A stretch of 33,030 nucleotides of DNA from a virus (taxonomy: Duplodnaviria; Heunggongvirae; Uroviricota; Caudoviricetes): IMG/VR virus record IMGVR_UViG_2548876960_000009; one strand, given 5' to 3'. The notes under the pieces were generated by a model. That model ran no database searches. It had not been told where the DNA came from and saw only the letters and a program-made list of their open reading frames with translations. The position numbers and the translations under genes were made by a program. Below are positions 1 to 33,030 of the stretch, one piece after another. How positions within the stretch are numbered: position 1 is the first letter of the stretch; every line of letters begins with the position of its first letter.

Positions 1-633
1 ATACCTCTCTCGTTTGCTCAGTTGTTCAGGAATATGGTGCAGCAGCTCGCCGTCGCCGCAGTAAATAGCGGCATGATTCGGCACCGATGAACCAAAACAG
101 CACAGCAGCACATCGCCCGGCTGCGCCGCTGACAACGGCACCTGATATAACCCAGTTGCCTCCAGATTATCCAGATAGAGATTCTGACCGTGACGCCACC
201 AGTCATCCTCACGATGAAAATCCGGCATCTCAATCCACGCCAGATGGTAAGCATCCCGGAACAGCGTGTAACAGTCCGTCACCCCGTGCTCAAAGCGCCG
301 CCCGGTGAGATGCGGCACACAGCGGAATTTATGAATCTCACCCCGGCAGACCAGCCACCACGGCAAATCACTCTGCACCTGCAGCCGCCGGTCAGCCTCA
401 CTCAGCCAGGGCAGACCACCGGGGTGGCTGTGGACCAGCGCCACAATCTCACCCTGCATCTCTGCCCGCAGCCAGTCCTCCGGCGACATCCGGAAATACT
501 CCTCCGGCTCACCGGAGATATTCACGCAGGGAAAATATCTTTCCCCTTCCGGCGTTCTCACCACGAAGCCGCACGACTCCGCTGGCGCACATCGCCGGGC
601 GTGCGCCAGAATCGCTGATTCTGTCTCTGTCAT
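1..633 (-). CDS. K: Tail assembly protein K (MPN/JAB plus NlpC/P60 type); C-terminus truncated by the window edge, no stop codon in window
   Basis: Hand translation of the reverse complement from ATG at 633-631 gives MTETESAILAHARRCAPAESCGFVVRTPEGERYF...HAAIYCGDGELLHHIPEQLSKRERY, recognisably lambda gpK; the frame runs off position 1. Not in the ORF track because it lacks a stop. Confidence 0.85.
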   Translation of the reverse strand, partial: MTETESAILAHARRCAPAESCGFVVRTPEGERYFPCVNISGEPEEYFRMSPEDWLRAEMQGEIVALVHSHPGGLPWLSEADRRLQVQSDLPWWLVCRGEIHKFRCVPHLTGRRFEHGVTDCYTLFRDAYHLAWIEMPDFHREDDWWRHGQNLYLDNLEATGLYQVPLSAAQPGDVLLCCFGSSVPNHAAIYCGDGELLHHIPEQLSKRERY

Positions 634-638
634 GGGAT

Positions 639-1337
639 TTACTGCGAAAGTTTGTTAATGGAAAGGAAGCCGCCAAAGTTGCCGACATTATTGCGGAACT
701 TACAGCCACTCAGGCATTTGCTACATTTATCCTTCGTGATATCGGACGTCGGCTGATCATATTCATCCGCGACAGCCGGACCGTGATAACCGCACTCATC
801 ACTGCGATAGGTCCAGGTGCAGGTGTTGGCCAGCATGATGCGCCCCGGAAAAACGGCACCATCCGTTTCCGTCGGTGTGGACAACACAAAGGAGGCACTG
901 ACCGCACTCAGTTCGCTGCACTGCTCGATGCGCCAGCGGCTGATCACCTCCTGCTCCGGATCGGCATCGCTGTTTCCGTTGACGAAGTTCACCGCATCCA
1001 GAAAACGGGCGTAAACCTTACGCCTGACCACCGTTCCGCCGACCAGACTCTGCAGGTCTTCCGCCATCCCGGTGACCATGCCGTGCAGGTTAGAAACCGT
1101 CAGTGTCGGACGGGCAGCACTGCCCTTGCCATTCAGTTCAAATCCCGTCCCCTGAATGGGGTATGCCTGATACTGCCGCCCCTGCCAGGTAACCGGCTCA
1201 CCTTTTTCGTTCTGCTCATTACAGAAAAAATAACGTTCACCACCGACCTCTGTCAGATCGATTTCCCAGAGCACCACCTGGGCTGACTGAGTGAGGCGTG
1301 TCGTCTCATGATGTGTTTCCTGTGGAATATCCTGCAT
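639..1337 (-). CDS. L: Minor tail protein L
   Basis: 232-aa ORF (MQDIPQETHHETTRLTQSAQVVLWEIDLTEVGGERYFFCNEQ...), same length and sequence character as lambda gpL as I recall it; position between M and K. Confidence 0.85.
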   Translation of the reverse strand: MQDIPQETHHETTRLTQSAQVVLWEIDLTEVGGERYFFCNEQNEKGEPVTWQGRQYQAYPIQGTGFELNGKGSAARPTLTVSNLHGMVTGMAEDLQSLVGGTVVRRKVYARFLDAVNFVNGNSDADPEQEVISRWRIEQCSELSAVSASFVLSTPTETDGAVFPGRIMLANTCTWTYRSDECGYHGPAVADEYDQPTSDITKDKCSKCLSGCKFRNNVGNFGGFLSINKLSQ

Positions 1338-1346
1338 CAGAGCCTC

Positions 1347-1676
1347 CTATGCCACGACCTGTTCAAAATCTGCCGTTATGGTTACCCACAGCGCCCCCAC
1401 GCTTGCCGACCATTTACGACAAACCACCCTAATCGGTTTCCAGTCATAAGGTGGCGTCCACTGAAATGCACGGACGCCACCGTGCCGTTCCAGAAAGGCT
1501 TTTAAAGATGGGTGTTCACATTTACGAACACGTATCGTCACGCTGTAAGTCGACAACTGGTTATTCAGTCCCGCCGCACGACGCTGTTCATAACCATCGC
1601 CCAGCTTCACTGTCACCACTTTCGGCTCTGATACCACATTCATATCCGGGCGCACTTTCCAGTGAAACGTCTCCAT
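1347..1676 (-). CDS. M: Minor tail protein M
   Basis: 109-aa ORF (METFHWKVRPDMNVVSEPKVVTVKLGDGYEQRR...), lambda gpM-like; start ATG overlaps the stop of the tape measure gene (ATGA). Confidence 0.85.
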   Translation of the reverse strand: METFHWKVRPDMNVVSEPKVVTVKLGDGYEQRRAAGLNNQLSTYSVTIRVRKCEHPSLKAFLERHGGVRAFQWTPPYDWKPIRVVCRKWSASVGALWVTITADFEQVVA

Positions 1677-4600
1677 TACCGATATGCTCCACTTAACCGA
1701 CCACCATCACGGGCCTGCTGTTGCATAAAGTCCGCTGCTGCTTTTTTCCCGAGGTCATAAACCACCTTCAGGGCAGCCGGACCTATCTGCCCGTTCGTGC
1801 CATCGTTATTGATCTCGATGTTGTACTGCGGGGCAAACATCGCCATACCTGAACCACCAATATCCGCCACAACCCCCAGCTTACCGTCAGCACCACGACG
1901 CAGAGGCAGAATGGCTTCAGGCCCAGCTTCCCCCATCACACCTGCACCTTTTGCAAAAGCAAAAAACGTCGGACGGTTAACCACCGTGCCACTGTAGCGA
2001 CTCAAATCAGCAGACTGATAAACACCACCATCAGCATTGGGCGTCACACTGGCAGTTGCTGCACTCCCCCAGCCAAACGCCGAACCAATCCCCTTAACTG
2101 CCTGCATCATGGACATCTGAGCCATGATTTTTGCCAGATCAGAAAGGAGCGAGGCGGTAAAAGATTTGAAGTTCAGTTTTCCGGTGGTACAGAATGTAGC
2201 CAGTGCATTACCTGCACTATTAAATGCCGCTGTAAGCATCTGCTCCGCAGTGCCTGCCGCATTATCCGCATCTGCCGTGAAATTCTGAAACGCCCGCATG
2301 GCACCGTTTTTCCAGTTACCCTGAGCAATTTCAAGCTGTTGCCAGTAACGGCGATTCTCATTCAGTTGCCTGTTCAGGCTCTCCGTCAGCGCCTGCTCGG
2401 CCTTTCTGTAGTCATCCGTGTTATATGTCCCTTTCTGCTCACTATCCCGCCTCAACTGCTCCAGCTGTTGCTGGTATTTCTGGCGAAGGCTCAGTTGTAC
2501 CTGATATCGCTGCCGCTGCTGATCACCCATACCCACCGTGGCGATATCCAGGTCATGTTGCTGACGCTGAGCGCGCTCTTCTTCAGCCAGTTGACTGGTC
2601 AGCTGAATTGTTTTTTTCTTCAGATCGTTGAGTGCCGTCTGTTTCTGAAGCTCCTGCTGTTTTACATCCAGCAGCGTCAGTGCCTGAATCAGTTCATCTT
2701 TACGGGCCAGCACACTCTTTTCATCTGCCGTCAGTTTTTTCCCGTCCAGGTCGCTGATGCGCTGCTGCAGAGCCAGAAGCTGTTTATGCGCTTCTGTCAT
2801 CTTTTCAGTGGCAATGCCTGCTGACTGTCTTGCAGCAGCAATCTGTCCTTCCACCTGTGCCTGTTGCTGACTGTACTGCAGCAATAACCGGGTGGCCTCA
2901 TCATTACGGGTTTCGCGTGTTTTTTTCTTACCGGATGCCAGGGCTTTCTCGTAACGTTCATTTTCACGTTGTATCGCCGCATCCCTGACAGCCTGGTCGG
3001 CGTACTGCATGGCATTAATACGCGCAATTTCACGCTGATGTCGTGCTGCTTCCGTTTCATTCATCCGGTTCAGTGCAGCATTTTCAGCATTACGTCGTTT
3101 CTGTTGCTCCTGATAATTCCGCTCTGCCTGCTCTTTTGCATCCTGCAAATCCTTCTGGCGTTTTTTCTCCTGAAGCTCGTTAAGACGCTGCTGATCGTAT
3201 TCAACCTGAGAAGATGATGCCGTCCAGGGGAGTCTTTTCGCCCGCGATACTTTCTCCTGCAAAGTGGCAATCTGCGCATCCAGCGAATCTTCACGACCAA
3301 TATTCATGGCCGCATCCCAGAACTGCTTCCACCAGTCAGACAAGGTTTGCAGCGTACTACCCAGCGCATTGAGGTTATTATCAATATCCGCAGTACGCCG
3401 ACCGGTTTCCTCTGCCAGTGCAGACATGGCTATCCGTGCCGCATCACTGGACCGCCCCTGCTCTCCAAGGATGCGTATCTGCTCAAGCTGAGTGGCAGTA
3501 AGAAAATGCAGCTCATTGTCCAGAGCCTTCGCGGCATTTACAGGATCATCCTTCAGCCGCTTAAACTGATTTATGGTATCGCTGATCGACTGGCCAACCG
3601 ATCGCTCCATCTGTGCGGCAGCTCTCGCCACCATACCGATATCGTTTCCACGAAATGCACCACTCCCCACCACCTGAGCCAGCGCACCGGCTGCAGCATG
3701 TTGCGTGATACCATTCCCGGAAATAGCACGACTGAGCGTCCACAGCTGCCCGGCAGTGACTCCGGCATAATGCCCCGTCAGCGACAGCTGGCGGTTAAAT
3801 TCTTCCCCCTCCTTCTGACCGTCATACCAGGCTTTACCCAGACCATAGACGGCCGCGGTAATACCGCCAATAACCCCGCCCAGCATCATGCCTTTCGGTG
3901 ACATCAGTGTGTCTATCCATCCGGCACGGTTAGCCAGCGTTATCCCGGATCCCCTCAGCGCCCCTAAATTGCCGCGGGCCAGTTCACCTATCAGAACGCC
4001 TATCTCCTGGCGGGCCGCTGCACTTTTCAGACCCAGCGAATGCGTGGCTTTTCCTGCCCGCTCCATTTTGCGGATATACACTTCTGCAGCACTGCTTACC
4101 CCCAGCTGGGCAGCCCTGGCACGAAGCAACTCAGAAGAAGAAAGATTCTGGCGGGTTGCCTGCTCTTTAAGCTGACGGATAAACGCCACTTTCTGTCGGG
4201 TAGCCTCTGCCTCAGCCTGCGTAAGAACACGGGTTTTCGCCGTAACCTCAGAAATCAGCGCCAGATAATCCTGCTGACCAATCCCGCCACTGTTTCTGGC
4301 CTGTCGGATCTGCTGCTGAATACGCTGTAATTCCTGCAACCCCGCACTGGCCTGTTTCACACTGTCAATCTGACGATAAAACGCGGCAGCCGCTTTATCC
4401 TGAGCCTCCGCCAGAGCCATGGCCTGTGCCTGTTCCTCGCGCATTTTCTGGCTCAGTGCCTCCATACGCTGGCGGGTTTGCTCCACCTCGCGGGCCATGC
4501 GTTCATGAGCCTGTGCGCTCTTCTCCACCGTCTGCGCATGGACGGATGCGGCTGTTGCAGCCGAAGAAGCCGCCTGCATTGTCTGCCGGGCGGCCTGAGT

Positions 4601-4750
4601 CTGACGCTCCATAAAACGCTGCATACGGGCAGAAGACCGTTCTGCATCGCTGGCTGCACCATTCAGAAGGTTTTTGATACGGGGAATTTCATTTTTAAAC
4701 TCTGCCGCATCAATCCCCAAATCAATGACCAGGTTGGCTATCTGGTCCAT
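1676..4750 (-). CDS. H: Tail tape measure protein (gpH-like), about 1024 aa from the ATG at 4750
   Basis: Very long ORF rich in Ala/Gln/Glu/Arg coiled-coil sequence with a Gly-rich hydrophobic middle segment; a GGAGGT Shine-Dalgarno sits 7 nt upstream of the ATG at 4750 (the track's longest ORF starts at 4780). Confidence 0.85.
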   Translation of the reverse strand: MDQIANLVIDLGIDAAEFKNEIPRIKNLLNGAASDAERSSARMQRFMERQTQAARQTMQAASSAATAASVHAQTVEKSAQAHERMAREVEQTRQRMEALSQKMREEQAQAMALAEAQDKAAAAFYRQIDSVKQASAGLQELQRIQQQIRQARNSGGIGQQDYLALISEVTAKTRVLTQAEAEATRQKVAFIRQLKEQATRQNLSSSELLRARAAQLGVSSAAEVYIRKMERAGKATHSLGLKSAAARQEIGVLIGELARGNLGALRGSGITLANRAGWIDTLMSPKGMMLGGVIGGITAAVYGLGKAWYDGQKEGEEFNRQLSLTGHYAGVTAGQLWTLSRAISGNGITQHAAAGALAQVVGSGAFRGNDIGMVARAAAQMERSVGQSISDTINQFKRLKDDPVNAAKALDNELHFLTATQLEQIRILGEQGRSSDAARIAMSALAEETGRRTADIDNNLNALGSTLQTLSDWWKQFWDAAMNIGREDSLDAQIATLQEKVSRAKRLPWTASSSQVEYDQQRLNELQEKKRQKDLQDAKEQAERNYQEQQKRRNAENAALNRMNETEAARHQREIARINAMQYADQAVRDAAIQRENERYEKALASGKKKTRETRNDEATRLLLQYSQQQAQVEGQIAAARQSAGIATEKMTEAHKQLLALQQRISDLDGKKLTADEKSVLARKDELIQALTLLDVKQQELQKQTALNDLKKKTIQLTSQLAEEERAQRQQHDLDIATVGMGDQQRQRYQVQLSLRQKYQQQLEQLRRDSEQKGTYNTDDYRKAEQALTESLNRQLNENRRYWQQLEIAQGNWKNGAMRAFQNFTADADNAAGTAEQMLTAAFNSAGNALATFCTTGKLNFKSFTASLLSDLAKIMAQMSMMQAVKGIGSAFGWGSAATASVTPNADGGVYQSADLSRYSGTVVNRPTFFAFAKGAGVMGEAGPEAILPLRRGADGKLGVVADIGGSGMAMFAPQYNIEINNDGTNGQIGPAALKVVYDLGKKAAADFMQQQARDGGRLSGAYR

Positions 4751-5051
4751 AACGCACACCTCCGGAAATACCTTCCCCAAGATGCATCAGTTCTTCGTCC
4801 GTTCGCTCCGGTATCCCGTTCTCTTCCGGTAAAAGGCTGAAATCAGCCACCGCAGCATCACTGCTGCCGGACACCATTCTCACGATCAATGCCTTCAGCG
4901 AGGCAAACTGCGCATCCATCCACACATCACTGAAGCTCTGCATCCGGAAATAATCGCCCCACTCACCAAGCTCAGTGGCCGACATTTCCGACAGCATCCG
5001 CCGCCAGTCTGCCCGCCGGAACTCCCGGGCAAGCCGCATGACAAACTGCAT
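4722..5051 (-). CDS. T: Tail assembly chaperone T segment, expected to be expressed as a G-T fusion by -1 frameshifting
   Basis: ORF lies in the -1 frame relative to G and overlaps its 3' end; the T frame is open upstream of its first ATG across the G stop. Position between G and H as in lambda. Confidence 0.7.
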   Translation of the reverse strand: MQFVMRLAREFRRADWRRMLSEMSATELGEWGDYFRMQSFSDVWMDAQFASLKALIVRMVSGSSDAAVADFSLLPEENGIPERTDEELMHLGEGISGGVRYGPDSQPGH

Positions 5052-5059
5052 TTCCCGCG

Positions 5060-5446
5060 TCAGGACTTTTCCGGCGTCAGCACCTCATGCTCCAAATCCC
5101 CGGCATTCTCAATGGCTCCCATACCGCTCAGCGACAGAACCATCTCCGCCCCCGCTCCCAGGGCATCATACGACCATGTTGTAATAACGGATGCGCAAAG
5201 CGTCTCAACATCCTGAGACTGTTCCGCATTCCACAGTGAGCGGGAAACCAGCCAGGCATTGATATCCATCCCCATCCGCAGAAAAGCAATCTGTCGTTCA
5301 GCCTCCGGCAGTTCTCCCTCTTCGGCATCAAACTTTGCCGTTCGCTGCTGAACAAACGCCAGATATTCAATTCTCTGCAGCCCGGACAGCTCACTGAGCA
5401 CCACGGACTGCTTTTCATAATTAAACGTGCCCTGTTTCAGAAACAT
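5060..5446 (-). CDS. G: Tail assembly chaperone G
   Basis: ORF contains MFLKQGTFNYEKQSVVLSELSGLQRIEYLAFVQQ..., resembling lambda gpG (MFLK..., SALQRIE motif as recalled); AGGTGGAG upstream of the paired ATGs at 5449/5446. Confidence 0.8.
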   Translation of the reverse strand: MFLKQGTFNYEKQSVVLSELSGLQRIEYLAFVQQRTAKFDAEEGELPEAERQIAFLRMGMDINAWLVSRSLWNAEQSQDVETLCASVITTWSYDALGAGAEMVLSLSGMGAIENAGDLEHEVLTPEKS

Positions 5447-5506
5447 CATGTTCTCCACCTGCAAAAAAGCCCCGGATAATCGGGGCAAATGATGAGTATC
5501 GTCCTG

Positions 5507-6250
5507 TTAACCTGCGGCGCTGACGGCCACCGTAGCCACTGCCACAAAATCGCCGTCAGAAGTCATGCCCACAATGCTGACACTGCCCTGCTTCACGCCT
5601 TTCACCGTGGCCACAAGCCCGTTCAGGGTCACCGTGGCAGTCTGTGGATCTGTCGAATGCACACTGATCGCTTTGTCACTGGCTCCGTCAGGTTTTACTG
5701 TAAAGGTCAGCGTGGTGGTTGCTCCCACTTTTACACTGGCAGATGCCGGTGCCACCGTCAGCCCGGTAACGCCCACGGTTTCAGTGCCTTCTTCTGCCAG
5801 ATACGGACGCCCCACACCGCTGATTTTCACTGTGCGGGTCATCACGTCTTTTGAGGCAATGGTTTTACCCAGTGAACTCAGCCAGCCACGGAAAACATCA
5901 ACAGTACCGTTGGGATATTTGATACGAAACGCGCAGACTTCACCGGAGTCGAACAACTGAACCAGTTTTTTCTGCCCGCTGTCACCCGGACGCCAGGCCA
6001 GCGTCGCCGAAGTATCACCGACGGATTTCTGCCCCTGGGTTGTCGTTTTCCAGTCTGCATCTTCATCATCGAGATAAGTGTCATCTTCTGCATCAGCGGT
6101 CATTTCGCCAGGCTGCAGATCCTTCACCATCGCAAGACGCAGCCAGTCAGTGTCCGATAAAGGGTTCGCAAACGCATCGCCCTTGCCGGTGTACATCCAG
6201 AACGTCGTTCCCGCACCTTTCGTTTTTGCCAGTGGATTTGGTGTGGTCAT
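5507..6250 (-). CDS. V: Major tail protein V with C-terminal Ig-like domain
   Basis: From the ATG at 6250 (AAGGAGG just upstream): MTTPNPLAKTKGAGTTFWMYTGKGDAFANPLSD..., close to lambda gpV N-terminus as recalled; the track ORF extends 25 codons further upstream without an RBS. Confidence 0.85.
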   Translation of the reverse strand: MTTPNPLAKTKGAGTTFWMYTGKGDAFANPLSDTDWLRLAMVKDLQPGEMTADAEDDTYLDDEDADWKTTTQGQKSVGDTSATLAWRPGDSGQKKLVQLFDSGEVCAFRIKYPNGTVDVFRGWLSSLGKTIASKDVMTRTVKISGVGRPYLAEEGTETVGVTGLTVAPASASVKVGATTTLTFTVKPDGASDKAISVHSTDPQTATVTLNGLVATVKGVKQGSVSIVGMTSDGDFVAVATVAVSAAG

Positions 6251-6260
6251 TGCCACCTCC

Positions 6261-6662
6261 TTAATTCGTGTACGTGATCTGGTACGTGATTTCCGCCATC
6301 GCCCAGGTGGCCATCTCATTATCACGTTGATAGTTAAAACCGAGAGGGATCAGGGTGTCGATGAGTCCGGAAAGTGCCGGTATATCATTCAGAGCCGGGA
6401 AAATGGTGCTCTCCATCCACATATCCAGCTCTGAATCCGGTGCCTGTGCCCGGATGAAGACAGCAATATGCAGAACAGCCTGCCAGTCATCTTCATCCGT
6501 CATTTTTCCGGTGTACTGAGCATCACTCAGCCACACCGCCACGGCAGGCAGTTCCTGCGCATCAACAAATGCCGGAAGCCCGTCAAAAAACGTGGCGCTG
6601 TCTCCACACTGTTCCCGAAGGCGTGCCAGTACGACCTGGCGGATTTGTGTATGTCGGTTCAT
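6261..6662 (-). CDS. U: Tail terminator protein U
   Basis: ORF with ...DSATFFDGLPAFVDAQELPAVAVWLSDAQYTG...DSELDMWMES..., gpU-like; the ATG at 6662 overlaps the Z stop (ATGA). Confidence 0.8.
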   Translation of the reverse strand: MNRHTQIRQVVLARLREQCGDSATFFDGLPAFVDAQELPAVAVWLSDAQYTGKMTDEDDWQAVLHIAVFIRAQAPDSELDMWMESTIFPALNDIPALSGLIDTLIPLGFNYQRDNEMATWAMAEITYQITYTN

Positions 6663-7237
6663 CGGGTCAGCCATAACCTCAGTTGTTGTTTCAGTGCATA
6701 CCCCAGCTGTTTCGGCATTTCCGCAGCAATGATGCGGTCGCGGGCATCTTCAAATGCCTGTGTCAGCGGTCCGGACAGAGGGATTTTCACCACATCAATG
6801 GGGTAACGATTTTTGCCATCAATACGCCGCATCACATGCCAGCGACCATTCGCCAGTTGCTGAATAAACGCATCCCGGAAAAGATATTTACCCACCTTCA
6901 GCACGCTGCCACGGTACTGCAGTTTTCCACCACGCCGGGTCAGACTGACCCGGGCGGTCCCCAGCTTAATGGCAGGCAGATTGCCCCGGTTAACGCGGAT
7001 CCTGGCCGTCATTTTTCCTGACGGACTGGCTTTAAACACCCGGACACGCTGACGTACCAGTTTCAGGGGTATCCCTTTCACTTGGTTATCTCCCGCAACG
7101 GTATTCCCGGCAACCTGCCGGGTGGCAACCGAGACCGCTTTCTGTGCCACACGGTTTATCGCCCATGCGCTGGCCTGTGGCACCATACGGGTATCAAGGC
7201 TGTTCAGATTGCGGATGGCATTCTCAAGCCCCTTCAT
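6659..7237 (-). CDS. Z: Tail completion protein Z
   Basis: 192-aa ORF MKGLENAIRNLNSLDTRMVPQASAWAINRVA..., same length and N-terminus as lambda gpZ as recalled. Confidence 0.8.
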   Translation of the reverse strand: MKGLENAIRNLNSLDTRMVPQASAWAINRVAQKAVSVATRQVAGNTVAGDNQVKGIPLKLVRQRVRVFKASPSGKMTARIRVNRGNLPAIKLGTARVSLTRRGGKLQYRGSVLKVGKYLFRDAFIQQLANGRWHVMRRIDGKNRYPIDVVKIPLSGPLTQAFEDARDRIIAAEMPKQLGYALKQQLRLWLTR

Positions 7238-7248
7238 CCCACACCTCT

Positions 7249-7524
7249 TTACTCAATAAAGATCATTGGCTTACCGTTAAAGCGTTCATGCCGTGTGACC
7301 GTCCAATGTTGTCCGTCATAAACAACGCGATCCCCGCGCCGTGGGCGGTATCCCGAAGAAAACACCACCAGAGAGACCGCAGGTCCGGACAGAGCATTCA
7401 GCTCTGCCAGTGTTTCTCCCGGGATCACAGTCATATCGACATCATTAATCGAGGCTGTCTTTCCCATCTTTCTGACCGTGATCGCATCCATACGCGCTGC
7501 CAGCCGGGAAAAGGGATCAGACAT
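7249..7524 (-). CDS. Head-tail joining protein (FII-like)
   Basis: 91-aa ORF between the capsid module and Z; RRGD..V motif reminiscent of lambda FII; assignment is by position and weak similarity. Confidence 0.5.
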   Translation of the reverse strand: MSDPFSRLAARMDAITVRKMGKTASINDVDMTVIPGETLAELNALSGPAVSLVVFSSGYRPRRGDRVVYDGQHWTVTRHERFNGKPMIFIE

Positions 7525-7840
7525 TGAGTTTTACCGGCACTTCTTCTGCACTGGTTCCGGCATCTGCCCAGACAACCCCGACCAGCGGATCAGAGCCGCT
7601 GTTAGTCAGCTGAACTTTTCCGGACTTCAGATAAACCTTCTTACCCGTTTTCATGTCATCCGTTTTCAGCTTAGGCAGCATAAACACACCTTCGGTCAGG
7701 CCGTCGCCTGTTTCACCCTGTGGAATATCGGTCAGCGCCACCGCAAAAACATCACCCACCTGCACCAGGTCTCCGCTGCTGATGGCTGCACTGGCAACAA
7801 TCGCCACCGTTTTTCCTTCTTCTACAAAATTCTTTGCCAT
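7517..7840 (-). CDS. Small head protein, DUF2190-like (possible decoration or head-completion protein)
   Basis: From ATG at 7840 (GGAGACAG upstream): MAKNFVEEGKTVAIVASAAISSGDLVQVGDV...; lies directly downstream of the capsid gene. Family assignment is from memory. Confidence 0.45.
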   Translation of the reverse strand: MAKNFVEEGKTVAIVASAAISSGDLVQVGDVFAVALTDIPQGETGDGLTEGVFMLPKLKTDDMKTGKKVYLKSGKVQLTNSGSDPLVGVVWADAGTSAEEVPVKLNV

Positions 7841-7883
7841 AACTGTCTCCGCACAGCCCCGTTCAGGGGCTGATTTCAGGTAC

Positions 7884-7903
7884 AAAAAAAGCCCTTACGG
7901 GCC
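7884..7903 (-). terminator. Short intrinsic terminator downstream of the capsid gene (GCCC-GUAA-GGGC hairpin plus U7 on the minus-strand RNA)
   Basis: Minus-strand RNA reads GGCCCGUAAGGGCUUUUUUU about 24 nt after the capsid stop; GNRA tetraloop with a 4-5 bp GC stem. Confidence 0.45.
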
Positions 7904-7926
7904 ATCAGAGTTGTTGTCTGCGACGT

Positions 7927-9885
7927 TTACGCCGTACATTTCACCAGACCGCGGTGATCAACTGGCGCGACACCGGCGTCAATACGCACTTTCGTTGTCA
8001 CGCCATCCACACTGAAGCCCTCCATCTGATCAATATATGGCGTATCCACACCGTTGAGATAAGCCACTTCAATCGTATCGGAGCCTTTTGACGCAGCCAG
8101 GTAGAAGGTGGTCTGGCTGTTATCATCAAGACGAGGCTCTGCAATAACGGTCGCAAAATCTTTCACCGGGTTAATAATACCGGCGTTAATGTCAGCCCCC
8201 TTGACACTTGAGGAGCGAATGACCTGGTTAGCAACAGACTCCATCGCCGTCGGTACCAGTACGAACGCAGGACGAATATTCAGATGACGCTCCCCCTCTT
8301 TCTGAACGCGCATCAACTGGCGGGCTTTATCCAGCGATGCCACGTCCATTGCAGCGCTCTCCAGTACGTTTGCATGTTTCGCTTTATCGAACAGACTTAC
8401 ATTATCTGTGGAGATTTTCGGGTTAGACGTCAGAATGGCATAAACCAGATCGGCAATAGTGGATTTCGCCGCACGGCCCAGTTTCATCGGGACATCGGTC
8501 AGCATATTCAGATCATCATTGATAATGGCCTGACGGGTGATACTGAACAGCTCGCCATAGGTCGCCAGTGCAATAGTGGCCTGTTTATCTCCGGTGGTGA
8601 CGTATTTATATTCCGCCCCTTCACGCACCTGACGCAGAGCACTGAAGCCCCCCATACCCACACGATGGGCAATTTTAAAATCAGACAACTGACCTTTCCG
8701 CGTCCACTGTTCATAGGTTTCAGGGGCATCTTCCCAGCCCTGCAGAATGGCTTTGTTCGCAACATCCAGCAGAATATTACCGAAGTCAGACGTACTGTGT
8801 GTGAACGCCGCACCGACCATCTGCATCGGGTTATAACTGGAAACCCCAATACCCCGTTCAGTCAGTGACATACGGGCATATTCACGCAGGGTCATCCCGT
8901 TGTAGACATTATCACGTTCGGTTTTTTCAAATCCGGCACGCGCCATCAGCGCCTGGCGGATCCCGTCCCCCACAAAATTACCGTTACCGGCATAAATATG
9001 AGCCGGGGTATTTTTATTGGATGGCGTGGACTCGCGCCCCATCTCGTTCAACAGCTTTTCGCGGGCCTGCTCCAGCGAACATTCAGGATCGGCAAGACAC
9101 TGAGCCTGCAGCGTCTGATAACGCCCGCCAAACATGGCAAACAGATCATTAATACCGTTTACACGCGCTTTTTGCTCTGCCAGTACCTGCGCACGGATGC
9201 TGTTTTCATCCACCACGGGTGCTGCTGCCTGCACTGGCGTCCGGGAGGCTTCAGGTTCATTATCCTGTACGCGTGGAGCACTGTTGCGTGGCGGAGTAAT
9301 CATGTTTCGAATGGATTCCGGCATCTTTTTAAATTCCTCTGTACGTTTTGACTGAATACATGCCATTGCCTTAACGGCTGGCGTTACCTGATCAGCAAAT
9401 CCATGTGCCAGACATTCGGCACCGGACATCCAGGTCTCATCCGCCAGCATGGCAGCAATTTCATCGGTGGTTTTCCCGGTTTTCTGTGCATAAGCGGGTA
9501 ACAGAACCGCCTCAACTTTATCGAGCAGGTCGGCATAGGTGCGCATGTCCTCCGCATCACCGCCCGTAAAGCCAAATGGTTTATGAATCATCATGAAGGT
9601 GTTTTCCGGCATAATGACCGGGTTTCCTACCATCGCAATGACCGACGCCATTGACGCCGCCACACCGTCGACATAAACGGTAATGGACGCACCATGTGTT
9701 TTCAGCGCATTAAAAATGGCGATGCCTTCAAAGACATCGCCACCCGGTGAATTAATATGGAGATTAATGTGGGTGATATCGCCCAGTGCATTCAGATCAC
9801 TGATAAACTGCTTCGCTGTAACACCCCAGAAACCAATCTCGTCATAAATATAAATATCCGCGTCACTCTGGTGACCAGCCTGCAT
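7927..9885 (-). CDS. Prohead protease (ClpP/S49-like) fused to major capsid protein, about 652 aa from the ATG at 9885
   Basis: N-terminal region has a ClpP/S49 peptidase signature (...DADIYIYDEIGFWGVTAKQFISDLNALGDITHINLHINSPGGDVFEGIAIFNALK...); the C-terminal ~350 aa looks like an HK97-fold capsid protein. The track ORF (to 10146) extends into the portal gene; ATG at 9885 lies 14 nt after the portal stop. Confidence 0.75.
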   Translation of the reverse strand: MQAGHQSDADIYIYDEIGFWGVTAKQFISDLNALGDITHINLHINSPGGDVFEGIAIFNALKTHGASITVYVDGVAASMASVIAMVGNPVIMPENTFMMIHKPFGFTGGDAEDMRTYADLLDKVEAVLLPAYAQKTGKTTDEIAAMLADETWMSGAECLAHGFADQVTPAVKAMACIQSKRTEEFKKMPESIRNMITPPRNSAPRVQDNEPEASRTPVQAAAPVVDENSIRAQVLAEQKARVNGINDLFAMFGGRYQTLQAQCLADPECSLEQAREKLLNEMGRESTPSNKNTPAHIYAGNGNFVGDGIRQALMARAGFEKTERDNVYNGMTLREYARMSLTERGIGVSSYNPMQMVGAAFTHSTSDFGNILLDVANKAILQGWEDAPETYEQWTRKGQLSDFKIAHRVGMGGFSALRQVREGAEYKYVTTGDKQATIALATYGELFSITRQAIINDDLNMLTDVPMKLGRAAKSTIADLVYAILTSNPKISTDNVSLFDKAKHANVLESAAMDVASLDKARQLMRVQKEGERHLNIRPAFVLVPTAMESVANQVIRSSSVKGADINAGIINPVKDFATVIAEPRLDDNSQTTFYLAASKGSDTIEVAYLNGVDTPYIDQMEGFSVDGVTTKVRIDAGVAPVDHRGLVKCTA

Positions 9886-9898
9886 CCTGAACCAGGAA

Positions 9899-11407
9899 TT
9901 AATCTTCGGACTGGTCGTCGGTGTGCTGCGGCTCCTGTCGTTTCGTTGCGGCACTACTGCCTCCTTTATCACTGGCCGGATCGGTATCAAATACCAGATC
10001 CAGCTTGCGGTTTTCATCAATTTCGGCCTTGCGCCGACGTTTGACATCATCCGGATTACGACCACCAGCACGTACCCAGTCTGATTCTGTCGCCGCTCCA
10101 CCACGAATCTGGATTTTCCAGGCCTCAGCCTCCTTAACAGGGTCAATCCACGGCATCACTGGTCCGGAATACACCGCGGTATACAGTGAAGAACGGTCAA
10201 GATCGCGGGGTAGCCTGATAACACCGGATGCCACAGCCTGTTTCAGCCAGGCACGATACATCGGGCGGGTGACGGCACCAATAAACCAGTCCTGCAGGAT
10301 CAGGTAGCCATCAGTAGATTCAACCAGCTCCTGACGCTGGGCGCTGTAAGTGCCGTTATAGTTGCGCGCTGTACTGGAAAAACTCAGACGACTGCCCGCC
10401 GCCACGGCACGCAACTGACCATTACGAAAAGTTTCAAGGTTAGGATTGGGGCGATCCGACTTCACCATTCCGATTTCTTCGCCGGGTTTCAGATCGTCGT
10501 AAATAATGCCTGGCTGAATGGTAAGCTCGCGTTCCTTATCCTTGCTGCCATTACCATCCGGTTCATAGCTCTGCCCGTCGCCTTTGCGGATGTACATCCC
10601 CAGAGCAGCGGCGATCCTTGCTGCAGTCAGCTCATAATCTTCATAATCTTTCAGGGCACTGAGGCGGATCAGCACACCGGACAACAAAGACGTCCCGCGC
10701 ATCTGGTGCAGACGGCGAACAAATTTAAGATGCAGCATTCGCTCTGCATCCACTTCTTTGGTTTCCATCTGCCGTCCGGATACGGGACGGCTTTTATACA
10801 CCAGATATTTTTCGGGACGCCCCCAGTCATCAACAAACACGCCCTGATTCAGCCTGTTGCTCTCATCACTGGTCATGGGAATAAAGTCTGGCTCGAGCGC
10901 CTCCAGCCAGAAATGAACACCGGCAGAAGGCGTCAGGCTGTTTATGCGCCCGGAAACCATCTGGGCAAACACCTCACCATCGCGCAGCCAGGTACGCAGC
11001 ATCAGACGTTCCAGCATCGGACGGGTAAACTGCCCGGTGACTTCCGGGCTGACAGACCATTCACTCCATCGGGTGCGAATCTCCGCTGCCAGATCACGGG
11101 CAATGGCCCCATTGCGTAATACCGGATGTGGCTCGACAATAATCCCGTTTTTCCCCACCACCCGTTCTTCCAGCTTGTCAAATACACCAATAACCAGATC
11201 GTGGTTGTTATCAAGGTAACGGGCCTGCTCACGTAACGACACGGCCCCGTACTGGCTTAGCTGGTCGGCAGTTCGGTTCTCCCGTCGGGCTTTGTGTGTC
11301 CGCGTCGTTTTTACGGCTTCATAAGCCTGGATCACCGCACGGGAACGCAGCCTTGCCGCTTTCCATCCAGGTGAAAAAACGCCAATCACATCATCAAGAA
11401 TTGCCAT
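9899..11407 (-). CDS. Portal protein (gpB-like), about 502 aa from the ATG at 11407
   Basis: Large ORF downstream of terminase; the ATG at 11407-11405 overlaps the stop of the W-like gene (TGATG). Size close to lambda gpB. Confidence 0.8.
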   Translation of the reverse strand: MAILDDVIGVFSPGWKAARLRSRAVIQAYEAVKTTRTHKARRENRTADQLSQYGAVSLREQARYLDNNHDLVIGVFDKLEERVVGKNGIIVEPHPVLRNGAIARDLAAEIRTRWSEWSVSPEVTGQFTRPMLERLMLRTWLRDGEVFAQMVSGRINSLTPSAGVHFWLEALEPDFIPMTSDESNRLNQGVFVDDWGRPEKYLVYKSRPVSGRQMETKEVDAERMLHLKFVRRLHQMRGTSLLSGVLIRLSALKDYEDYELTAARIAAALGMYIRKGDGQSYEPDGNGSKDKERELTIQPGIIYDDLKPGEEIGMVKSDRPNPNLETFRNGQLRAVAAGSRLSFSSTARNYNGTYSAQRQELVESTDGYLILQDWFIGAVTRPMYRAWLKQAVASGVIRLPRDLDRSSLYTAVYSGPVMPWIDPVKEAEAWKIQIRGGAATESDWVRAGGRNPDDVKRRRKAEIDENRKLDLVFDTDPASDKGGSSAATKRQEPQHTDDQSED

Positions 11408-11619
11408 CAGAACCTCGCCAGCCGGTACCCGGGATGCCCCCGTCGTCGTGTAATCAGAGCCGCAAGGCGGCGCTCCCACTCCTGCCGTCCCTGCCGGATC
11501 TCAGATAAGTTTTCCATGGTCATCTGCTGACCATTAAAGGTGACGGATTTTCCGTCCAGCACCGCCATTTCAGCTTCCATATAACGCTGAATCATGGCTT
11601 CGATATCATTCTGGTTCAT
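11407..11619 (-). CDS. W: Head-tail joining protein W-like
   Basis: 70-aa ORF ending ...ITRRRGHPGYRLARF, resembling the lambda gpW C-terminus as recalled; start overlaps the terminase large subunit stop (ATGA). Confidence 0.6.
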   Translation of the reverse strand: MNQNDIEAMIQRYMEAEMAVLDGKSVTFNGQQMTMENLSEIRQGRQEWERRLAALITRRRGHPGYRLARF

Positions 11620-13718
11620 AACCATCCTCCGGAAGTCAGCCAGGGGTTAACATCGTCAGTTACTGTTTTCTTCCGTTTTTGTTTTTTAACAGGCGTGGAT
11701 ACCGGTTCCGGTGAGGATGACGGTTCGGTACTGTCCTGGACACACTCCAGCCAGGTTTCCCGGCTCGCCCACTCCGGTGCATCCGGCCAGCGGATCTTTT
11801 CGTATCCATGCAGAATGACCAGAGCCTCGGCATACACCATCAGGTCAAAAGCTTCGTTGGCACCGCGACCCGGCTTACTCCATTTCCCGTCACTGCTCCG
11901 CTCTTCATACGTCAGTTCGTCGTAAAACCAGCTCCCCAGCCAGTCAGGGAAATGCACATAGCCGGGACCTGGCGAGTCACGCCATAACGCGTTATTCACC
12001 CGGTCTTTCAGTGCATCCGTCTGAAGAAGCCAGAGCGGCACATCACCTGCGGCCTGCGCCCGTCGGCCCGTTCGTCCGGTGTTATCAGGGAATGTACGGG
12101 TGATCAGTTTTGCGCGCCGGATGCTGTCGCCCTTAAACAGGTAAATACGTTTACCAAGGCCATCACGACGGCAACGACGCCAGAATTTATAGGCATTATC
12201 AGTGACCCCGTCTTCACCGCCGGAGTCCACCGCCATTGCCATCAGTCGCATTTGTTGAGAAGGATCGGAGGCCAGCGGCCAGCTTTTATGAAAAACATCC
12301 GTCAGCAGGACATCCCAGTCTTCCGGATAGCTGGCCGGATCAATTCGCTGGCTCTCCCCGTCGCTGTCACCGCGCAATGACTGCGTGATGTTGTAACGAT
12401 CAATAATCCAGCGTTCGCCACGGCTGCCATAGCCCGTTACCTGAACCACAAAACGGCGATGACGTCCCGCCTGCACATCCACTGTCGCCACAAGGAAATT
12501 AACGCCATCCGGCACACTGCGGGAAGGAACTGGCTCTGCCCGCTGCTCAAGCAGTTCACTTTTTCGTTGCTCCATGCTGGCGCGGGGAAGATAAGGTAAT
12601 CCCCAGTCGGTATTGATAACCGTCTTGAGTGTTTCTTCACTTCCGGTTGTCTCGTATTCCTGTTCTGCAGTAAGCAGTTTGTAAACGAGTTGCGAGAGTG
12701 TCTGGTAAGCAGCTGCCGGACCCTCCATCCAGAATGACGCAATACGTGAGCGTCGGGGATCACCATAACGACTGCCATCCGCATTGATGGATTCACCATC
12801 CCGCAACCAGACCCCACGTCCGTTCAGCTCACGTTTGTGTTCAGGCATAATCCGTCCTGAACAGGAAGGACACTGAATATAAGCCGCCTCACTTGCCAGC
12901 ACGGGATCGGCAATATCACGGAAACCAGCAACCACATCGCCGCAGGGCTGAAAATACTCACCACAGTGTGGACAGGGCCAGTACCAGCGACGGCGATCAC
13001 CACGGTTATAGAGCGACAGGATCCCCGTGGTTGGTGGAGCCTCATGCGGTGAAGTCCGTCGCCATTTCACATCCTTCACATCCCTGCCGGGGGAACTCTC
13101 CACCAACGTCATACCGCTGGACATAAATGTGGTGGTACGTTTTGAGGCAAGAGAGAAGGCATCCCCCTCGCCATCAATATCTTCCGGAAAACGGTCATAA
13201 TCCGTCAGCGCGACGCATTTATAATCTGATGAGGACATGATATTGACTGACGGCCAGCCGATTTTCAGGTAGTTGCCAGCAAGGAATGTTCTGTCATAAA
13301 CGTTGTTGTCATTTTTGTTCGGACTCAGGCGACTGACCACTTCCGGGCTGACGCGAAACGTTCTGGCGAGTCGTTTTTTGGAGTGTTCGCGGGCTTTTTC
13401 CTCCGTCATCTGAATGATCAGCATATCAGCAGGATCGCAAATCACGTTGTAAATCACCCAGCCGTCAATCAGGCCGATAGTCTTGCCGGTTCGTGCCGGG
13501 CCAACAAATATCACTGCGTCGTATTCACGCGAGGCCAGGCAGTTCATCGGCTCAATAACATACGGTGCCACCAGCGGATCCCACGGGACTGAGTTCCCGG
13601 CCCCCATGGGCACCCGCATATACTGAGCAACGGCATCAGCAACCCGCATTCGTCTCGGTGTGCGAAGGATATAACCTGAATCGGTTCGTGCTGCCTTTGC
13701 GGTTTCCTGATTCAGCAT
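11616..13718 (-). CDS. Terminase large subunit (gpA family)
   Basis: 700-aa ORF with a Walker A-like motif (FVGPARTGKT), a Cys-rich zinc-ribbon segment (CPHCGEYFQPCGD...CPSCSGR) and acidic nuclease-like regions; follows the small subunit with ATGA coupling. Confidence 0.85.
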   Translation of the reverse strand: MLNQETAKAARTDSGYILRTPRRMRVADAVAQYMRVPMGAGNSVPWDPLVAPYVIEPMNCLASREYDAVIFVGPARTGKTIGLIDGWVIYNVICDPADMLIIQMTEEKAREHSKKRLARTFRVSPEVVSRLSPNKNDNNVYDRTFLAGNYLKIGWPSVNIMSSSDYKCVALTDYDRFPEDIDGEGDAFSLASKRTTTFMSSGMTLVESSPGRDVKDVKWRRTSPHEAPPTTGILSLYNRGDRRRWYWPCPHCGEYFQPCGDVVAGFRDIADPVLASEAAYIQCPSCSGRIMPEHKRELNGRGVWLRDGESINADGSRYGDPRRSRIASFWMEGPAAAYQTLSQLVYKLLTAEQEYETTGSEETLKTVINTDWGLPYLPRASMEQRKSELLEQRAEPVPSRSVPDGVNFLVATVDVQAGRHRRFVVQVTGYGSRGERWIIDRYNITQSLRGDSDGESQRIDPASYPEDWDVLLTDVFHKSWPLASDPSQQMRLMAMAVDSGGEDGVTDNAYKFWRRCRRDGLGKRIYLFKGDSIRRAKLITRTFPDNTGRTGRRAQAAGDVPLWLLQTDALKDRVNNALWRDSPGPGYVHFPDWLGSWFYDELTYEERSSDGKWSKPGRGANEAFDLMVYAEALVILHGYEKIRWPDAPEWASRETWLECVQDSTEPSSSPEPVSTPVKKQKRKKTVTDDVNPWLTSGGWL

Positions 13719-14212
13719 TACTCCTCCTGCTGTAATTCCTCCTCATCATCCGCACCTGCTTCAGTCACCCGCAGGGCTATCTGATCGCGCAGATCATCAA
13801 TAATGGACTGAACACGGCTCACAGCGGCAGGCTGCAGACCGCAGTCACGTTCAAGAATATCCGGTAATGTCTCCAGCACCTGCACGACCGCTTTTGCCCA
13901 GATGGCAAACTCCCGTCTGACATCACTGGCCGGAATGAGTTGTGCCGTTTCCTGTTCGAACTTAAGACGCTCACGTTCAGACTGATACCAGGCTTTGCGC
14001 TCATGCGCGTCCATTTCGCCTTCTGCAACCGGCGGTGGTAATGCCAGAAATGCCGACACAATATCAACCACCCGATAAAGCTTGAGGTTGCTTTCATGCC
14101 CCCCTGCAACGGGTAGATTTTGCAGCCTTGCCGCAGCAGTCTGGCGATGTACACCTGACAGTGCCGCCAGTTGACTGATATTCAGCGTCAGATTTTTTAA
14201 CTCTCGATCCAT
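13718..14212 (-). CDS. Terminase small subunit with N-terminal HTH
   Basis: 164-aa ORF with an HTH-like N-terminus (LTLNISQLAALSGVHRQTAAARLQN) and acidic C-terminal tail; GGAG 6 nt upstream; immediately precedes the large subunit. Confidence 0.7.
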   Translation of the reverse strand: MDRELKNLTLNISQLAALSGVHRQTAAARLQNLPVAGGHESNLKLYRVVDIVSAFLALPPPVAEGEMDAHERKAWYQSERERLKFEQETAQLIPASDVRREFAIWAKAVVQVLETLPDILERDCGLQPAAVSRVQSIIDDLRDQIALRVTEAGADDEEELQQEE

Positions 14213-14764
14213 ACCCGCTCCAGAATGTTTTAAACATGCATCTTGCGAACAACTTTAGGCAAACGGTGTTAGTGGTGAACAAAAAACAATCAAAATCGAC
14301 ACCATAAAAATAAAATCACCGTAATATCAATACATTACAGTAGTGGTGATGACGGATGAAATTTCAAAAACTAGCCTTTTTCCGCAACGCTCCCGCCCCG
14401 TGGCAGGGGCCCCCACCGGGAGGACCCGACAGCCTGACAGCCGTGACGAGCATCTGATACAGCGCTTTACATAATGGCATAGGAATAATTCAGAAGGACA
14501 TCACAGCATGCCCACACAAATTAGTGTGAGTGTCCTGTTTCTTCCTACGCACAGGACTGACGAGCATGAGGGGAAAATACGCGAACCGAAATGCCTTATC
14601 TTTAGAAATGCAGCCGGCATCCGAACTGGACGATATTGTAAATTCACCTAAATACGAGGCATTGCTGTAGTTGAATTGCAGTACTGTATTAGCCTGACAG
14701 TGACAGAATACGATATTGACTCTGTCACTTGTGAAATGGTCAGAATGGTTAGCAGTTATGGTGA

Positions 14765-14971
14765 TCAGTCAACCACCAGGGAATAATCCTTCGTATTCTT
14801 ATCGTGCTTTACTAACGCGGCCTCAATTGCCCTGAATGCTTCCAGAGATACTTGATGTGCTATACATGCAATTACAACATCCGGGTAACCCATCGAAATG
14901 GTGCTATTAAGCATAGTTTTTACACGAACCTGCTCCTGGGAGGGGGCATCAGTGTATTGATCTTTATGCAT
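14765..14971 (-). CDS. Hypothetical small protein (68 aa) in an AT-rich moron region
   Basis: ORF with GGAG 7 nt upstream of the ATG; no family recognised. Confidence 0.4.
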
Positions 14972-15266
14972 TTTGTCGCTCCATGCGTTTGCTCTTCACT
15001 TGCGGCTAAAAATATAACGTCAAATCACTCAGCATGAAAGTGTGAAAGTTTCAGCGCGTTTCCCTTACATAATCTGTCGTTTGTATTCTCTCCAGGCATA
15101 CCGGAAAGACTAGGTATTGTCACACAACCAATACCACCGACTATCGAGACTTATATCTATTCGGTAATGTTTAAATATAACAAAACCCCGTAAAAACGAG
15201 GTTTATGGGTAAATTGTATTGTTGAATAGCATCTGATAAGAAATTGATGCTAATACTATAAACACA

Positions 15267-15440
15267 CTAGATTAAATCAATCTTGATATCATAGCTTTCA
15301 AGACCAGTCATTTTTTCCCGTGCAGTAAACTGGATACTGGTAACTTCTTTCCCGGTCTTTTTCTTAAGCTCAATAATTTTTTTTGTTATATATTCAGAAA
15401 TATCTGCTTCTGTTTTTGTTTTTAACTCTTCAATGTTCAT
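15267..15440 (-). CDS. gnsB: GnsA/GnsB-family protein (57 aa)
   Basis: From internal ATG: MNIEELKTKTEADISEYITKKIIELKKKTGKEVTSIQFTAREKMTGLESYDIKIDLI, matching the Gns family of E. coli prophage Qin as I recall it. Confidence 0.6.
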   Translation of the reverse strand: MNIEELKTKTEADISEYITKKIIELKKKTGKEVTSIQFTAREKMTGLESYDIKIDLI

Positions 15441-15612
15441 CATTTCCTCTTTTAGTCTGTTATGACTTTCCTGGTACACAGTAGTGTCAATTATATGGAG
15501 CAAACGTATAAAAGATAAGATGAAACATCGCAATAATCAACATACGACAGTCTAAATTTCGCACAAACAGATAAAGATGATTATCCTTTATTATCAAGGC
15601 ATTAGAATGAAA

Positions 15613-15843
15613 TCAATTCAAGAGTCTCATTGCTGCTTCCAGAATTTCTTCTGAAGTTACATGTCGATCCGCTGCTACATAAATGACTTTATGATCTCCG
15701 GTCAGAGATGGAAACCCTGCAGCCATTACAGTGAGATGTGTTGTTTCGCCATTTGGATATTCACGCATGATGGTGTTAACTCCGGTCATCACTGGCACTA
15801 CCATTGCTGGTTCAGAGTTAAAAAAAACTATTATTTTTTTCAT
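15613..15843 (-). CDS. Hypothetical small protein (about 76 aa, MKKIIVFFNSEP...)
   Basis: ORF between gnsB-like and cspI-like genes; start chosen at the internal ATG; no clear RBS. Confidence 0.35.
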   Translation of the reverse strand: MKKIIVFFNSEPAMVVPVMTGVNTIMREYPNGETTHLTVMAAGFPSLTGDHKVIYVAADRHVTSEEILEAAMRLLN

Positions 15844-15884
15844 GATGTTACCGTAATATGTGAGTATCCATCGACTAGACACTA

Positions 15885-15912
15885 AGCAAAAAAGCTCCCG
15901 AAGGAGCCTTCA
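15885..15912 (-). terminator. Intrinsic terminator downstream of the cspI-like gene
   Basis: Minus-strand RNA reads GGCUCC-UUCG-GGAGC followed by UUUUUU. Confidence 0.6.
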
Positions 15913-16114
15913 TTTTCACTTTCTTAAATCTAACGACAGACGGCTAACATTTAAGTATTGTGAAATATTATCAAATGTAATCATCATTGATTTACAAAAG
16001 ATACATTTTGCCCCGAAAGGATTCCTGTCAGAAACATCAAAAGATGATGTTCTATACTGAGAACCATGGCAACACGGGCATCTAAAGTGAATATGGTTTG
16101 TAATATTTTCTACC

Positions 16115-16327
16115 TCAAAGTGCCACTACATGAACAGCCGCGGGGCCTTTAGGTCCGTTCTCAATACCAAATTCGACTTGCTGATTCTCAGTTAACGTTT
16201 TGAAATCGTTGCTCTGAATAGCTGAGAAATGGACAAACACATCTTTGCTACCATCTTTCGGCGTGATGAAACCAAAACCTTTTTCAGGGTTAAACCATTT
16301 CACTAAACCAGTCATTTTGTTAGACAT
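16115..16327 (-). CDS. cspI: Cold-shock protein CspI-like (CspA family)
   Basis: 70-aa [48 protein letters not shown]..., RNP1/RNP2 cold-shock domain; closely matches K-12 CspI as recalled. Confidence 0.9.
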
Positions 16328-16690
16328 TATTATTACCTTTTGAAGAAGTTAGCCCTTGGGCAGAATGGTCCGAAAAAAAATATCAGAGAGAAAAACCAAC
16401 AAGGAAATCTCAAGAGGTACAAATAATAAAATTATAACAATGACTGCTTCAGATAATTTTGTAACAAACCAGAACACCATTAACGCATGATTAACCAACC
16501 ATAGCAAGGATTACTTTTGTAAAGAAAAACACACGAATGAAACAATAGCTTTATTTATTAATAAAACGTGTCATTCTGTCTAATGACCTTTTATCTTACC
16601 CTTAAGATTTCAAGGATTTTGACTCATGGAAGAGTCCTTTTTATTTAAATTTCACATTCAGCGCTAAAAATAATCCGATTTAATATTAAT

Positions 16691-17718
<1,028 letters not shown>

Positions 17719-17831
17719 GGATATTTATCAGGATTTATCGGCTTCAAATCCCCGGATATGTTAAATCTTACCTCACCAGTGATGGGCACTGGCGGGAGGA
17801 GGATGTCAATCTGATAAACACAGAGGTGACT

Positions 17832-18092
17832 ATGGATTACACAAATCTACCAAAACAAACTTTTGCTGATTTAATCGCACTCAGGCAAGCAGTCGTAGCT
17901 CTAATCAACTTGTTGCCGGAGAAGGAAAAGGAATTAGTTAAAGCGCTTCTTAACAGAACTGCCGCCGATTTTTCATCATATCCACTGACAGATGACCTTG
18001 CGGACCTTCCTGAATTAATTGCAGCGTCCGCCATTAAGCTTACTGAAGAGATTTACCCTCCTCAAAAATCTTCACAAAATTCCTGCGAGTAA
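17832..18092 (+). CDS. Hypothetical acidic helical protein (86 aa) encoded antisense within the lysis cassette
   Basis: ORF from ATG at 17832 with AGAGGTGA upstream; overlaps the 3' end of the minus-strand ydfR-like gene. No family recognised; could be spurious. Confidence 0.3.
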   Translation: MDYTNLPKQTFADLIALRQAVVALINLLPEKEKELVKALLNRTAADFSSYPLTDDLADLPELIAASAIKLTEEIYPPQKSSQNSCE

Positions 18093-18591
18093 CTTCAATG
18101 CAATAATCGTAAAACGCCGCAAACTGCTCATCGCGGCGTTTTTTTTCATCTTCAGAAGGGATCAGCACCGACAATTTTTTATTCAGATCAGCGACGCTGC
18201 CCTCCAGTTTTTCAATGGGCGATTCAATATCATCTTTTTCTGACCGCAATGCCGTCGGTGGCGTCTTCAGAGAACCAGTAATTCTTCCCGGTAGCTTTCC
18301 TTTGTAGGTTATCCACACATTCTGCGCCTCTAAAATTATGGGGCGCTTTTCCGGCGACTGCTCATCCCCTACACATAACCCGGCAGCAACATCCAGGAAT
18401 ACCTGTCTGATTCTCATTCTGGCTGCTGCCTCATAAAACTCCAGCGCGGCACCTTCAACACGGTCCAGCGAGATGTCCAGGTCAAAAATTTCACCGTCAA
18501 AGCGTTTTTTGTCCCGTAAGGCTACAGTTACCGCCACTTTATTCTCAAAATTGCGGACTCCTTTCACAACCAGTTCATAGTCTTGTGTCAT
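18040..18591 (-). CDS. ydfR: YdfR-like protein (DUF1327-type), C-terminally extended relative to what I recall for K-12 YdfR
   Basis: From internal ATG: MTQDYELVVKGVRNFENKVAVTVALRDKKRFDGEIFDLD...; sits between holin and endolysin as in Qin. Confidence 0.55.
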   Translation of the reverse strand: MTQDYELVVKGVRNFENKVAVTVALRDKKRFDGEIFDLDISLDRVEGAALEFYEAAARMRIRQVFLDVAAGLCVGDEQSPEKRPIILEAQNVWITYKGKLPGRITGSLKTPPTALRSEKDDIESPIEKLEGSVADLNKKLSVLIPSEDEKKRRDEQFAAFYDYCIEVTRRNFVKIFEEGKSLQ

Positions 18592-18595
18592 TGGA

Positions 18596-18811
18596 TTACT
18601 CTCTTCTCGCAACCTTACGCCTGTCTTCTTTAATCTTGAAATAAAGGTTTGTCAGATACGTCAGCAGGCCAAAAACCAGACTACCCAGCACACCGATTGC
18701 AGCCCACTGTGACGGAGTTACTTTATCGAGTAACTGCAATGCCCAGAAACCAGCATTACCAGCCGATGTGCCATAGGCGATACCTGTTGTTAACTTATCC
18801 ATTGATTTCAT
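18596..18811 (-). CDS. essQ: Pinholin (phage 21 S-type class II holin) with dual-start motif
   Basis: 71-aa [74 protein letters not shown]; two TM segments, Met1-Lys-Ser-Met4 dual start, basic C-terminus. Confidence 0.9.
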
Positions 18812-19029
18812 ATCCTCACCCCGATGTACACAGATGGTGCAATATGTTTGAAAAGATCGGAGTCTATGGGTTAGTTTTTATAGCAAACGTTGTTCTCAAC
18901 GGCGCTAAAAAACAGACACATTAAAAATGTGGGTAATTATTTTAAAAGAAAATCATATATTAAATAATAATACGAGATATGTTTTCATATTTAGTGTACT
19001 GTATACGGCCATTTATACAGGAAAAGCCT

Positions 19030-19200
19030 ATGTCAGAACGTAAAGACTCAAAATCACGCCGTAATTATCTCGTTAAATGTTCCTGCCCAAACTGCACCCA
19101 AGAGTCAGAACACAGTTTTTCAAGAGTACAAAAAGGTGCCCTTTTGATCTGCCCTCATTGCAACAAAGTATTCCAGACAAATCTTAAAGCTGTAGCTTGA
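19030..19200 (+). CDS. Small zinc-ribbon protein (56 aa, two CxxC pairs)
   Basis: From ATG at 19030 (AGGAAAAG upstream): MSERKDSKSRRNYLVKCSCPNCTQESEHSFSRVQKGALLICPHCNKVFQ... Confidence 0.45.
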   Translation: MSERKDSKSRRNYLVKCSCPNCTQESEHSFSRVQKGALLICPHCNKVFQTNLKAVA

Positions 19201-19255
19201 TTGATTTTATTCGTAACAAGTATTTTTTATATTTTAATAACATATTTAAAGCAGA

Positions 19256-19285
19256 TAATAAAAAACCCGCCTGAGCGGGTTTAAT
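19256..19285. terminator. Bidirectional intrinsic terminator between the cspB-like gene and the zinc-ribbon ORF
   Basis: AAAAAACCCGC-CTGA-GCGGGTTTAATATT: GC hairpin flanked by an A-run and a T-rich run. Confidence 0.6.
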
Positions 19286-19563
19286 ATTGTGGTACTTTTT
19301 GTGGGAGTCATCCACTTACGCACTTTGTTTTGCTATGCCAGCAGTTAGCTTCTGCTGTAAAACTATTCATGCAGCAAACCTGCACTTCACCACAATGGTT
19401 AGCATACTTTTCCTGATTAAGTTATTGCCAAATATGCTGGCCATCGTTTCATGTATTGGACCTCCTTACTATTTATTAAAGAGATCCAATATTCACCACT
19501 CTGTCTGTATCTCCACTCAGGCATCAGCCTTCTTCGTTATCGTATACAGACAAACTATGAATT

Positions 19564-19779
19564 TTAATCAGTAATTATGACATTTGCTGCTGCAGGACCT
19601 TTAGCACCACTCTCTACAGAGAAGGTAACCTTTTGACCTTCAAATAAGGTTCGAAAATTATCATTCTGAATCGCAGAAAAATGCACAAACACATCTTTAC
19701 TACCATCAACAGGAGAAATAAAGCCGAAACCTTTATCAGCGTTAAACCATTTTACTAAACCAGTCATTTTATTTGACAT
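19564..19779 (-). CDS. cspB: Cold-shock protein CspB-like
   Basis: 71-aa [56 protein letters not shown]... Confidence 0.9.
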
Positions 19780-20079
19780 TCTACATTCCTTAACTTGAGC
19801 CTTTCGGCATAAATGGCTTGTATAACAGAAACGACTTCGTACTTAATTGGAGAGACTCAAAGAAGGAATAAGTGAATAACACCTGAAATGAGAACTGCTT
19901 TAGTAAACTACTTCGTATATCGTCTGTTCTTCAAACCGACGCAATCATTAACGCATAGTTGAACATATGAAGCAATGTTTATTTTAGACATCCAGCCATC
20001 TTCAACCCCATCAAAAAACTATAGCTTTCTTCAGGAACGTGTGTATAGTGCGCCCAGTTATCAGTATTAAGGAATTTTT

Positions 20080-20292
20080 TTGTCCCGTAAAATGACAGGA
20101 ATTGTCAAAACCTTTGACGGCAAAAGCGGCAAGGGTCTTATCACCCCATCCGATGGTCGTATCGATGTCCAGCTTCATGTTTCAGCGCTCAATCTCCGCG
20201 ATGCAGAAGAAATTACCACCGGATTACGCGTGGAATTTTGCCGGATAAATGGTCTGCGTGGCCCTTCAGCTGCCAATGTTTACCTTTCATGA
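20080..20292 (+). CDS. cspF: Cold-shock-like protein CspF-like
   Basis: 70-aa [47 protein letters not shown]...[20 protein letters not shown]. Confidence 0.85.
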
Positions 20293-20574
20293 GCTATATT
20301 AAAGCTTTAATTTCAGGCCCCATCGAATCAAACATGGAGAGTTTTCATGAATAACCCCGTCTGTCTTGATGACTGGTTGATTGGCTTTAAAAGCTTATGC
20401 TGTACTTTGACCGTAATAGCTCTGCTAATAATGTAATATGCAGACTCATTGTATCTAGGGACATAGTACTGGAAGAAAACATTTTAAACATCAGGCAAAG
20501 TCACCCGATAAATAATAAGTAAACAAACATGAATCCCGGAATGAGATTCAACATCTCTATTACCCTATTTAAAG

Positions 20575-20612
20575 CACAAAAACCCGCTCATCAGCGGGTT
20601 TTCTACTTTTTC
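20575..20612. terminator. Hairpin terminator about 100 nt downstream of Q (tR'-like); also works in the plus direction
   Basis: ACCCGC-TCATCA-GCGGGT with T-runs on both sides (AAAAACCCGCTCATCAGCGGGTTTTCTACTTTTT). Confidence 0.65.
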
Positions 20613-20647
20613 TTAACGTCGGGTATATAAAGCCCATCTTTGAAAAA

Positions 20648-20676
20648 ATTTTATCCATATTTTTTGAAAAATGCAA
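20648..20676 (-). promoter_or_regulatory. Late promoter PR'-like, immediately downstream of Q
   Basis: On the minus strand: TTGCAT, 17-bp spacer, TAAAAT. Placed between the Q stop (20708) and the tR'-like terminator. Confidence 0.5.
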
Positions 20677-20707
20677 GCATTACGTCGCCATCTTCGGCGA
20701 AAATCAT

Positions 20708-21460
20708 TTATCTCGTCACTTTTCTTAATTGCACCTCAGCATATGCTTCTTCCTGCCAGCACTTTGTAACCAGTTTATCAATGACATCTGCATATCCTTT
20801 GTACCACTGATAATCAGTCAGGTCTGGTACCAGCTTCTGGACATGACACCGCGCCAGTGTCGTTGGTAAACGACTAAACCGGTTTCCATTGCAACGCCCA
20901 CAAATCTTATAAACAGGTGTGCCATGAAGCCGGGTCCTTTTTTCATCCAAGACAATACCTTTACCCTTACACCCTCTGCACGCTGTGCTGACTTCTCCCT
21001 TACCATGGCAATGCTGACATAGTTCCTTCACCCACTCTTCTTTGATAACAGATTCCCCGCTTCTGGAGTGTTTCACCACTTCGCGCAATACATTATGAAA
21101 TCCAGTACCAGCACAATGCTCACAACGAGCCTTACTTGCCGCAGACCTGGAATAATCAGCAAAGGCAAAATTCACAAGGTAAGGAATAATCTGTAGCCGG
21201 GTTTCTTCACTCAATTTATTCAATGTCGGGTTATCCAGTGCCATCGCGTAATTGAGCAGACCTTCAATCGCAAACTGAGGATCCTGAACACCAACTTTTG
21301 CCAGGAATAAGGCAAACCCAAGCGGTGCTTTCGACTGCACCATCCCCTGCGCAGCCATCACATCCGTAATCGTTAAACCACCAGAGCCTGTCGCCGGTGC
21401 GTCATCACTCAATTTTGGAGATTTTGGGGAGTAATATTTTGGTAAGGCTTCAAGGTTCAT
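20708..21460 (-). CDS. quuQ: Late-gene antitermination protein Q
   Basis: 250-aa ORF with Cys clusters (CEHCAGTGF..., CQHCHGKGE...CRGCKGKG..., CGRCNGNRF); same size as Qin QuuQ as recalled; position upstream of PR' and lysis genes. Confidence 0.85.
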   Translation of the reverse strand: MNLEALPKYYSPKSPKLSDDAPATGSGGLTITDVMAAQGMVQSKAPLGFALFLAKVGVQDPQFAIEGLLNYAMALDNPTLNKLSEETRLQIIPYLVNFAFADYSRSAASKARCEHCAGTGFHNVLREVVKHSRSGESVIKEEWVKELCQHCHGKGEVSTACRGCKGKGIVLDEKRTRLHGTPVYKICGRCNGNRFSRLPTTLARCHVQKLVPDLTDYQWYKGYADVIDKLVTKCWQEEAYAEVQLRKVTR

Positions 21461-21473
21461 GCTCGTTCTCCAC

Positions 21474-22469
21474 TTACGCCAGTACGCCTATTGCCAGCGC
21501 ACGATCGATAAAACGAAATATCAGCTCCAGCTGGGAGCCATACTTCTCTTCAAATGCCACGGTATCCGCATGCAGCTCGTCGTGATGCTTTCTGCACAAA
21601 GGCAACACAAAAAGGTCATGCGCTTTTGTACCCATTCCCCCCTGACCGTGGCCTATCAGGTGGTGGGGATCATCAGCAGGTTTTCCACAACATGCGCACG
21701 GCTGCGTCTTAACCCAGCGCGTGTACTTTTCATTAACCCAGCGGTGACGTTTTGGGCGTAACATAAAAGACTCCGGCGACTCCGGATCCACTTTCAGCGC
21801 CAGCACCTTTTTCGCCTTATCCTGGATGATGCTGGTGGCAGGAACCGAAGGCACAAGGTCACTTTCCCGGGTAACAGACGGCACAACAGGCTTCGGTAAT
21901 CTCAGTGCCTTACGGGCTGCACTTTCCGGTAAGGCATCCGCCAGATCATTACGAATCAGCCACCAGCACAGTTCCGGCATTGTCACAACATGACTGTCAT
22001 CAAAACCGAGATCCCGACGCACAACAGACAACACCCAGCGGGCACAGTTATCCGTTGCCATTGATTCCAGCCGTTCCGTGAACTGATCGCGCAGCTGGTT
22101 ATCGCAGTGCCAGCACAGACGGATTGCGCCCGGAGCGTGTCGCATTGTTGTCATGTTCTCGCTGTGCCAGTCGGAATGAGGCCACTGGCAGCCTTTTTCA
22201 CGAAGTAACCAGCTTTCAAGACATTCCACGCCACCAGCACGACGGATCACTGCCTCATTGCGGAACACGGCCCGAACGGCAGGATCATCCGCCAGCGGTT
22301 GTGATACCGCCGGAACGGCACCACTGGCGAAAGATGAATAACGTTCCGGCTCAGGCTCCAGCAGGACACGCCCCTGCATAAACAAGGGCATCAGCTCTGA
22401 ACCTGGTCTGAACAATACGATCCCCATACGCGGGGCAATTTCAGGGGTCAGTAGTGCTCTCACGGTCAC
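21474..22469 (-). CDS. ydfU: DUF968-family nin-region protein with C-terminal Cys/His cluster
   Basis: 331-aa ORF ending ...CACCGKPADDPHHLIGHGQGGMGTKAHDLFVLPLCRKHHDELH...; position between KilA-N and Q as in Qin ydfU. Family from memory. Confidence 0.55.
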   Translation of the reverse strand: MTVRALLTPEIAPRMGIVLFRPGSELMPLFMQGRVLLEPEPERYSSFASGAVPAVSQPLADDPAVRAVFRNEAVIRRAGGVECLESWLLREKGCQWPHSDWHSENMTTMRHAPGAIRLCWHCDNQLRDQFTERLESMATDNCARWVLSVVRRDLGFDDSHVVTMPELCWWLIRNDLADALPESAARKALRLPKPVVPSVTRESDLVPSVPATSIIQDKAKKVLALKVDPESPESFMLRPKRHRWVNEKYTRWVKTQPCACCGKPADDPHHLIGHGQGGMGTKAHDLFVLPLCRKHHDELHADTVAFEEKYGSQLELIFRFIDRALAIGVLA

Positions 22470-22470
22470 C

Positions 22471-23268
22471 TCAATGAACGGTATCGAGCAGCTTTAACAG
22501 CTCAGGGAATCGGGATTCGAAGAAATGCGGCTGCGTCTCGCGCGGATTTGCAGGACTGGTGATGTTCTTGCCGAACATGCAGCCTTTCGCGGTCAGCGAC
22601 CAGAATTTTTTGATGTTGTTAATCGCGGTACGACTGTATCGTTCGCGTTGTTCAACGATCCCCAGCTTCGCCATCTGGTGATATGCCTGATTAGCCGTCA
22701 GGCGGATACCATACTGCTTCAGCAGTGCACTCAGCGACAGCGTGGGGCGACTTGAGCCATCGTGTGCATCAGCAGGAGCATCAATGGCATAGCGCGGTGC
22801 CAGATTCGGTAAGCCAACAGCCTCCTGGAGTTTCTGGCAGGCACCAAGCACTGAAGAGTTAGACAGGTTTAATTCCCGGCGCATAAAGTCCAGCAGAATC
22901 ACACCAGCCTGCATCTTGTCAGCAGCCTGTCCGGATAATTTTTCCGGTGCGCTGGTTACCATGTCGAAAGTACGGATCACCTTCAGATGGAATGACGGGC
23001 TGATCCACATTGCATAGGCATACACCAGTTCTTTGCAGACATACGTCCCCTGGTTATTTCCGCCACGAATAACGTTAACTGGCTCTATATTGACCGAGTT
23101 GCAAATCTGCAACTCGCTTATTAAACGCTCAGTTTGCTCATTGCGGAGCCAGAATGCAGGCTTATGCTTATCCAGAGAACCAGCAGCCCTGTGCAGATCG
23201 TTCAGGCTGTAACGCCCATAAGCATCACGACGAACTTCAATACCATCAATAACCATCAGATTATTCAT
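22471..23268 (-). CDS. KilA-N domain protein (antirepressor-like)
   Basis: 265-aa ORF with N-terminal MNNLMVIDGIEVRRDAYGRYSLNDLHRAAG...KPAFWLRNEQTERLISEL, typical of KilA-N DNA-binding domains. Confidence 0.6.
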   Translation of the reverse strand: MNNLMVIDGIEVRRDAYGRYSLNDLHRAAGSLDKHKPAFWLRNEQTERLISELQICNSVNIEPVNVIRGGNNQGTYVCKELVYAYAMWISPSFHLKVIRTFDMVTSAPEKLSGQAADKMQAGVILLDFMRRELNLSNSSVLGACQKLQEAVGLPNLAPRYAIDAPADAHDGSSRPTLSLSALLKQYGIRLTANQAYHQMAKLGIVEQRERYSRTAINNIKKFWSLTAKGCMFGKNITSPANPRETQPHFFESRFPELLKLLDTVH

Positions 23269-23287
23269 ACTTCGTTTCTCCTCTTAA

Positions 23288-23677
23288 TCAGGCGGCTGCA
23301 CCCGCCGTTTTCTCGTACTTACTGATAGTGATCTCGACCTTCCCTTCCGGGATAACCGGTCCCCACTCCACCAGCATTCTTTTCACCTGACTGTCGTCTT
23401 CCCACACACCCGCGTGGGTCAGGGCGTCAAACAGCGCCTTGTTATAGTTGTCCAGATCGCGGATCCGGTTATCCGGAGGAAACAACACGATCTCCACTGA
23501 AGCAGGTGCCGACGTTGGTTTTGGCAAACGACGTAACTGCTCAACTATTGCTGCACACGCCGCGCTCTGGAATTTGCGCCCCGCCGCGCTTATCAGGCTC
23601 TTACCAGCAAACGCCCCTTTGTTGGGGTGTCGCCAGTACGTGTTCACGCTGGGCGGAAAAGGCAGGATCAGCTTCAT
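23288..23677 (-). CDS. rusA: RusA-family Holliday junction resolvase
   Basis: 129-aa ORF MKLILPFPPSVNTYWRH...RDLDNYNKALFDALTHAGVWEDDSQV..., RusA catalytic D-x-D-N motif region; ATGA overlap with the Dam stop. Confidence 0.8.
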   Translation of the reverse strand: MKLILPFPPSVNTYWRHPNKGAFAGKSLISAAGRKFQSAACAAIVEQLRRLPKPTSAPASVEIVLFPPDNRIRDLDNYNKALFDALTHAGVWEDDSQVKRMLVEWGPVIPEGKVEITISKYEKTAGAAA

Positions 23678-24327
23678 GCCACCATCTCCCTGACCAGTTT
23701 TTCTGCCTGCTGGCGAACCTGCGCCAGAAAGGCCTCACCACATGCCTCAAGTTCATCGCGCCCGATGTAGCTGATTGCCGGTCCCTTCCAGGTCTTGTCA
23801 AAAACAGCAATAGCACCAGCGAAGAAAGCGCCTGTCGGCACCTGCTTCTCATCTTTCGGGATAAACCAGGCAGGCAGTTCAAAACCAATACGCCCGCGAA
23901 TAAAAGCAATATGGTCCGCATCTTCCGGCCACCACACTTCGCTGGTGGCAGCTTTGATCAGGAAAACATAGCGCCCGCCCTTATCACGCATGGCACTGGC
24001 ATGTTTCATGATGTAACGCATGCCGGTGATGTATTGCCCCTCATGCTGACTGGCGCGACTGTATGGGGGATTGCCAAAGGCAGCACCTTTAAGCTCCGCA
24101 AGGCGTTCTGACCAGTCATGCGCCAGCGCGTTGTCTTCCGCCGTGTAATACGCGGCACATTTGGCGTTATCACCGTCAGTGAACAGATCCAGAACAAACG
24201 GGCCAAACAAGGTGTTAATTCCCCAGAAAATGCTGTCCGGCGTGCGCCACTGATCGCCCACCTCCTTCAGTTCATGGGATGGTTTGTTCCGCAGCTCCAC
24301 CAGCGCCTGACAATATTTATTACTCAT
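23674..24327 (-). CDS. Phage DNA N6-adenine methyltransferase (Dam-like)
   Basis: From ATG at 24327: MSNKYCQALVELRNK...; contains NPPY (GNPPYSRASQ), the amino-methyltransferase motif IV. Confidence 0.8.
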   Translation of the reverse strand: MSNKYCQALVELRNKPSHELKEVGDQWRTPDSIFWGINTLFGPFVLDLFTDGDNAKCAAYYTAEDNALAHDWSERLAELKGAAFGNPPYSRASQHEGQYITGMRYIMKHASAMRDKGGRYVFLIKAATSEVWWPEDADHIAFIRGRIGFELPAWFIPKDEKQVPTGAFFAGAIAVFDKTWKGPAISYIGRDELEACGEAFLAQVRQQAEKLVREMVA

Positions 24328-24419
24328 TAAGCCCCCACGTAAAAAGCATCCGCAATGTCTCCGGAAGTACACCCCGGATGGGCTTCAATGAATTTCTGAA
24401 CTTCATTCAAAAGACTCAT
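24327..24419 (-). CDS. 30-codon micro-ORF coupled between the replication gene and dam
   Basis: ATG at 24419-24417 preceded by GGGGGTG; translates MSLLNEVQKFIEAHPGCTSGDIADAFYVGA; its TAA overlaps the dam ATG (TAATG). Not in the ORF track; may not be expressed. Confidence 0.25.
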   Translation of the reverse strand: MSLLNEVQKFIEAHPGCTSGDIADAFYVGA

Positions 24420-24421
24420 GA

Positions 24422-25363
24422 TCACCCCCTGAATCCTGCCGGGATCTGGCTGTAGTCCACGTTGTCGTAACTGGCTTTGAAGTACGGATCTTCGCGTTTT
24501 TCTGTGTACGTGCTGACGGACGGCGATAAGCGCAGGGAAAGCTCATCCCATTTTTCCCGCAACTTCGACGGGCTGAGCACGTTACGGCACCAGAACGGAT
24601 CGCGGCTGACGCGGCTGTACATCTCGCAGATTTGTTTGTGAGTACGACCATCCTGCACACACATCAGGCGAATTTCGTTTGCCCAGGCTGTCCAGTTCGG
24701 TTCTTTGGGACGAACCACCTCGCCGTCACATTCGGCGGCCTGCTCGTACAGGGCGATGATTTTTTTCCAGAGCCACTGTGCGCAGGTCAAATCATCCTGC
24801 GTTCCCCACTGGCGCTTTTTAGGGCTGAATACAACCGCATCAGGATGGTGATTTAAAAACTCCTGTTCAGCCTTCTGCGTGTCCGGTTGCGAAGCGTCCG
24901 GACGAGAAGTTTTTTTATCTGACGGATCATGTTTTGATTTTACTGACGGATCCCCGCCAGATTCTGACGGGTGAAAACCCGCTTTTTTGCCAGATTTCGA
25001 CGCATCAAATTTTGACGGGTCAGATTTTGATGCGTCAGATTTTGACGGGTCAGAATCTGACAGTTGAGAAAAAGCCGCAGCCTGAAGCTTCGCAACGTTA
25101 AGCTGATAAACATTCGACGCATTGCGGTTACCCTGGCGACGCGCCTTACGCGTTAACCAGCCTTCTGCTTCCAGCCGTGCGATAGCCGTTCTGACGGTAC
25201 TCATCCCCGCGCCAATCTGACGGGCAATGGTTTCAATTGATGGCCAGCACACACCTTCGTCATTACTGAAATCAGCCAGGCGGGCCATAATTGCCACGCT
25301 GGATAATTTCATGCCTGACGCTGCGCAACCATCCCATACATAGCCGGTTAATTTAGTGCTCAT
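24422..25363 (-). CDS. Replication initiator protein (N-terminal winged-HTH, O-like function) with internal origin iterons
   Basis: 313-aa ORF; N-terminus ...VAIMARLADFSNDEGVCWPSIETIARQIGAGMSTVRTAIARLEAEGWLTRK...; the central low-complexity region (SDSDPSKSDASKSDPSKFDASKS) is encoded by tandem DNA repeats; GAGGT 5 nt upstream. Confidence 0.75.
   Translation of the reverse strand: MSTKLTGYVWDGCAASGMKLSSVAIMARLADFSNDEGVCWPSIETIARQIGAGMSTVRTAIARLEAEGWLTRKARRQGNRNASNVYQLNVAKLQAAAFSQLSDSDPSKSDASKSDPSKFDASKSGKKAGFHPSESGGDPSVKSKHDPSDKKTSRPDASQPDTQKAEQEFLNHHPDAVVFSPKKRQWGTQDDLTCAQWLWKKIIALYEQAAECDGEVVRPKEPNWTAWANEIRLMCVQDGRTHKQICEMYSRVSRDPFWCRNVLSPSKLREKWDELSLRLSPSVSTYTEKREDPYFKASYDNVDYSQIPAGFRG
24916..25067. 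repeat. Iteron array (putative replication origin): eight ~15-bp repeats, five contiguous, consensus GATTTTGACGGGTCA
   Basis: Read directly: units at 24916, 24939, 24960, 24993, 25008, 25023, 25038, 25053; the last five abut exactly at a 15-bp period; a T-rich stretch lies at 24911-24917. Confidence 0.8.
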
Positions 25364-25372
25364 GACCGACCT

Positions 25373-25711
25373 CTATTTCCCTGAATTTACGACGAAACTG
25401 TTCGAGCGGGCTGAAGCACTCATGCTCATAGCCTTCACGGAGGTAGATAACCCGTTGTGTTTCCGGCTCCCAACGAATGACTCTGACGGGTACTCCGTAG
25501 TGATCTTTGAACCAGCGGTTAACTTGTCGCAAAGGACTGTCTCCTTCTGCCGGTTGAAATCACCCACAGCCCACTCAGCAAAGCTGTGGGTTACAATTTC
25601 CCTGTCACCTGGTACATTTACTGCATAGCAATACTCCACCTTCGCTTTTCCACCCGGTACAGGAAGCGCAATCAGTTGCGAGCGACGGTAGTGTGTTGTT
25701 AAACTGTTCAT
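25373..25711 (-). CDS. Hypothetical protein (112 aa) coupled to the YdaT-like gene
   Basis: ATG overlaps the upstream gene's stop (ATGA) and ends 9 nt before the replication gene; C-terminal part is low complexity, so the true frame or extent is uncertain. Confidence 0.35.
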
Positions 25712-26271
25712 GCGTTAGTTTCTCCACAGTCACGACACGCCACGGCGCCCGGAGCTGCACACTCGCGGGCGTCACTACTTTCTGAAACGCAAAAGATTTT
25801 GTAGACCAGTGCTGCATGCTCCTGCAGCTTCGAAATTGAGAGGTACAGCTCATCGTTAATTGCTGTCTTCTCATGCGGTTCCACTACACCATCTTCAATT
25901 GCTGAACGAATCTGTTTTGAATAACTGCCGATCTGTTCAATGACCTCCAGCAGGCGTTGGTTGATATCGGCGTTGTCCACATCCTCGATGTCAGGAAGAG
26001 ACACAAAGACGCCATTTGCAGACTGCGCCACAGCATCAGCAATGAAGTGAGTGCCACCAGCACGCTGTAAAACCATTGCCCATCCCAGCGGGAAAATCTG
26101 ATCGCCATCTGCACGAAGGCGGTTGAATAAAGCGTTTTCTGTTACATCGAGCCAGTCAGCCGCTTCAGCGTAACCCCCCGGCAACGCCGCGATAGTTTTT
26201 CTGACAGCTTTCACGTACCACTCAGGCTGTTTTTCTATTTTCCAGTGATGCTTACCCACGATTAGCCTCAT
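25708..26271 (-). CDS. CII-like / YdaT-family early regulatory protein (tentative)
   Basis: 187-aa ORF directly downstream of cro in the PR operon, the position occupied by cII/ydaT in lambdoid prophages; C-terminal Cys pair. Family assignment from context and memory only. Confidence 0.4.
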
Positions 26272-26302
26272 CGTTCTGTGGTTAAAAATTGAAAGTGTTC
26301 TG

Positions 26303-26494
26303 CTAATCTTTCGGATAGATATCCGGTCTTAAGTCAGATTTCGTAATTGCACCTGACGTGCATTGCTCAAGTTTTTTAGCCAGCACAAAACTGGCTTTTT
26401 TATAGCCATTGAAAACCAGCCGTAAGTAGCCAGGTGTTGAGCCAACTTTTCCGGCCAACTCGCCCTGCTGTTCTTTGGTTAAAGAGTCCCAATA
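26303..26494 (-). CDS. Cro-like HTH repressor (63 aa)
   Basis: From the ATG at 26494 (GGAGGT 9 nt upstream): MKAYWDSLTKEQQGELAGKVGSTPGYLRLVFNGYKKASFVLAKKLEQCTSGAITKSDLRPDIYPKD; divergent from cI across the operator region. Confidence 0.7.
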   Translation of the reverse strand, partial: YWDSLTKEQQGELAGKVGSTPGYLRLVFNGYKKASFVLAKKLEQCTSGAITKSDLRPDIYPKD

Positions 26495-26497
26495 CGC

Positions 26498-26577
26498 TTT
26501 CATACAATATGTACCTCCGGTGTACATATTACATGATTGAAATGAACCTTCAAGATACTTGTACCTTAACGGTACAA
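26498..26577. promoter_or_regulatory. OR-type operator region: two inverted repeats with GTAC-N7-GTAC cores
   Basis: ATATGTAC-ctccggt-GTACATAT (26498-26520) and CTTGTACC-ttaac-GGTACAAG (26557-26577), both perfect palindromic arms, flanking the PR -10/-35. Confidence 0.65.
26525..26552 (-). promoter_or_regulatory. PR-like promoter for cro
   Basis: Minus strand TTGAAG, 16-bp spacer, TAATAT; the -10 abuts operator 1 and the -35 abuts operator 2. Confidence 0.55.
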
Positions 26578-26593
26578 GGGTTTTAATTTCGTT
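26558..26593 (+). promoter_or_regulatory. PRM-like promoter giving a leaderless or near-leaderless cI transcript
   Basis: TTGTAC (inside operator 2), 17-bp spacer, TTTAAT ending 7 nt before the cI ATG at 26594; no Shine-Dalgarno upstream of cI. Confidence 0.4.
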
Positions 26594-27268
26594 ATGAAAA
26601 CAATCCATGACATCCGGCGGTCTAACGCCAGAAAACTGAGAGATGGTGTTGGCGGGAATTCTTCCTTTGCCACTATGATTGATCGCGAGCCAACCCAGAC
26701 CAGCAGGTTTATGGGAGATGGTGCTACTAAAAATATCGGTGACAGCATGGCACGACACATCGAAAAATGTTTCGACCTACCTGTCGGATGGCTCGATCAA
26801 GAACACCAGACAACGAACATCACAAAAAAACCTGATGTTTCAATCACTAATAAACAAATCACATTAGTCCCTGTCATATCATGGGTACAGGCCGGAGCAT
26901 GGAAAGAAGTTGGATATTCTGAGGTTGATTTGAGCACAGCAGAAACGTATCCCTGCCCTGTACCCTGTGGGGAAATGACTTATATCTTGCGGGTGATAGG
27001 TGATTCAATGATTGATGAGTACCGCCCGGGAGACATGATTTTTGTCGATCCTGAAGTACCTGCCTGCCACGGTGACGACGTTATTGCATTGATGCACGAT
27101 ACAGGTGAAACCACCTTCAAAAGGTTAATAGAAGATGGGACACAACGTTATCTCAAAGCGTTAAACCCAAACTGGCCTGAGCCTTACATTAAGATCAACG
27201 GTAATTGCTCTATAATTGGTACAGTGATTTTCTCAGGAAAACCAAGAAGATACAAAATCAAAGCCTAA
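26594..27268 (+). CDS. CI-like repressor (N-terminal HTH, C-terminal S24/LexA-type autopeptidase domain)
   Basis: 224-aa ORF; the C-terminal half contains ...RVIGDSMIDEYRPGDMIFVD... and a downstream Lys consistent with the Ser-Lys dyad; divergent from cro. Confidence 0.8.
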   Translation: MKTIHDIRRSNARKLRDGVGGNSSFATMIDREPTQTSRFMGDGATKNIGDSMARHIEKCFDLPVGWLDQEHQTTNITKKPDVSITNKQITLVPVISWVQAGAWKEVGYSEVDLSTAETYPCPVPCGEMTYILRVIGDSMIDEYRPGDMIFVDPEVPACHGDDVIALMHDTGETTFKRLIEDGTQRYLKALNPNWPEPYIKINGNCSIIGTVIFSGKPRRYKIKA

Positions 27269-27280
27269 TCAATGTTTATG

Positions 27281-27303
27281 AACCTGCTTCGGCAGGTTTT
27301 TTT
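27281..27303 (+). terminator. Intrinsic terminator after cI
   Basis: AACCTGC-TTCG-GCAGGTT followed by TTTTT, 13 nt after the cI stop. Confidence 0.75.
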
Positions 27304-27307
27304 ATAC

Positions 27308-27335
27308 TTGACAATGTACCTTTGAGATACATAAT
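27308..27335 (+). promoter_or_regulatory. PL-like early-left promoter with overlapping operator half-sites
   Basis: TTGACA, 16-bp spacer, CATAAT; the spacer/-10 contain ATGTAC-ctttgag-ATACAT, the same ATGTAC-N7-GTACAT architecture as operator 1. Confidence 0.55.
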
Positions 27336-27444
27336 GTACCCAAGAGAAACAACGAACAGGCAGGACGCCCACGAAGTAGCCGCCTGGGGCATATGAAGTC
27401 CAGGATGATTCGTTAGCAACAAAAAAGCGCCCTACAGGACGCTT

Positions 27445-27457
27445 AGCTCTTTAACAA
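27445..27457 (+). promoter_or_regulatory. boxA-like antitermination element (rrn-type GCTCTTTAACAAT) preceded by a hairpin
   Basis: GCTCTTTAACAAT read at 27445-27457, about 110 nt downstream of the PL -10; imperfect hairpin AGCGCC-CTACA-GGACGCT at 27426-27443 immediately upstream. Confidence 0.45.
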
Positions 27458-27502
27458 TCTGGTCCCCATCAACAAGTAACTGATAACTTGAGGAGATGTG
27501 AA

Positions 27503-27709
27503 ATGCACAAAACAGAACCCAAAATCGTCGCGCCTGGCTACACAGATGAGGAAATTTATGAGTGGATGACAAAGAAGCTGGCAGCTATAAACCAGCTTCG
27601 TGAAGTGCTGTCTTATCGACAGGAAACAATAGACTCCTTAAAAAAACTGGATCAGGAAATCACGGTTTTATCACAGAATGTTACTTTAGATATTGTGCAG
27701 ACAAATTAG
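27503..27709 (+). CDS. Hypothetical 68-aa protein in the N position (first ORF after PL); not arginine-rich
   Basis: ATG at 27503 with GAGGAG 8 nt upstream; MHKTEPKIVAPGYTDEEIYEWMTKKLAAINQLREVLSYRQETIDSLKKLDQEITVLSQ...; its 3' end overlaps the convergent 144-aa gene by 29 nt. Confidence 0.4.
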   Translation: MHKTEPKIVAPGYTDEEIYEWMTKKLAAINQLREVLSYRQETIDSLKKLDQEITVLSQNVTLDIVQTN

Positions 27710-28115
27710 GATCCCATTCATTTTCGTCAAAATCATCAAAGTGATGAATTTGTGATCTCCAGTCTCGATAATCTAAAAATTTCTGGGCGGTTACGCTTAT
27801 TTTATCAAGTGTGAGTTCATCCTGAATTGAAAGAAGAAGTTCATCAAATTTCATCTCATTAATCTGTTTTGGCATCCAGTGATGCTTCATCAGAATAAGG
27901 TGAACCAGAGCCTTTTTCCCATTCAACTGATTATAGGGAGTGCCGAATTTCTTCCGGTGCTCATGTAAGACAAGGTCCAAAAGAGTAAGTAATGTTGCCC
28001 TTGATTCAACTTTGCTTATTTCGACTGATGACACTACCCCACTGATTTCAATGCCCCGATACTTTCCAACATTTTCACAGTGGGATTTGTACAGCGTATA
28101 GATATTACCGGACAT
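27681..28115 (-). CDS. Hypothetical 144-aa protein, AT-rich, reverse-oriented moron next to the immunity region
   Basis: ORF with AAGGAAAAG upstream of the ATG at 28115; composition visibly more AT-rich than flanking phage genes; C-terminal ...RDWRSQIHHF... No family recognised. Confidence 0.55.
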   Translation of the reverse strand: MSGNIYTLYKSHCENVGKYRGIEISGVVSSVEISKVESRATLLTLLDLVLHEHRKKFGTPYNQLNGKKALVHLILMKHHWMPKQINEMKFDELLLSIQDELTLDKISVTAQKFLDYRDWRSQIHHFDDFDENEWDPNLSAQYLK

Positions 28116-28399
28116 TTCTTTTCCTTTTGCGTTGTTGGGGATAACCAGATTAACCGAATCCTTGTTGTTGGGGAATAACTAGGTCCACCTCGCCTGATGT
28201 GGCTAAAAGCAGGCACATAACAGCTAAGTATTTTCAACCAGAGAGAATCCTTAGCGTTGTGGTGAATGCGGCTCAGCGCACGCGGGTTAAGGTTGAGGCT
28301 GACAGTCGACCTTCTGTGGATACCCACCCGCCTGGTGTGCAACCTTCGCCAGGCACCGGGAGGCACCCGGCACCACAACTTTATGCTGTGTGTAGTCTT

Positions 28400-28446
28400 G
28401 GCGGTACCAGCTTATACCCTTGCTTCCAGCTGGTACCGCTCTTTTT
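28400..28446 (+). terminator. Strong intrinsic terminator within the early-left transcription unit
   Basis: GGCGGTACCAGC...GCTGGTACCGCT (12-13 bp stem) followed by CTTTTT; no T-run on the opposite strand. Confidence 0.65.
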
Positions 28447-28535
28447 ACAAAACAGAGAAGAGCATCACCGGACGACGGGCTCATAACCCAATCCATCCGG
28501 GCGGCTGCCACCGCAGGTGTTCTTCTCTGTTTTGT
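28447..28535. repeat. Inverted repeat: 16-bp arms (ACAAAACAGAGAAGAG / complementary arm with one G:U-compatible difference at the arm end) flanking a 57-bp GC-rich spacer
   Basis: Read directly at 28447-28462 and 28520-28535; lies between the terminator and the RBS of the YfdP-like gene. Confidence 0.7.
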
Positions 28536-28583
28536 GGAGAAACCAACCGACCTTGCAGGGTCGATATGATGAGGAACAGCAAA

Positions 28584-28946
28584 ATGGCTAGCGAACGCAG
28601 TACTGATGTGCAGGCATTTATCGGGGAGCTGGACGGCGGCGTATTTGAAACCAAAATCGGCGCAGTTCTCAGTGAAGTCGCTTCCGGTGTGATGAACACG
28701 AAAACCAAAGGGAAGGTCTCACTCAGCCTGGAAATCGAACCATTTGATGAGAACCGTGTGAAAATCAAACACAAACTCTCATATATTCGCCCGACTAACC
28801 GCGGGAAAATTTCCGAAGAAGACACCACCGAAACGCCGATGTATGTCAATCGCGGTGGTCGCCTGACAATTCTGCAGGAAGACCAGGGACAATTACTGAC
28901 TCTTGCCGGTGAACCTGACGGAAAACTCCGCGCAGCAGGTCATTAA
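28584..28946 (+). CDS. yfdP: YfdP-like protein (120 aa)
   Basis: ATG at 28584 with GAGGAA upstream: MASERSTDVQAFIGELDGGVFETKIGAVLSEVASGVMNTKTKGKVSLSLEIEPFDENRV...; size and position (before yfdQ-like) match CPS-53 YfdP as recalled. The track's upstream extension from 28266 crosses the terminator and is probably not coding. Confidence 0.55.
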   Translation: MASERSTDVQAFIGELDGGVFETKIGAVLSEVASGVMNTKTKGKVSLSLEIEPFDENRVKIKHKLSYIRPTNRGKISEEDTTETPMYVNRGGRLTILQEDQGQLLTLAGEPDGKLRAAGH

Positions 28947-29011
28947 TATCGTTCTTAATTAACTGATTATTTATCTCATCACTGAATATCTTTATATAGT
29001 GAGGACTTATT

Positions 29012-29836
29012 ATGTCTCAGAACTTAGACGCAACCGCAATTAATCAAATCCATGCTCTTATTTCTGCTCAGGGTGTTAATGAAATTATCAGTAAGATTGG
29101 TGCCGATGCTGTGGCATTGCCTGAGAATTTCCGCATTCATGATCTGGAAAAATTTAATTTAAATCGCTTCCGTTTCCGTGGTGCGCTTTCCACTGCCAGC
29201 ATCGATGACTTTACCCGTTATTCTAAAGATCTTGCAGATGAAGGCACCCGCTGCTTTATCGATGCTGATAATATGCGTGCCGTCAGTGTGCTTAACCTGG
29301 GTACTATTGATGAACCAGGTCACGCAGATAACACCGCCACTCTCAAACTGAAAAAGACAGCACCGTTCTCTGCACTGTTGTCTGTTAACAGCGAGCGTAA
29401 CTCCCAGAAGTCACTGGCAGAATGGATTGAAGACTGGGCCGACTACCTTGTGGGTTTTGATGCTAATGGTGACGCTATCCAGGCAACAAAATCGGCTGCG
29501 GCTGTCCGTAAAATCACGATTGAAGCAAACCAGACCGCTGATTTTGAAGATAATGACTTCAGCGGCAAACGCTCCCTGATGGAGTCTGTCGAAGCGAAGA
29601 CCAAAGACATTATGCCAGTGGCATTTGAATTTAAATGCGTTCCGTTTGAAGGTCTGAAAGAACGTTCTTTTAAATTACGCCTCAGCATTATCACTGGCGA
29701 TCGTCCTGTACTTGTTCTGCGCATTATTCAGCTGGAGGCTGTGCAGGAAGAAATGGCTAACGAATTTCGCGATCTGCTTGTTGAGAAATTCAAAGACAGC
29801 AAAGTAGAAACCTTTATTGGTACTTTCACCGCCTGA
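29012..29836 (+). CDS. yfdQ: YfdQ-like protein (DUF2303 family, 274 aa)
   Basis: 274-aa [51 protein letters not shown]...; size and sequence character match K-12 CPS-53 YfdQ as recalled. Confidence 0.65.
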
Positions 29837-29848
29837 TTTGATTACTGC

Positions 29849-29870
29849 AAATGCCCCTGCGGGGGCATTT
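29849..29870 (+). terminator. Stem-loop after the yfdQ-like gene (weak terminator or RNA stability element)
   Basis: AAATGCCCC-TGC-GGGGGCATTT; the T-run is short and partly inside the stem. Confidence 0.3.
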
Positions 29871-29964
29871 ATGGAAACGTAATTAACTCAATAATCGCCG
29901 GATGGTGAGGGCTTCCTTTTACCAGAATTCAGTGCGGTGCAGCGCAAATAACGTGGAGAACAAA

Positions 29965-30501
29965 ATGTCATTTATTAAAACTTTTTCTGGGAAGCATTTT
30001 TATTATGACAGGATAAATAAAGACGACATCGTGATTAACGATATCGCGGTTTCCCTTTCAAATATCTGTCGCTTTGCAGGACATCTTTCACACTTCTACA
30101 GCGTCGCCCAGCATGCGGTGCTTTGCAGCCAGCTGGTACCGCAGGAATTTGCTTTTGAAGCGTTAATGCATGATGCAACAGAAGCGTATTGCCAGGACAT
30201 CCCGGCTCCACTGAAACGCCTTCTTCCTGATTATAAACGGATGGAAGAAAAAATAGACGCCGTAATCCGTGAGAAATACGGGTTACCCCCGGTTATGAGC
30301 ACACCTGTGAAATATGCCGATCTCATCATGCTGGCAACCGAACGCCGCGATCTCGGACTTGATGATGGCTCTTTCTGGCCTGTACTGGAAGGCATCCCGG
30401 CAACAGAGATGTTCAAAGTTATTCCACTGGCTCCGAGCCATGCCTACGGGATGTTTATGGAGCGCTTTAACGAGTTATCGGAGTTACGCACATGCGCATG
30501 A
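29965..30501 (+). CDS. yfdR: HD-domain phosphohydrolase (YfdR-like 5'-deoxynucleotidase, 178 aa)
   Basis: From ATG at 29965 (GGAGA upstream): MSFIKTFSGKHFYYD...HLSHFYSVAQHAVLCSQL...ALMHDATEAY..., HD-motif pattern (H...HD...D); size matches YfdR as recalled. Confidence 0.65.
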   Translation: MSFIKTFSGKHFYYDRINKDDIVINDIAVSLSNICRFAGHLSHFYSVAQHAVLCSQLVPQEFAFEALMHDATEAYCQDIPAPLKRLLPDYKRMEEKIDAVIREKYGLPPVMSTPVKYADLIMLATERRDLGLDDGSFWPVLEGIPATEMFKVIPLAPSHAYGMFMERFNELSELRTCA

Positions 30502-30535
30502 GTCTTTCAACCGAACAATCACTGGAGGGGCAGCA

Positions 30536-30730
30536 ATGAACAACTTAATGACAACAAAACAAGTCGCCGAATTCTGTGGCGTTTCAATATCGACGGTGCT
30601 TCGCTGGAACAGCGTAAACAGGAGGACTGGCCAGAAATACAGACCAGATTTTCCAGATCCTGATATTAAATCCTGCCCAAATAAATGGGCATCACGCAAG
30701 ATATATAGGTTTGCTGGAGTAATAGAGTAA
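30536..30730 (+). CDS. Small HTH DNA-binding protein (excisionase/AlpA-like, 64 aa)
   Basis: ATG at 30536 with GGAGGGG upstream: MNNLMTTKQVAEFCGVSISTVLRWNSVNRR...; near the integrase. Confidence 0.5.
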   Translation: MNNLMTTKQVAEFCGVSISTVLRWNSVNRRTGQKYRPDFPDPDIKSCPNKWASRKIYRFAGVIE

Positions 30731-31163
30731 CAAACATTAGCTCAAATGAGAGCTGGCACAGATATGGCACAGACCAAACAAATCTGACTGTCTGCTCTGT
30801 GCCAGGAGCAGCCATTGCTAAGTCCATCCTGTATTGTGCAGGTCAGCTCGTTTTTAAAGAGTCCGGCCATCATCTTACTGGTACAGACACCATATACTTT
30901 GTGACGGTCAGGCTACATATGCACAACTCAACTTATTCATCTATTTTTTGCTTTAGCATGTCAGTGTTGCTTTCTCGTCGGCGGGTGAGCGGTGACCTGA
31001 CCTGTCGATAAAGGAACGTAGCACGTTTTATGCAACACCCGCATGCGGCAGAAAATTATTGCCGAACGTTTACCCCTGTCAACAAGCTTTACTTTTTGAG
31101 GCGCGCCAGCCCGCGAGGAAAACAATCTGAACATCAAATAATTAATGACACAAGAAATACGAT

Positions 31164-31190
31164 TAAAGATTTTTTTGTGCATGCCGATAG
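31164..31190 (+). promoter_or_regulatory. Sigma-28 (FliA) class 3 flagellar-type promoter upstream of the flxA-like gene
   Basis: TAAAGATT, 11-bp spacer, GCCGATAG, against the consensus TAAAGTTT-N11-GCCGATAA; followed by AAGGAG and the ATG at 31214. Confidence 0.7.
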
Positions 31191-31213
31191 TGCTTTTTTA
31201 AAAGGAGAAATCT

Positions 31214-31546
31214 ATGTCTGTCACAATTCAGGGGAATACCTCAACCGTTATTTCAAACAACTCCGCCCCGGAAGGAACATCAGAAATAGCCAAAATCACA
31301 AGACAAATTCAGGTGCTGACTGAAAAGCTTGGGAAAATCTCATCGGAAGAGGGGATGACGACACAGCAGAAAAAAGAAATGGCTGCATTGGTACAGAAGC
31401 AAATTGAAAGCCTCAGGGCTCAACTGGAGCAGTTGTTAAGGCAGCAGGCAGAGAAAAAGAATAAAGACGCGACAGTTCAGCCTGATAAAAAAGAAGAGAA
31501 AAAAGACGATACAAATACCGCTGGCACCATTGATATTTACGTCTAA
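31214..31546 (+). CDS. flxA: FlxA-like protein (110 aa)
   Basis: 110-aa ORF MSVTIQGNTSTVISNNSAPEGTSEIAKITRQIQVLTEKLGK...QQKKEMAALVQKQIESLRAQLEQ...; coiled-coil with Lys/Glu-rich tail; matches my recollection of Qin FlxA and carries the expected sigma-28 promoter. Confidence 0.65.
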   Translation: MSVTIQGNTSTVISNNSAPEGTSEIAKITRQIQVLTEKLGKISSEEGMTTQQKKEMAALVQKQIESLRAQLEQLLRQQAEKKNKDATVQPDKKEEKKDDTNTAGTIDIYV

Positions 31547-31560
31547 GTGACAGCCGTATT

Positions 31561-31584
31561 GTGGCCCTCATCGGGCCACTTTTC
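31561..31584 (+). terminator. Intrinsic terminator after the flxA-like gene
   Basis: GTGGCCC-TCATC-GGGCCAC followed by TTTTC, 15 nt after the stop. Confidence 0.7.
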
Positions 31585-31806
31585 GCCATCAGCCTTTTCT
31601 TTAAAGACATATTATCTTTGTATCATTTCTGATAGTTAACATTACAAGATATAAGTAATGGACGCACTCCCAATTAGTCTATTTAAATCGCCACGAGTTT
31701 AACTGACAACCCATGATCAATTATGAATTGCAACTATTTCTGTAGTCACTTTTGTGGGGACAGTCCACAAAACTGCCAACTTCCGCTTCTTGCTCAAAGC
31801 GGACTG

Positions 31807-33030
31807 TCAGTTGCTGTCTGAACCAGTACAAGTAACGATCGATTCAACTCTCTCCCACCATGCCTGGTAAGCTTTACGCTGTTCTTCTAAATAATCGCTC
31901 TTGTCATAAACCTGCCATACCCCTGGCAGTTTATGACCGAGCATTATTTCTGCAATATGAGGCGCAGTAAGATCAGAAAAGTTTGTTCGTGCTGTTCGTC
32001 TCAAATCATGAAGAGACCAATGGGGGAATTGATACCCTAAACGCCGCCATGCGTACTGCATTAAATTGTAAGGCAGCGACTGCAATGATGTCCGACCAAC
32101 GGGTTCCCTACATCCTTCCTTAGTAAAAAGCATATCGGAACCATTGTTCATAGAGATAACGTACTTTATAAGCTCTTCAACCGGTTCAATAATGGGGCGC
32201 TTTAGCGGTTCACCTGTTATATCCCCTGTCTTATGTCGTTCTGGCGGTACAGTCCATACCTTATTAATGAAATCAAAATCATCCACCCTAGCGGTAATTA
32301 GCTCTGAACTACGGCAGCCAAAATGCAGCAATAGTTTAATGAAGGCCCGGTATTTAGGAACCATTCGAGAACCATCGATCGCAGCATAAAGGATTTTAAT
32401 TTCATCATGTGTCAGAAACCGTTTCTTCTGACCTTTACGGATATCCATATCTTTACCCGTGATATCCGACAGCGGGCGAGTTTCAATAAGCTTTCTCTTA
32501 TACGCCCAGACGTGGGCCTGCTTTGCGTTAATTAGCAATCGGTCTGCTATTGCAGGAGTCTTAGTGCTAAGAGGCTCCAGGACTTCTAACCAATCATGCA
32601 ATGTAGCTGCATCGTGAGGGATATTCCCGATTTTAGAGAACAGGTGCAGCTCAAACGAGCGGAGTATCTGTTCAGAACCTTTTTTATTTTTTACACAATA
32701 TGCTTCATACCAAGCACGGATCACAGACTCTACCGTCATGGCTTCAGTAGCTTTTCGTTTTTCAGCCTGCTTGACCAATCGTGGATTGCGGTTTGACTCG
32801 AGTTCACCACGAAGACGGATAACTTCTTCTCTGGCCTCTTTTAGTCCAGTTGCCGGGTAAGTTCCGATATCAAGACGCTCACCTTTCCCCGCCCACTGAT
32901 AACGATATTGGAACACTACGCGACCTTTCGGTGATACTCTAACAGACAGACCATCACGATCGGATTTAACCAAAACCTTATCACGTTCCTTTCCAACGAC
33001 TGAACGCAACCACGCATCAGACAGCGCCAT
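31807..33030 (-). CDS. Tyrosine recombinase / phage integrase, P4-like family (407 aa, start codon is the last three bases of the window)
   Basis: ORF MALSDAWLRSVVGKERDKVLVKSDRDGLSVRVSPKGRVVFQYRYQ... with C-terminal catalytic region ...HDLRRTARTNFSDL...HIAEIMLGHKLPGVWQVYDKSDY... (R...H-x-x-R...Y pattern). Confidence 0.9.
   Translation of the reverse strand: MALSDAWLRSVVGKERDKVLVKSDRDGLSVRVSPKGRVVFQYRYQWAGKGERLDIGTYPATGLKEAREEVIRLRGELESNRNPRLVKQAEKRKATEAMTVESVIRAWYEAYCVKNKKGSEQILRSFELHLFSKIGNIPHDAATLHDWLEVLEPLSTKTPAIADRLLINAKQAHVWAYKRKLIETRPLSDITGKDMDIRKGQKKRFLTHDEIKILYAAIDGSRMVPKYRAFIKLLLHFGCRSSELITARVDDFDFINKVWTVPPERHKTGDITGEPLKRPIIEPVEELIKYVISMNNGSDMLFTKEGCREPVGRTSLQSLPYNLMQYAWRRLGYQFPHWSLHDLRRTARTNFSDLTAPHIAEIMLGHKLPGVWQVYDKSDYLEEQRKAYQAWWERVESIVTCTGSDSN

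Follow-up and report, generated by a model that had tools for sequence, protein, structure and literature searches.

A 15-bp repeat array inside an O-like initiator gene is a candidate replication origin of SfIV/SfII/CPS-53-type lambdoid prophages

The DNA analysed here (the window, 33,030 nt of a Caudoviricetes virus, IMG/VR record IMGVR_UViG_2548876960_000009) carries on its minus strand a gene for a replication initiator of 313 aa (24422..25363). The profile PHROG 391, 'replication initiation O-like', matched the initiator over aa 1-313 (E=1.6e-134), and the gene was 99.3% identical to gp41 of Shigella phage SfIV. The gene order around it is lambdoid (cI, cro-like, cII-like, two small ORFs, initiator), and the host replicon is an SfIV/SfII/CPS-53-type lambdoid prophage. 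At least 80% of the length of the initiator gene was found in 1576 of 5426 complete E. coli genomes, roughly 29%.

The initiator consists of three parts: a winged-helix N-terminal domain, a linker encoded by repeats, and a lambda-O-like C-terminal domain. The N-terminal DNA-binding domain (codons 1-97; 25073..25363, minus strand), presumably the reader of the repeats, matched Pfam HTH_36 at aa 23-70 (E=4.3e-11) and, more weakly, the winged-helix families GntR, MarR, DnaD_N, and RP-C. A search of solved-structure sequences with the initiator gave weak matches to MarR-type winged-helix proteins (E about 0.009), and an NCBIfam search gave nothing informative. The Pfam search returned no match of the initiator to Phage_rep_O (PF04492) at E up to 0.01, a family that lambda O matched at 5.7e-36 in the same library, and BLASTP against lambda O detected no similarity in the N-domain. 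The C-terminal domain (aa 166-277; 24533..24868, minus strand), the presumed helicase-recruitment module, was aligned to aa 172-270 of lambda O within a BLASTP alignment of E=4e-25, and tblastn detected it, with about 40% identity, in the O proteins of phages lambda and 21 and of Stx phages. Judged by these comparisons, the N-domain lies outside the family of lambda O N-domains, and the initiator is a hybrid of an HTH_36 winged-helix N-domain and a lambda-O-like C-domain.

Directly downstream of the initiator in the window is a gene for a Dam-family methyltransferase; in SfIV, a PerC-family gene follows. The window gene list has no P-type helicase loader gene immediately downstream of the initiator, and the annotated early right operon of SfIV contains no homologue of P, DnaC, or DnaB. 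Relatives with lambda-type N-domains do carry a replication gene downstream: phiARM81mr has one annotated as P, and the Meifeng annotation reads putative DNA replication protein.

Eight 15-bp units with the sense sequence TGACnnrTCArAATC lie in the initiator gene (24915-25067, minus strand), five of them head-to-tail and three dispersed. They occupy codons 99-150, in the linker, and encode SDSDPSKSDASKSDPSKFDASKS...DPSV..DPSD. The first-pass annotation had described eight copies, five of them contiguous, within the coding sequence of a replication initiator. Tandem Repeats Finder and a weight matrix bore out this description, with the qualification that five units are strong and three degenerate, and the full-length PHROG 391 match, the HTH_36 N-domain, and the codon positions confirmed the location inside the initiator gene. 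Tandem Repeats Finder reported a period-15 array at 24991-25054 with 4.3 copies, 81% matches, and a score of 86-100, which was the highest-scoring tandem repeat of the 33-kb window; every other score was 50 or below. The position weight matrix was trained solely on the arrays of 66 other loci and then run over the window, with a hit defined as at least 8 bits.

The tandem iterons, units 1-5 (24993..25067, minus strand), are spaced at 15 bp and were recovered by both methods, with matrix scores of 10.8 for unit 1 (25053-25067), 25.5 for unit 2 (25038-25052), 23.6 for unit 3 (25023-25037), 23.0 for unit 4 (25008-25022), and 18.0 for unit 5 (24993-25007). Iteron 6 (24960..24974, minus strand; sense TCACCCGTCAGAATC) is isolated and scored 21.9; it starts 33 bp downstream of the start of unit 5, and its sequence was near-invariant over 67 loci. 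The degenerate iteron 7 (24939..24953, minus strand; sense GGATCCGTCAGTAAA) holds a GATC (24949) and fell below the matrix threshold. It was invariant across orthologues: GATCCGTCAGTAAA is unchanged across Enterobacterales, and its Asp codon was GAT in 100% of loci. Iteron 8 (24915..24929, minus strand; sense TGATCCGTCAGATAA), also degenerate and with a score of 10.1, holds a second GATC (24925), is followed by an A7 tract, and is conserved across orthologues as GAtCCAtCAG..AAAAAA.

The repeats are clustered far beyond chance. Seven sense-strand hits of at least 8 bits fell within the 153 bp of 24915-25067, against 3 on both strands of the remaining window, and the whole window gave 15 hits, whereas shuffled sequences gave 3.25 on average and never more than 7. 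The strict core TGAYGSRTCA matched five times in the window, always within the array, where 0.82 matches were expected. Each unit has an internal dyad symmetry with the core TGAC-nn-GTCA; a second possible dyad, GTCA-rAATC-TGAC, crosses the unit junctions, so that the true recognition unit is ambiguous. Among near-identical phages, the tandem copy number varied from -1 to +3 units in 15-bp steps.

The AT-richest 40 bp of the gene (24905..24946, 72.5% AT), a candidate DNA-unwinding element, adjoins the downstream edge of the array and overlaps units 7-8 rather than forming a separate tract. Its composition is modest, about the 97th percentile among 40-bp windows of the 33-kb window. The AT-rich tract of ori-lambda has the same position relative to the iterons (PMC7466680). 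An inverted repeat, GTCCGG(N11)CCGGAC, which includes the perfect palindrome CGTCCGGACG, was read from the sequence at 24881..24904. It lies at a mosaic junction: this segment is common to mEp460_4F5, which matches 24422-24918, and phiNP, which matches 24885-25362, and many orthologues have GGTTGCnnnGCAACC at the position of the palindrome. No DnaA boxes or IHF consensus sites were found near the array, and a consensus scan detected no internal sigma-70 promoter or promoter-like site at it. A terminator-like hairpin on the plus strand (24968-24981) was rejected, as orthologues do not conserve it.

We compared codon usage and synonymous identity at 67 homologous loci from more than 25 genera of Enterobacterales. 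Synonymous codon identity averaged 0.42 in the N-domain but 0.85 in the linker, with 0.90 for the distal block, and the linker exceeded the N-domain in 2211 of 2211 locus pairs; this contrast is made within each locus and so controls for most of the relatedness among loci. Amino-acid identity went the opposite way, 0.60 in the linker versus 0.80 in the N-domain, which indicates that selection acts on DNA. Recent horizontal spread was rejected as the cause of the DNA conservation by the same comparison, since the linker is the less conserved of the two at the amino-acid level. Codon choice within the units was almost frozen: Ser at unit position 4 was TCA in 480 of 551 cases (87%, versus 16% for Ser in the rest of these genes), the unit Lys was AAA in 289 of 290 (99.7%, background 62%), and Ser at unit position 1 was TCT in 212 of 305 (background 9%), raw counts that overstate independence because the loci are phylogenetically related and the units paralogous. 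Pairwise synonymous codon identity stepped up at codon 99, where values of about 0.2-0.7 gave way to about 0.9-1.0, and dropped back past codon 161. The constrained segment, codons 99-161 (24881..25069), thus includes, besides the repeats, the AT-rich block and the junction palindrome as far as 24881, and we take it as the full extent of the putative origin. The DNA sequence of the repeats is under purifying selection independent of coding.

These data bear on two explanations that involve no binding site. Slippage could have generated a low-complexity protein linker of SDxSK repeats without any function of the DNA, as the simple composition of the linker and the change of copy number by whole 5-codon units would suggest. 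The near-frozen synonymous positions and the opposite trends of codon and amino-acid identity speak against it. Moreover, the non-tandem units, which are beyond the reach of homogenisation by slippage, are the most conserved of all, and different N-domains are accompanied by different linker repeats. We regard this explanation as highly improbable. The synonymous constraint might instead be due to an overlapping gene or a structured RNA, given that a 60-aa ORF on the same strand and a 55-aa ORF on the opposite strand overlap the array and that weak hairpin-like Rfam matches occur there. The 60-aa ORF (24940..25122, minus strand, in another frame), which had been called spurious in the first reading, does exist; it is a by-product of the repeats and not a gene. 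Both alternative sense frames contained stops in the constrained segment at 67 of 67 loci, which led us to reject an overlapping gene in these frames, and the best antisense frame was open in just 29 of 67. No Rfam family scored above threshold at the array; the matches were to eukaryotic miRNA models, at 30.7 bits versus a gathering score of 97, and arise because the repeats have dyad symmetry. An overlapping gene or RNA is therefore scarcely credible as the source of the constraint.

The same repeats have been described in E. coli K-12 in another context. There, the LysR-type regulator SrsR (YgfI) gave its strongest genomic-SELEX peak at the 'yfdO/yfdP spacer', with an intensity of 1206 compared with 158-288 at nine other loci, and a 66-bp DNase I footprint at this site covers four boxes, TCAaATTTTGa, TCAGATTTTGa, TCAGATTTTGa, and TCAGAgTcTGa (PMC9181523). 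Overexpression of SrsR raised yfdONMLK mRNA, and the boxes were treated as operator sites of this host regulator in a promoter region, with no mention of an origin or use of the word 'iteron' (PMC9181523). We found that K-12 CPS-53 differs from tandem units 1-5 of the window by one base, and that 25004-25060 of the window equals the four SrsR boxes, an A for G in the last box being the one difference. The four 11-bp boxes correspond to units 1-4 of the array and straddle the junctions between adjacent units. The only protein published as binding these repeats is a host LysR-type factor rather than the initiator, a point against the origin reading, and the data concern a truncated K-12 locus (PMC9181523).

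These observations raise the possibility that the repeats are primarily an array of SrsR sites regulating the downstream prophage operon, and not an origin; the SELEX peak, the footprint, the mRNA increase, and the near identity of the footprinted sequence to units 1-5 are all in its favor. Several features of the locus oppose it. The K-12 initiator gene has lost its N-terminus, and this is why the array seems intergenic there; intact phages carry it about 300 bp into the initiator ORF. The most conserved part, units 6-8 with the AT-rich block, is outside the four boxes and has no SrsR box match, and all four boxes depart at the last base from the consensus given in the same study (PMC9181523).

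The distribution of the array among relatives supports an origin; its replacement together with the N-domain and its occurrence across genera also argue against a primary role as host operator sites. The same N-domain followed by three different C-termini keeps the same iterons: in the window, in Kp4872 (C-domain of 65% identity), and in phiNP, whose C-terminus is an unrelated Phg_2220_C domain. Conversely, mEp460_4F5 has the same C-domain with a different N-domain, and there the array is replaced by a different one of 23-bp period, GGTCAAAATGnC. A distinct array was found in each of SfV, Meifeng, and Kp4856, and lambda has its annotated iterons; in phiARM81mr, the repeat scan found no array above the null. 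Three of the distant HTH_36 relatives had arrays of their own, at codons ~96-151, that exceeded a codon-shuffle null; in a fourth, L080, a regular 21-23-bp array at codons 85-115 only equalled the null. Prophages of Proteus, Providencia, Yersinia, Pantoea, and others also carry the conserved array of the window, always with this N-domain. The array co-varies with the type of N-terminal domain, not with the C-terminal domain, and the two are inherited as one module.

We therefore consider it very unlikely that the repeats are primarily SrsR sites. Binding of SrsR may be real but secondary, and compatible with an origin. As to whether SrsR/YgfI engages the tandem iterons in a real host-phage interaction, so that the published 'SrsR box' largely describes a phage origin, we are doubtful. 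If so, SrsR could compete with or assist the phage initiator at the iterons, and prophage replication or early-operon expression could be tied to stationary-phase or oxidative stress via SrsR.

We propose, with a probability of roughly 80%, that the array is the replication origin of the SfIV/SfII/CPS-53-type prophage and lies within the initiator gene in the way that ori-lambda lies within O. This origin reading had been put forward in the first-pass annotation, and those parts of it that sequence can test came out favorably, among them selection at the DNA rather than the protein level. Against it count the modest AT-rich element, the missing helicase-loader gene, and the silence of the SfIV genome paper and the SfIV RefSeq record, neither of which gives an origin. 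We found no described origin in the literature on SfIV, SfII, SfV, and CPS-53. From the sequence we infer binding by the initiator, unwinding of the AT-rich element, helicase recruitment, and incompatibility specificity. In the proposed mechanism, the N-terminal winged-helix domain would bind the eight TGACnnrTCArAATC sites to form an O-some-like nucleoprotein complex, which would destabilise the adjacent AT-rich segment (24905-24946) overlapping the two GATC-bearing distal sites. The lambda-O-like C-domain would then bring in the host replicative helicase; as no homologue of P, DnaC, or DnaB is present nearby, this step would use host factors directly or another partner. Transcription from the early rightward promoter would run through the origin, as in lambda.

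A related possibility is that binding of the initiator to the repeats serves autoregulation, copy control, or handcuffing, and that the phage opens its strands and initiates replication at another site in its genome. Plasmid iterons have such dual roles, the AT-rich element is weak, and neither a DnaA box nor an IHF consensus site is nearby. However, the 33-kb window has no second multi-copy repeat cluster, the synonymous constraint extends down to 24881 and includes the AT-rich block and the palindrome, as a complete origin predicts, and the layout is that of ori-lambda, where the same sites are the origin. We consider initiation elsewhere quite unlikely.

With an origin at this array, a replicon type found in roughly 29% of complete E. 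coli genomes, and also in prophages across Enterobacterales, would gain an origin annotation. Its specificity module would be the N-domain together with the 15-bp iterons, which should set the replicative compatibility of co-resident lambdoid prophages. A putative intragenic origin can be narrowed to about 190 bp from the conservation of synonymous sites, without experiment. The repeats in K-12 are already published as host-factor binding sites and have not been recognised as a phage origin. If the origin reading holds, the genomic site bound most strongly by SrsR/YgfI is a relic of a phage origin, its cognate initiator domain having been deleted in K-12, and this affects the interpretation of the SrsR consensus and regulon. 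The lambda-style arrangement itself is ordinary, and the textbook view of lambdoid replication is unchanged.

The resemblance to lambda, where iterons sit inside O, had been pointed out from the sequence alone, and the position of the array in the initiator does match the layout of ori-lambda. As in lambda, the direct repeats fall within the initiator ORF and separate the N-terminal DNA-binding domain from the C-terminal recruitment domain, at codons 99-150 of 313 here and at O codons 117-145 of 299 in lambda. Further shared features are an A-tract and an internal dyad in each repeat, and a C-terminal domain homologous to that of lambda O (E=4e-25); the candidate AT-rich segment, modest here, is likewise on the downstream side. 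Iteron number is 4 in lambda and 6 in Stx phages, and the extra residues encoded by the repeats lie in a linker presumed not to touch DNA (PMC7466680); the number here varies likewise, from about 7 to 11 among relatives. There are also differences. The N-domain is HTH_36 here and Phage_rep_O in lambda, and the 15-bp iteron (TGACnnrTCArAATC) is spaced at 15 bp, compared with iterons of about 18-19 bp at 20-24-bp spacing. Unlike in lambda, the sites number eight, of which three are dispersed and overlap the AT-rich part, and the AT-rich tract is weaker than that of lambda. The next gene is P in lambda, whereas here it encodes the Dam-family methyltransferase in the window and the PerC-family protein in SfIV.

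In iteron plasmids of the RepA, pi, and RepE type, a winged-helix initiator acts on direct repeats next to an AT-rich unwinding element, and the specificity and incompatibility of the replicon depend on the iteron sequence. In such plasmids, iterons of 17-22 bp with a spacing of about 22 bp are usually found outside the rep gene, together with DnaA boxes; unlike in these origins, the array here is inside the ORF and no DnaA box was found. Many iteron systems have a spacing of roughly two turns, unlike the 15-bp spacing here, which places neighbouring sites on different helical faces and was counted against the origin reading. Closer parallels are other O-like initiators, namely the mEp460-type, SfV orf39, Klebsiella Kp4856, and Hafnia Meifeng proteins, which have the same three-part plan with the array at the same position and, as here, mosaic junctions at the array ends. 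Several of them share the C-domain or the C-terminal tail ...DVDYSQIPAGFRG with the window protein. Each N-domain type among these mosaic lambdoid initiators has its own repeat unit and period, which elsewhere is 23 bp (GGTCAAAATGnC), 21-24 bp (GGTGCAGGAG), 12 bp (CCGCACATGAAG), or 21 bp (CCGAAAACGG).

The window is a lambdoid prophage of SfIV/SfII type from E. coli/Shigella, with genes in the lambdoid order of S24 repressor, cro-like gene, CII-like gene (Pfam Phage_CP76), two small ORFs, initiator, Dam-family methyltransferase and a 129-aa ORF, which we take to be a RusA-type resolvase. The initiator gene (24422-25363, minus strand; 942 bp) is 99.3% identical to gp41 of Shigella phage SfIV and 98.3% to the SfII 'O protein family protein'. 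Of 5426 complete E. coli genomes, 1576 have at least 80% of it, and the K-12 prophage CPS-53 carries a truncated copy. PHROG 391 'replication initiation O-like' covers the full-length protein (E=1.6e-134), and residues 23-70 constitute a Pfam HTH_36 winged-helix domain. The initiator gene of an enterobacterial prophage (82-89% identity) was also present in assemblies labeled Vagococcus sp., Chryseobacterium sp. and Martelella alba (a 742-bp contig); these non-enterobacterial labels likely reflect contamination or mislabeled contigs. Directly downstream of the S24 repressor gene, a 20-bp repeat (AATGTACCCAAGAGAAACAT) occurs twice (27313-27351), and these copies may be operator-like sites.

The first-pass annotation had proposed eight copies of a ~15-bp repeat, five of them contiguous, inside the initiator coding sequence. 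Tandem Repeats Finder detected a period-15 array (24991-25054) as the top-scoring tandem repeat of the window, and a gapless repeat search added copies at 24917 and 24943-24972. Using a weight matrix trained only on the arrays of 66 other loci, and hence independent of the window's phage type, we located seven units on the sense (minus) strand: unit 1 (25053-25067, 10.8 bits), unit 2 (25038-25052, 25.5 bits), unit 3 (25023-25037, 23.6 bits), unit 4 (25008-25022, 23.0 bits), unit 5 (24993-25007, 18.0 bits), unit 6 (24960-24974, 21.9 bits) and unit 8 (24915-24929, 10.1 bits). Unit 7 (24939-24953, same strand; GGATCCGTCAGTAAA) was below the threshold, yet it is invariant in orthologues. The count of eight was right, with five units in perfect 15-bp register; five are strong and three degenerate. 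Beyond the 153-bp array stretch, the window has just three matches of at least 8 bits on both strands combined. As had been claimed, the units encode the linker of the initiator, as SD(P/A)SK pentapeptides, and a same-strand 60-aa ORF is present in another frame.

Along the direction of transcription, five tandem units (25067 to 24993) are followed by a variable spacer of 18 bp, unit 6 (24974-24960), GGCGGG, unit 7 (24953-24939), an A/T-rich spacer, unit 8 (24929-24915), an A7 tract, and an inverted repeat GTCCGG-N11-CCGGAC with the perfect palindrome CGTCCGGACG (24904-24881). The AT-richest 40 bp of the initiator gene (24905-24946; 72.5% AT, ~97th percentile of the window) lie at the array's downstream edge. 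The logo of 293 units reads T-G-A-C-n-c-r-T-C-A-r-A-A-T-C. Because TGAC and GTCA half-sites alternate along the array, the dyad is ambiguous and could be TGAC-nn-GTCA within a unit or GTCA-rAATC-TGAC spanning two. Isolated units have mainly CCrTCAGnA in common, which would fit binding of a monomer. GATC occurs in both distal units (24925 and 24949) and is invariant in 67 loci, with Asp encoded there by GAT, unlike the mostly GAC codons of the window's tandem units. The Dam-family methyltransferase gene (23674-24372) lies directly downstream of the initiator, and the distal GATC sites may be linked with it to methylation or SeqA control of initiation; SfIV itself lacks this gene (PMC3851460). 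On the plus strand, the spacer between units 5 and 6 holds a terminator-like hairpin (24968-24990; CGGGT GAAA ACCCG, then T6) antisense to the initiator, and this spacer is not conserved among orthologues. There is also a 17-nt inverted repeat (24885-24901 and 25314-25330; 88% complementary, 412 nt apart), which pairs the element at 24881-24904 with initiator codons 12-17 and may be due to chance.

To assess selection on the DNA, we scanned one genome per species with the N-domain, which returned 80 loci, 67 of them usable (Citrobacter, Kosakonia, Enterobacter, Buttiauxella, Kluyvera, Yersinia, Pantoea, Tatumella, Rahnella, Ewingella, Proteus, Providencia and others; 69-100% N-domain identity to the window). 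All 67 have an SDxSK-type linker. Codon choice within the units was nearly invariant: TCA encodes the unit's position-4 Ser in 480/551 cases and makes up 16% of Ser codons in the rest of these genes, TCT encodes the position-1 Ser in 212/305 (background 9%), and AAA encodes Lys in 289/290 (background 62%). In the codon alignment, pairwise synonymous codon identity was ~0.2-0.7 over codons 1-97, ~0.9-1.0 over codons 99-161, and ~0.5 beyond. Averaged over 2211 pairs, synonymous codon identity and amino-acid identity were 0.42 and 0.80 for the N-domain (codons 2-97), 0.85 and 0.60 for the linker (codons 99-161), and 0.90 and 0.70 for its distal block (codons 130-151); synonymous identity was higher in the linker than in the N-domain in every one of the 2211 pairs. 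Faster change in the linker protein than at its silent sites marks a DNA element, and it excludes recent linker transfer as the source of conservation. The constrained segment spans 24881-25069, extending ~35 bp past the lower coordinate of the first-pass annotation. Its best-conserved stretch is the non-tandem part, TTTTsACCCGyCAGAATCTGGnGGGGATCCGTCAGTAAAtTCAAaacaaGAtCCAtCAG..AAAAAA, the conservation of which cannot be accounted for by slippage-driven homogenization. Each of the two alternative sense frames was closed within the segment in all 67 loci, and the best antisense frame was open in just 29. At the array, Rfam gave nothing above threshold, and no promoter-like site was found.

Mosaic relatives separate the two domains of the initiator. 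Citrobacter phage phiNP has the N-domain and array in common with the window (24885-25362, 83% nucleotide identity) and an unrelated C-terminal domain (Pfam Phg_2220_C); Klebsiella phage Kp4872-1 likewise has this N-domain and array, with a C-domain just 65% identical. Conversely, mEp460_4F5 shares the C-domain (24422-24918, 96% identity) and has a different N-domain, and a 23-bp unit containing GGTCAAAATGnC, in five or six copies, takes the exact place of the window array. The same N-type and 23-bp unit recur in mEp460_ev081, the C-domain of which is just 59% identical. A k-mer scan found separate repeat units in SfV orf39, Hafnia phage Meifeng, Klebsiella phage Kp4856-1 and lambda, the copy counts for Meifeng and lambda being not above the codon-shuffle null in this crude scan (lambda iterons are known from annotation), and no linker array in phiARM81mr. 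Among distant HTH_36 relatives (34-41% identity), three have their own arrays right after the N-domain above the codon-shuffle null, one has an array that only equals it, and the remaining three showed none in this comparison. From these swaps among mosaic initiators, we infer that the array goes with the DNA-binding N-domain rather than with the C-domain or downstream genes, which is the behavior expected of an initiator-iteron specificity module. The constrained segment has both mosaic junctions at its downstream end, and mEp460_4F5 and phiNP, which represent the two recombinant classes, each share 24885-24918 with the window. In many orthologues, GGTTGCnnnGCAACC is found at the position of the junction inverted repeat (24881-24904); this repeat may belong to the origin or be a hotspot of recombination. 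Iteron number is polymorphic: 80 viral contigs with identical N-domains include forms with one unit fewer or one or two more, and E. coli 52148 has three extra units, so that near-identical prophages range from -1 to +3 x 15 bp. Each unit gained or lost changes the linker by 5 aa. At the other end of the protein, the last ~24 codons (24422-24493) encode a tail, REDPYFKASYDNVDYSQIPAGFRG, common to the window, mEp460_4F5 and SfV orf39 despite otherwise unrelated N- and C-domains; phiNP and Kp4872 have the variants DVDYSLPENSGFRS/T, and ev081 has EIPPGFRG. The tail resembles a docking peptide that can move between initiators, and its partner may be a replication protein of the host.

Part of this array has been published as a binding site of SrsR (YgfI), a host LysR-type regulator. 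Genomic SELEX gave its strongest peak at the 'yfdO/yfdP spacer' of K-12 (1206 vs 158-288 for the other nine targets), and a 66-bp DNase I footprint there covers four boxes, TCAaATTTTGa, TCAGATTTTGa, TCAGATTTTGa and TCAGAgTcTGa, from which the consensus TCAGATTTTGC was derived (PMC9181523). The word 'iteron' is absent from that paper, and 'origin' is used in senses unrelated to a replication origin (PMC9181523). These four 11-bp boxes, and with them the strongest SELEX target, correspond to the tandem iterons at window 25004-25060; K-12 differs from the window by one base over the five tandem units and by six positions over 24860-25130. Several near-palindromic sites together make a strong SELEX target. 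The K-12 initiator gene, of which yfdO is the remnant, is a pseudogene without its N-terminus, and because of this deletion the array looks intergenic there and was read as an operator. We take SrsR binding to be real in vitro, and it may be secondary or adventitious. It leaves unexplained why the array is intragenic in intact phages, why it covaries with the N-domain, and why units 6-8 and the AT-rich block, none of which the four boxes include, are conserved.

Synonymous constraint and covariation with the N-domain support, as far as sequence can, the first-pass proposal of a putative ori inside the initiator gene, as in lambda: the eight sites are supported as functional DNA paired with the N-domain, and the array is probably a lambdoid origin of a well-known kind, previously unannotated here. 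Its best reading is a lambda-like mechanism, in which N-domains would coat the eight sites; by analogy, the AT-rich distal part would then open and the C-domain would bring in the helicase. Three points stand out: synonymous-site constraint delimits this putative origin cleanly, the initiator is a hybrid without a partner loader, and the published SrsR boxes can be re-read as phage iterons.

Relative to the iterons, the AT-rich block (24905-24946) is placed like the AT-rich tract of ori-lambda, and iteron number varies likewise, from 4 in lambda to 6 in Stx phages (PMC7466680). The C-domain is a homologue of the lambda O C-domain (BLASTP E=4e-25), with ~40% identity to O of lambda, phage 21 and Stx phages (tblastn). 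No such homology links the N-domains: Pfam Phage_rep_O matches lambda O (5.7e-36) and not the window protein, which has HTH_36. In lambda, this type of C-domain binds P. In neither the window (module 23674-25363) nor SfIV is the initiator gene followed by a homologue of P, DnaC or DnaB, whereas relatives with lambda-type N-domains have a downstream replication gene, annotated P in phiARM81mr. Because its C-domain is homologous, its N-domain is not, and none of these homologues lies downstream, the element would work like ori-lambda/O, yet it does not strictly count as a lambda O family member.

Follow-up and report, generated by a model that had tools for sequence, protein, structure and literature searches.

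The put RNA of the HK022 type, which binds the zinc-binding domain of beta', needs no proteins to suppress terminators, and Nus complexes of the rrn type are effective against Rho and poor against intrinsic terminators. The boxA of the rrn operons is bound tightly by NusB:NusE without N (approximately 8 nM; PMC2800207), and in rrn operons and CRISPR arrays boxA has been described as shielding untranslated RNA from Rho independently of N (PMC7665894). The interaction of boxA with NusB/E can also act negatively, for example in suhB (PMC12360218). Here we describe the early-left region of a prophage that carries a perfect boxA and lacks an N gene. Judged by comparison with related phages and with the systems mentioned above, this boxA is an orphaned nutL boxA that probably works as an N-independent Nus site.

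The window, i.e. the whole stretch of 33,030 nucleotides analysed here, is by its sequence a lambdoid prophage of the SfIV/e14 type with a gene order inverted relative to the lambda map. Positions 26200-28700 share 98.4% DNA identity with Shigella phage SfIV, and sizeable parts are shared with SfV, SfII and numerous E. coli prophages. The predicted early-left promoter PL (Table 1) is overlapped by an operator, ATGTAC-N7-ATACAT at 27314-27332, of the type also present in OR (26509-26527), and PL is therefore considered to be repressor-controlled, with a transcript start at about 27342. Transcription from PL must reach all four distal early-left genes (28584-30730), namely phrog_204, DUF2303, the HD phosphatase and xis. 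In the opposite direction, cro is followed by a gene for a regulator of the CII/CP76 family; the SfIV genome paper states that cII is absent from SfIV (PMC3851460). Two full-length matches to the cspA thermoregulator RF01766 (16069-16474 and 19501-19940, minus strand; 113 and 158 bits) imply two cold-shock-protein genes in the late/accessory region of the prophage.

Table 1. Features of the immunity and early-left regions, with positions counted from the first nucleotide of the window; promoter, terminator and RNA assignments are predictions.
Feature	Position	Strand	Basis
CII/CP76-family regulator, next gene after cro	25708-26271	-	phrog_101, E 1.7e-70; PF06892
cro	26303-26503	-	ORF
cI-type repressor gene, 224 aa	26594-27268	+	ORF; annotated as cI/repressor in SfIV and SfV
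Intrinsic terminator of the cI transcript	27280-27306	+	8-bp stem and T-run; annotated terminator in SfV and Ayreon
Predicted PL promoter, TTGACA-16-CATAAT	27308-27335	+	11/12 positions match
Conserved 69-nt three-helix leader RNA	27348-27416	+	Covariation; covariance model R1
Intrinsic terminator hairpin for convergent minus-strand transcription	27425-27444	-	U-tract 27424-27419; folding; convergent ORFs
Orphaned nutL boxA, GCTCTTTAACAA + TCTGG	27446-27462	+	Sequence, conservation, N-encoding relatives
First PL ORF, 68 aa, acidic, coiled-coil-like, not N-like	27503-27709	+	phrog_1744; no Pfam match
Convergent cargo gene, 144 aa, antisense to PL transcript	27681-28115	-	phrog_5286
STnc100-like sRNA region ending in terminator 28400-28446	28226-28448	+	RF02076; DicF-like 3' hairpin
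Distal early-left gene phrog_204	28584-28946	+	Family match
Distal early-left gene DUF2303	29012-29836	+	Family match
Distal early-left gene HD phosphatase	29965-30501	+	Family match
Distal early-left gene excisionase (xis)	30536-30730	+	Family match

The boxA 13-mer GCTCTTTAACAAT is located at 27446-27458 on the plus strand and occurs once in the window. An initial annotation made from the sequence had noticed it as a match to the rrn boxA core that is unlikely to arise by chance; the match is real and was found in none of 100 dinucleotide-preserving shuffles, with the coordinates given at the time (27445-27457) being one base off. Positions 27446-27457 match the E. coli boxA consensus GCUCUUUAACAA exactly. 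The reference for identity with the ribosomal operons was a sequence that we take to be that of the rrn leader; it was present in 5426 of 5426 complete E. coli genomes with a median of seven copies, and the 13-mer thus equals the core of the rrn boxA. The distance to a strong PL-like promoter, initially given as about 110 nt, is approximately 104 nt, and the predicted promoter matches at 11 of 12 positions, carries the operator and points in the sense direction. The position of PL places boxA at about +104 to +117 on the sense strand of the transcript, approximately 45 nt before the 68-aa ORF and 30 nt upstream of the Shine-Dalgarno sequence of that ORF.

The label "rrn-type" was not supported. 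The extended boxA GCTCTTTAACAATCTGG is present in more than 200 viral contigs with approximately 20 upstream and at least 80 downstream contexts, some of which are textbook nutR sites consisting of boxA, a spacer, a GGCTGAGTAATCAGCC hairpin and a cII homologue, and the extended form (YGCTCTTTAACAATCTGG) is likewise used in ordinary lambdoid nut sites. By its sequence, the boxA of the window is an ordinary lambdoid nut boxA, whose identity to rrn is real, yet not unusual for a phage. A second, weaker boxA-like site had been proposed near the 5' end of cro. This sequence, ACTCTTTAA, lies within cro (26479-26487, minus strand) and does not exceed chance (9-mers with one mismatch: 11 found, 6.5 expected). 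No other nutR boxA candidate was found in the PR operon, and boxA is absent from the 30 nt that separate cro from the next gene.

The lack of an evident N-like protein, already noted in the initial annotation, was confirmed. The early-left ORFs did not match N in phrog_271 or Pfam, tblastn of the window with lambda N, two N-like proteins and HK022 Nun returned nothing credible, and a scan for Arg-rich stretches in the early-left region found none, in agreement with the statement that SfIV, SfII and SfV lack N (PMC3851460). The 68-aa first ORF is indeed devoid of an arginine-rich motif and belongs to phrog_1744, and the suggestion that an unrecognised N might be encoded instead yielded no candidate. 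Homologues of phrog_1744 also occur directly after boxA in other contigs (L034, L144).

The origin of the site can be traced in prophages of Xenorhabdus and Photorhabdus (L497, L510, L511, L514 and L529), in which a leader RNA homologous to that of the window, boxA, boxB and an N-like ORF follow one another in this order. The boxB reads GCGCUGAAAAAGCGC in two of the five loci, and the N-like ORF contains an arginine-rich motif (e.g. AARRYERRAAFLAKK) and matches phrog_271, "anti-termination protein N-like". A boxA on the strand of the PR direction is present in four of the five loci (L510, L511, L514 and L529) and is followed by a boxB with a GAAAA loop in L510 and L514. The order of elements in these N-encoding relatives therefore indicates an ancestral layout of PL, leader RNA, nutL (boxA-boxB) and N, and identifies the window boxA as an orphaned nutL boxA. 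As judged from this sequence comparison, the lineage of the window kept the leader RNA and boxA and lost boxB and N.

Directly upstream of boxA, a hairpin is predicted at 27425-27444, which had initially been taken for a boxB in the boxB-boxA order of rrn leaders. The hairpin exists, but its features are those of a minus-strand terminator. Read in the minus sense, it folds with -11.5 kcal/mol as a perfect 8-bp stem with a U6 tail, and in the plus sense with -7.5 kcal/mol, a C.A mismatch and no U-tract. Of the 130 distinct boxA contexts collected from viral contigs, 75 have the hairpin, and all but one of these (74) show a convergent ORF of 80 aa or longer that ends no more than 400 nt away; where the hairpin is missing, the proportion is 30 of 55. 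In Klebsiella phage Kp4882-1, a minus-strand gene of 171 aa stops 15-20 nt from boxA, and the hairpin is placed directly after its stop codon. The folding and the association with convergent ORFs therefore suggest that the hairpin halts transcription of a variable cargo gene before it enters PL and cI, and it is better read as a convergent cargo-gene terminator than as boxB. The 3' UTR of this cargo gene includes boxA. No boxB-like structure was found 3' of boxA either, since 27446-27505 gave no significant fold (z +0.83).

The cargo gene corresponds to SfIV orf36, which has been described as unique to SfIV (PMC3851460). It is part of a cassette (27425-28180; also L011 3000-3640) in which a variable minus-strand gene, of 144 aa here and 171 aa in Kp4882-1, is flanked by the conserved terminator and by a conserved 5' UTR/promoter block (approximately 28131-28180). 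In many contigs this block appears as a spurious plus-strand ORF ending VVGDxQINRILVVGE. This cassette is a possible hotspot of defence or moron genes.

The search of related phages that the initial annotation had proposed found boxA conserved. In a sample of 113 genomes picked by the leader-RNA core alone, one genome per species, GCTCTTTA occurs within 140 nt after the leader RNA in 19 species-level instances versus approximately 0.2 expected; 13 of these have the hairpin and six do not. In the 13 species-level contexts with the hairpin-boxA layout, the 9-nt core GCTCTTTAA is invariant, and hairpin loop, linker and downstream sequence vary. As boxA also follows the leader RNA without the hairpin, it is not merely travelling with the terminator. 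The location of boxA in the 3' UTR of a convergent gene, beside its terminator, nevertheless means that part of the conservation could be due to hitch-hiking. The leader RNA and boxA are separable elements: the leader RNA occurs without boxA in approximately 84% of the unbiased viral sample and 83% of the species-level instances, including SfV, ST64B and the e14 prophage of K-12, and boxA is thus dispensable for this kind of phage. A scan with the hairpin only as an unbiased boxA sample was dropped, as it was flooded by unrelated phage terminators with the same stem.

The leader RNA itself had escaped the initial annotation, as had the relatives with the order leader RNA-boxA-boxB-N and an STnc100-like sRNA to which the downstream terminator belongs. 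It is predicted to form three helices, P1 (27352-27356/27409-27413), which closes the element, P2 (27359-27361/27367-27369, 3 bp) and P3 (27383-27387/27400-27404, 5 bp), with a nearly invariant P3 loop GGCRUAYGAA (GGCAUAUGAA) and junction AUGA. RNAalifold and pair counts on 46 distinct sequences gave 95% paired cells versus 24-49% with slid partners, and 10 of 13 pairs show compensatory changes; taken together with a broader alignment, the values are 95-97% and 9-10 of 13 pairs. This broader alignment comprises 96 distinct sequences from a genome scan. Pairing in its P1 and P3 reaches 94-98%, cells with a double change number 331, and the P3 loop and the AUGA junction, neither of which was part of the search pattern, are 98-99% conserved. 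The covariance model R1 detects one copy in the window (98 bits, E 8.5e-29), no second copy in the PR operon and no match in HK022, HK639 or Ayreon. Rfam 15 contains no match to 27348-27416 or the boxA region at the gathering threshold or at E values up to 10, and a literature search covering the leader RNA, the e14 ymfK-ymfJ region and boxA in prophages found no description of it. The leader RNA, with its strong covariation, is apparently undescribed.

The segment is common to phages with unrelated immunity regions (SfII, ST64B, YeP1-3, ZF40, AH07, mEp237, SPN3UB and Klebsiella phages). It invariably follows the repressor gene in the same orientation, approximately 100-170 nt past the cI stop where cI adjoins; the ORF just upstream encodes an HTH_3 protein in 62 of 94 cases, with a Peptidase_S24 domain in 37. 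P1 starts at a median of 13 nt past the -10 hexamer, i.e. at about +6 to +10 of the transcript. At least 120 species are found among the matches listed in the genome scan, nearly all of them Enterobacterales, with genera such as Xenorhabdus, Photorhabdus, Yersinia, Serratia, Pantoea, Klebsiella and Citrobacter. About one third of the complete E. coli genomes (1825/5426) match the leader-RNA region, including K-12 strains, in which the e14 copy lies between ymfK and ymfJ (L239 3549-3617).

Several known classes were considered for this RNA. A classical riboswitch is unlikely, as conservation does not extend past P1 and leaves no expression platform, and a hammerhead or other small ribozyme was rejected on account of the wrong junction order and the lack of an Rfam match. 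Homology to HK022 putL/putR and HK639 putL was ruled out by direct comparison and by the lack of an R1 match; the GGAUGA shared with put corresponds to the 3' strand of P3 plus the junction and not to the put stem-II loop. No conserved protein partner is encoded next to the leader RNA, the first downstream ORFs in eight phages belonging to unrelated families. The strict rule that the leader RNA replaces N was dropped, since complete nutL/N systems also occur downstream of this RNA. Its role might otherwise be in stability, in processing or in the binding of a host factor. By eye, the junction CACGAAGUAGCCG (27372-27382) resembles CACUCGAAGAUACGG, which in the rrn leader of E. coli we take to follow directly on boxC.

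In the lambda PL leader (L550 649-690, minus strand), the first 33 transcribed nt, which precede the nutL boxA, AUCAGCAGGACGCACUGACCACCAUGAAGGUGA (AUCAGCAGGACGCAC...AUGAAGGUGA), share CAGCAGGACGC (CAGCAGGACGCAC) and AUGA with the leader-RNA core, and the best R1 match in the 1-kb lambda locus falls exactly on these 33 nt with a non-significant score (6.9 bits, E 0.19). This weak echo of the leader-RNA core in lambda is suggestive only. In the Gifsy-like phages mEp237 and SPN3UB (L009 2570-2640, L010 2560-2630), the leader RNA is succeeded by another conserved leader block (…AACGTTCCGCTGGCCGGCGATAAGGCAAAC); in Kp4882-1 (L011 2960-3000), which is without the leader RNA, the block …AACGTTCCGCTGGCCGGCGATAAGGCAAAC precedes the hairpin and boxA. 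In further viral contigs (L185 at approximately 1190-1260, L198, L143 and 13 similar ones), the promoter is followed by AGTCGAACGGCGCGACTTTAAACCATGCGTCGG, which is similar to stem I of HK022 put and runs directly into boxA CGCTCTTTAACAATCTGG at the place of put stem II. A related arrangement, GTCGTACGGCGCGAC...boxA, was seen in 14 contigs.

The strong intrinsic terminator at 28400-28446 reported in the initial annotation was confirmed; its stem of 13 bp folds with -25.8 kcal/mol (z -5.75) and is followed by a U5 tail. According to the sequence, it would form the 3' end of an STnc100-like sRNA: positions 28226-28448 match RF02076 over the full length with 45.1 bits (E ~3e-8; 3.4e-8), slightly below the gathering score of 47, and the 3' hairpin matches DicF with 19.8 bits. 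The sRNA body (approximately 28240-28404) and the terminator (approximately 28398-28470) are separable modules, each common to different phages. Between the 68-aa ORF and the distal genes, the PL transcript is untranslated over about 875 nt (27710-28583), running antisense to the cargo gene and then through the sRNA region, and contains a C-rich, G-poor patch near 28000-28100. The gene xis is placed beyond the terminator, and its expression from PL would require passing 28400-28446; the simplest assumption is that this terminator is probably only partly read through. A survey of terminators downstream of the leader RNA in 101 loci was discarded as too permissive, with antisense matches exceeding sense matches.

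We hypothesize that the orphan boxA still loads NusB/S10 without N and thereby protects approximately 0.9 kb of untranslated PL transcript from Rho, a reading by analogy to which we assign a probability of about 0.5. Transcription from PL would produce the 69-nt three-helix RNA, then the hairpin of the cargo-gene terminator and then, at about +104, boxA, which would be in use and bound by NusB-S10 without N. NusA, NusG and SuhB would then be added in the manner known from rrn operons and CRISPR arrays, and the modified polymerase would resist Rho across 27710-28583 and reach phrog_204, DUF2303, the HD phosphatase and xis. The boxA alone is not expected to overcome the terminator at 28400-28446: since rrn-type complexes are poor at intrinsic terminators, the model leaves passage of this site unaccounted for. 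The invariant GCTCTTTAA in 13 hairpin contexts amid varying flanks speaks in favour of a retained use of boxA, and its dispensability in sister phages and its possible co-travel with the terminator speak against it.

The same observations can be read as the decay of a boxA that has become functionless in phages without N and is kept as a remnant of the ancestral nutL at a recombination-prone junction beside a selected terminator. The ancestral layout is visible in the N-encoding relatives, most leader-RNA phages, the isolated phages SfV and ST64B among them, have lost boxA entirely, single-base variants of boxA (AAAAAT, GATC) occur, and homology with other phages ends directly after boxA at approximately 27460-27462. 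A decaying sequence is, however, difficult to reconcile with a 9-nt core that stays constant across 13 species-level contexts amid variable neighbouring positions, or with an exact boxA kept in at least 80 downstream and about 20 upstream contexts, and we consider this explanation rather unlikely. Alternatively, the leader RNA might be a put-like, protein-independent modifier of RNA polymerase that substitutes for N-boxB and, together with Nus factors bound to boxA, confers processive antitermination that extends to 28400-28446. This would suit the position of xis beyond a strong terminator, and the leader RNA begins approximately 6-10 nt into the transcript like HK022 putL (PMC9378689). Its unpaired nucleotides hardly vary across hosts of more than 100 species. 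Neither an expression platform nor a neighbouring protein gene is conserved, which points to a host partner, and put-stem-I-like sequences are fused to boxA in other contigs. The leader RNA coexists, however, with complete nutL/N systems in which N is evidently not redundant, it is present in one copy per phage and not in the PR operon, and it has no homology to put in sequence or structure. We therefore regard an all-RNA nut site as improbable.

A negative role is conceivable as well, in which NusB/S10 at boxA, as in suhB, would cut translation of the 68-aa ORF, promote Rho termination and attenuate the early-left operon. Stimulation of Rho termination by boxA is documented for suhB and hisG (PMC12360218), and the boxA of the window lies about 30 nt upstream of the Shine-Dalgarno sequence of the first ORF. 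In most contexts, however, what comes after boxA is not the 68-aa ORF but antisense sequence, non-coding sequence or a boxB with N; these contexts are too varied for a gene-specific translational role of the suhB type. The position of boxA is that of nutL, and such a regulator is highly improbable. The arrangement favoured by the initial annotation, an rrn-style boxB-boxA leader possibly assisted by an unrecognised N-like protein, drew on the hairpin immediately 5' of boxA and on the identity of boxA to the rrn sequence. With the hairpin assigned to the minus strand as a terminator associated with convergent genes, no boxB-like structure 3' of boxA, no N-like protein or arginine-rich motif and no second nut site in the PR operon, this model is largely refuted and has very little left in its favour. 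The N-independent Nus site is the reading that we favour.

The locus represents a natural experiment on the fate of a nut site after the loss of N, as a boxA of perfect consensus is found in hundreds of N-less prophages and has been lost in sister lineages. If the proposed Nus site is in use, N-independent Nus control, so far known from rrn, suhB and CRISPR arrays, would extend to prophage early operons with excision functions. The most interesting result is the leader RNA, which is directly testable in E. coli K-12 because e14 carries it, so that genetics is feasible in a standard laboratory strain. Should it, contrary to our expectation, represent a new class of host-machinery-binding RNA that in N-less prophages forms with the orphan boxA an all-RNA nut site for N-independent processive antitermination, put and EAR would be joined by a third RNA-only system.

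Compared with the lambda-type nutL/N system, the boxA of the window is likewise promoter-proximal in the PL transcript and shares its sequence with real nut sites, but it is not followed by boxB, N gene and nutR are lacking, and a convergent-gene terminator is inserted between leader RNA and boxA. HK022 and HK639 are also N-less lambdoid phages whose PL transcript starts with a structured RNA of about 70 nt (PMC9378689), and in HK639 only putL is annotated, likewise a single early-left element. In contrast to put, the leader RNA of the window has its helices arranged otherwise, is not homologous and also occurs together with N. We know of no put RNA that is found together with N. The suhB leader resembles the window in having boxA in the 5' leader a few tens of nucleotides before the start codon, and differs in that its boxA promotes Rho termination (PMC12360218). 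With the prophage sRNAs STnc100, PasD and DicF, the locus has in common the near-threshold RF02076 score of 28226-28448, which stays under the Rfam threshold, and the DicF-like 3' hairpin; this likeness concerns the terminator region and not boxA, and a homologous sRNA region follows the same leader RNA in ST64B, a prophage of Salmonella Typhimurium. Unlike the boxB-boxA-boxC leader of the rrn operons, the window has a hairpin that is not the rrn boxB, and no boxC was identified in it. The context, a prophage early operon in which a role of Nus factors is proposed by analogy, sets the locus apart from the N-independent Nus antitermination of rrn operons and CRISPR arrays, with which it nevertheless shares the identical boxA core, a position ahead of a long untranslated transcript and the lack of a dedicated phage protein.

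What the first reader, a model, noticed from the sequence alone, without database searches (positions are those of the whole stretch)
27681..28180. Reverse-oriented AT-rich gene of unknown function beside the immunity region (candidate exclusion or defence moron)
The 144-aa gene at 27681-28115 runs against the surrounding plus-strand early-left unit, is visibly more AT-rich than its neighbours, and has its own RBS. Two near-identical direct repeats, GTTGTTGGGGA(A)TAAC at 28131-28146 and 28164-28179, sit in its upstream region. It occupies the slot next to cI where lambda carries rexAB/sieB, a known hot spot for superinfection-exclusion and anti-phage cargo. I could not assign a family. The C-terminus has an R-x4-H-H stretch (RSQIHH) that loosely resembles a HEPN-type RNase motif; this is a weak impression from one motif. 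A convergent 68-aa ORF (27503-27709) overlaps its 3' end by 29 nt, so the pair could be a toxin/antitoxin-like or regulator/effector module.
Basis: partly seen in the sequence, partly recalled or inferred. Interest (0 to 1): 0.6.

Follow-up and report, generated by a model that had tools for sequence, protein, structure and literature searches.

The report
Convergent two-gene prophage cargo module
The backwards-facing gene next to this prophage's repressor is real, well conserved and of unknown function. It travels with a small tail-to-tail overlapping partner gene inside a swappable cargo slot, a layout like known prophage defences that are switched off when the phage itself starts to grow.

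Summary
A 144-aa ORF lies on the minus strand at 27681-28115. Its GC content is 38%, against 49% for the window. It has an AAGGAA ribosome-binding site, two CCCCAACAAC-containing repeats upstream, and a 29-nt 3' overlap with a 68-aa plus-strand ORF.

The window is an SfIV/SfV/e14-type lambdoid prophage. The gene belongs to the uncharacterised NCBIfam "ECs1072 family" (PHROG 5286). It is under strong purifying selection (pN/pS 0.06). The AlphaFold2 model is confident (pLDDT 94), all-helical, and has no convincing structural match.

The HEPN idea fails, because the RSQIHH motif is not conserved. The gene is also not in the rexAB position: a PL/OL-like promoter and operator sit between cI and the gene, so it lies antisense inside the early-left operon.

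The 68-aa ORF is a YdfC-family protein and a genuine partner. A YdfC-like ORF converges on, and usually overlaps, ECs1072-family genes in about 10 diverged lineages. These occupy three different phage operons. The partner always runs with the lytic operon; the ECs1072 gene always runs against it.

The pair sits in a cassette bounded by inverted repeats, with a conserved leader and terminator. Other phages hold unrelated cargo in the same cassette.

Best reading (inferred, untested): a lysogen-expressed effector with a lytic-cycle off switch, as in Tha/Ith. No known defence family matches.

The parts
27280..27299 (+). Intrinsic terminator after cI; end of the PRM/cI unit
   Evidence: Terminator scan: GAACCTGCTTCGGCAGGTTT followed by a T run. 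SfV annotates a terminator at the same place.
27308..27351 (+). PL-like promoter (TTGACA-16-CATAAT, 11 of 12 matches) overlapped by two OL-like operators (27314-27332 and 27334-27351)
   Evidence: Promoter scan. Repeat families D1, D3 and D6 link these sites to the OR sites at 26509-26576 between cro and cI. Function is inferred.
27352..27414 (+). Conserved structured leader at the start of the early-left transcript
   Evidence: 87-98% identical in SfII, mEp460_4F5 and ST64B; their cI and cro genes do not align to the window's at blastn level. Consensus hairpin with 2 compensatory pairs.
27425..27444 (-). Intrinsic terminator for minus-strand cargo transcripts (AAGCGTCCTGTAGGGCGCTT followed by TTTTTT)
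   Evidence: The same terminator follows unrelated minus-strand cargo in PhiR29_1 and in many IMG/VR loci.
27456..27475 (.). Left arm of the cassette inverted repeat
   Evidence: Inverted repeat I3 pairs with 28132-28151. The core AATCTGGATATCC / GGATATCCAGATT flanks at least 15 different cargo variants. The ECs1072 cassette carries a compensatory T:A change.
27503..27709 (+). 68-aa YdfC-family partner gene; first ORF of the early-left operon (ribosome-binding site GAGGAG at 27490-27495)
   Evidence: PHROG 1744, E 8e-35. 41% identical to ydfC of Qin/PPompW-type phages. Homologous convergent ORFs accompany ECs1072-family genes elsewhere. pN/pS 0.41.
27681..28115 (-). 144-aa ECs1072-family gene (the finding)
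   Evidence: NCBIfam NF033230, 157.8 bits against a cut-off of 70; PHROG 5286, E 1.5e-90. 65 representative relatives found. pN/pS 0.06. AlphaFold2 pLDDT 93.8, all-alpha.
28131..28216 (-). Conserved, apparently structured leader block upstream of the cargo. It contains both CCCCAACAAC repeats; the proximal repeat is also the right arm of the inverted repeat (28131-28151), and the distal repeat (28164-28179) sits in a hairpin loop
   Evidence: Conserved upstream of all cargo types, even where the flanks are unrelated. Compensatory changes occur in L055 and L118. Neither the functional strand nor the promoter was resolved.
28226..28448 (+). STnc100/PasD-family sRNA-like element ending in a perfect 12-bp terminator hairpin (28401-28439); neighbour of the module, not part of it
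   Evidence: Rfam RF02076, 45.1 bits (gathering score 47), E 3.4e-8, full-length match. Weak DicF match at 28387-28441. Inverted repeat I6.

Best explanation
The finding is one half of a conserved two-gene convergent module. The module sits in an exchangeable cargo cassette just downstream of PL in an SfIV/SfV/e14-type prophage.

Gene 1 (144 aa, ECs1072 family, compact all-helical domain) is read against the early-left operon. It has its own leader and terminator. It is most likely made in the lysogen, when PL is repressed.

Gene 2 (68 aa, YdfC family, predicted coiled coil) is the first gene behind PL, so it is made only after induction or infection. Its 3' end overlaps that of gene 1. If the minus-strand terminator at 27425-27444 is the one used, the gene 1 transcript is antisense to all of gene 2.

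Proposed mechanism (inferred):
- In the lysogen, the ECs1072 protein acts as an accessory effector, most probably against superinfecting phages.
- When the prophage itself goes lytic, strong PL transcription runs head-on through gene 1 and silences it.
- The YdfC-like protein additionally neutralises the effector, so the phage avoids harming itself.

This is the logic shown experimentally for Tha/Ith in Staphylococcus aureus phages.

Shown here: the gene pair, its conservation, its orientation rule and the cassette anatomy. Inferred: timing of expression, antagonism between the two proteins, and any anti-phage activity.
For: 1. The gene is real and constrained. It scores 157.8 bits on NF033230. 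There are 65 representatives at E<=1e-3, all about 145-155 aa. Across 56 loci there are 21 synonymous and 5 non-synonymous variants. The AlphaFold2 model has pLDDT 93.8 and pTM 0.88.

2. The partner association is strong. A YdfC-like ORF on the opposite strand overlaps the 3' end of family members in:
- the window (29 nt);
- L011 (95 nt, early-left operon of another phage);
- ST64B (71 nt), Klebsiella KPP5665-2 (95 nt) and L013 (113 nt), all in the gap between Q and holin;
- L018 and L019 (89-107 nt);
- L066 (29 nt) and L156 (14 nt);
- weakly in L155 and in Sakai Sp4.

3. The two partner types are homologous. hhalign gives probability 90.6% and E 1.3e-6, and each profile's top non-seed hits among 1167 ORFs are members of the other type.

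4. Within one slot the two genes go together. Of 110 IMG/VR loci, 52 have both genes, 56 have neither, 2 have the partner only, and none has the family gene alone. L066, a divergent family allele, brings its own divergent partner.

5. The orientation rule holds. In every prophage context examined, the family gene runs against the flanking lytic operon: PL (window, L011, L015, L154-L157), PR (Sakai) or PR'. The partner runs with it.

6. The module has insulating parts. It has its own minus-strand terminator and a conserved leader, both shared with unrelated minus-strand cargo.

7. There is a little evidence of expression outside induction. ECs1072 appears in a Sakai growth-transition microarray table with a 2.1-fold decrease (PMC2241611).

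8. There are experimental precedents. [quoted passage not shown] BstA, encoded downstream of cI, has cognate self-immunity (PMC8585504).
Against: - No functional data exist for either family. YdfC is described as of unknown function (PMC5069750).
- There is no hit to any PADLOC defence model, nor to Pfam or PDB sequences.
- No consensus sigma-70 promoter was found for the minus-strand gene, so expression in the lysogen is not shown.
- Some subfamilies lack a detectable partner: L012, the P0048 group L015/L021-L032, and a chromosomal orphan L016.
- YdfC-like genes also occur without ECs1072 (Qin/PPompW, L122, L124). The dependence is therefore one-sided, and the partner may have a function of its own.
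- None of the other cargo types in the slot is a known defence gene.
- Many of the 110 loci are near-identical, so the number of independent observations is about 10-15 lineages.
Confidence: 0.4

Rival explanations
1. Anti-leak or lysogeny-stabilising module. The YdfC-like protein is an early lytic or host-takeover function. The ECs1072 gene exists to keep it silent in the lysogen: convergent transcription plus a long antisense 3' UTR blocks stray PL (or PR, or PR') read-through, and the protein may bind leaked YdfC-like protein. There is no role against other phages.
For: - YdfC-like genes are the more widespread of the two and occur without ECs1072. This fits ECs1072 being an accessory of YdfC rather than the reverse.
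- If the terminator at 27425-27444 is used, the ECs1072 transcript is antisense to the whole partner gene, including its ribosome-binding site.
- The module sits immediately behind lytic promoters in three different operons.
- The Qin dicBF operon, which begins ydfA-ydfB-ydfC, is known to be toxic when expressed (PMC5069750).
Against: - Family members persist without any partner, including one in a non-prophage chromosomal context (L016).
- pN/pS of 0.06 and a conserved compact fold point to a protein activity, not merely a transcriptional roadblock.
- No toxicity of YdfC itself has been reported in the papers read.
Confidence: 0.2
2. Host-fitness or virulence moron unrelated to phage conflict. 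The ECs1072 protein alters host physiology in the lysogen, and the overlap with the neighbouring gene is only a by-product of tight packing.
For: - It has typical moron features: low GC, its own terminator, and opposite orientation.
- The module is at this locus in 408 of 5426 complete E. coli genomes.
- The adjacent slot products include the STnc100/PasD-type sRNA, which a preprint links to pathogenic lineages (10.64898/2026.05.13.724894).
Against: - The strict co-inheritance of a specific partner across 25-40% identity and three genomic slots is not expected for a stand-alone host-directed factor.
- There is no signal peptide, transmembrane segment or known effector domain.
Confidence: 0.15
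3. Toxin-antitoxin-like addiction module that stabilises the prophage, with the ECs1072 protein as toxin and the YdfC-like protein (or its antisense transcript) as antidote.
For: - The two small genes are tightly linked, overlap and are inherited together.
- The antisense arrangement is reminiscent of type I systems.
Against: - The genes converge and are not co-transcribed.
- The supposed antidote sits behind a repressed lytic promoter, so it would be absent in the lysogen, exactly when a toxin made from the other strand would be present.
- Partner-less copies exist.
- Neither protein matches any toxin or antitoxin family.
Confidence: 0.1

Closest known systems
Tha/Ith of Staphylococcus aureus prophages (80alpha, phiNM2); PMC11087260
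   Same: A prophage accessory gene and a small, overlapping, oppositely oriented gene form an antisense transcriptional pair, so that their expression states exclude one another. In Tha/Ith the small gene's product inhibits the defence protein, which avoids autoimmunity on induction. Both pairs lie in the lysogeny/early region.
   Different: - There is no sequence or fold relation: Tha has a HEPN RNase domain, whereas ECs1072 proteins are a distinct all-helical domain with no conserved Rx4-6H motif.
- In 80alpha, tha rides on the cI transcript and ith has its own constitutive promoter. Here the small gene rides on the lytic operon, and the larger gene has its own leader and terminator.
- The function here is untested.
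BstA with its aba self-immunity element (BTP1 and other Gram-negative prophages); PMC8585504
   Same: A single-gene prophage cargo encoded just downstream of cI, expressed in lysogeny, with a built-in way to spare the carrier phage during its own lytic growth.
   Different: - BstA is a much larger protein with a KilA-N-type domain (from my own knowledge).
- Its self-immunity is a 63-bp DNA element, not a protein.
- No PADLOC model was hit by the 144-aa protein; whether that database holds a BstA model was not checked.
Lambda rexAB / sieB and P22 sieB exclusion genes
   Same: Accessory genes in or next to the immunity region of lambdoid phages that act in the lysogen.
   Different: - rexAB is co-transcribed with cI from PRM, and sieB runs the same way as PL (from my own knowledge).
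- This gene lies behind PL and runs against it.
- There is no sequence similarity, and no membrane segments.
dicBF operon of prophage Qin (ydfA-ydfB-ydfC-dicF-dicB); PMC5069750
   Same: The partner is a YdfC homologue. As in Qin, it lies promoter-proximal in the repressor-controlled early-left operon and is followed by an sRNA with a terminator (DicF in Qin, STnc100-like here).
   Different: Judging from the operon gene order given in PMC5069750, Qin has no ECs1072-family gene between ydfC and the sRNA; the Qin sequence itself was not examined here. YdfC itself has no known function.

Membership tests
ECs1072 family phage-associated protein (NCBIfam NF033230) / PHROG 5286 | Full-length profile match above the curated cut-off | tested here: met
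   157.8 bits against a cut-off of 70, residues 4-144 on profile positions 2-142. PHROG 5286, E 1.5e-90.
ECs1072 family phage-associated protein (NCBIfam NF033230) / PHROG 5286 | Single-domain protein of about 145-155 aa with the conserved core (HR ... G..AL.H ... W ... EW.P) | tested here: met
   In the 51-sequence alignment, H72 and W134 are invariant, and R54, L64, G66, A69 and W80 are at least 90% conserved.
HEPN RNase superfamily | Conserved Rx4-6H catalytic motif | tested here: not met
   RSQIHH (residues 120-125) is replaced by ESMTLS, ASQVHH, RSQIYH and others. It is not among the conserved columns.
HEPN RNase superfamily | HEPN four-helix fold detectable by structure comparison | tested here: not met
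YdfC family (PHROG 1744), for the 68-aa partner | Full-length profile or sequence match to ydfC homologues | tested here: met
   PHROG 1744, E 8.4e-35, positions 1-68 of 68. tblastn finds 39-41% identity over 97% of the protein to annotated ydfC genes.
Known anti-phage defence systems (PADLOC-DB v2.0.0, 5027 models) | Match of either protein to any defence-system model | tested here: not met
   No families at E<=1 for the 144-aa or the 68-aa protein. Databases released after 2023 were not available.
Type II toxin-antitoxin operon | Two co-directional, co-transcribed genes with a recognisable toxin or antitoxin domain | tested here: not met
   The genes converge with a 3'-3' overlap. There is no TA domain in Pfam or NCBIfam.
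Tha/Ith-type antisense defence/anti-defence pair | Small gene overlapping the larger accessory gene on the opposite strand, conserved as a pair | tested here: met
   An overlap of 14-113 nt is conserved in about 10 lineages.
Tha/Ith-type antisense defence/anti-defence pair | The larger gene confers phage defence, and the small gene's product inhibits it | not testable with these tools
   This needs phage challenge and co-expression experiments.
Tha/Ith-type antisense defence/anti-defence pair | Homology to Tha (HEPN) or Ith | tested here: not met
   No HEPN features. The similarity is in architecture only.
Lambda RexAB-position cargo (cI operon) | Located between cI and PL/OL and co-transcribed with cI | tested here: not met
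   The cI terminator (27280-27299) and the PL/OL-like sites (27308-27351) precede the module, and the gene is on the opposite strand.

The most novel reading that the evidence does not exclude
The ECs1072-family protein and its YdfC-like partner are a previously unrecognised prophage immune module found across several enterobacterial genera. It would combine a new all-helical effector fold with a lytic-operon-encoded, antisense-overlapping anti-effector that provides self-immunity. The module is carried in three different lambdoid operons. In SfIV-type phages it sits in an inverted-repeat-bounded cassette with a conserved structured leader, and that cassette itself would be a new plug-and-play expression or exchange device for reverse-oriented cargo.
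Probability: 0.25. Interest if true: 0.75.

Novelty: new variant of a known kind. Interest (0 to 1): 0.58.

Why it matters
Prophage cargo next to the immunity region has repeatedly turned out to be phage defence (RexAB, SieB, BstA, Tha). How such defences avoid killing their own phage is a current question.

This work turns an anonymous hypothetical protein into a defined, testable two-gene unit:
- It has a clear orientation rule.
- The same pairing recurs in the early-left, early-right and late operons.
- A confident structural model resembles nothing known.
- The module is at this locus in about 7.5% of complete E. coli genomes.

It also exposes a cassette slot with a conserved leader, inverted repeats and terminator. 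The slot holds at least six unrelated cargo types, all of unknown function. That makes it a compact source of candidate lysogeny-expressed functions.

If the module is not a defence, it is still a clean case of convergent-transcription control tied to the switch between lysogeny and lytic growth.

Tried and rejected
- HEPN RNase: rejected, because the motif is not conserved and there is no fold match.
- Known defence families: no PADLOC hit for the pair or for the other cargo types in the slot.
- Pfam: nothing for the query, and only scattered single-member noise across all 51 family members.
- PDB sequence profiles: nothing, apart from a chance myoglobin hit at E 0.44.
- Literature: nothing for the protein accession, the PHROG or NCBIfam identifiers. 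ECs1072 appears only in one microarray table.
- The repeats as a mobile element's ends or as features tied to the gene: the CCCCAACAAC motif is absent from the contexts of distant homologues. The repeats therefore belong to the slot, not to the gene.
- Sigma-70 promoter for the minus-strand gene: none reached 9 of 12 matches, and inspection by eye found only weak candidates.
- Which strand of the conserved leader block is functional: RNAalifold on both strands was inconclusive (-5.7 against -9.4 kcal/mol).
- The search for related loci with family alignments failed because no conserved 7-10-column stretch exists.
- Rfam at gathering thresholds found nothing in the module itself.
Full report
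WHAT THE WINDOW IS

Over 27300-28600 the window is 97.6% identical to Shigella phage SfIV and 99% identical to many E. coli prophages. The local gene order is:
- cro (ymfT) at 26303-26503, minus strand;
- cI (ymfK, Peptidase_S24) at 26594-27268, plus strand;
- the region of interest;
- yfdP, yfdQ and yfdR, and further on xis and int in the reference phages.

The full 1.3-kb stretch is present at 80% coverage or more in 408 of 5426 complete E. coli genomes.

CHECK OF THE OBSERVATION

All sequence statements hold.
- The 144-aa ORF is at 27681-28115 on the minus strand.
- Its GC content is 0.379, against 0.492 for the window.
- AAGGAA lies 5 nt before the ATG.
- GTTGTTGGGGA occurs at 28131-28141 and at 28164-28174.
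- The 68-aa ORF at 27503-27709 has a strong GAGGAG ribosome-binding site and overlaps the 144-aa gene by 29 nt.

One positional inference needs correcting. A terminator follows cI at 27280-27299. Immediately after it comes a near-consensus promoter, TTGACA-16-CATAAT, at 27308-27335. Sequences repeating the operator half-sites between cro and cI overlap that promoter. The module is therefore downstream of a PL/OL-like control region. It is antisense cargo inside the early-left operon, not cargo of the cI transcript as rexAB is. The promoter and operators are inferred from sequence only.

THE 144-aa PROTEIN

- Family: it is a full-length member of NCBIfam NF033230, "ECs1072 family phage-associated protein" (157.8 bits, cut-off 70), and of PHROG 5286, which has no assigned function.
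- No other matches: there is no Pfam, PADLOC or PDB-sequence match.
- Relatives: the word-indexed search found only close relatives. The exhaustive HMMER search found 65 cluster representatives, nearly all 145-155 aa, down to about 25% identity.
- Conserved residues: in a 51-sequence alignment, H72 and W134 are invariant. R54, L64, G66, A69 and W80 are at least 90% conserved.
- HEPN motif: the RSQIHH stretch that suggested HEPN is not conserved even among close relatives.
- Selection: across 56 phage contigs carrying this allele there are 21 synonymous and 5 non-synonymous variant sites, giving pN/pS 0.06. It is a real, constrained protein of unknown biochemical function.

THE 68-aa ORF IS A CONSERVED PARTNER

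The ORF matches PHROG 1744 (E 8e-35). It is 39-41% identical to ydfC, a promoter-proximal gene of the repressor-controlled dicBF operon of prophage Qin and of PPompW-type phages. In those phages it occurs without an ECs1072 gene, and its function is unknown.

I examined independent contexts of diverged ECs1072-family genes. Many carry an ORF on the opposite strand that overlaps the 3' end and shares an N-terminal motif, roughly EP-I-APG-T-EE-YEWM-KK, followed by a coiled coil:

| Locus | Context | Overlap |
|---|---|---|
| window | early-left | 29 nt |
| L011 | early-left of another phage; family gene 38% identical | 95 nt |
| Salmonella ST64B (sb50) | between Q and holin | 71 nt |
| Klebsiella KPP5665-2 (GP45) | between Q and holin | 95 nt |
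| L013 | between Q and holin | 113 nt |
| L018, L019 | not examined | 89-107 nt |
| L066 | same slot as the window | 29 nt |
| L156 | early-left | 14 nt |
| L155 | early-left; weak match | 59 nt |
| Sakai Sp4 | unannotated ORF next to ECs1072 itself; weak match | 317 nt (long ORF as called) |

The YdfC-type and Sb50-type partners are related to each other. hhalign gives 90.6% probability and E 1.3e-6. Each profile's best non-seed hits among 1167 ORFs are members of the other type.

Within the one cassette slot sampled from IMG/VR there are 110 loci. Of these, 52 have both genes, 56 have neither, 2 have a non-overlapping YdfC-like gene only, and none has the family gene alone. L066 is a divergent family allele; it aligns with the P0022/P0034 subgroup, which is about 28-34% identical to the query. 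It carries its own divergent partner.

Partner-less exceptions exist: L012, the P0048 subgroup (L015, L021-L032), and L016, a chromosomal orphan outside any prophage. The partner is less constrained than the family gene (pN/pS 0.41).

ORIENTATION RULE

In every prophage context the ECs1072-family gene runs against the surrounding lytic operon:
- PL in the window, L011, L015 and L154-L157;
- PR in Sakai Sp4, between the cII-like gene and O;
- PR' in ST64B, the Klebsiella phages and L013.

The partner runs with the operon. In ST64B and KPP5665-2 the family gene is not even annotated.

THE CASSETTE

By blastn, SfV, SfII and mEp460_4F5 share the window up to 27414 and again from 28185. PhiR29_1 shares it up to 27462 and from 28131. 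Each carries different genes in between.

PhiR29_1 has a different minus-strand gene, a coiled coil plus zinc ribbon (PHROG 1244). It sits between the same downstream terminator (27425-27444) and the same upstream repeats.

Searching IMG/VR for TCTGGWTATCCCCAACAAC returned at least 120 loci. The ORF that follows the motif falls into these types:
- the ECs1072 allele (56 loci);
- PHROG 1244 proteins (36 loci);
- a 55-aa ORF (9 loci);
- two-transmembrane-segment proteins (PHROG 6315), as in L131 directly and in L124 and L021 just beyond;
- a 43-aa ORF;
- the divergent ECs1072-family allele.

None of these matches PADLOC, and all are PHROGs of unknown function.

The cargo is bracketed by an inverted repeat. 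Its core is AATCTGGATATCC ... GGATATCCAGATT, followed by GTTAAAGAGC and the terminator. This holds in at least 15 cargo variants. The ECs1072 cassette has AATCTGGTTATCCCC ... GGGGACCAGATT, which keeps complementarity through a T:A exchange.

An upstream block of about 85 nt (window 28131-28216) is conserved even where the flanking sequence is unrelated. It contains both "direct repeats":
- The distal copy lies in the loop of a hairpin whose stem covaries (L118, L055).
- The proximal copy is the inverted-repeat arm.
- Two interleaved short helices, GCCTG/CAGGC and CCAC/GTGG, both change compensatorily in L055.

I could not decide which strand's RNA is functional, and I found no good sigma-70 promoter. 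The repeats are therefore features of the slot's leader, not of the ECs1072 gene. They are absent around distant homologues.

HOW IT MOST LIKELY WORKS

Shown: a constrained gene pair in a fixed convergent, overlapping arrangement. One member is tied to lytic promoters. The other is insulated by its own leader and terminator, and faces the lytic promoter.

Inferred:
- In the lysogen PL is repressed, so the ECs1072 protein can be made. Its transcript, if it ends at 27425-27444, is antisense to the whole partner gene.
- After induction, PL transcription collides with and is antisense to the ECs1072 gene, and the partner protein appears.
- This mutually exclusive design is what Rostol et al. demonstrated for Tha/Ith. 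There, the product of the small overlapping antisense gene inhibits a lysogen-expressed defence so that the prophage does not attack itself (PMC11087260).
- BstA/aba is a second precedent, for cI-adjacent defence with self-immunity (PMC8585504).

I therefore rank [quoted passage not shown] first, at about 0.4. The rivals are:
- an anti-leak module that keeps the YdfC-like early function silent (0.2);
- a host-directed fitness moron (0.15);
- a toxin-antitoxin-like addiction module (0.1).

The last is disfavoured. The presumed antidote would be absent in the lysogen, and partner-less copies exist. The only expression datum found is that ECs1072 appears in a Sakai growth-transition microarray table (PMC2241611).

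COMPARISON AND NOVELTY

The protein is a member of an already named but uncharacterised family, so the gene itself is not new. As far as the searched literature shows, the following have not been described:
- the conserved partnership with YdfC-like genes;
- the orientation rule across three operons;
- the confident model without structural relatives;
- the cassette anatomy.

By architecture the module works like Tha/Ith. It is not a member of that system, nor of HEPN, RexAB, SieB or BstA, nor of any PADLOC family. I rate it a new variant of a known kind (prophage accessory gene with antisense-coupled control). Interest is 0.58, limited by the complete absence of functional evidence.

Noticed in passing
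window 28226-28448 (+): Full-length match to the prophage sRNA family STnc100 (RF02076): 45.1 bits, just under the gathering score of 47, E 3.4e-8. It ends in a perfect 12-bp terminator hairpin (28401-28439), which also scores weakly as DicF. The order ydfC-like gene, then sRNA, then further early genes mirrors ydfABC-dicF-dicB of Qin. RefSeq annotates the stretch as a frameshifted pseudogene.
   Followed up: partly
window 27352-27414 (+): A 63-nt element directly behind the PL-like promoter is 87-98% identical in SfII, mEp460_4F5 and ST64B, whose cI and cro genes do not align to the window's. It folds into a hairpin with two compensatory pairs. It may be a leader RNA of the early-left transcript; a nut- or put-like role is only a guess.
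   Followed up: partly
window 27456-27475 and 28131-28151; loci L033-L152: A 13-20-bp inverted repeat brackets the reverse-oriented cargo in at least 15 different cassette variants. One compensatory change occurs in the ECs1072 cassette. It could be a long-range RNA stem (in either strand's transcript) or a recombination site for cargo exchange. This is unresolved.
   Followed up: partly
window 28131-28216 (-); loci L034, L045, L055, L066, L118 and others: An 85-nt block is conserved upstream of unrelated cargo genes. It has two interleaved short helices (pseudoknot-like topology) and a hairpin that presents UUCCCCAA in its loop. There is no Rfam match, and neither the promoter nor the functional strand is known.
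   Followed up: partly
L008 3247-3256, L009 3247-3256 (also L018, L019): In the Sb50-type pairs the palindrome TGGGATCCCA (TGGGnnCCCA in L018 and L019) places the family's invariant Trp codon and a conserved Trp of the partner's tail on opposite strands of the same 10 nt. Both proteins read W-D-P there. The window's partner stops 1 nt before its GGATCC (27710-27715).
   Followed up: yes
L008 2845-3279 (ST64B, AY055382) and L009 2818-3291 (KPP5665-2, MF695815): Full-length ECs1072-family genes (144 and 157 aa) lie unannotated on the strand opposite the late genes, between the Q antiterminator and holin.
   Followed up: yes
L153 9117-9816 (E. coli Sakai Sp4): The namesake gene ECs1072 (now ECs_5703, 151 aa) lies reverse-oriented in the early-right operon between the cII-like gene and replication gene O. 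An unannotated convergent ORF there carries the partner motif (SPHIWRGGLSDVELAEWL), but only at 9.7 bits.
   Followed up: partly
L021 2959-4502: Some phages carry two reverse-oriented cargo genes in tandem in this slot. One is a two-transmembrane-segment protein (PHROG 6315) in the inverted-repeat cassette. The other is a P0048-type ECs1072 homologue next to yfdP, without a detectable YdfC-like partner.
   Followed up: no
window 16069-16474 and 19501-19940 (-): Two full-length matches to the cspA thermoregulator 5' UTR (RF01766; 112.7 and 158.3 bits). This implies two cold-shock-protein-type genes elsewhere in the window.
   Followed up: no

Follow-up and report, generated by a model that had tools for sequence, protein, structure and literature searches.

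The GC-rich island upstream of yfdP in the window, by which we mean the whole 33,030-nt stretch of viral DNA analyzed here, is a divergent, sub-threshold subfamily of the STnc100/PasD RNAs, located in the pL leader, a genomic position that is new for the family. We consider it probable, with a chance of roughly two in three, that the island is a transcribed RNA of this family that works through its linker and its terminator. The window itself belongs to the SfV/SfIV/e14 type of lambdoid prophages, and the island forms within it a mobile module of ~390 nt, built from a 5' block, a scaffold, a linker, a terminator and two 3' hairpins (Table 1). Homology to SfV, e14, phiES15 and the family loci L168 and L212 begins exactly at 28185, regardless of the sequence lying upstream.

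Table 1. Features of the island and of its early-left surroundings; positions are those of the window.
Feature	Position	Strand	Description and basis
OR operators	26510-26526, 26560-26576		TGTACC-N5-GGTACA, motif found twice
CI repressor	26594-27268		S24-peptidase
Candidate early-left promoter pL and operators	27308-27351	+	TTGACA-16-CATAAT (27308-27335), 11/12 matches
Conserved 5' block	28185-28225	+	CCACC..GCCUGA.GUGG..AAAAG.CAGGCAC..AAC; left boundary of the mobile module
5' hairpin H0	28226-28252	+	AAGUAUUUUC...GAGAAUCCUU; MFE structure; position 1 of the Rfam STnc100 alignment
STnc100/PasD-type scaffold	28256-28379	+	Rfam alignment, covariation
Closing stem	28256-28264 with 28371-28379		GUUGUGGUG with CACCACAAC
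H1	28268-28283		Bulged A
Pseudoknot	28290-28296 with 28340-28346		AAGGUUG with H4 loop CAACCUU
Small scaffold hairpin	28316-28327
H4	28330-28354
H5	28356-28370
Single-stranded linker, putative seed	28380-28399	+	UUUAUGCUGUGUGUAGUCUU; last 16 nt equal RprA nt 62-77
Intrinsic terminator	28400-28446	+	12-bp GC-rich stem, 16-17-nt loop, UCUUUUU; MFE, Rfam alignment
Long leader hairpin	28446-28536	+	21-bp outer stem, 28446-28466 with 28516-28536; two small helices inside
Small hairpin	28548-28563	+	CGACCU-UGCA-GGGUCG; 8 nt upstream of the yfdP Shine-Dalgarno

The island had been singled out in a sequence-only reading as a GC-rich and unusually structured stretch, and this description was confirmed. 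In 200-nt windows, GC content is 0.535-0.56 over 28200-28599, against 0.345-0.425 over 27700-28199 and 0.37-0.48 over 28600-29099. The hairpin CCGGG-AGGCA-CCCGG lies exactly at the coordinates given for it, and the neighboring GCCTGG...CCAGGC hairpin is also present, but its end had been placed one base short of 28354. These two adjacent hairpins are helices H5 and H4 of a larger fold, which the sequence-only reading had not recognized; nor had it noted the pseudoknot or the linker joining this fold to the terminator, where most of the information lies. The terminator was found as described, its stem pairing GGCGGTACCAGC (28400-28411) with GCTGGTACCGC (28429-28439) ahead of TCTTTTT (28440-28446), and so was the 16-bp inverted repeat of ACAAAACAGAGAAGAG (28447-28462) and TTCTTCTCTGTTTTGT (28520-28535) around a 57-nt spacer, which comprises 15 Watson-Crick pairs and one G-U. 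Moreover, both halves of the RNA fold better than their shuffles: the energy of 28226-28452 is -88.7 kcal/mol versus -72.5 +/- 4.8 (z -3.36), and that of 28440-28590 is -61.5 versus -39.0 +/- 3.8 (z -5.88), with 0 of 200 shuffles as good in either case.

Searching Rfam placed the island next to a known family. The STnc100 model (RF02076) aligned over its full length (positions 1-206 of 206) to 28226-28448 at 45.1 bits, just below its gathering cut-off of 47 bits, with an E-value of 2.2e-8 in a local search and 8.1e-7 over the whole window. This narrow miss is probably the reason why genome pipelines leave the element unlabelled; at the gathering threshold, two cspA thermoregulators are the only Rfam matches in the window. 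Homologues in SfV, ST64B, sal3 and phiES15 score 35-41 bits against the same model at the same place, and canonical STnc100 members 66-161 bits. In addition, the motif GGUGAAU and the 22-mer CACCGGGAGGCACCCGGCACCA, both invariant in STnc100, are present in the island in exact or near-exact form, the 22-mer being matched exactly in more than 120 viral contigs. The terminator begins 20 nt after the closing stem, within the 20-45 nt expected of STnc100.

STnc100 and PasD are prophage-encoded sRNAs for which a common ancestor has been proposed (Zhu, Shabalina and Storz, bioRxiv 10.64898/2026.05.13.724894). With STnc100, as known from Salmonella and E. coli prophages, the island shares the closing stem, H1 with its bulged A, H4, H5, the Rho-independent terminator and a lambdoid prophage home, whereas the sequences of H1, H4 and the linker differ, and the island has extra middle and 5' hairpins. 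PasD1 and PasD2 (EcOnc13) of EPEC and EHEC are Hfq-stabilized RNAs of 172-173 nt that were detected by northern blot and have many RIL-seq partners; in PasD1, of 173 nt, the seed UGUGAG was inferred from RIL-seq targets (PMC8550237). When PasD1 (NC_011601, 1060260-1060432) was aligned with the island, the two proved similar in size and alike in architecture, down to an H4 loop that pairs with an upstream strand, and the PasD1 seed lies in the linker directly 5' of the terminator. However, UGUGAG is absent from the island, and both the linker and H5 are divergent.

Covariation was evaluated on an alignment of 75 distinct scaffolds, across which the paired regions co-vary. At one position of the closing stem, AU and GC pairs are found 33 and 32 times, respectively. 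H1 contains CG, GC and UA pair types, and its stem reads CCCC/GGGG, CUUUC/GAAAG or GCGG/CCGC depending on the lineage. No helix is better supported than the pseudoknot: each of its seven pairs changes on both sides, and more than ten different complementary combinations of H4 loop and upstream strand occur at the same position, e.g., AUCAGCG/UGCUGGU, CUGGUGU/ACACCGG, AGACUGACAAA/UUUGUCAGUCU and GCCAGGUCG/UGACCUGGC. For the structure as a whole, the covariation score, computed with the closing stem shifted by one alignment column, was 0.234 versus 0.110 +/- 0.006 after shuffling (0 of 500 as high), and slid partners reached at most 0.145. The pseudoknot is an addition to the family fold, as the Rfam consensus that we examined lacks it, and it appears to be new as far as the literature searched goes. 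Conservation within the family is strongest in the scaffold and not in the linker; seed-driven sRNAs do not usually show this pattern, and the scaffold may thus have a function of its own.

The sequence-only reading had left three possibilities side by side: a structured non-coding RNA, a put-like or riboswitch-like antitermination element, and a protein-binding DNA site. The full-length, near-threshold STnc100 match, the fold common to PasD1, the covariation and the 3' end at a terminator all speak for the first. For the third, we found nothing in favor; changes at paired positions are compensatory, which points to an RNA and argues against a DNA site, as co-varying pairs serve an RNA rather than a DNA-binding protein.

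Existing annotation would instead make the island a protein-coding gene. In K-12 e14, its sequence is annotated as the protein gene ymfH (103 aa), phage records carry a 'hypothetical protein' here, and an ORF runs in frame into yfdP. However, substitutions relative to ST64B, whose homologue is, like that of sal3, 77% identical to the island, are spread evenly over the codon positions (20/23/27 and 23/27/24), indels measure 1, 7 and 20 nt, and stops interrupt every + frame of every homologue; the earlier statement that no convincing ORF is present thus stands. The K-12 ymfH frame is open because of a 1-nt deletion alone, and PGAP labels the stretch a frameshifted pseudogene. A YmfH-like gene or a protein-binding DNA site is therefore, in our view, highly improbable. 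ARAGORN, applied to the window and to four homologous loci, found neither tRNA nor tmRNA.

We then focused on the genomic context of the island. The promoter at 27308-27335 is likely pL; the operator-like TGTACCTTTGAGATACA lies between its hexamers, a second half-site occupies 27335-27351, and the terminator of the repressor is located between CI and this candidate. From there, pL would drive the island RNA. It is followed by a 68-aa ORF belonging to phrog_1744, a family without known function, and then, on the opposite strand and before the island, by the 144-aa 'moron' gene (phrog_5286, likewise with no known function). Downstream of the island lie yfdP (ATG at 28584), yfdQ (DUF2303) and yfdR. 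A Q-type antiterminator is encoded at 20708-21460, while no N-like protein was recognized in the window, the ORF after pL giving no match to an N-like family. The order of repressor, variable insert, island and first early-left gene is kept in seven relatives (SfV, ST64B, 118970_sal3, phiES15, Stx2a_1447, E. coli 13P477T and K-12 e14), with kil and gam following next in phiES15, and xisE and intE in e14. In K-12, the YmfT gene set includes ymfH together with ymfJ, xisE and intE (PMC12133099), a co-listing that fits, rather than proves, transcription from pL across the terminator.

This setting differs from that of the relatives of the island. Canonical STnc100 copies do not lie in an early-left leader after CI and pL; they belong to the late region, where Q, tRNA genes and stx are nearby. 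PasD is likewise a late-region RNA; it is expressed without induction and begins exactly at the closing stem. Sister copies in the late region have their own promoter and terminator and sometimes stand in tandem; several sister subfamilies carry TTGACA-17-ATAAAT promoters placed for a start at the closing stem. Taken together, the PasD data and the sister promoters indicate that the family consists of free-standing sRNA genes with the linker as their working end. The island, unlike several of these subfamilies, has no recognizable promoter of its own: a sigma-70 promoter scan returned nothing in 28100-28260 and none inside the conserved module, which makes expression in the lysogen doubtful. 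Its RNA may be made from pL only after induction and then trimmed. Two further promoter candidates were discarded by eye, namely the -24/-12 (sigma-54-like) spacing in TGGCTAAAAGCAGGCA, which a 1-nt insertion breaks in the SfV and e14 forms, and the '-10' candidates CATAAC and GAGAAT, which are not accompanied by a usable -35 element.

The constant location of the module between pL and the first early-left gene could also be explained by a put-like cis leader, in which the scaffold or the 5' block makes polymerase resistant to the terminator at 28400-28446 and to those further on, and thus replaces the missing N for yfdPQR and xis-int. Such a role would suit early-left genes that lie beyond a terminator with no N-like family matched, the e14 xis-int genes directly behind the terminator that are listed together with the upstream ymfJ, and a pseudoknotted scaffold more conserved than a normal sRNA body. 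Like HK022 put and lambda nut/N, the island follows an early promoter, lies upstream of terminators and recombination genes and would act as a structured nascent RNA. Nevertheless, put RNA is a V-shaped pair of stem-loops of ~70 nt (PMC9378689), as opposed to a pseudoknotted junction of ~125 nt, and similar copies after both pL and pR are typical of HK022, whereas the island occurs once in the window, with none after pR. There is no sequence similarity to put, and the HK022 early region, put included, gave no match to the island family. In addition, the island ends in a terminator of its own, its sister copies are independent sRNA genes with their own promoter and terminator, PasD accumulates bound to Hfq with many partners in trans, and locus L168 has lost the scaffold yet retains the 5' block, linker, terminator and hairpin. 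The antitermination option of the sequence-only reading, put-like or riboswitch-like, is thus not supported by these comparisons, and we regard a put-like leader as improbable.

Evidence for an RNA acting in trans through its linker comes from comparison with core sRNAs of the host. The stretch 28384-28399 is identical to nt 62-77 of K-12 RprA at 16 of 16 nt, in the single-stranded RprA seed UUGCUGUGUGUAGUCUUU. This 16-nt word is the longest in common with K-12 rprA, compared with a mean of 7.2 and a maximum of 12 in 300 shuffles of the region, and similarity to RprA is confined to its nt 53-80, matched at 23 of 28 positions when the preceding ACAAC and the following GC are added to the linker. 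In both RNAs, the shared stretch lies directly before the terminator hairpin. RprA, a core sRNA induced by Rcs and Cpx, pairs with the rpoS leader through AACGAAUU, which the island lacks; the island, moreover, shows no homology to the RprA 5' half or terminator, and it is carried by a phage, whereas RprA is encoded at the ydiK-ydiL locus. RprA reportedly uses two separate seed domains. Its processed, still active form consists of the last 47 nt (PMC9262595); these begin AUUGCUGUGUGUAGUCUUU, so that what the linker shares with RprA is the single-stranded 5' end of the processed form. The linker would correspond to the second seed domain.

The linker behaves like a selected element when related loci are compared. 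Although the terminator stem that follows is unrelated in E. coli (GGCGGUACCAGC), in ST64B and sal3 (GUCGGCGUC) and in Cronobacter phiES15 (GCCCGC), the linker is retained in all three settings, with a single U-to-A change in ST64B and sal3. In L206 and L227, it stands behind a different scaffold, and in L168, where it occurs with no scaffold at all, it matches RprA nt 55-77 at 22 of 23 positions. No complementary partner for the linker was found in the window within 3 mismatches, and a partner in trans is therefore to be expected. The RprA model (RF00034, cut-off 70 bits) is not among the Rfam matches of the window at E values up to 10; the phiES15 homologue gives a sub-threshold RprA match of 41 bits (E 0.065). 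An Rfam scan of 12 family loci for copies of other core sRNAs was insensitive, as it left even the 22/23 match of L168 unreported. A second case was found at this position of the module. Stx2c/Stx2a phages, mEp460 and cdtI share the 3' half of the island but have in front of it another linker, ACAAC-A-GCCACUGCUUU-GGCGG, which occurs behind three different scaffolds and whose core equals RybB nt 1-11, the 5'-terminal seed of RybB. Taken alone, an 11-nt match is weak; as a second instance in the same slot, it is suggestive. That the RprA identity reflects functional mimicry is possible, although we would give it somewhat less than even odds. In a literature search, prophage sRNAs resembling RprA or RybB were not found to have been described, and, as far as the literature searched goes, linkers that copy host sRNA seeds appear to be new.

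The part of the module beyond the linker is conserved as well. The terminator has a short U-tail, with five U after UC, and an automated terminator scan missed it because of its unusually long loop. Its stems in ST64B and phiES15 are wholly different in sequence and still self-complementary. We propose that the terminator serves both as the 3' end of the sRNA and as an attenuator of transcription into yfdP. Lambda-type nut/N systems combine boxA and boxB RNA sites with an N gene just downstream; a boxA-like CGCUCUUUUUA at the terminator tail was considered and set aside, as it is not conserved (SfV has GUCCUUUUU). Across 49 distinct variants of the long hairpin that follows, 99.3% pairing is maintained in the outer stem, and one of its pairs is GC in 42, AU in 4 and CG in 2, AU and CG being double changes; given the low divergence among these variants, covariation support is modest. 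By analogy with the lambda N leader, this long perfect stem could plausibly be an RNase III site, or else a leader-stability element. The small hairpin upstream of the yfdP Shine-Dalgarno (GAGGA, 28571-28575) is replaced in relatives, at the same place, by at least four different versions that are again self-complementary (CGCCCC/GGGGGC, GGCGG/CCGCC, GGCGA/UCGCC and CGGCC/GGUCG). These 3' hairpins would be leader elements of the read-through mRNA.

Such conservation could mean that the whole island is nothing other than a 5' leader of yfdP, in which the structures set mRNA stability, processing by RNase III or translation, the 'sRNA' being a decaying relic. The long and the pre-RBS hairpins are indeed conserved with compensatory changes, Stx2c phages, mEp460 and cdtI combine the 3' half (28398-28583) with other scaffolds, and the K-12 e14 copy carries two lesions in H5. 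However, more than 1,700 E. coli genomes carry the scaffold and the linker in almost unchanged form, and both are also kept across phages of Escherichia, Salmonella and Cronobacter. A pure leader would account for the 3' half, but it explains neither this conservation nor the RprA identity. We consider this explanation quite improbable.

Returning to the STnc100/PasD-family RNA, we envisage the following course of events. After induction, the + strand would be transcribed from the repressor-controlled promoter at 27308-27335 or, alternatively, from an unrecognized promoter of its own. The scaffold would then fold, and termination at 28400-28446 would release an Hfq-type sRNA ending in the kind of stem-loop and U-tail that is typical of Hfq-dependent sRNAs; the e14 counterpart spans about 1,201,195-1,201,415 on the minus strand of K-12, its 3' end lying near 1,201,195. 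The 20-nt linker would serve as the seed and pair in trans with mRNAs normally recognized by processed RprA: as it reproduces the head of that RNA, the phage RNA would pair with the mRNAs of the RprA second seed domain. In this way, the phage could switch on some of the Rcs/Cpx envelope-stress output in an unstressed host. Polymerases that read through would pass the hairpin with the 21-bp stem and enter yfdP-yfdQ-yfdR or, in e14, xis-int, which would make the terminator an attenuator as well. The fold with its covariation, the family resemblance, the non-coding nature, the terminator and the conserved identity to RprA are demonstrated by the present analysis, whereas for the island RNA we infer the promoter, the dependence on Hfq, the targets and the extent of read-through.

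A more far-reaching idea is that the scaffold acts as a 'seed-display' platform, on which lambdoid phages keep one pseudoknotted 5' domain and swap the short 3' linker, with at least two linkers (RprA nt 62-77 here and RybB nt 1-11 in the Stx2 phages) being copies of host core-sRNA seeds. We put this forward as speculation and consider it doubtful. If it were true, an induced phage would impersonate envelope-stress sRNAs and reprogram surface and stress genes of the host, e.g., outer-membrane proteins used as receptors. RNase E cleavage at ...AC|UUU... might then yield an RNA resembling processed RprA, and the terminator of the same RNA would gate entry into recombination and excision genes. 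Prophage anti-sRNAs such as AgvB and AsxR mimic an mRNA target and sponge a core sRNA (Tree et al. 2014, PMC4104026). As in the island family, these prophage sRNAs are modular, a conserved domain being joined to a variable one, and they interfere with the networks of core sRNAs. The order of the two domains is inverted, however, with the conserved one at the 3' side in AgvB and AsxR and the variable one at the 5' side, and the island linker copies the seed of the core sRNA itself, unlike the target-mimicking AgvB and AsxR.

The element is widespread in E. coli. It was detected in 2,781 of 5,426 complete genomes (about half), 1,823 of which hold at least 80% of the island, and a 30-mer across the closing stem and linker is present in 1,763. 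In addition, it occurs in 65 phage records and in the K-12 prophage e14, while K-12 CPS-53 contains yfdP with the island element absent. A scan of species-representative genomes for the scaffold together with an RprA-like linker gave genuine matches in E. coli and Shigella flexneri only, the 11 further matches, in unrelated taxa, being presumed to be chance.

Reannotating e14 ymfH, currently a protein gene or a frameshifted pseudogene, as an RNA element would be useful in itself. The present results also extend a known prophage sRNA family to the pL leader, the place where lambda has N. If the RprA and RybB identities are functional, prophages would copy seeds from the stress sRNAs of the host instead of sponging these sRNAs, and such seed copying would, if true, represent a new route by which mobile elements enter core regulatory networks.

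The gene annotated as ymfH (b1142) in the e14 prophage of K-12 is the RNA element of the module. Loss of a single nucleotide from helix H5 of the scaffold is all that keeps the reading frame open there. A G-to-A change is the second lesion in H5, while the linker (the putative seed) and the terminator of this copy are intact.

Elsewhere among the compared loci, the parts of the module were found in other combinations. A single contig (L168, ~6330-6420) lacks the scaffold: its 5' block runs straight into the linker and terminator, and this linker, AACGAAUUGCUGUGUGAAGUCUU, agrees with RprA nt 55-77 in 22 of 23 positions. The versions of Stx2a and Stx2c phages, mEp460 and cdtI have a different linker, ACAACAGCCACUGCUUUGGCGG (L006 2470-2530; also L131, L132, L190 and others), whose core is identical to RybB nt 1-11, and which was found behind three different scaffolds. 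In some lineages, the stretch that separates the scaffold from the 5' block holds a piece resembling a tRNA T-arm, GGTTCGATTCC, together with another hairpin; ARAGORN called no tRNA at the two such loci scanned (L004 and L006).

Compared loci also carry other RNA genes. Canonical STnc100 copies stand two or three in a row, in tandem, adjoining phage tRNA genes; the copy at L055 and an AgvB anti-sRNA gene are oriented convergently. In SfV, ST64B and L168, the early-right region contains C4 antisense RNA along with isrK-like RNAs (immunity RNAs of the P1/P7 type), for neither of which was a match observed in the window at E up to 1.

Coordinates of RNA elements and operator-like repeats in the window and at compared loci (L handles)
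Feature	Location	Strand	Remark
cspA thermoregulator 5' UTR (RF01766), full-length	window 19501-19940	-	158 bits
cspA thermoregulator 5' UTR (RF01766), full-length	window 16069-16474	-	113 bits
K-12 e14 copy of RNA element	L130 3570-3881 = NC_000913 1201069-1201380	-	annotated ymfH (b1142); strand as in NC_000913
Canonical STnc100 copies	L022 342-1038; L021 3121-3798; L055 7075-7327
C4 antisense/isrK-like RNAs	L001 1226-1414; L003 21-110; L168 3501-3702
T-arm-like fragment + hairpin	L004 ~2400-2470; L006 ~2250-2330; L140
Operator-like repeat TGTACC-N5-GGTACA, OR	window 26510-26526; 26560-26576		sequence motif
Weaker operator-like copies	window 27315-27331; 27335-27351		overlap near-consensus promoter 27308-27335

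In the window itself, the two RF01766 matches point to two cold-shock-protein genes in the late region of the prophage. Directly past the repressor terminator lies the near-consensus promoter, which, together with the weaker operator-like copies overlapping it, probably represents pL and OL.
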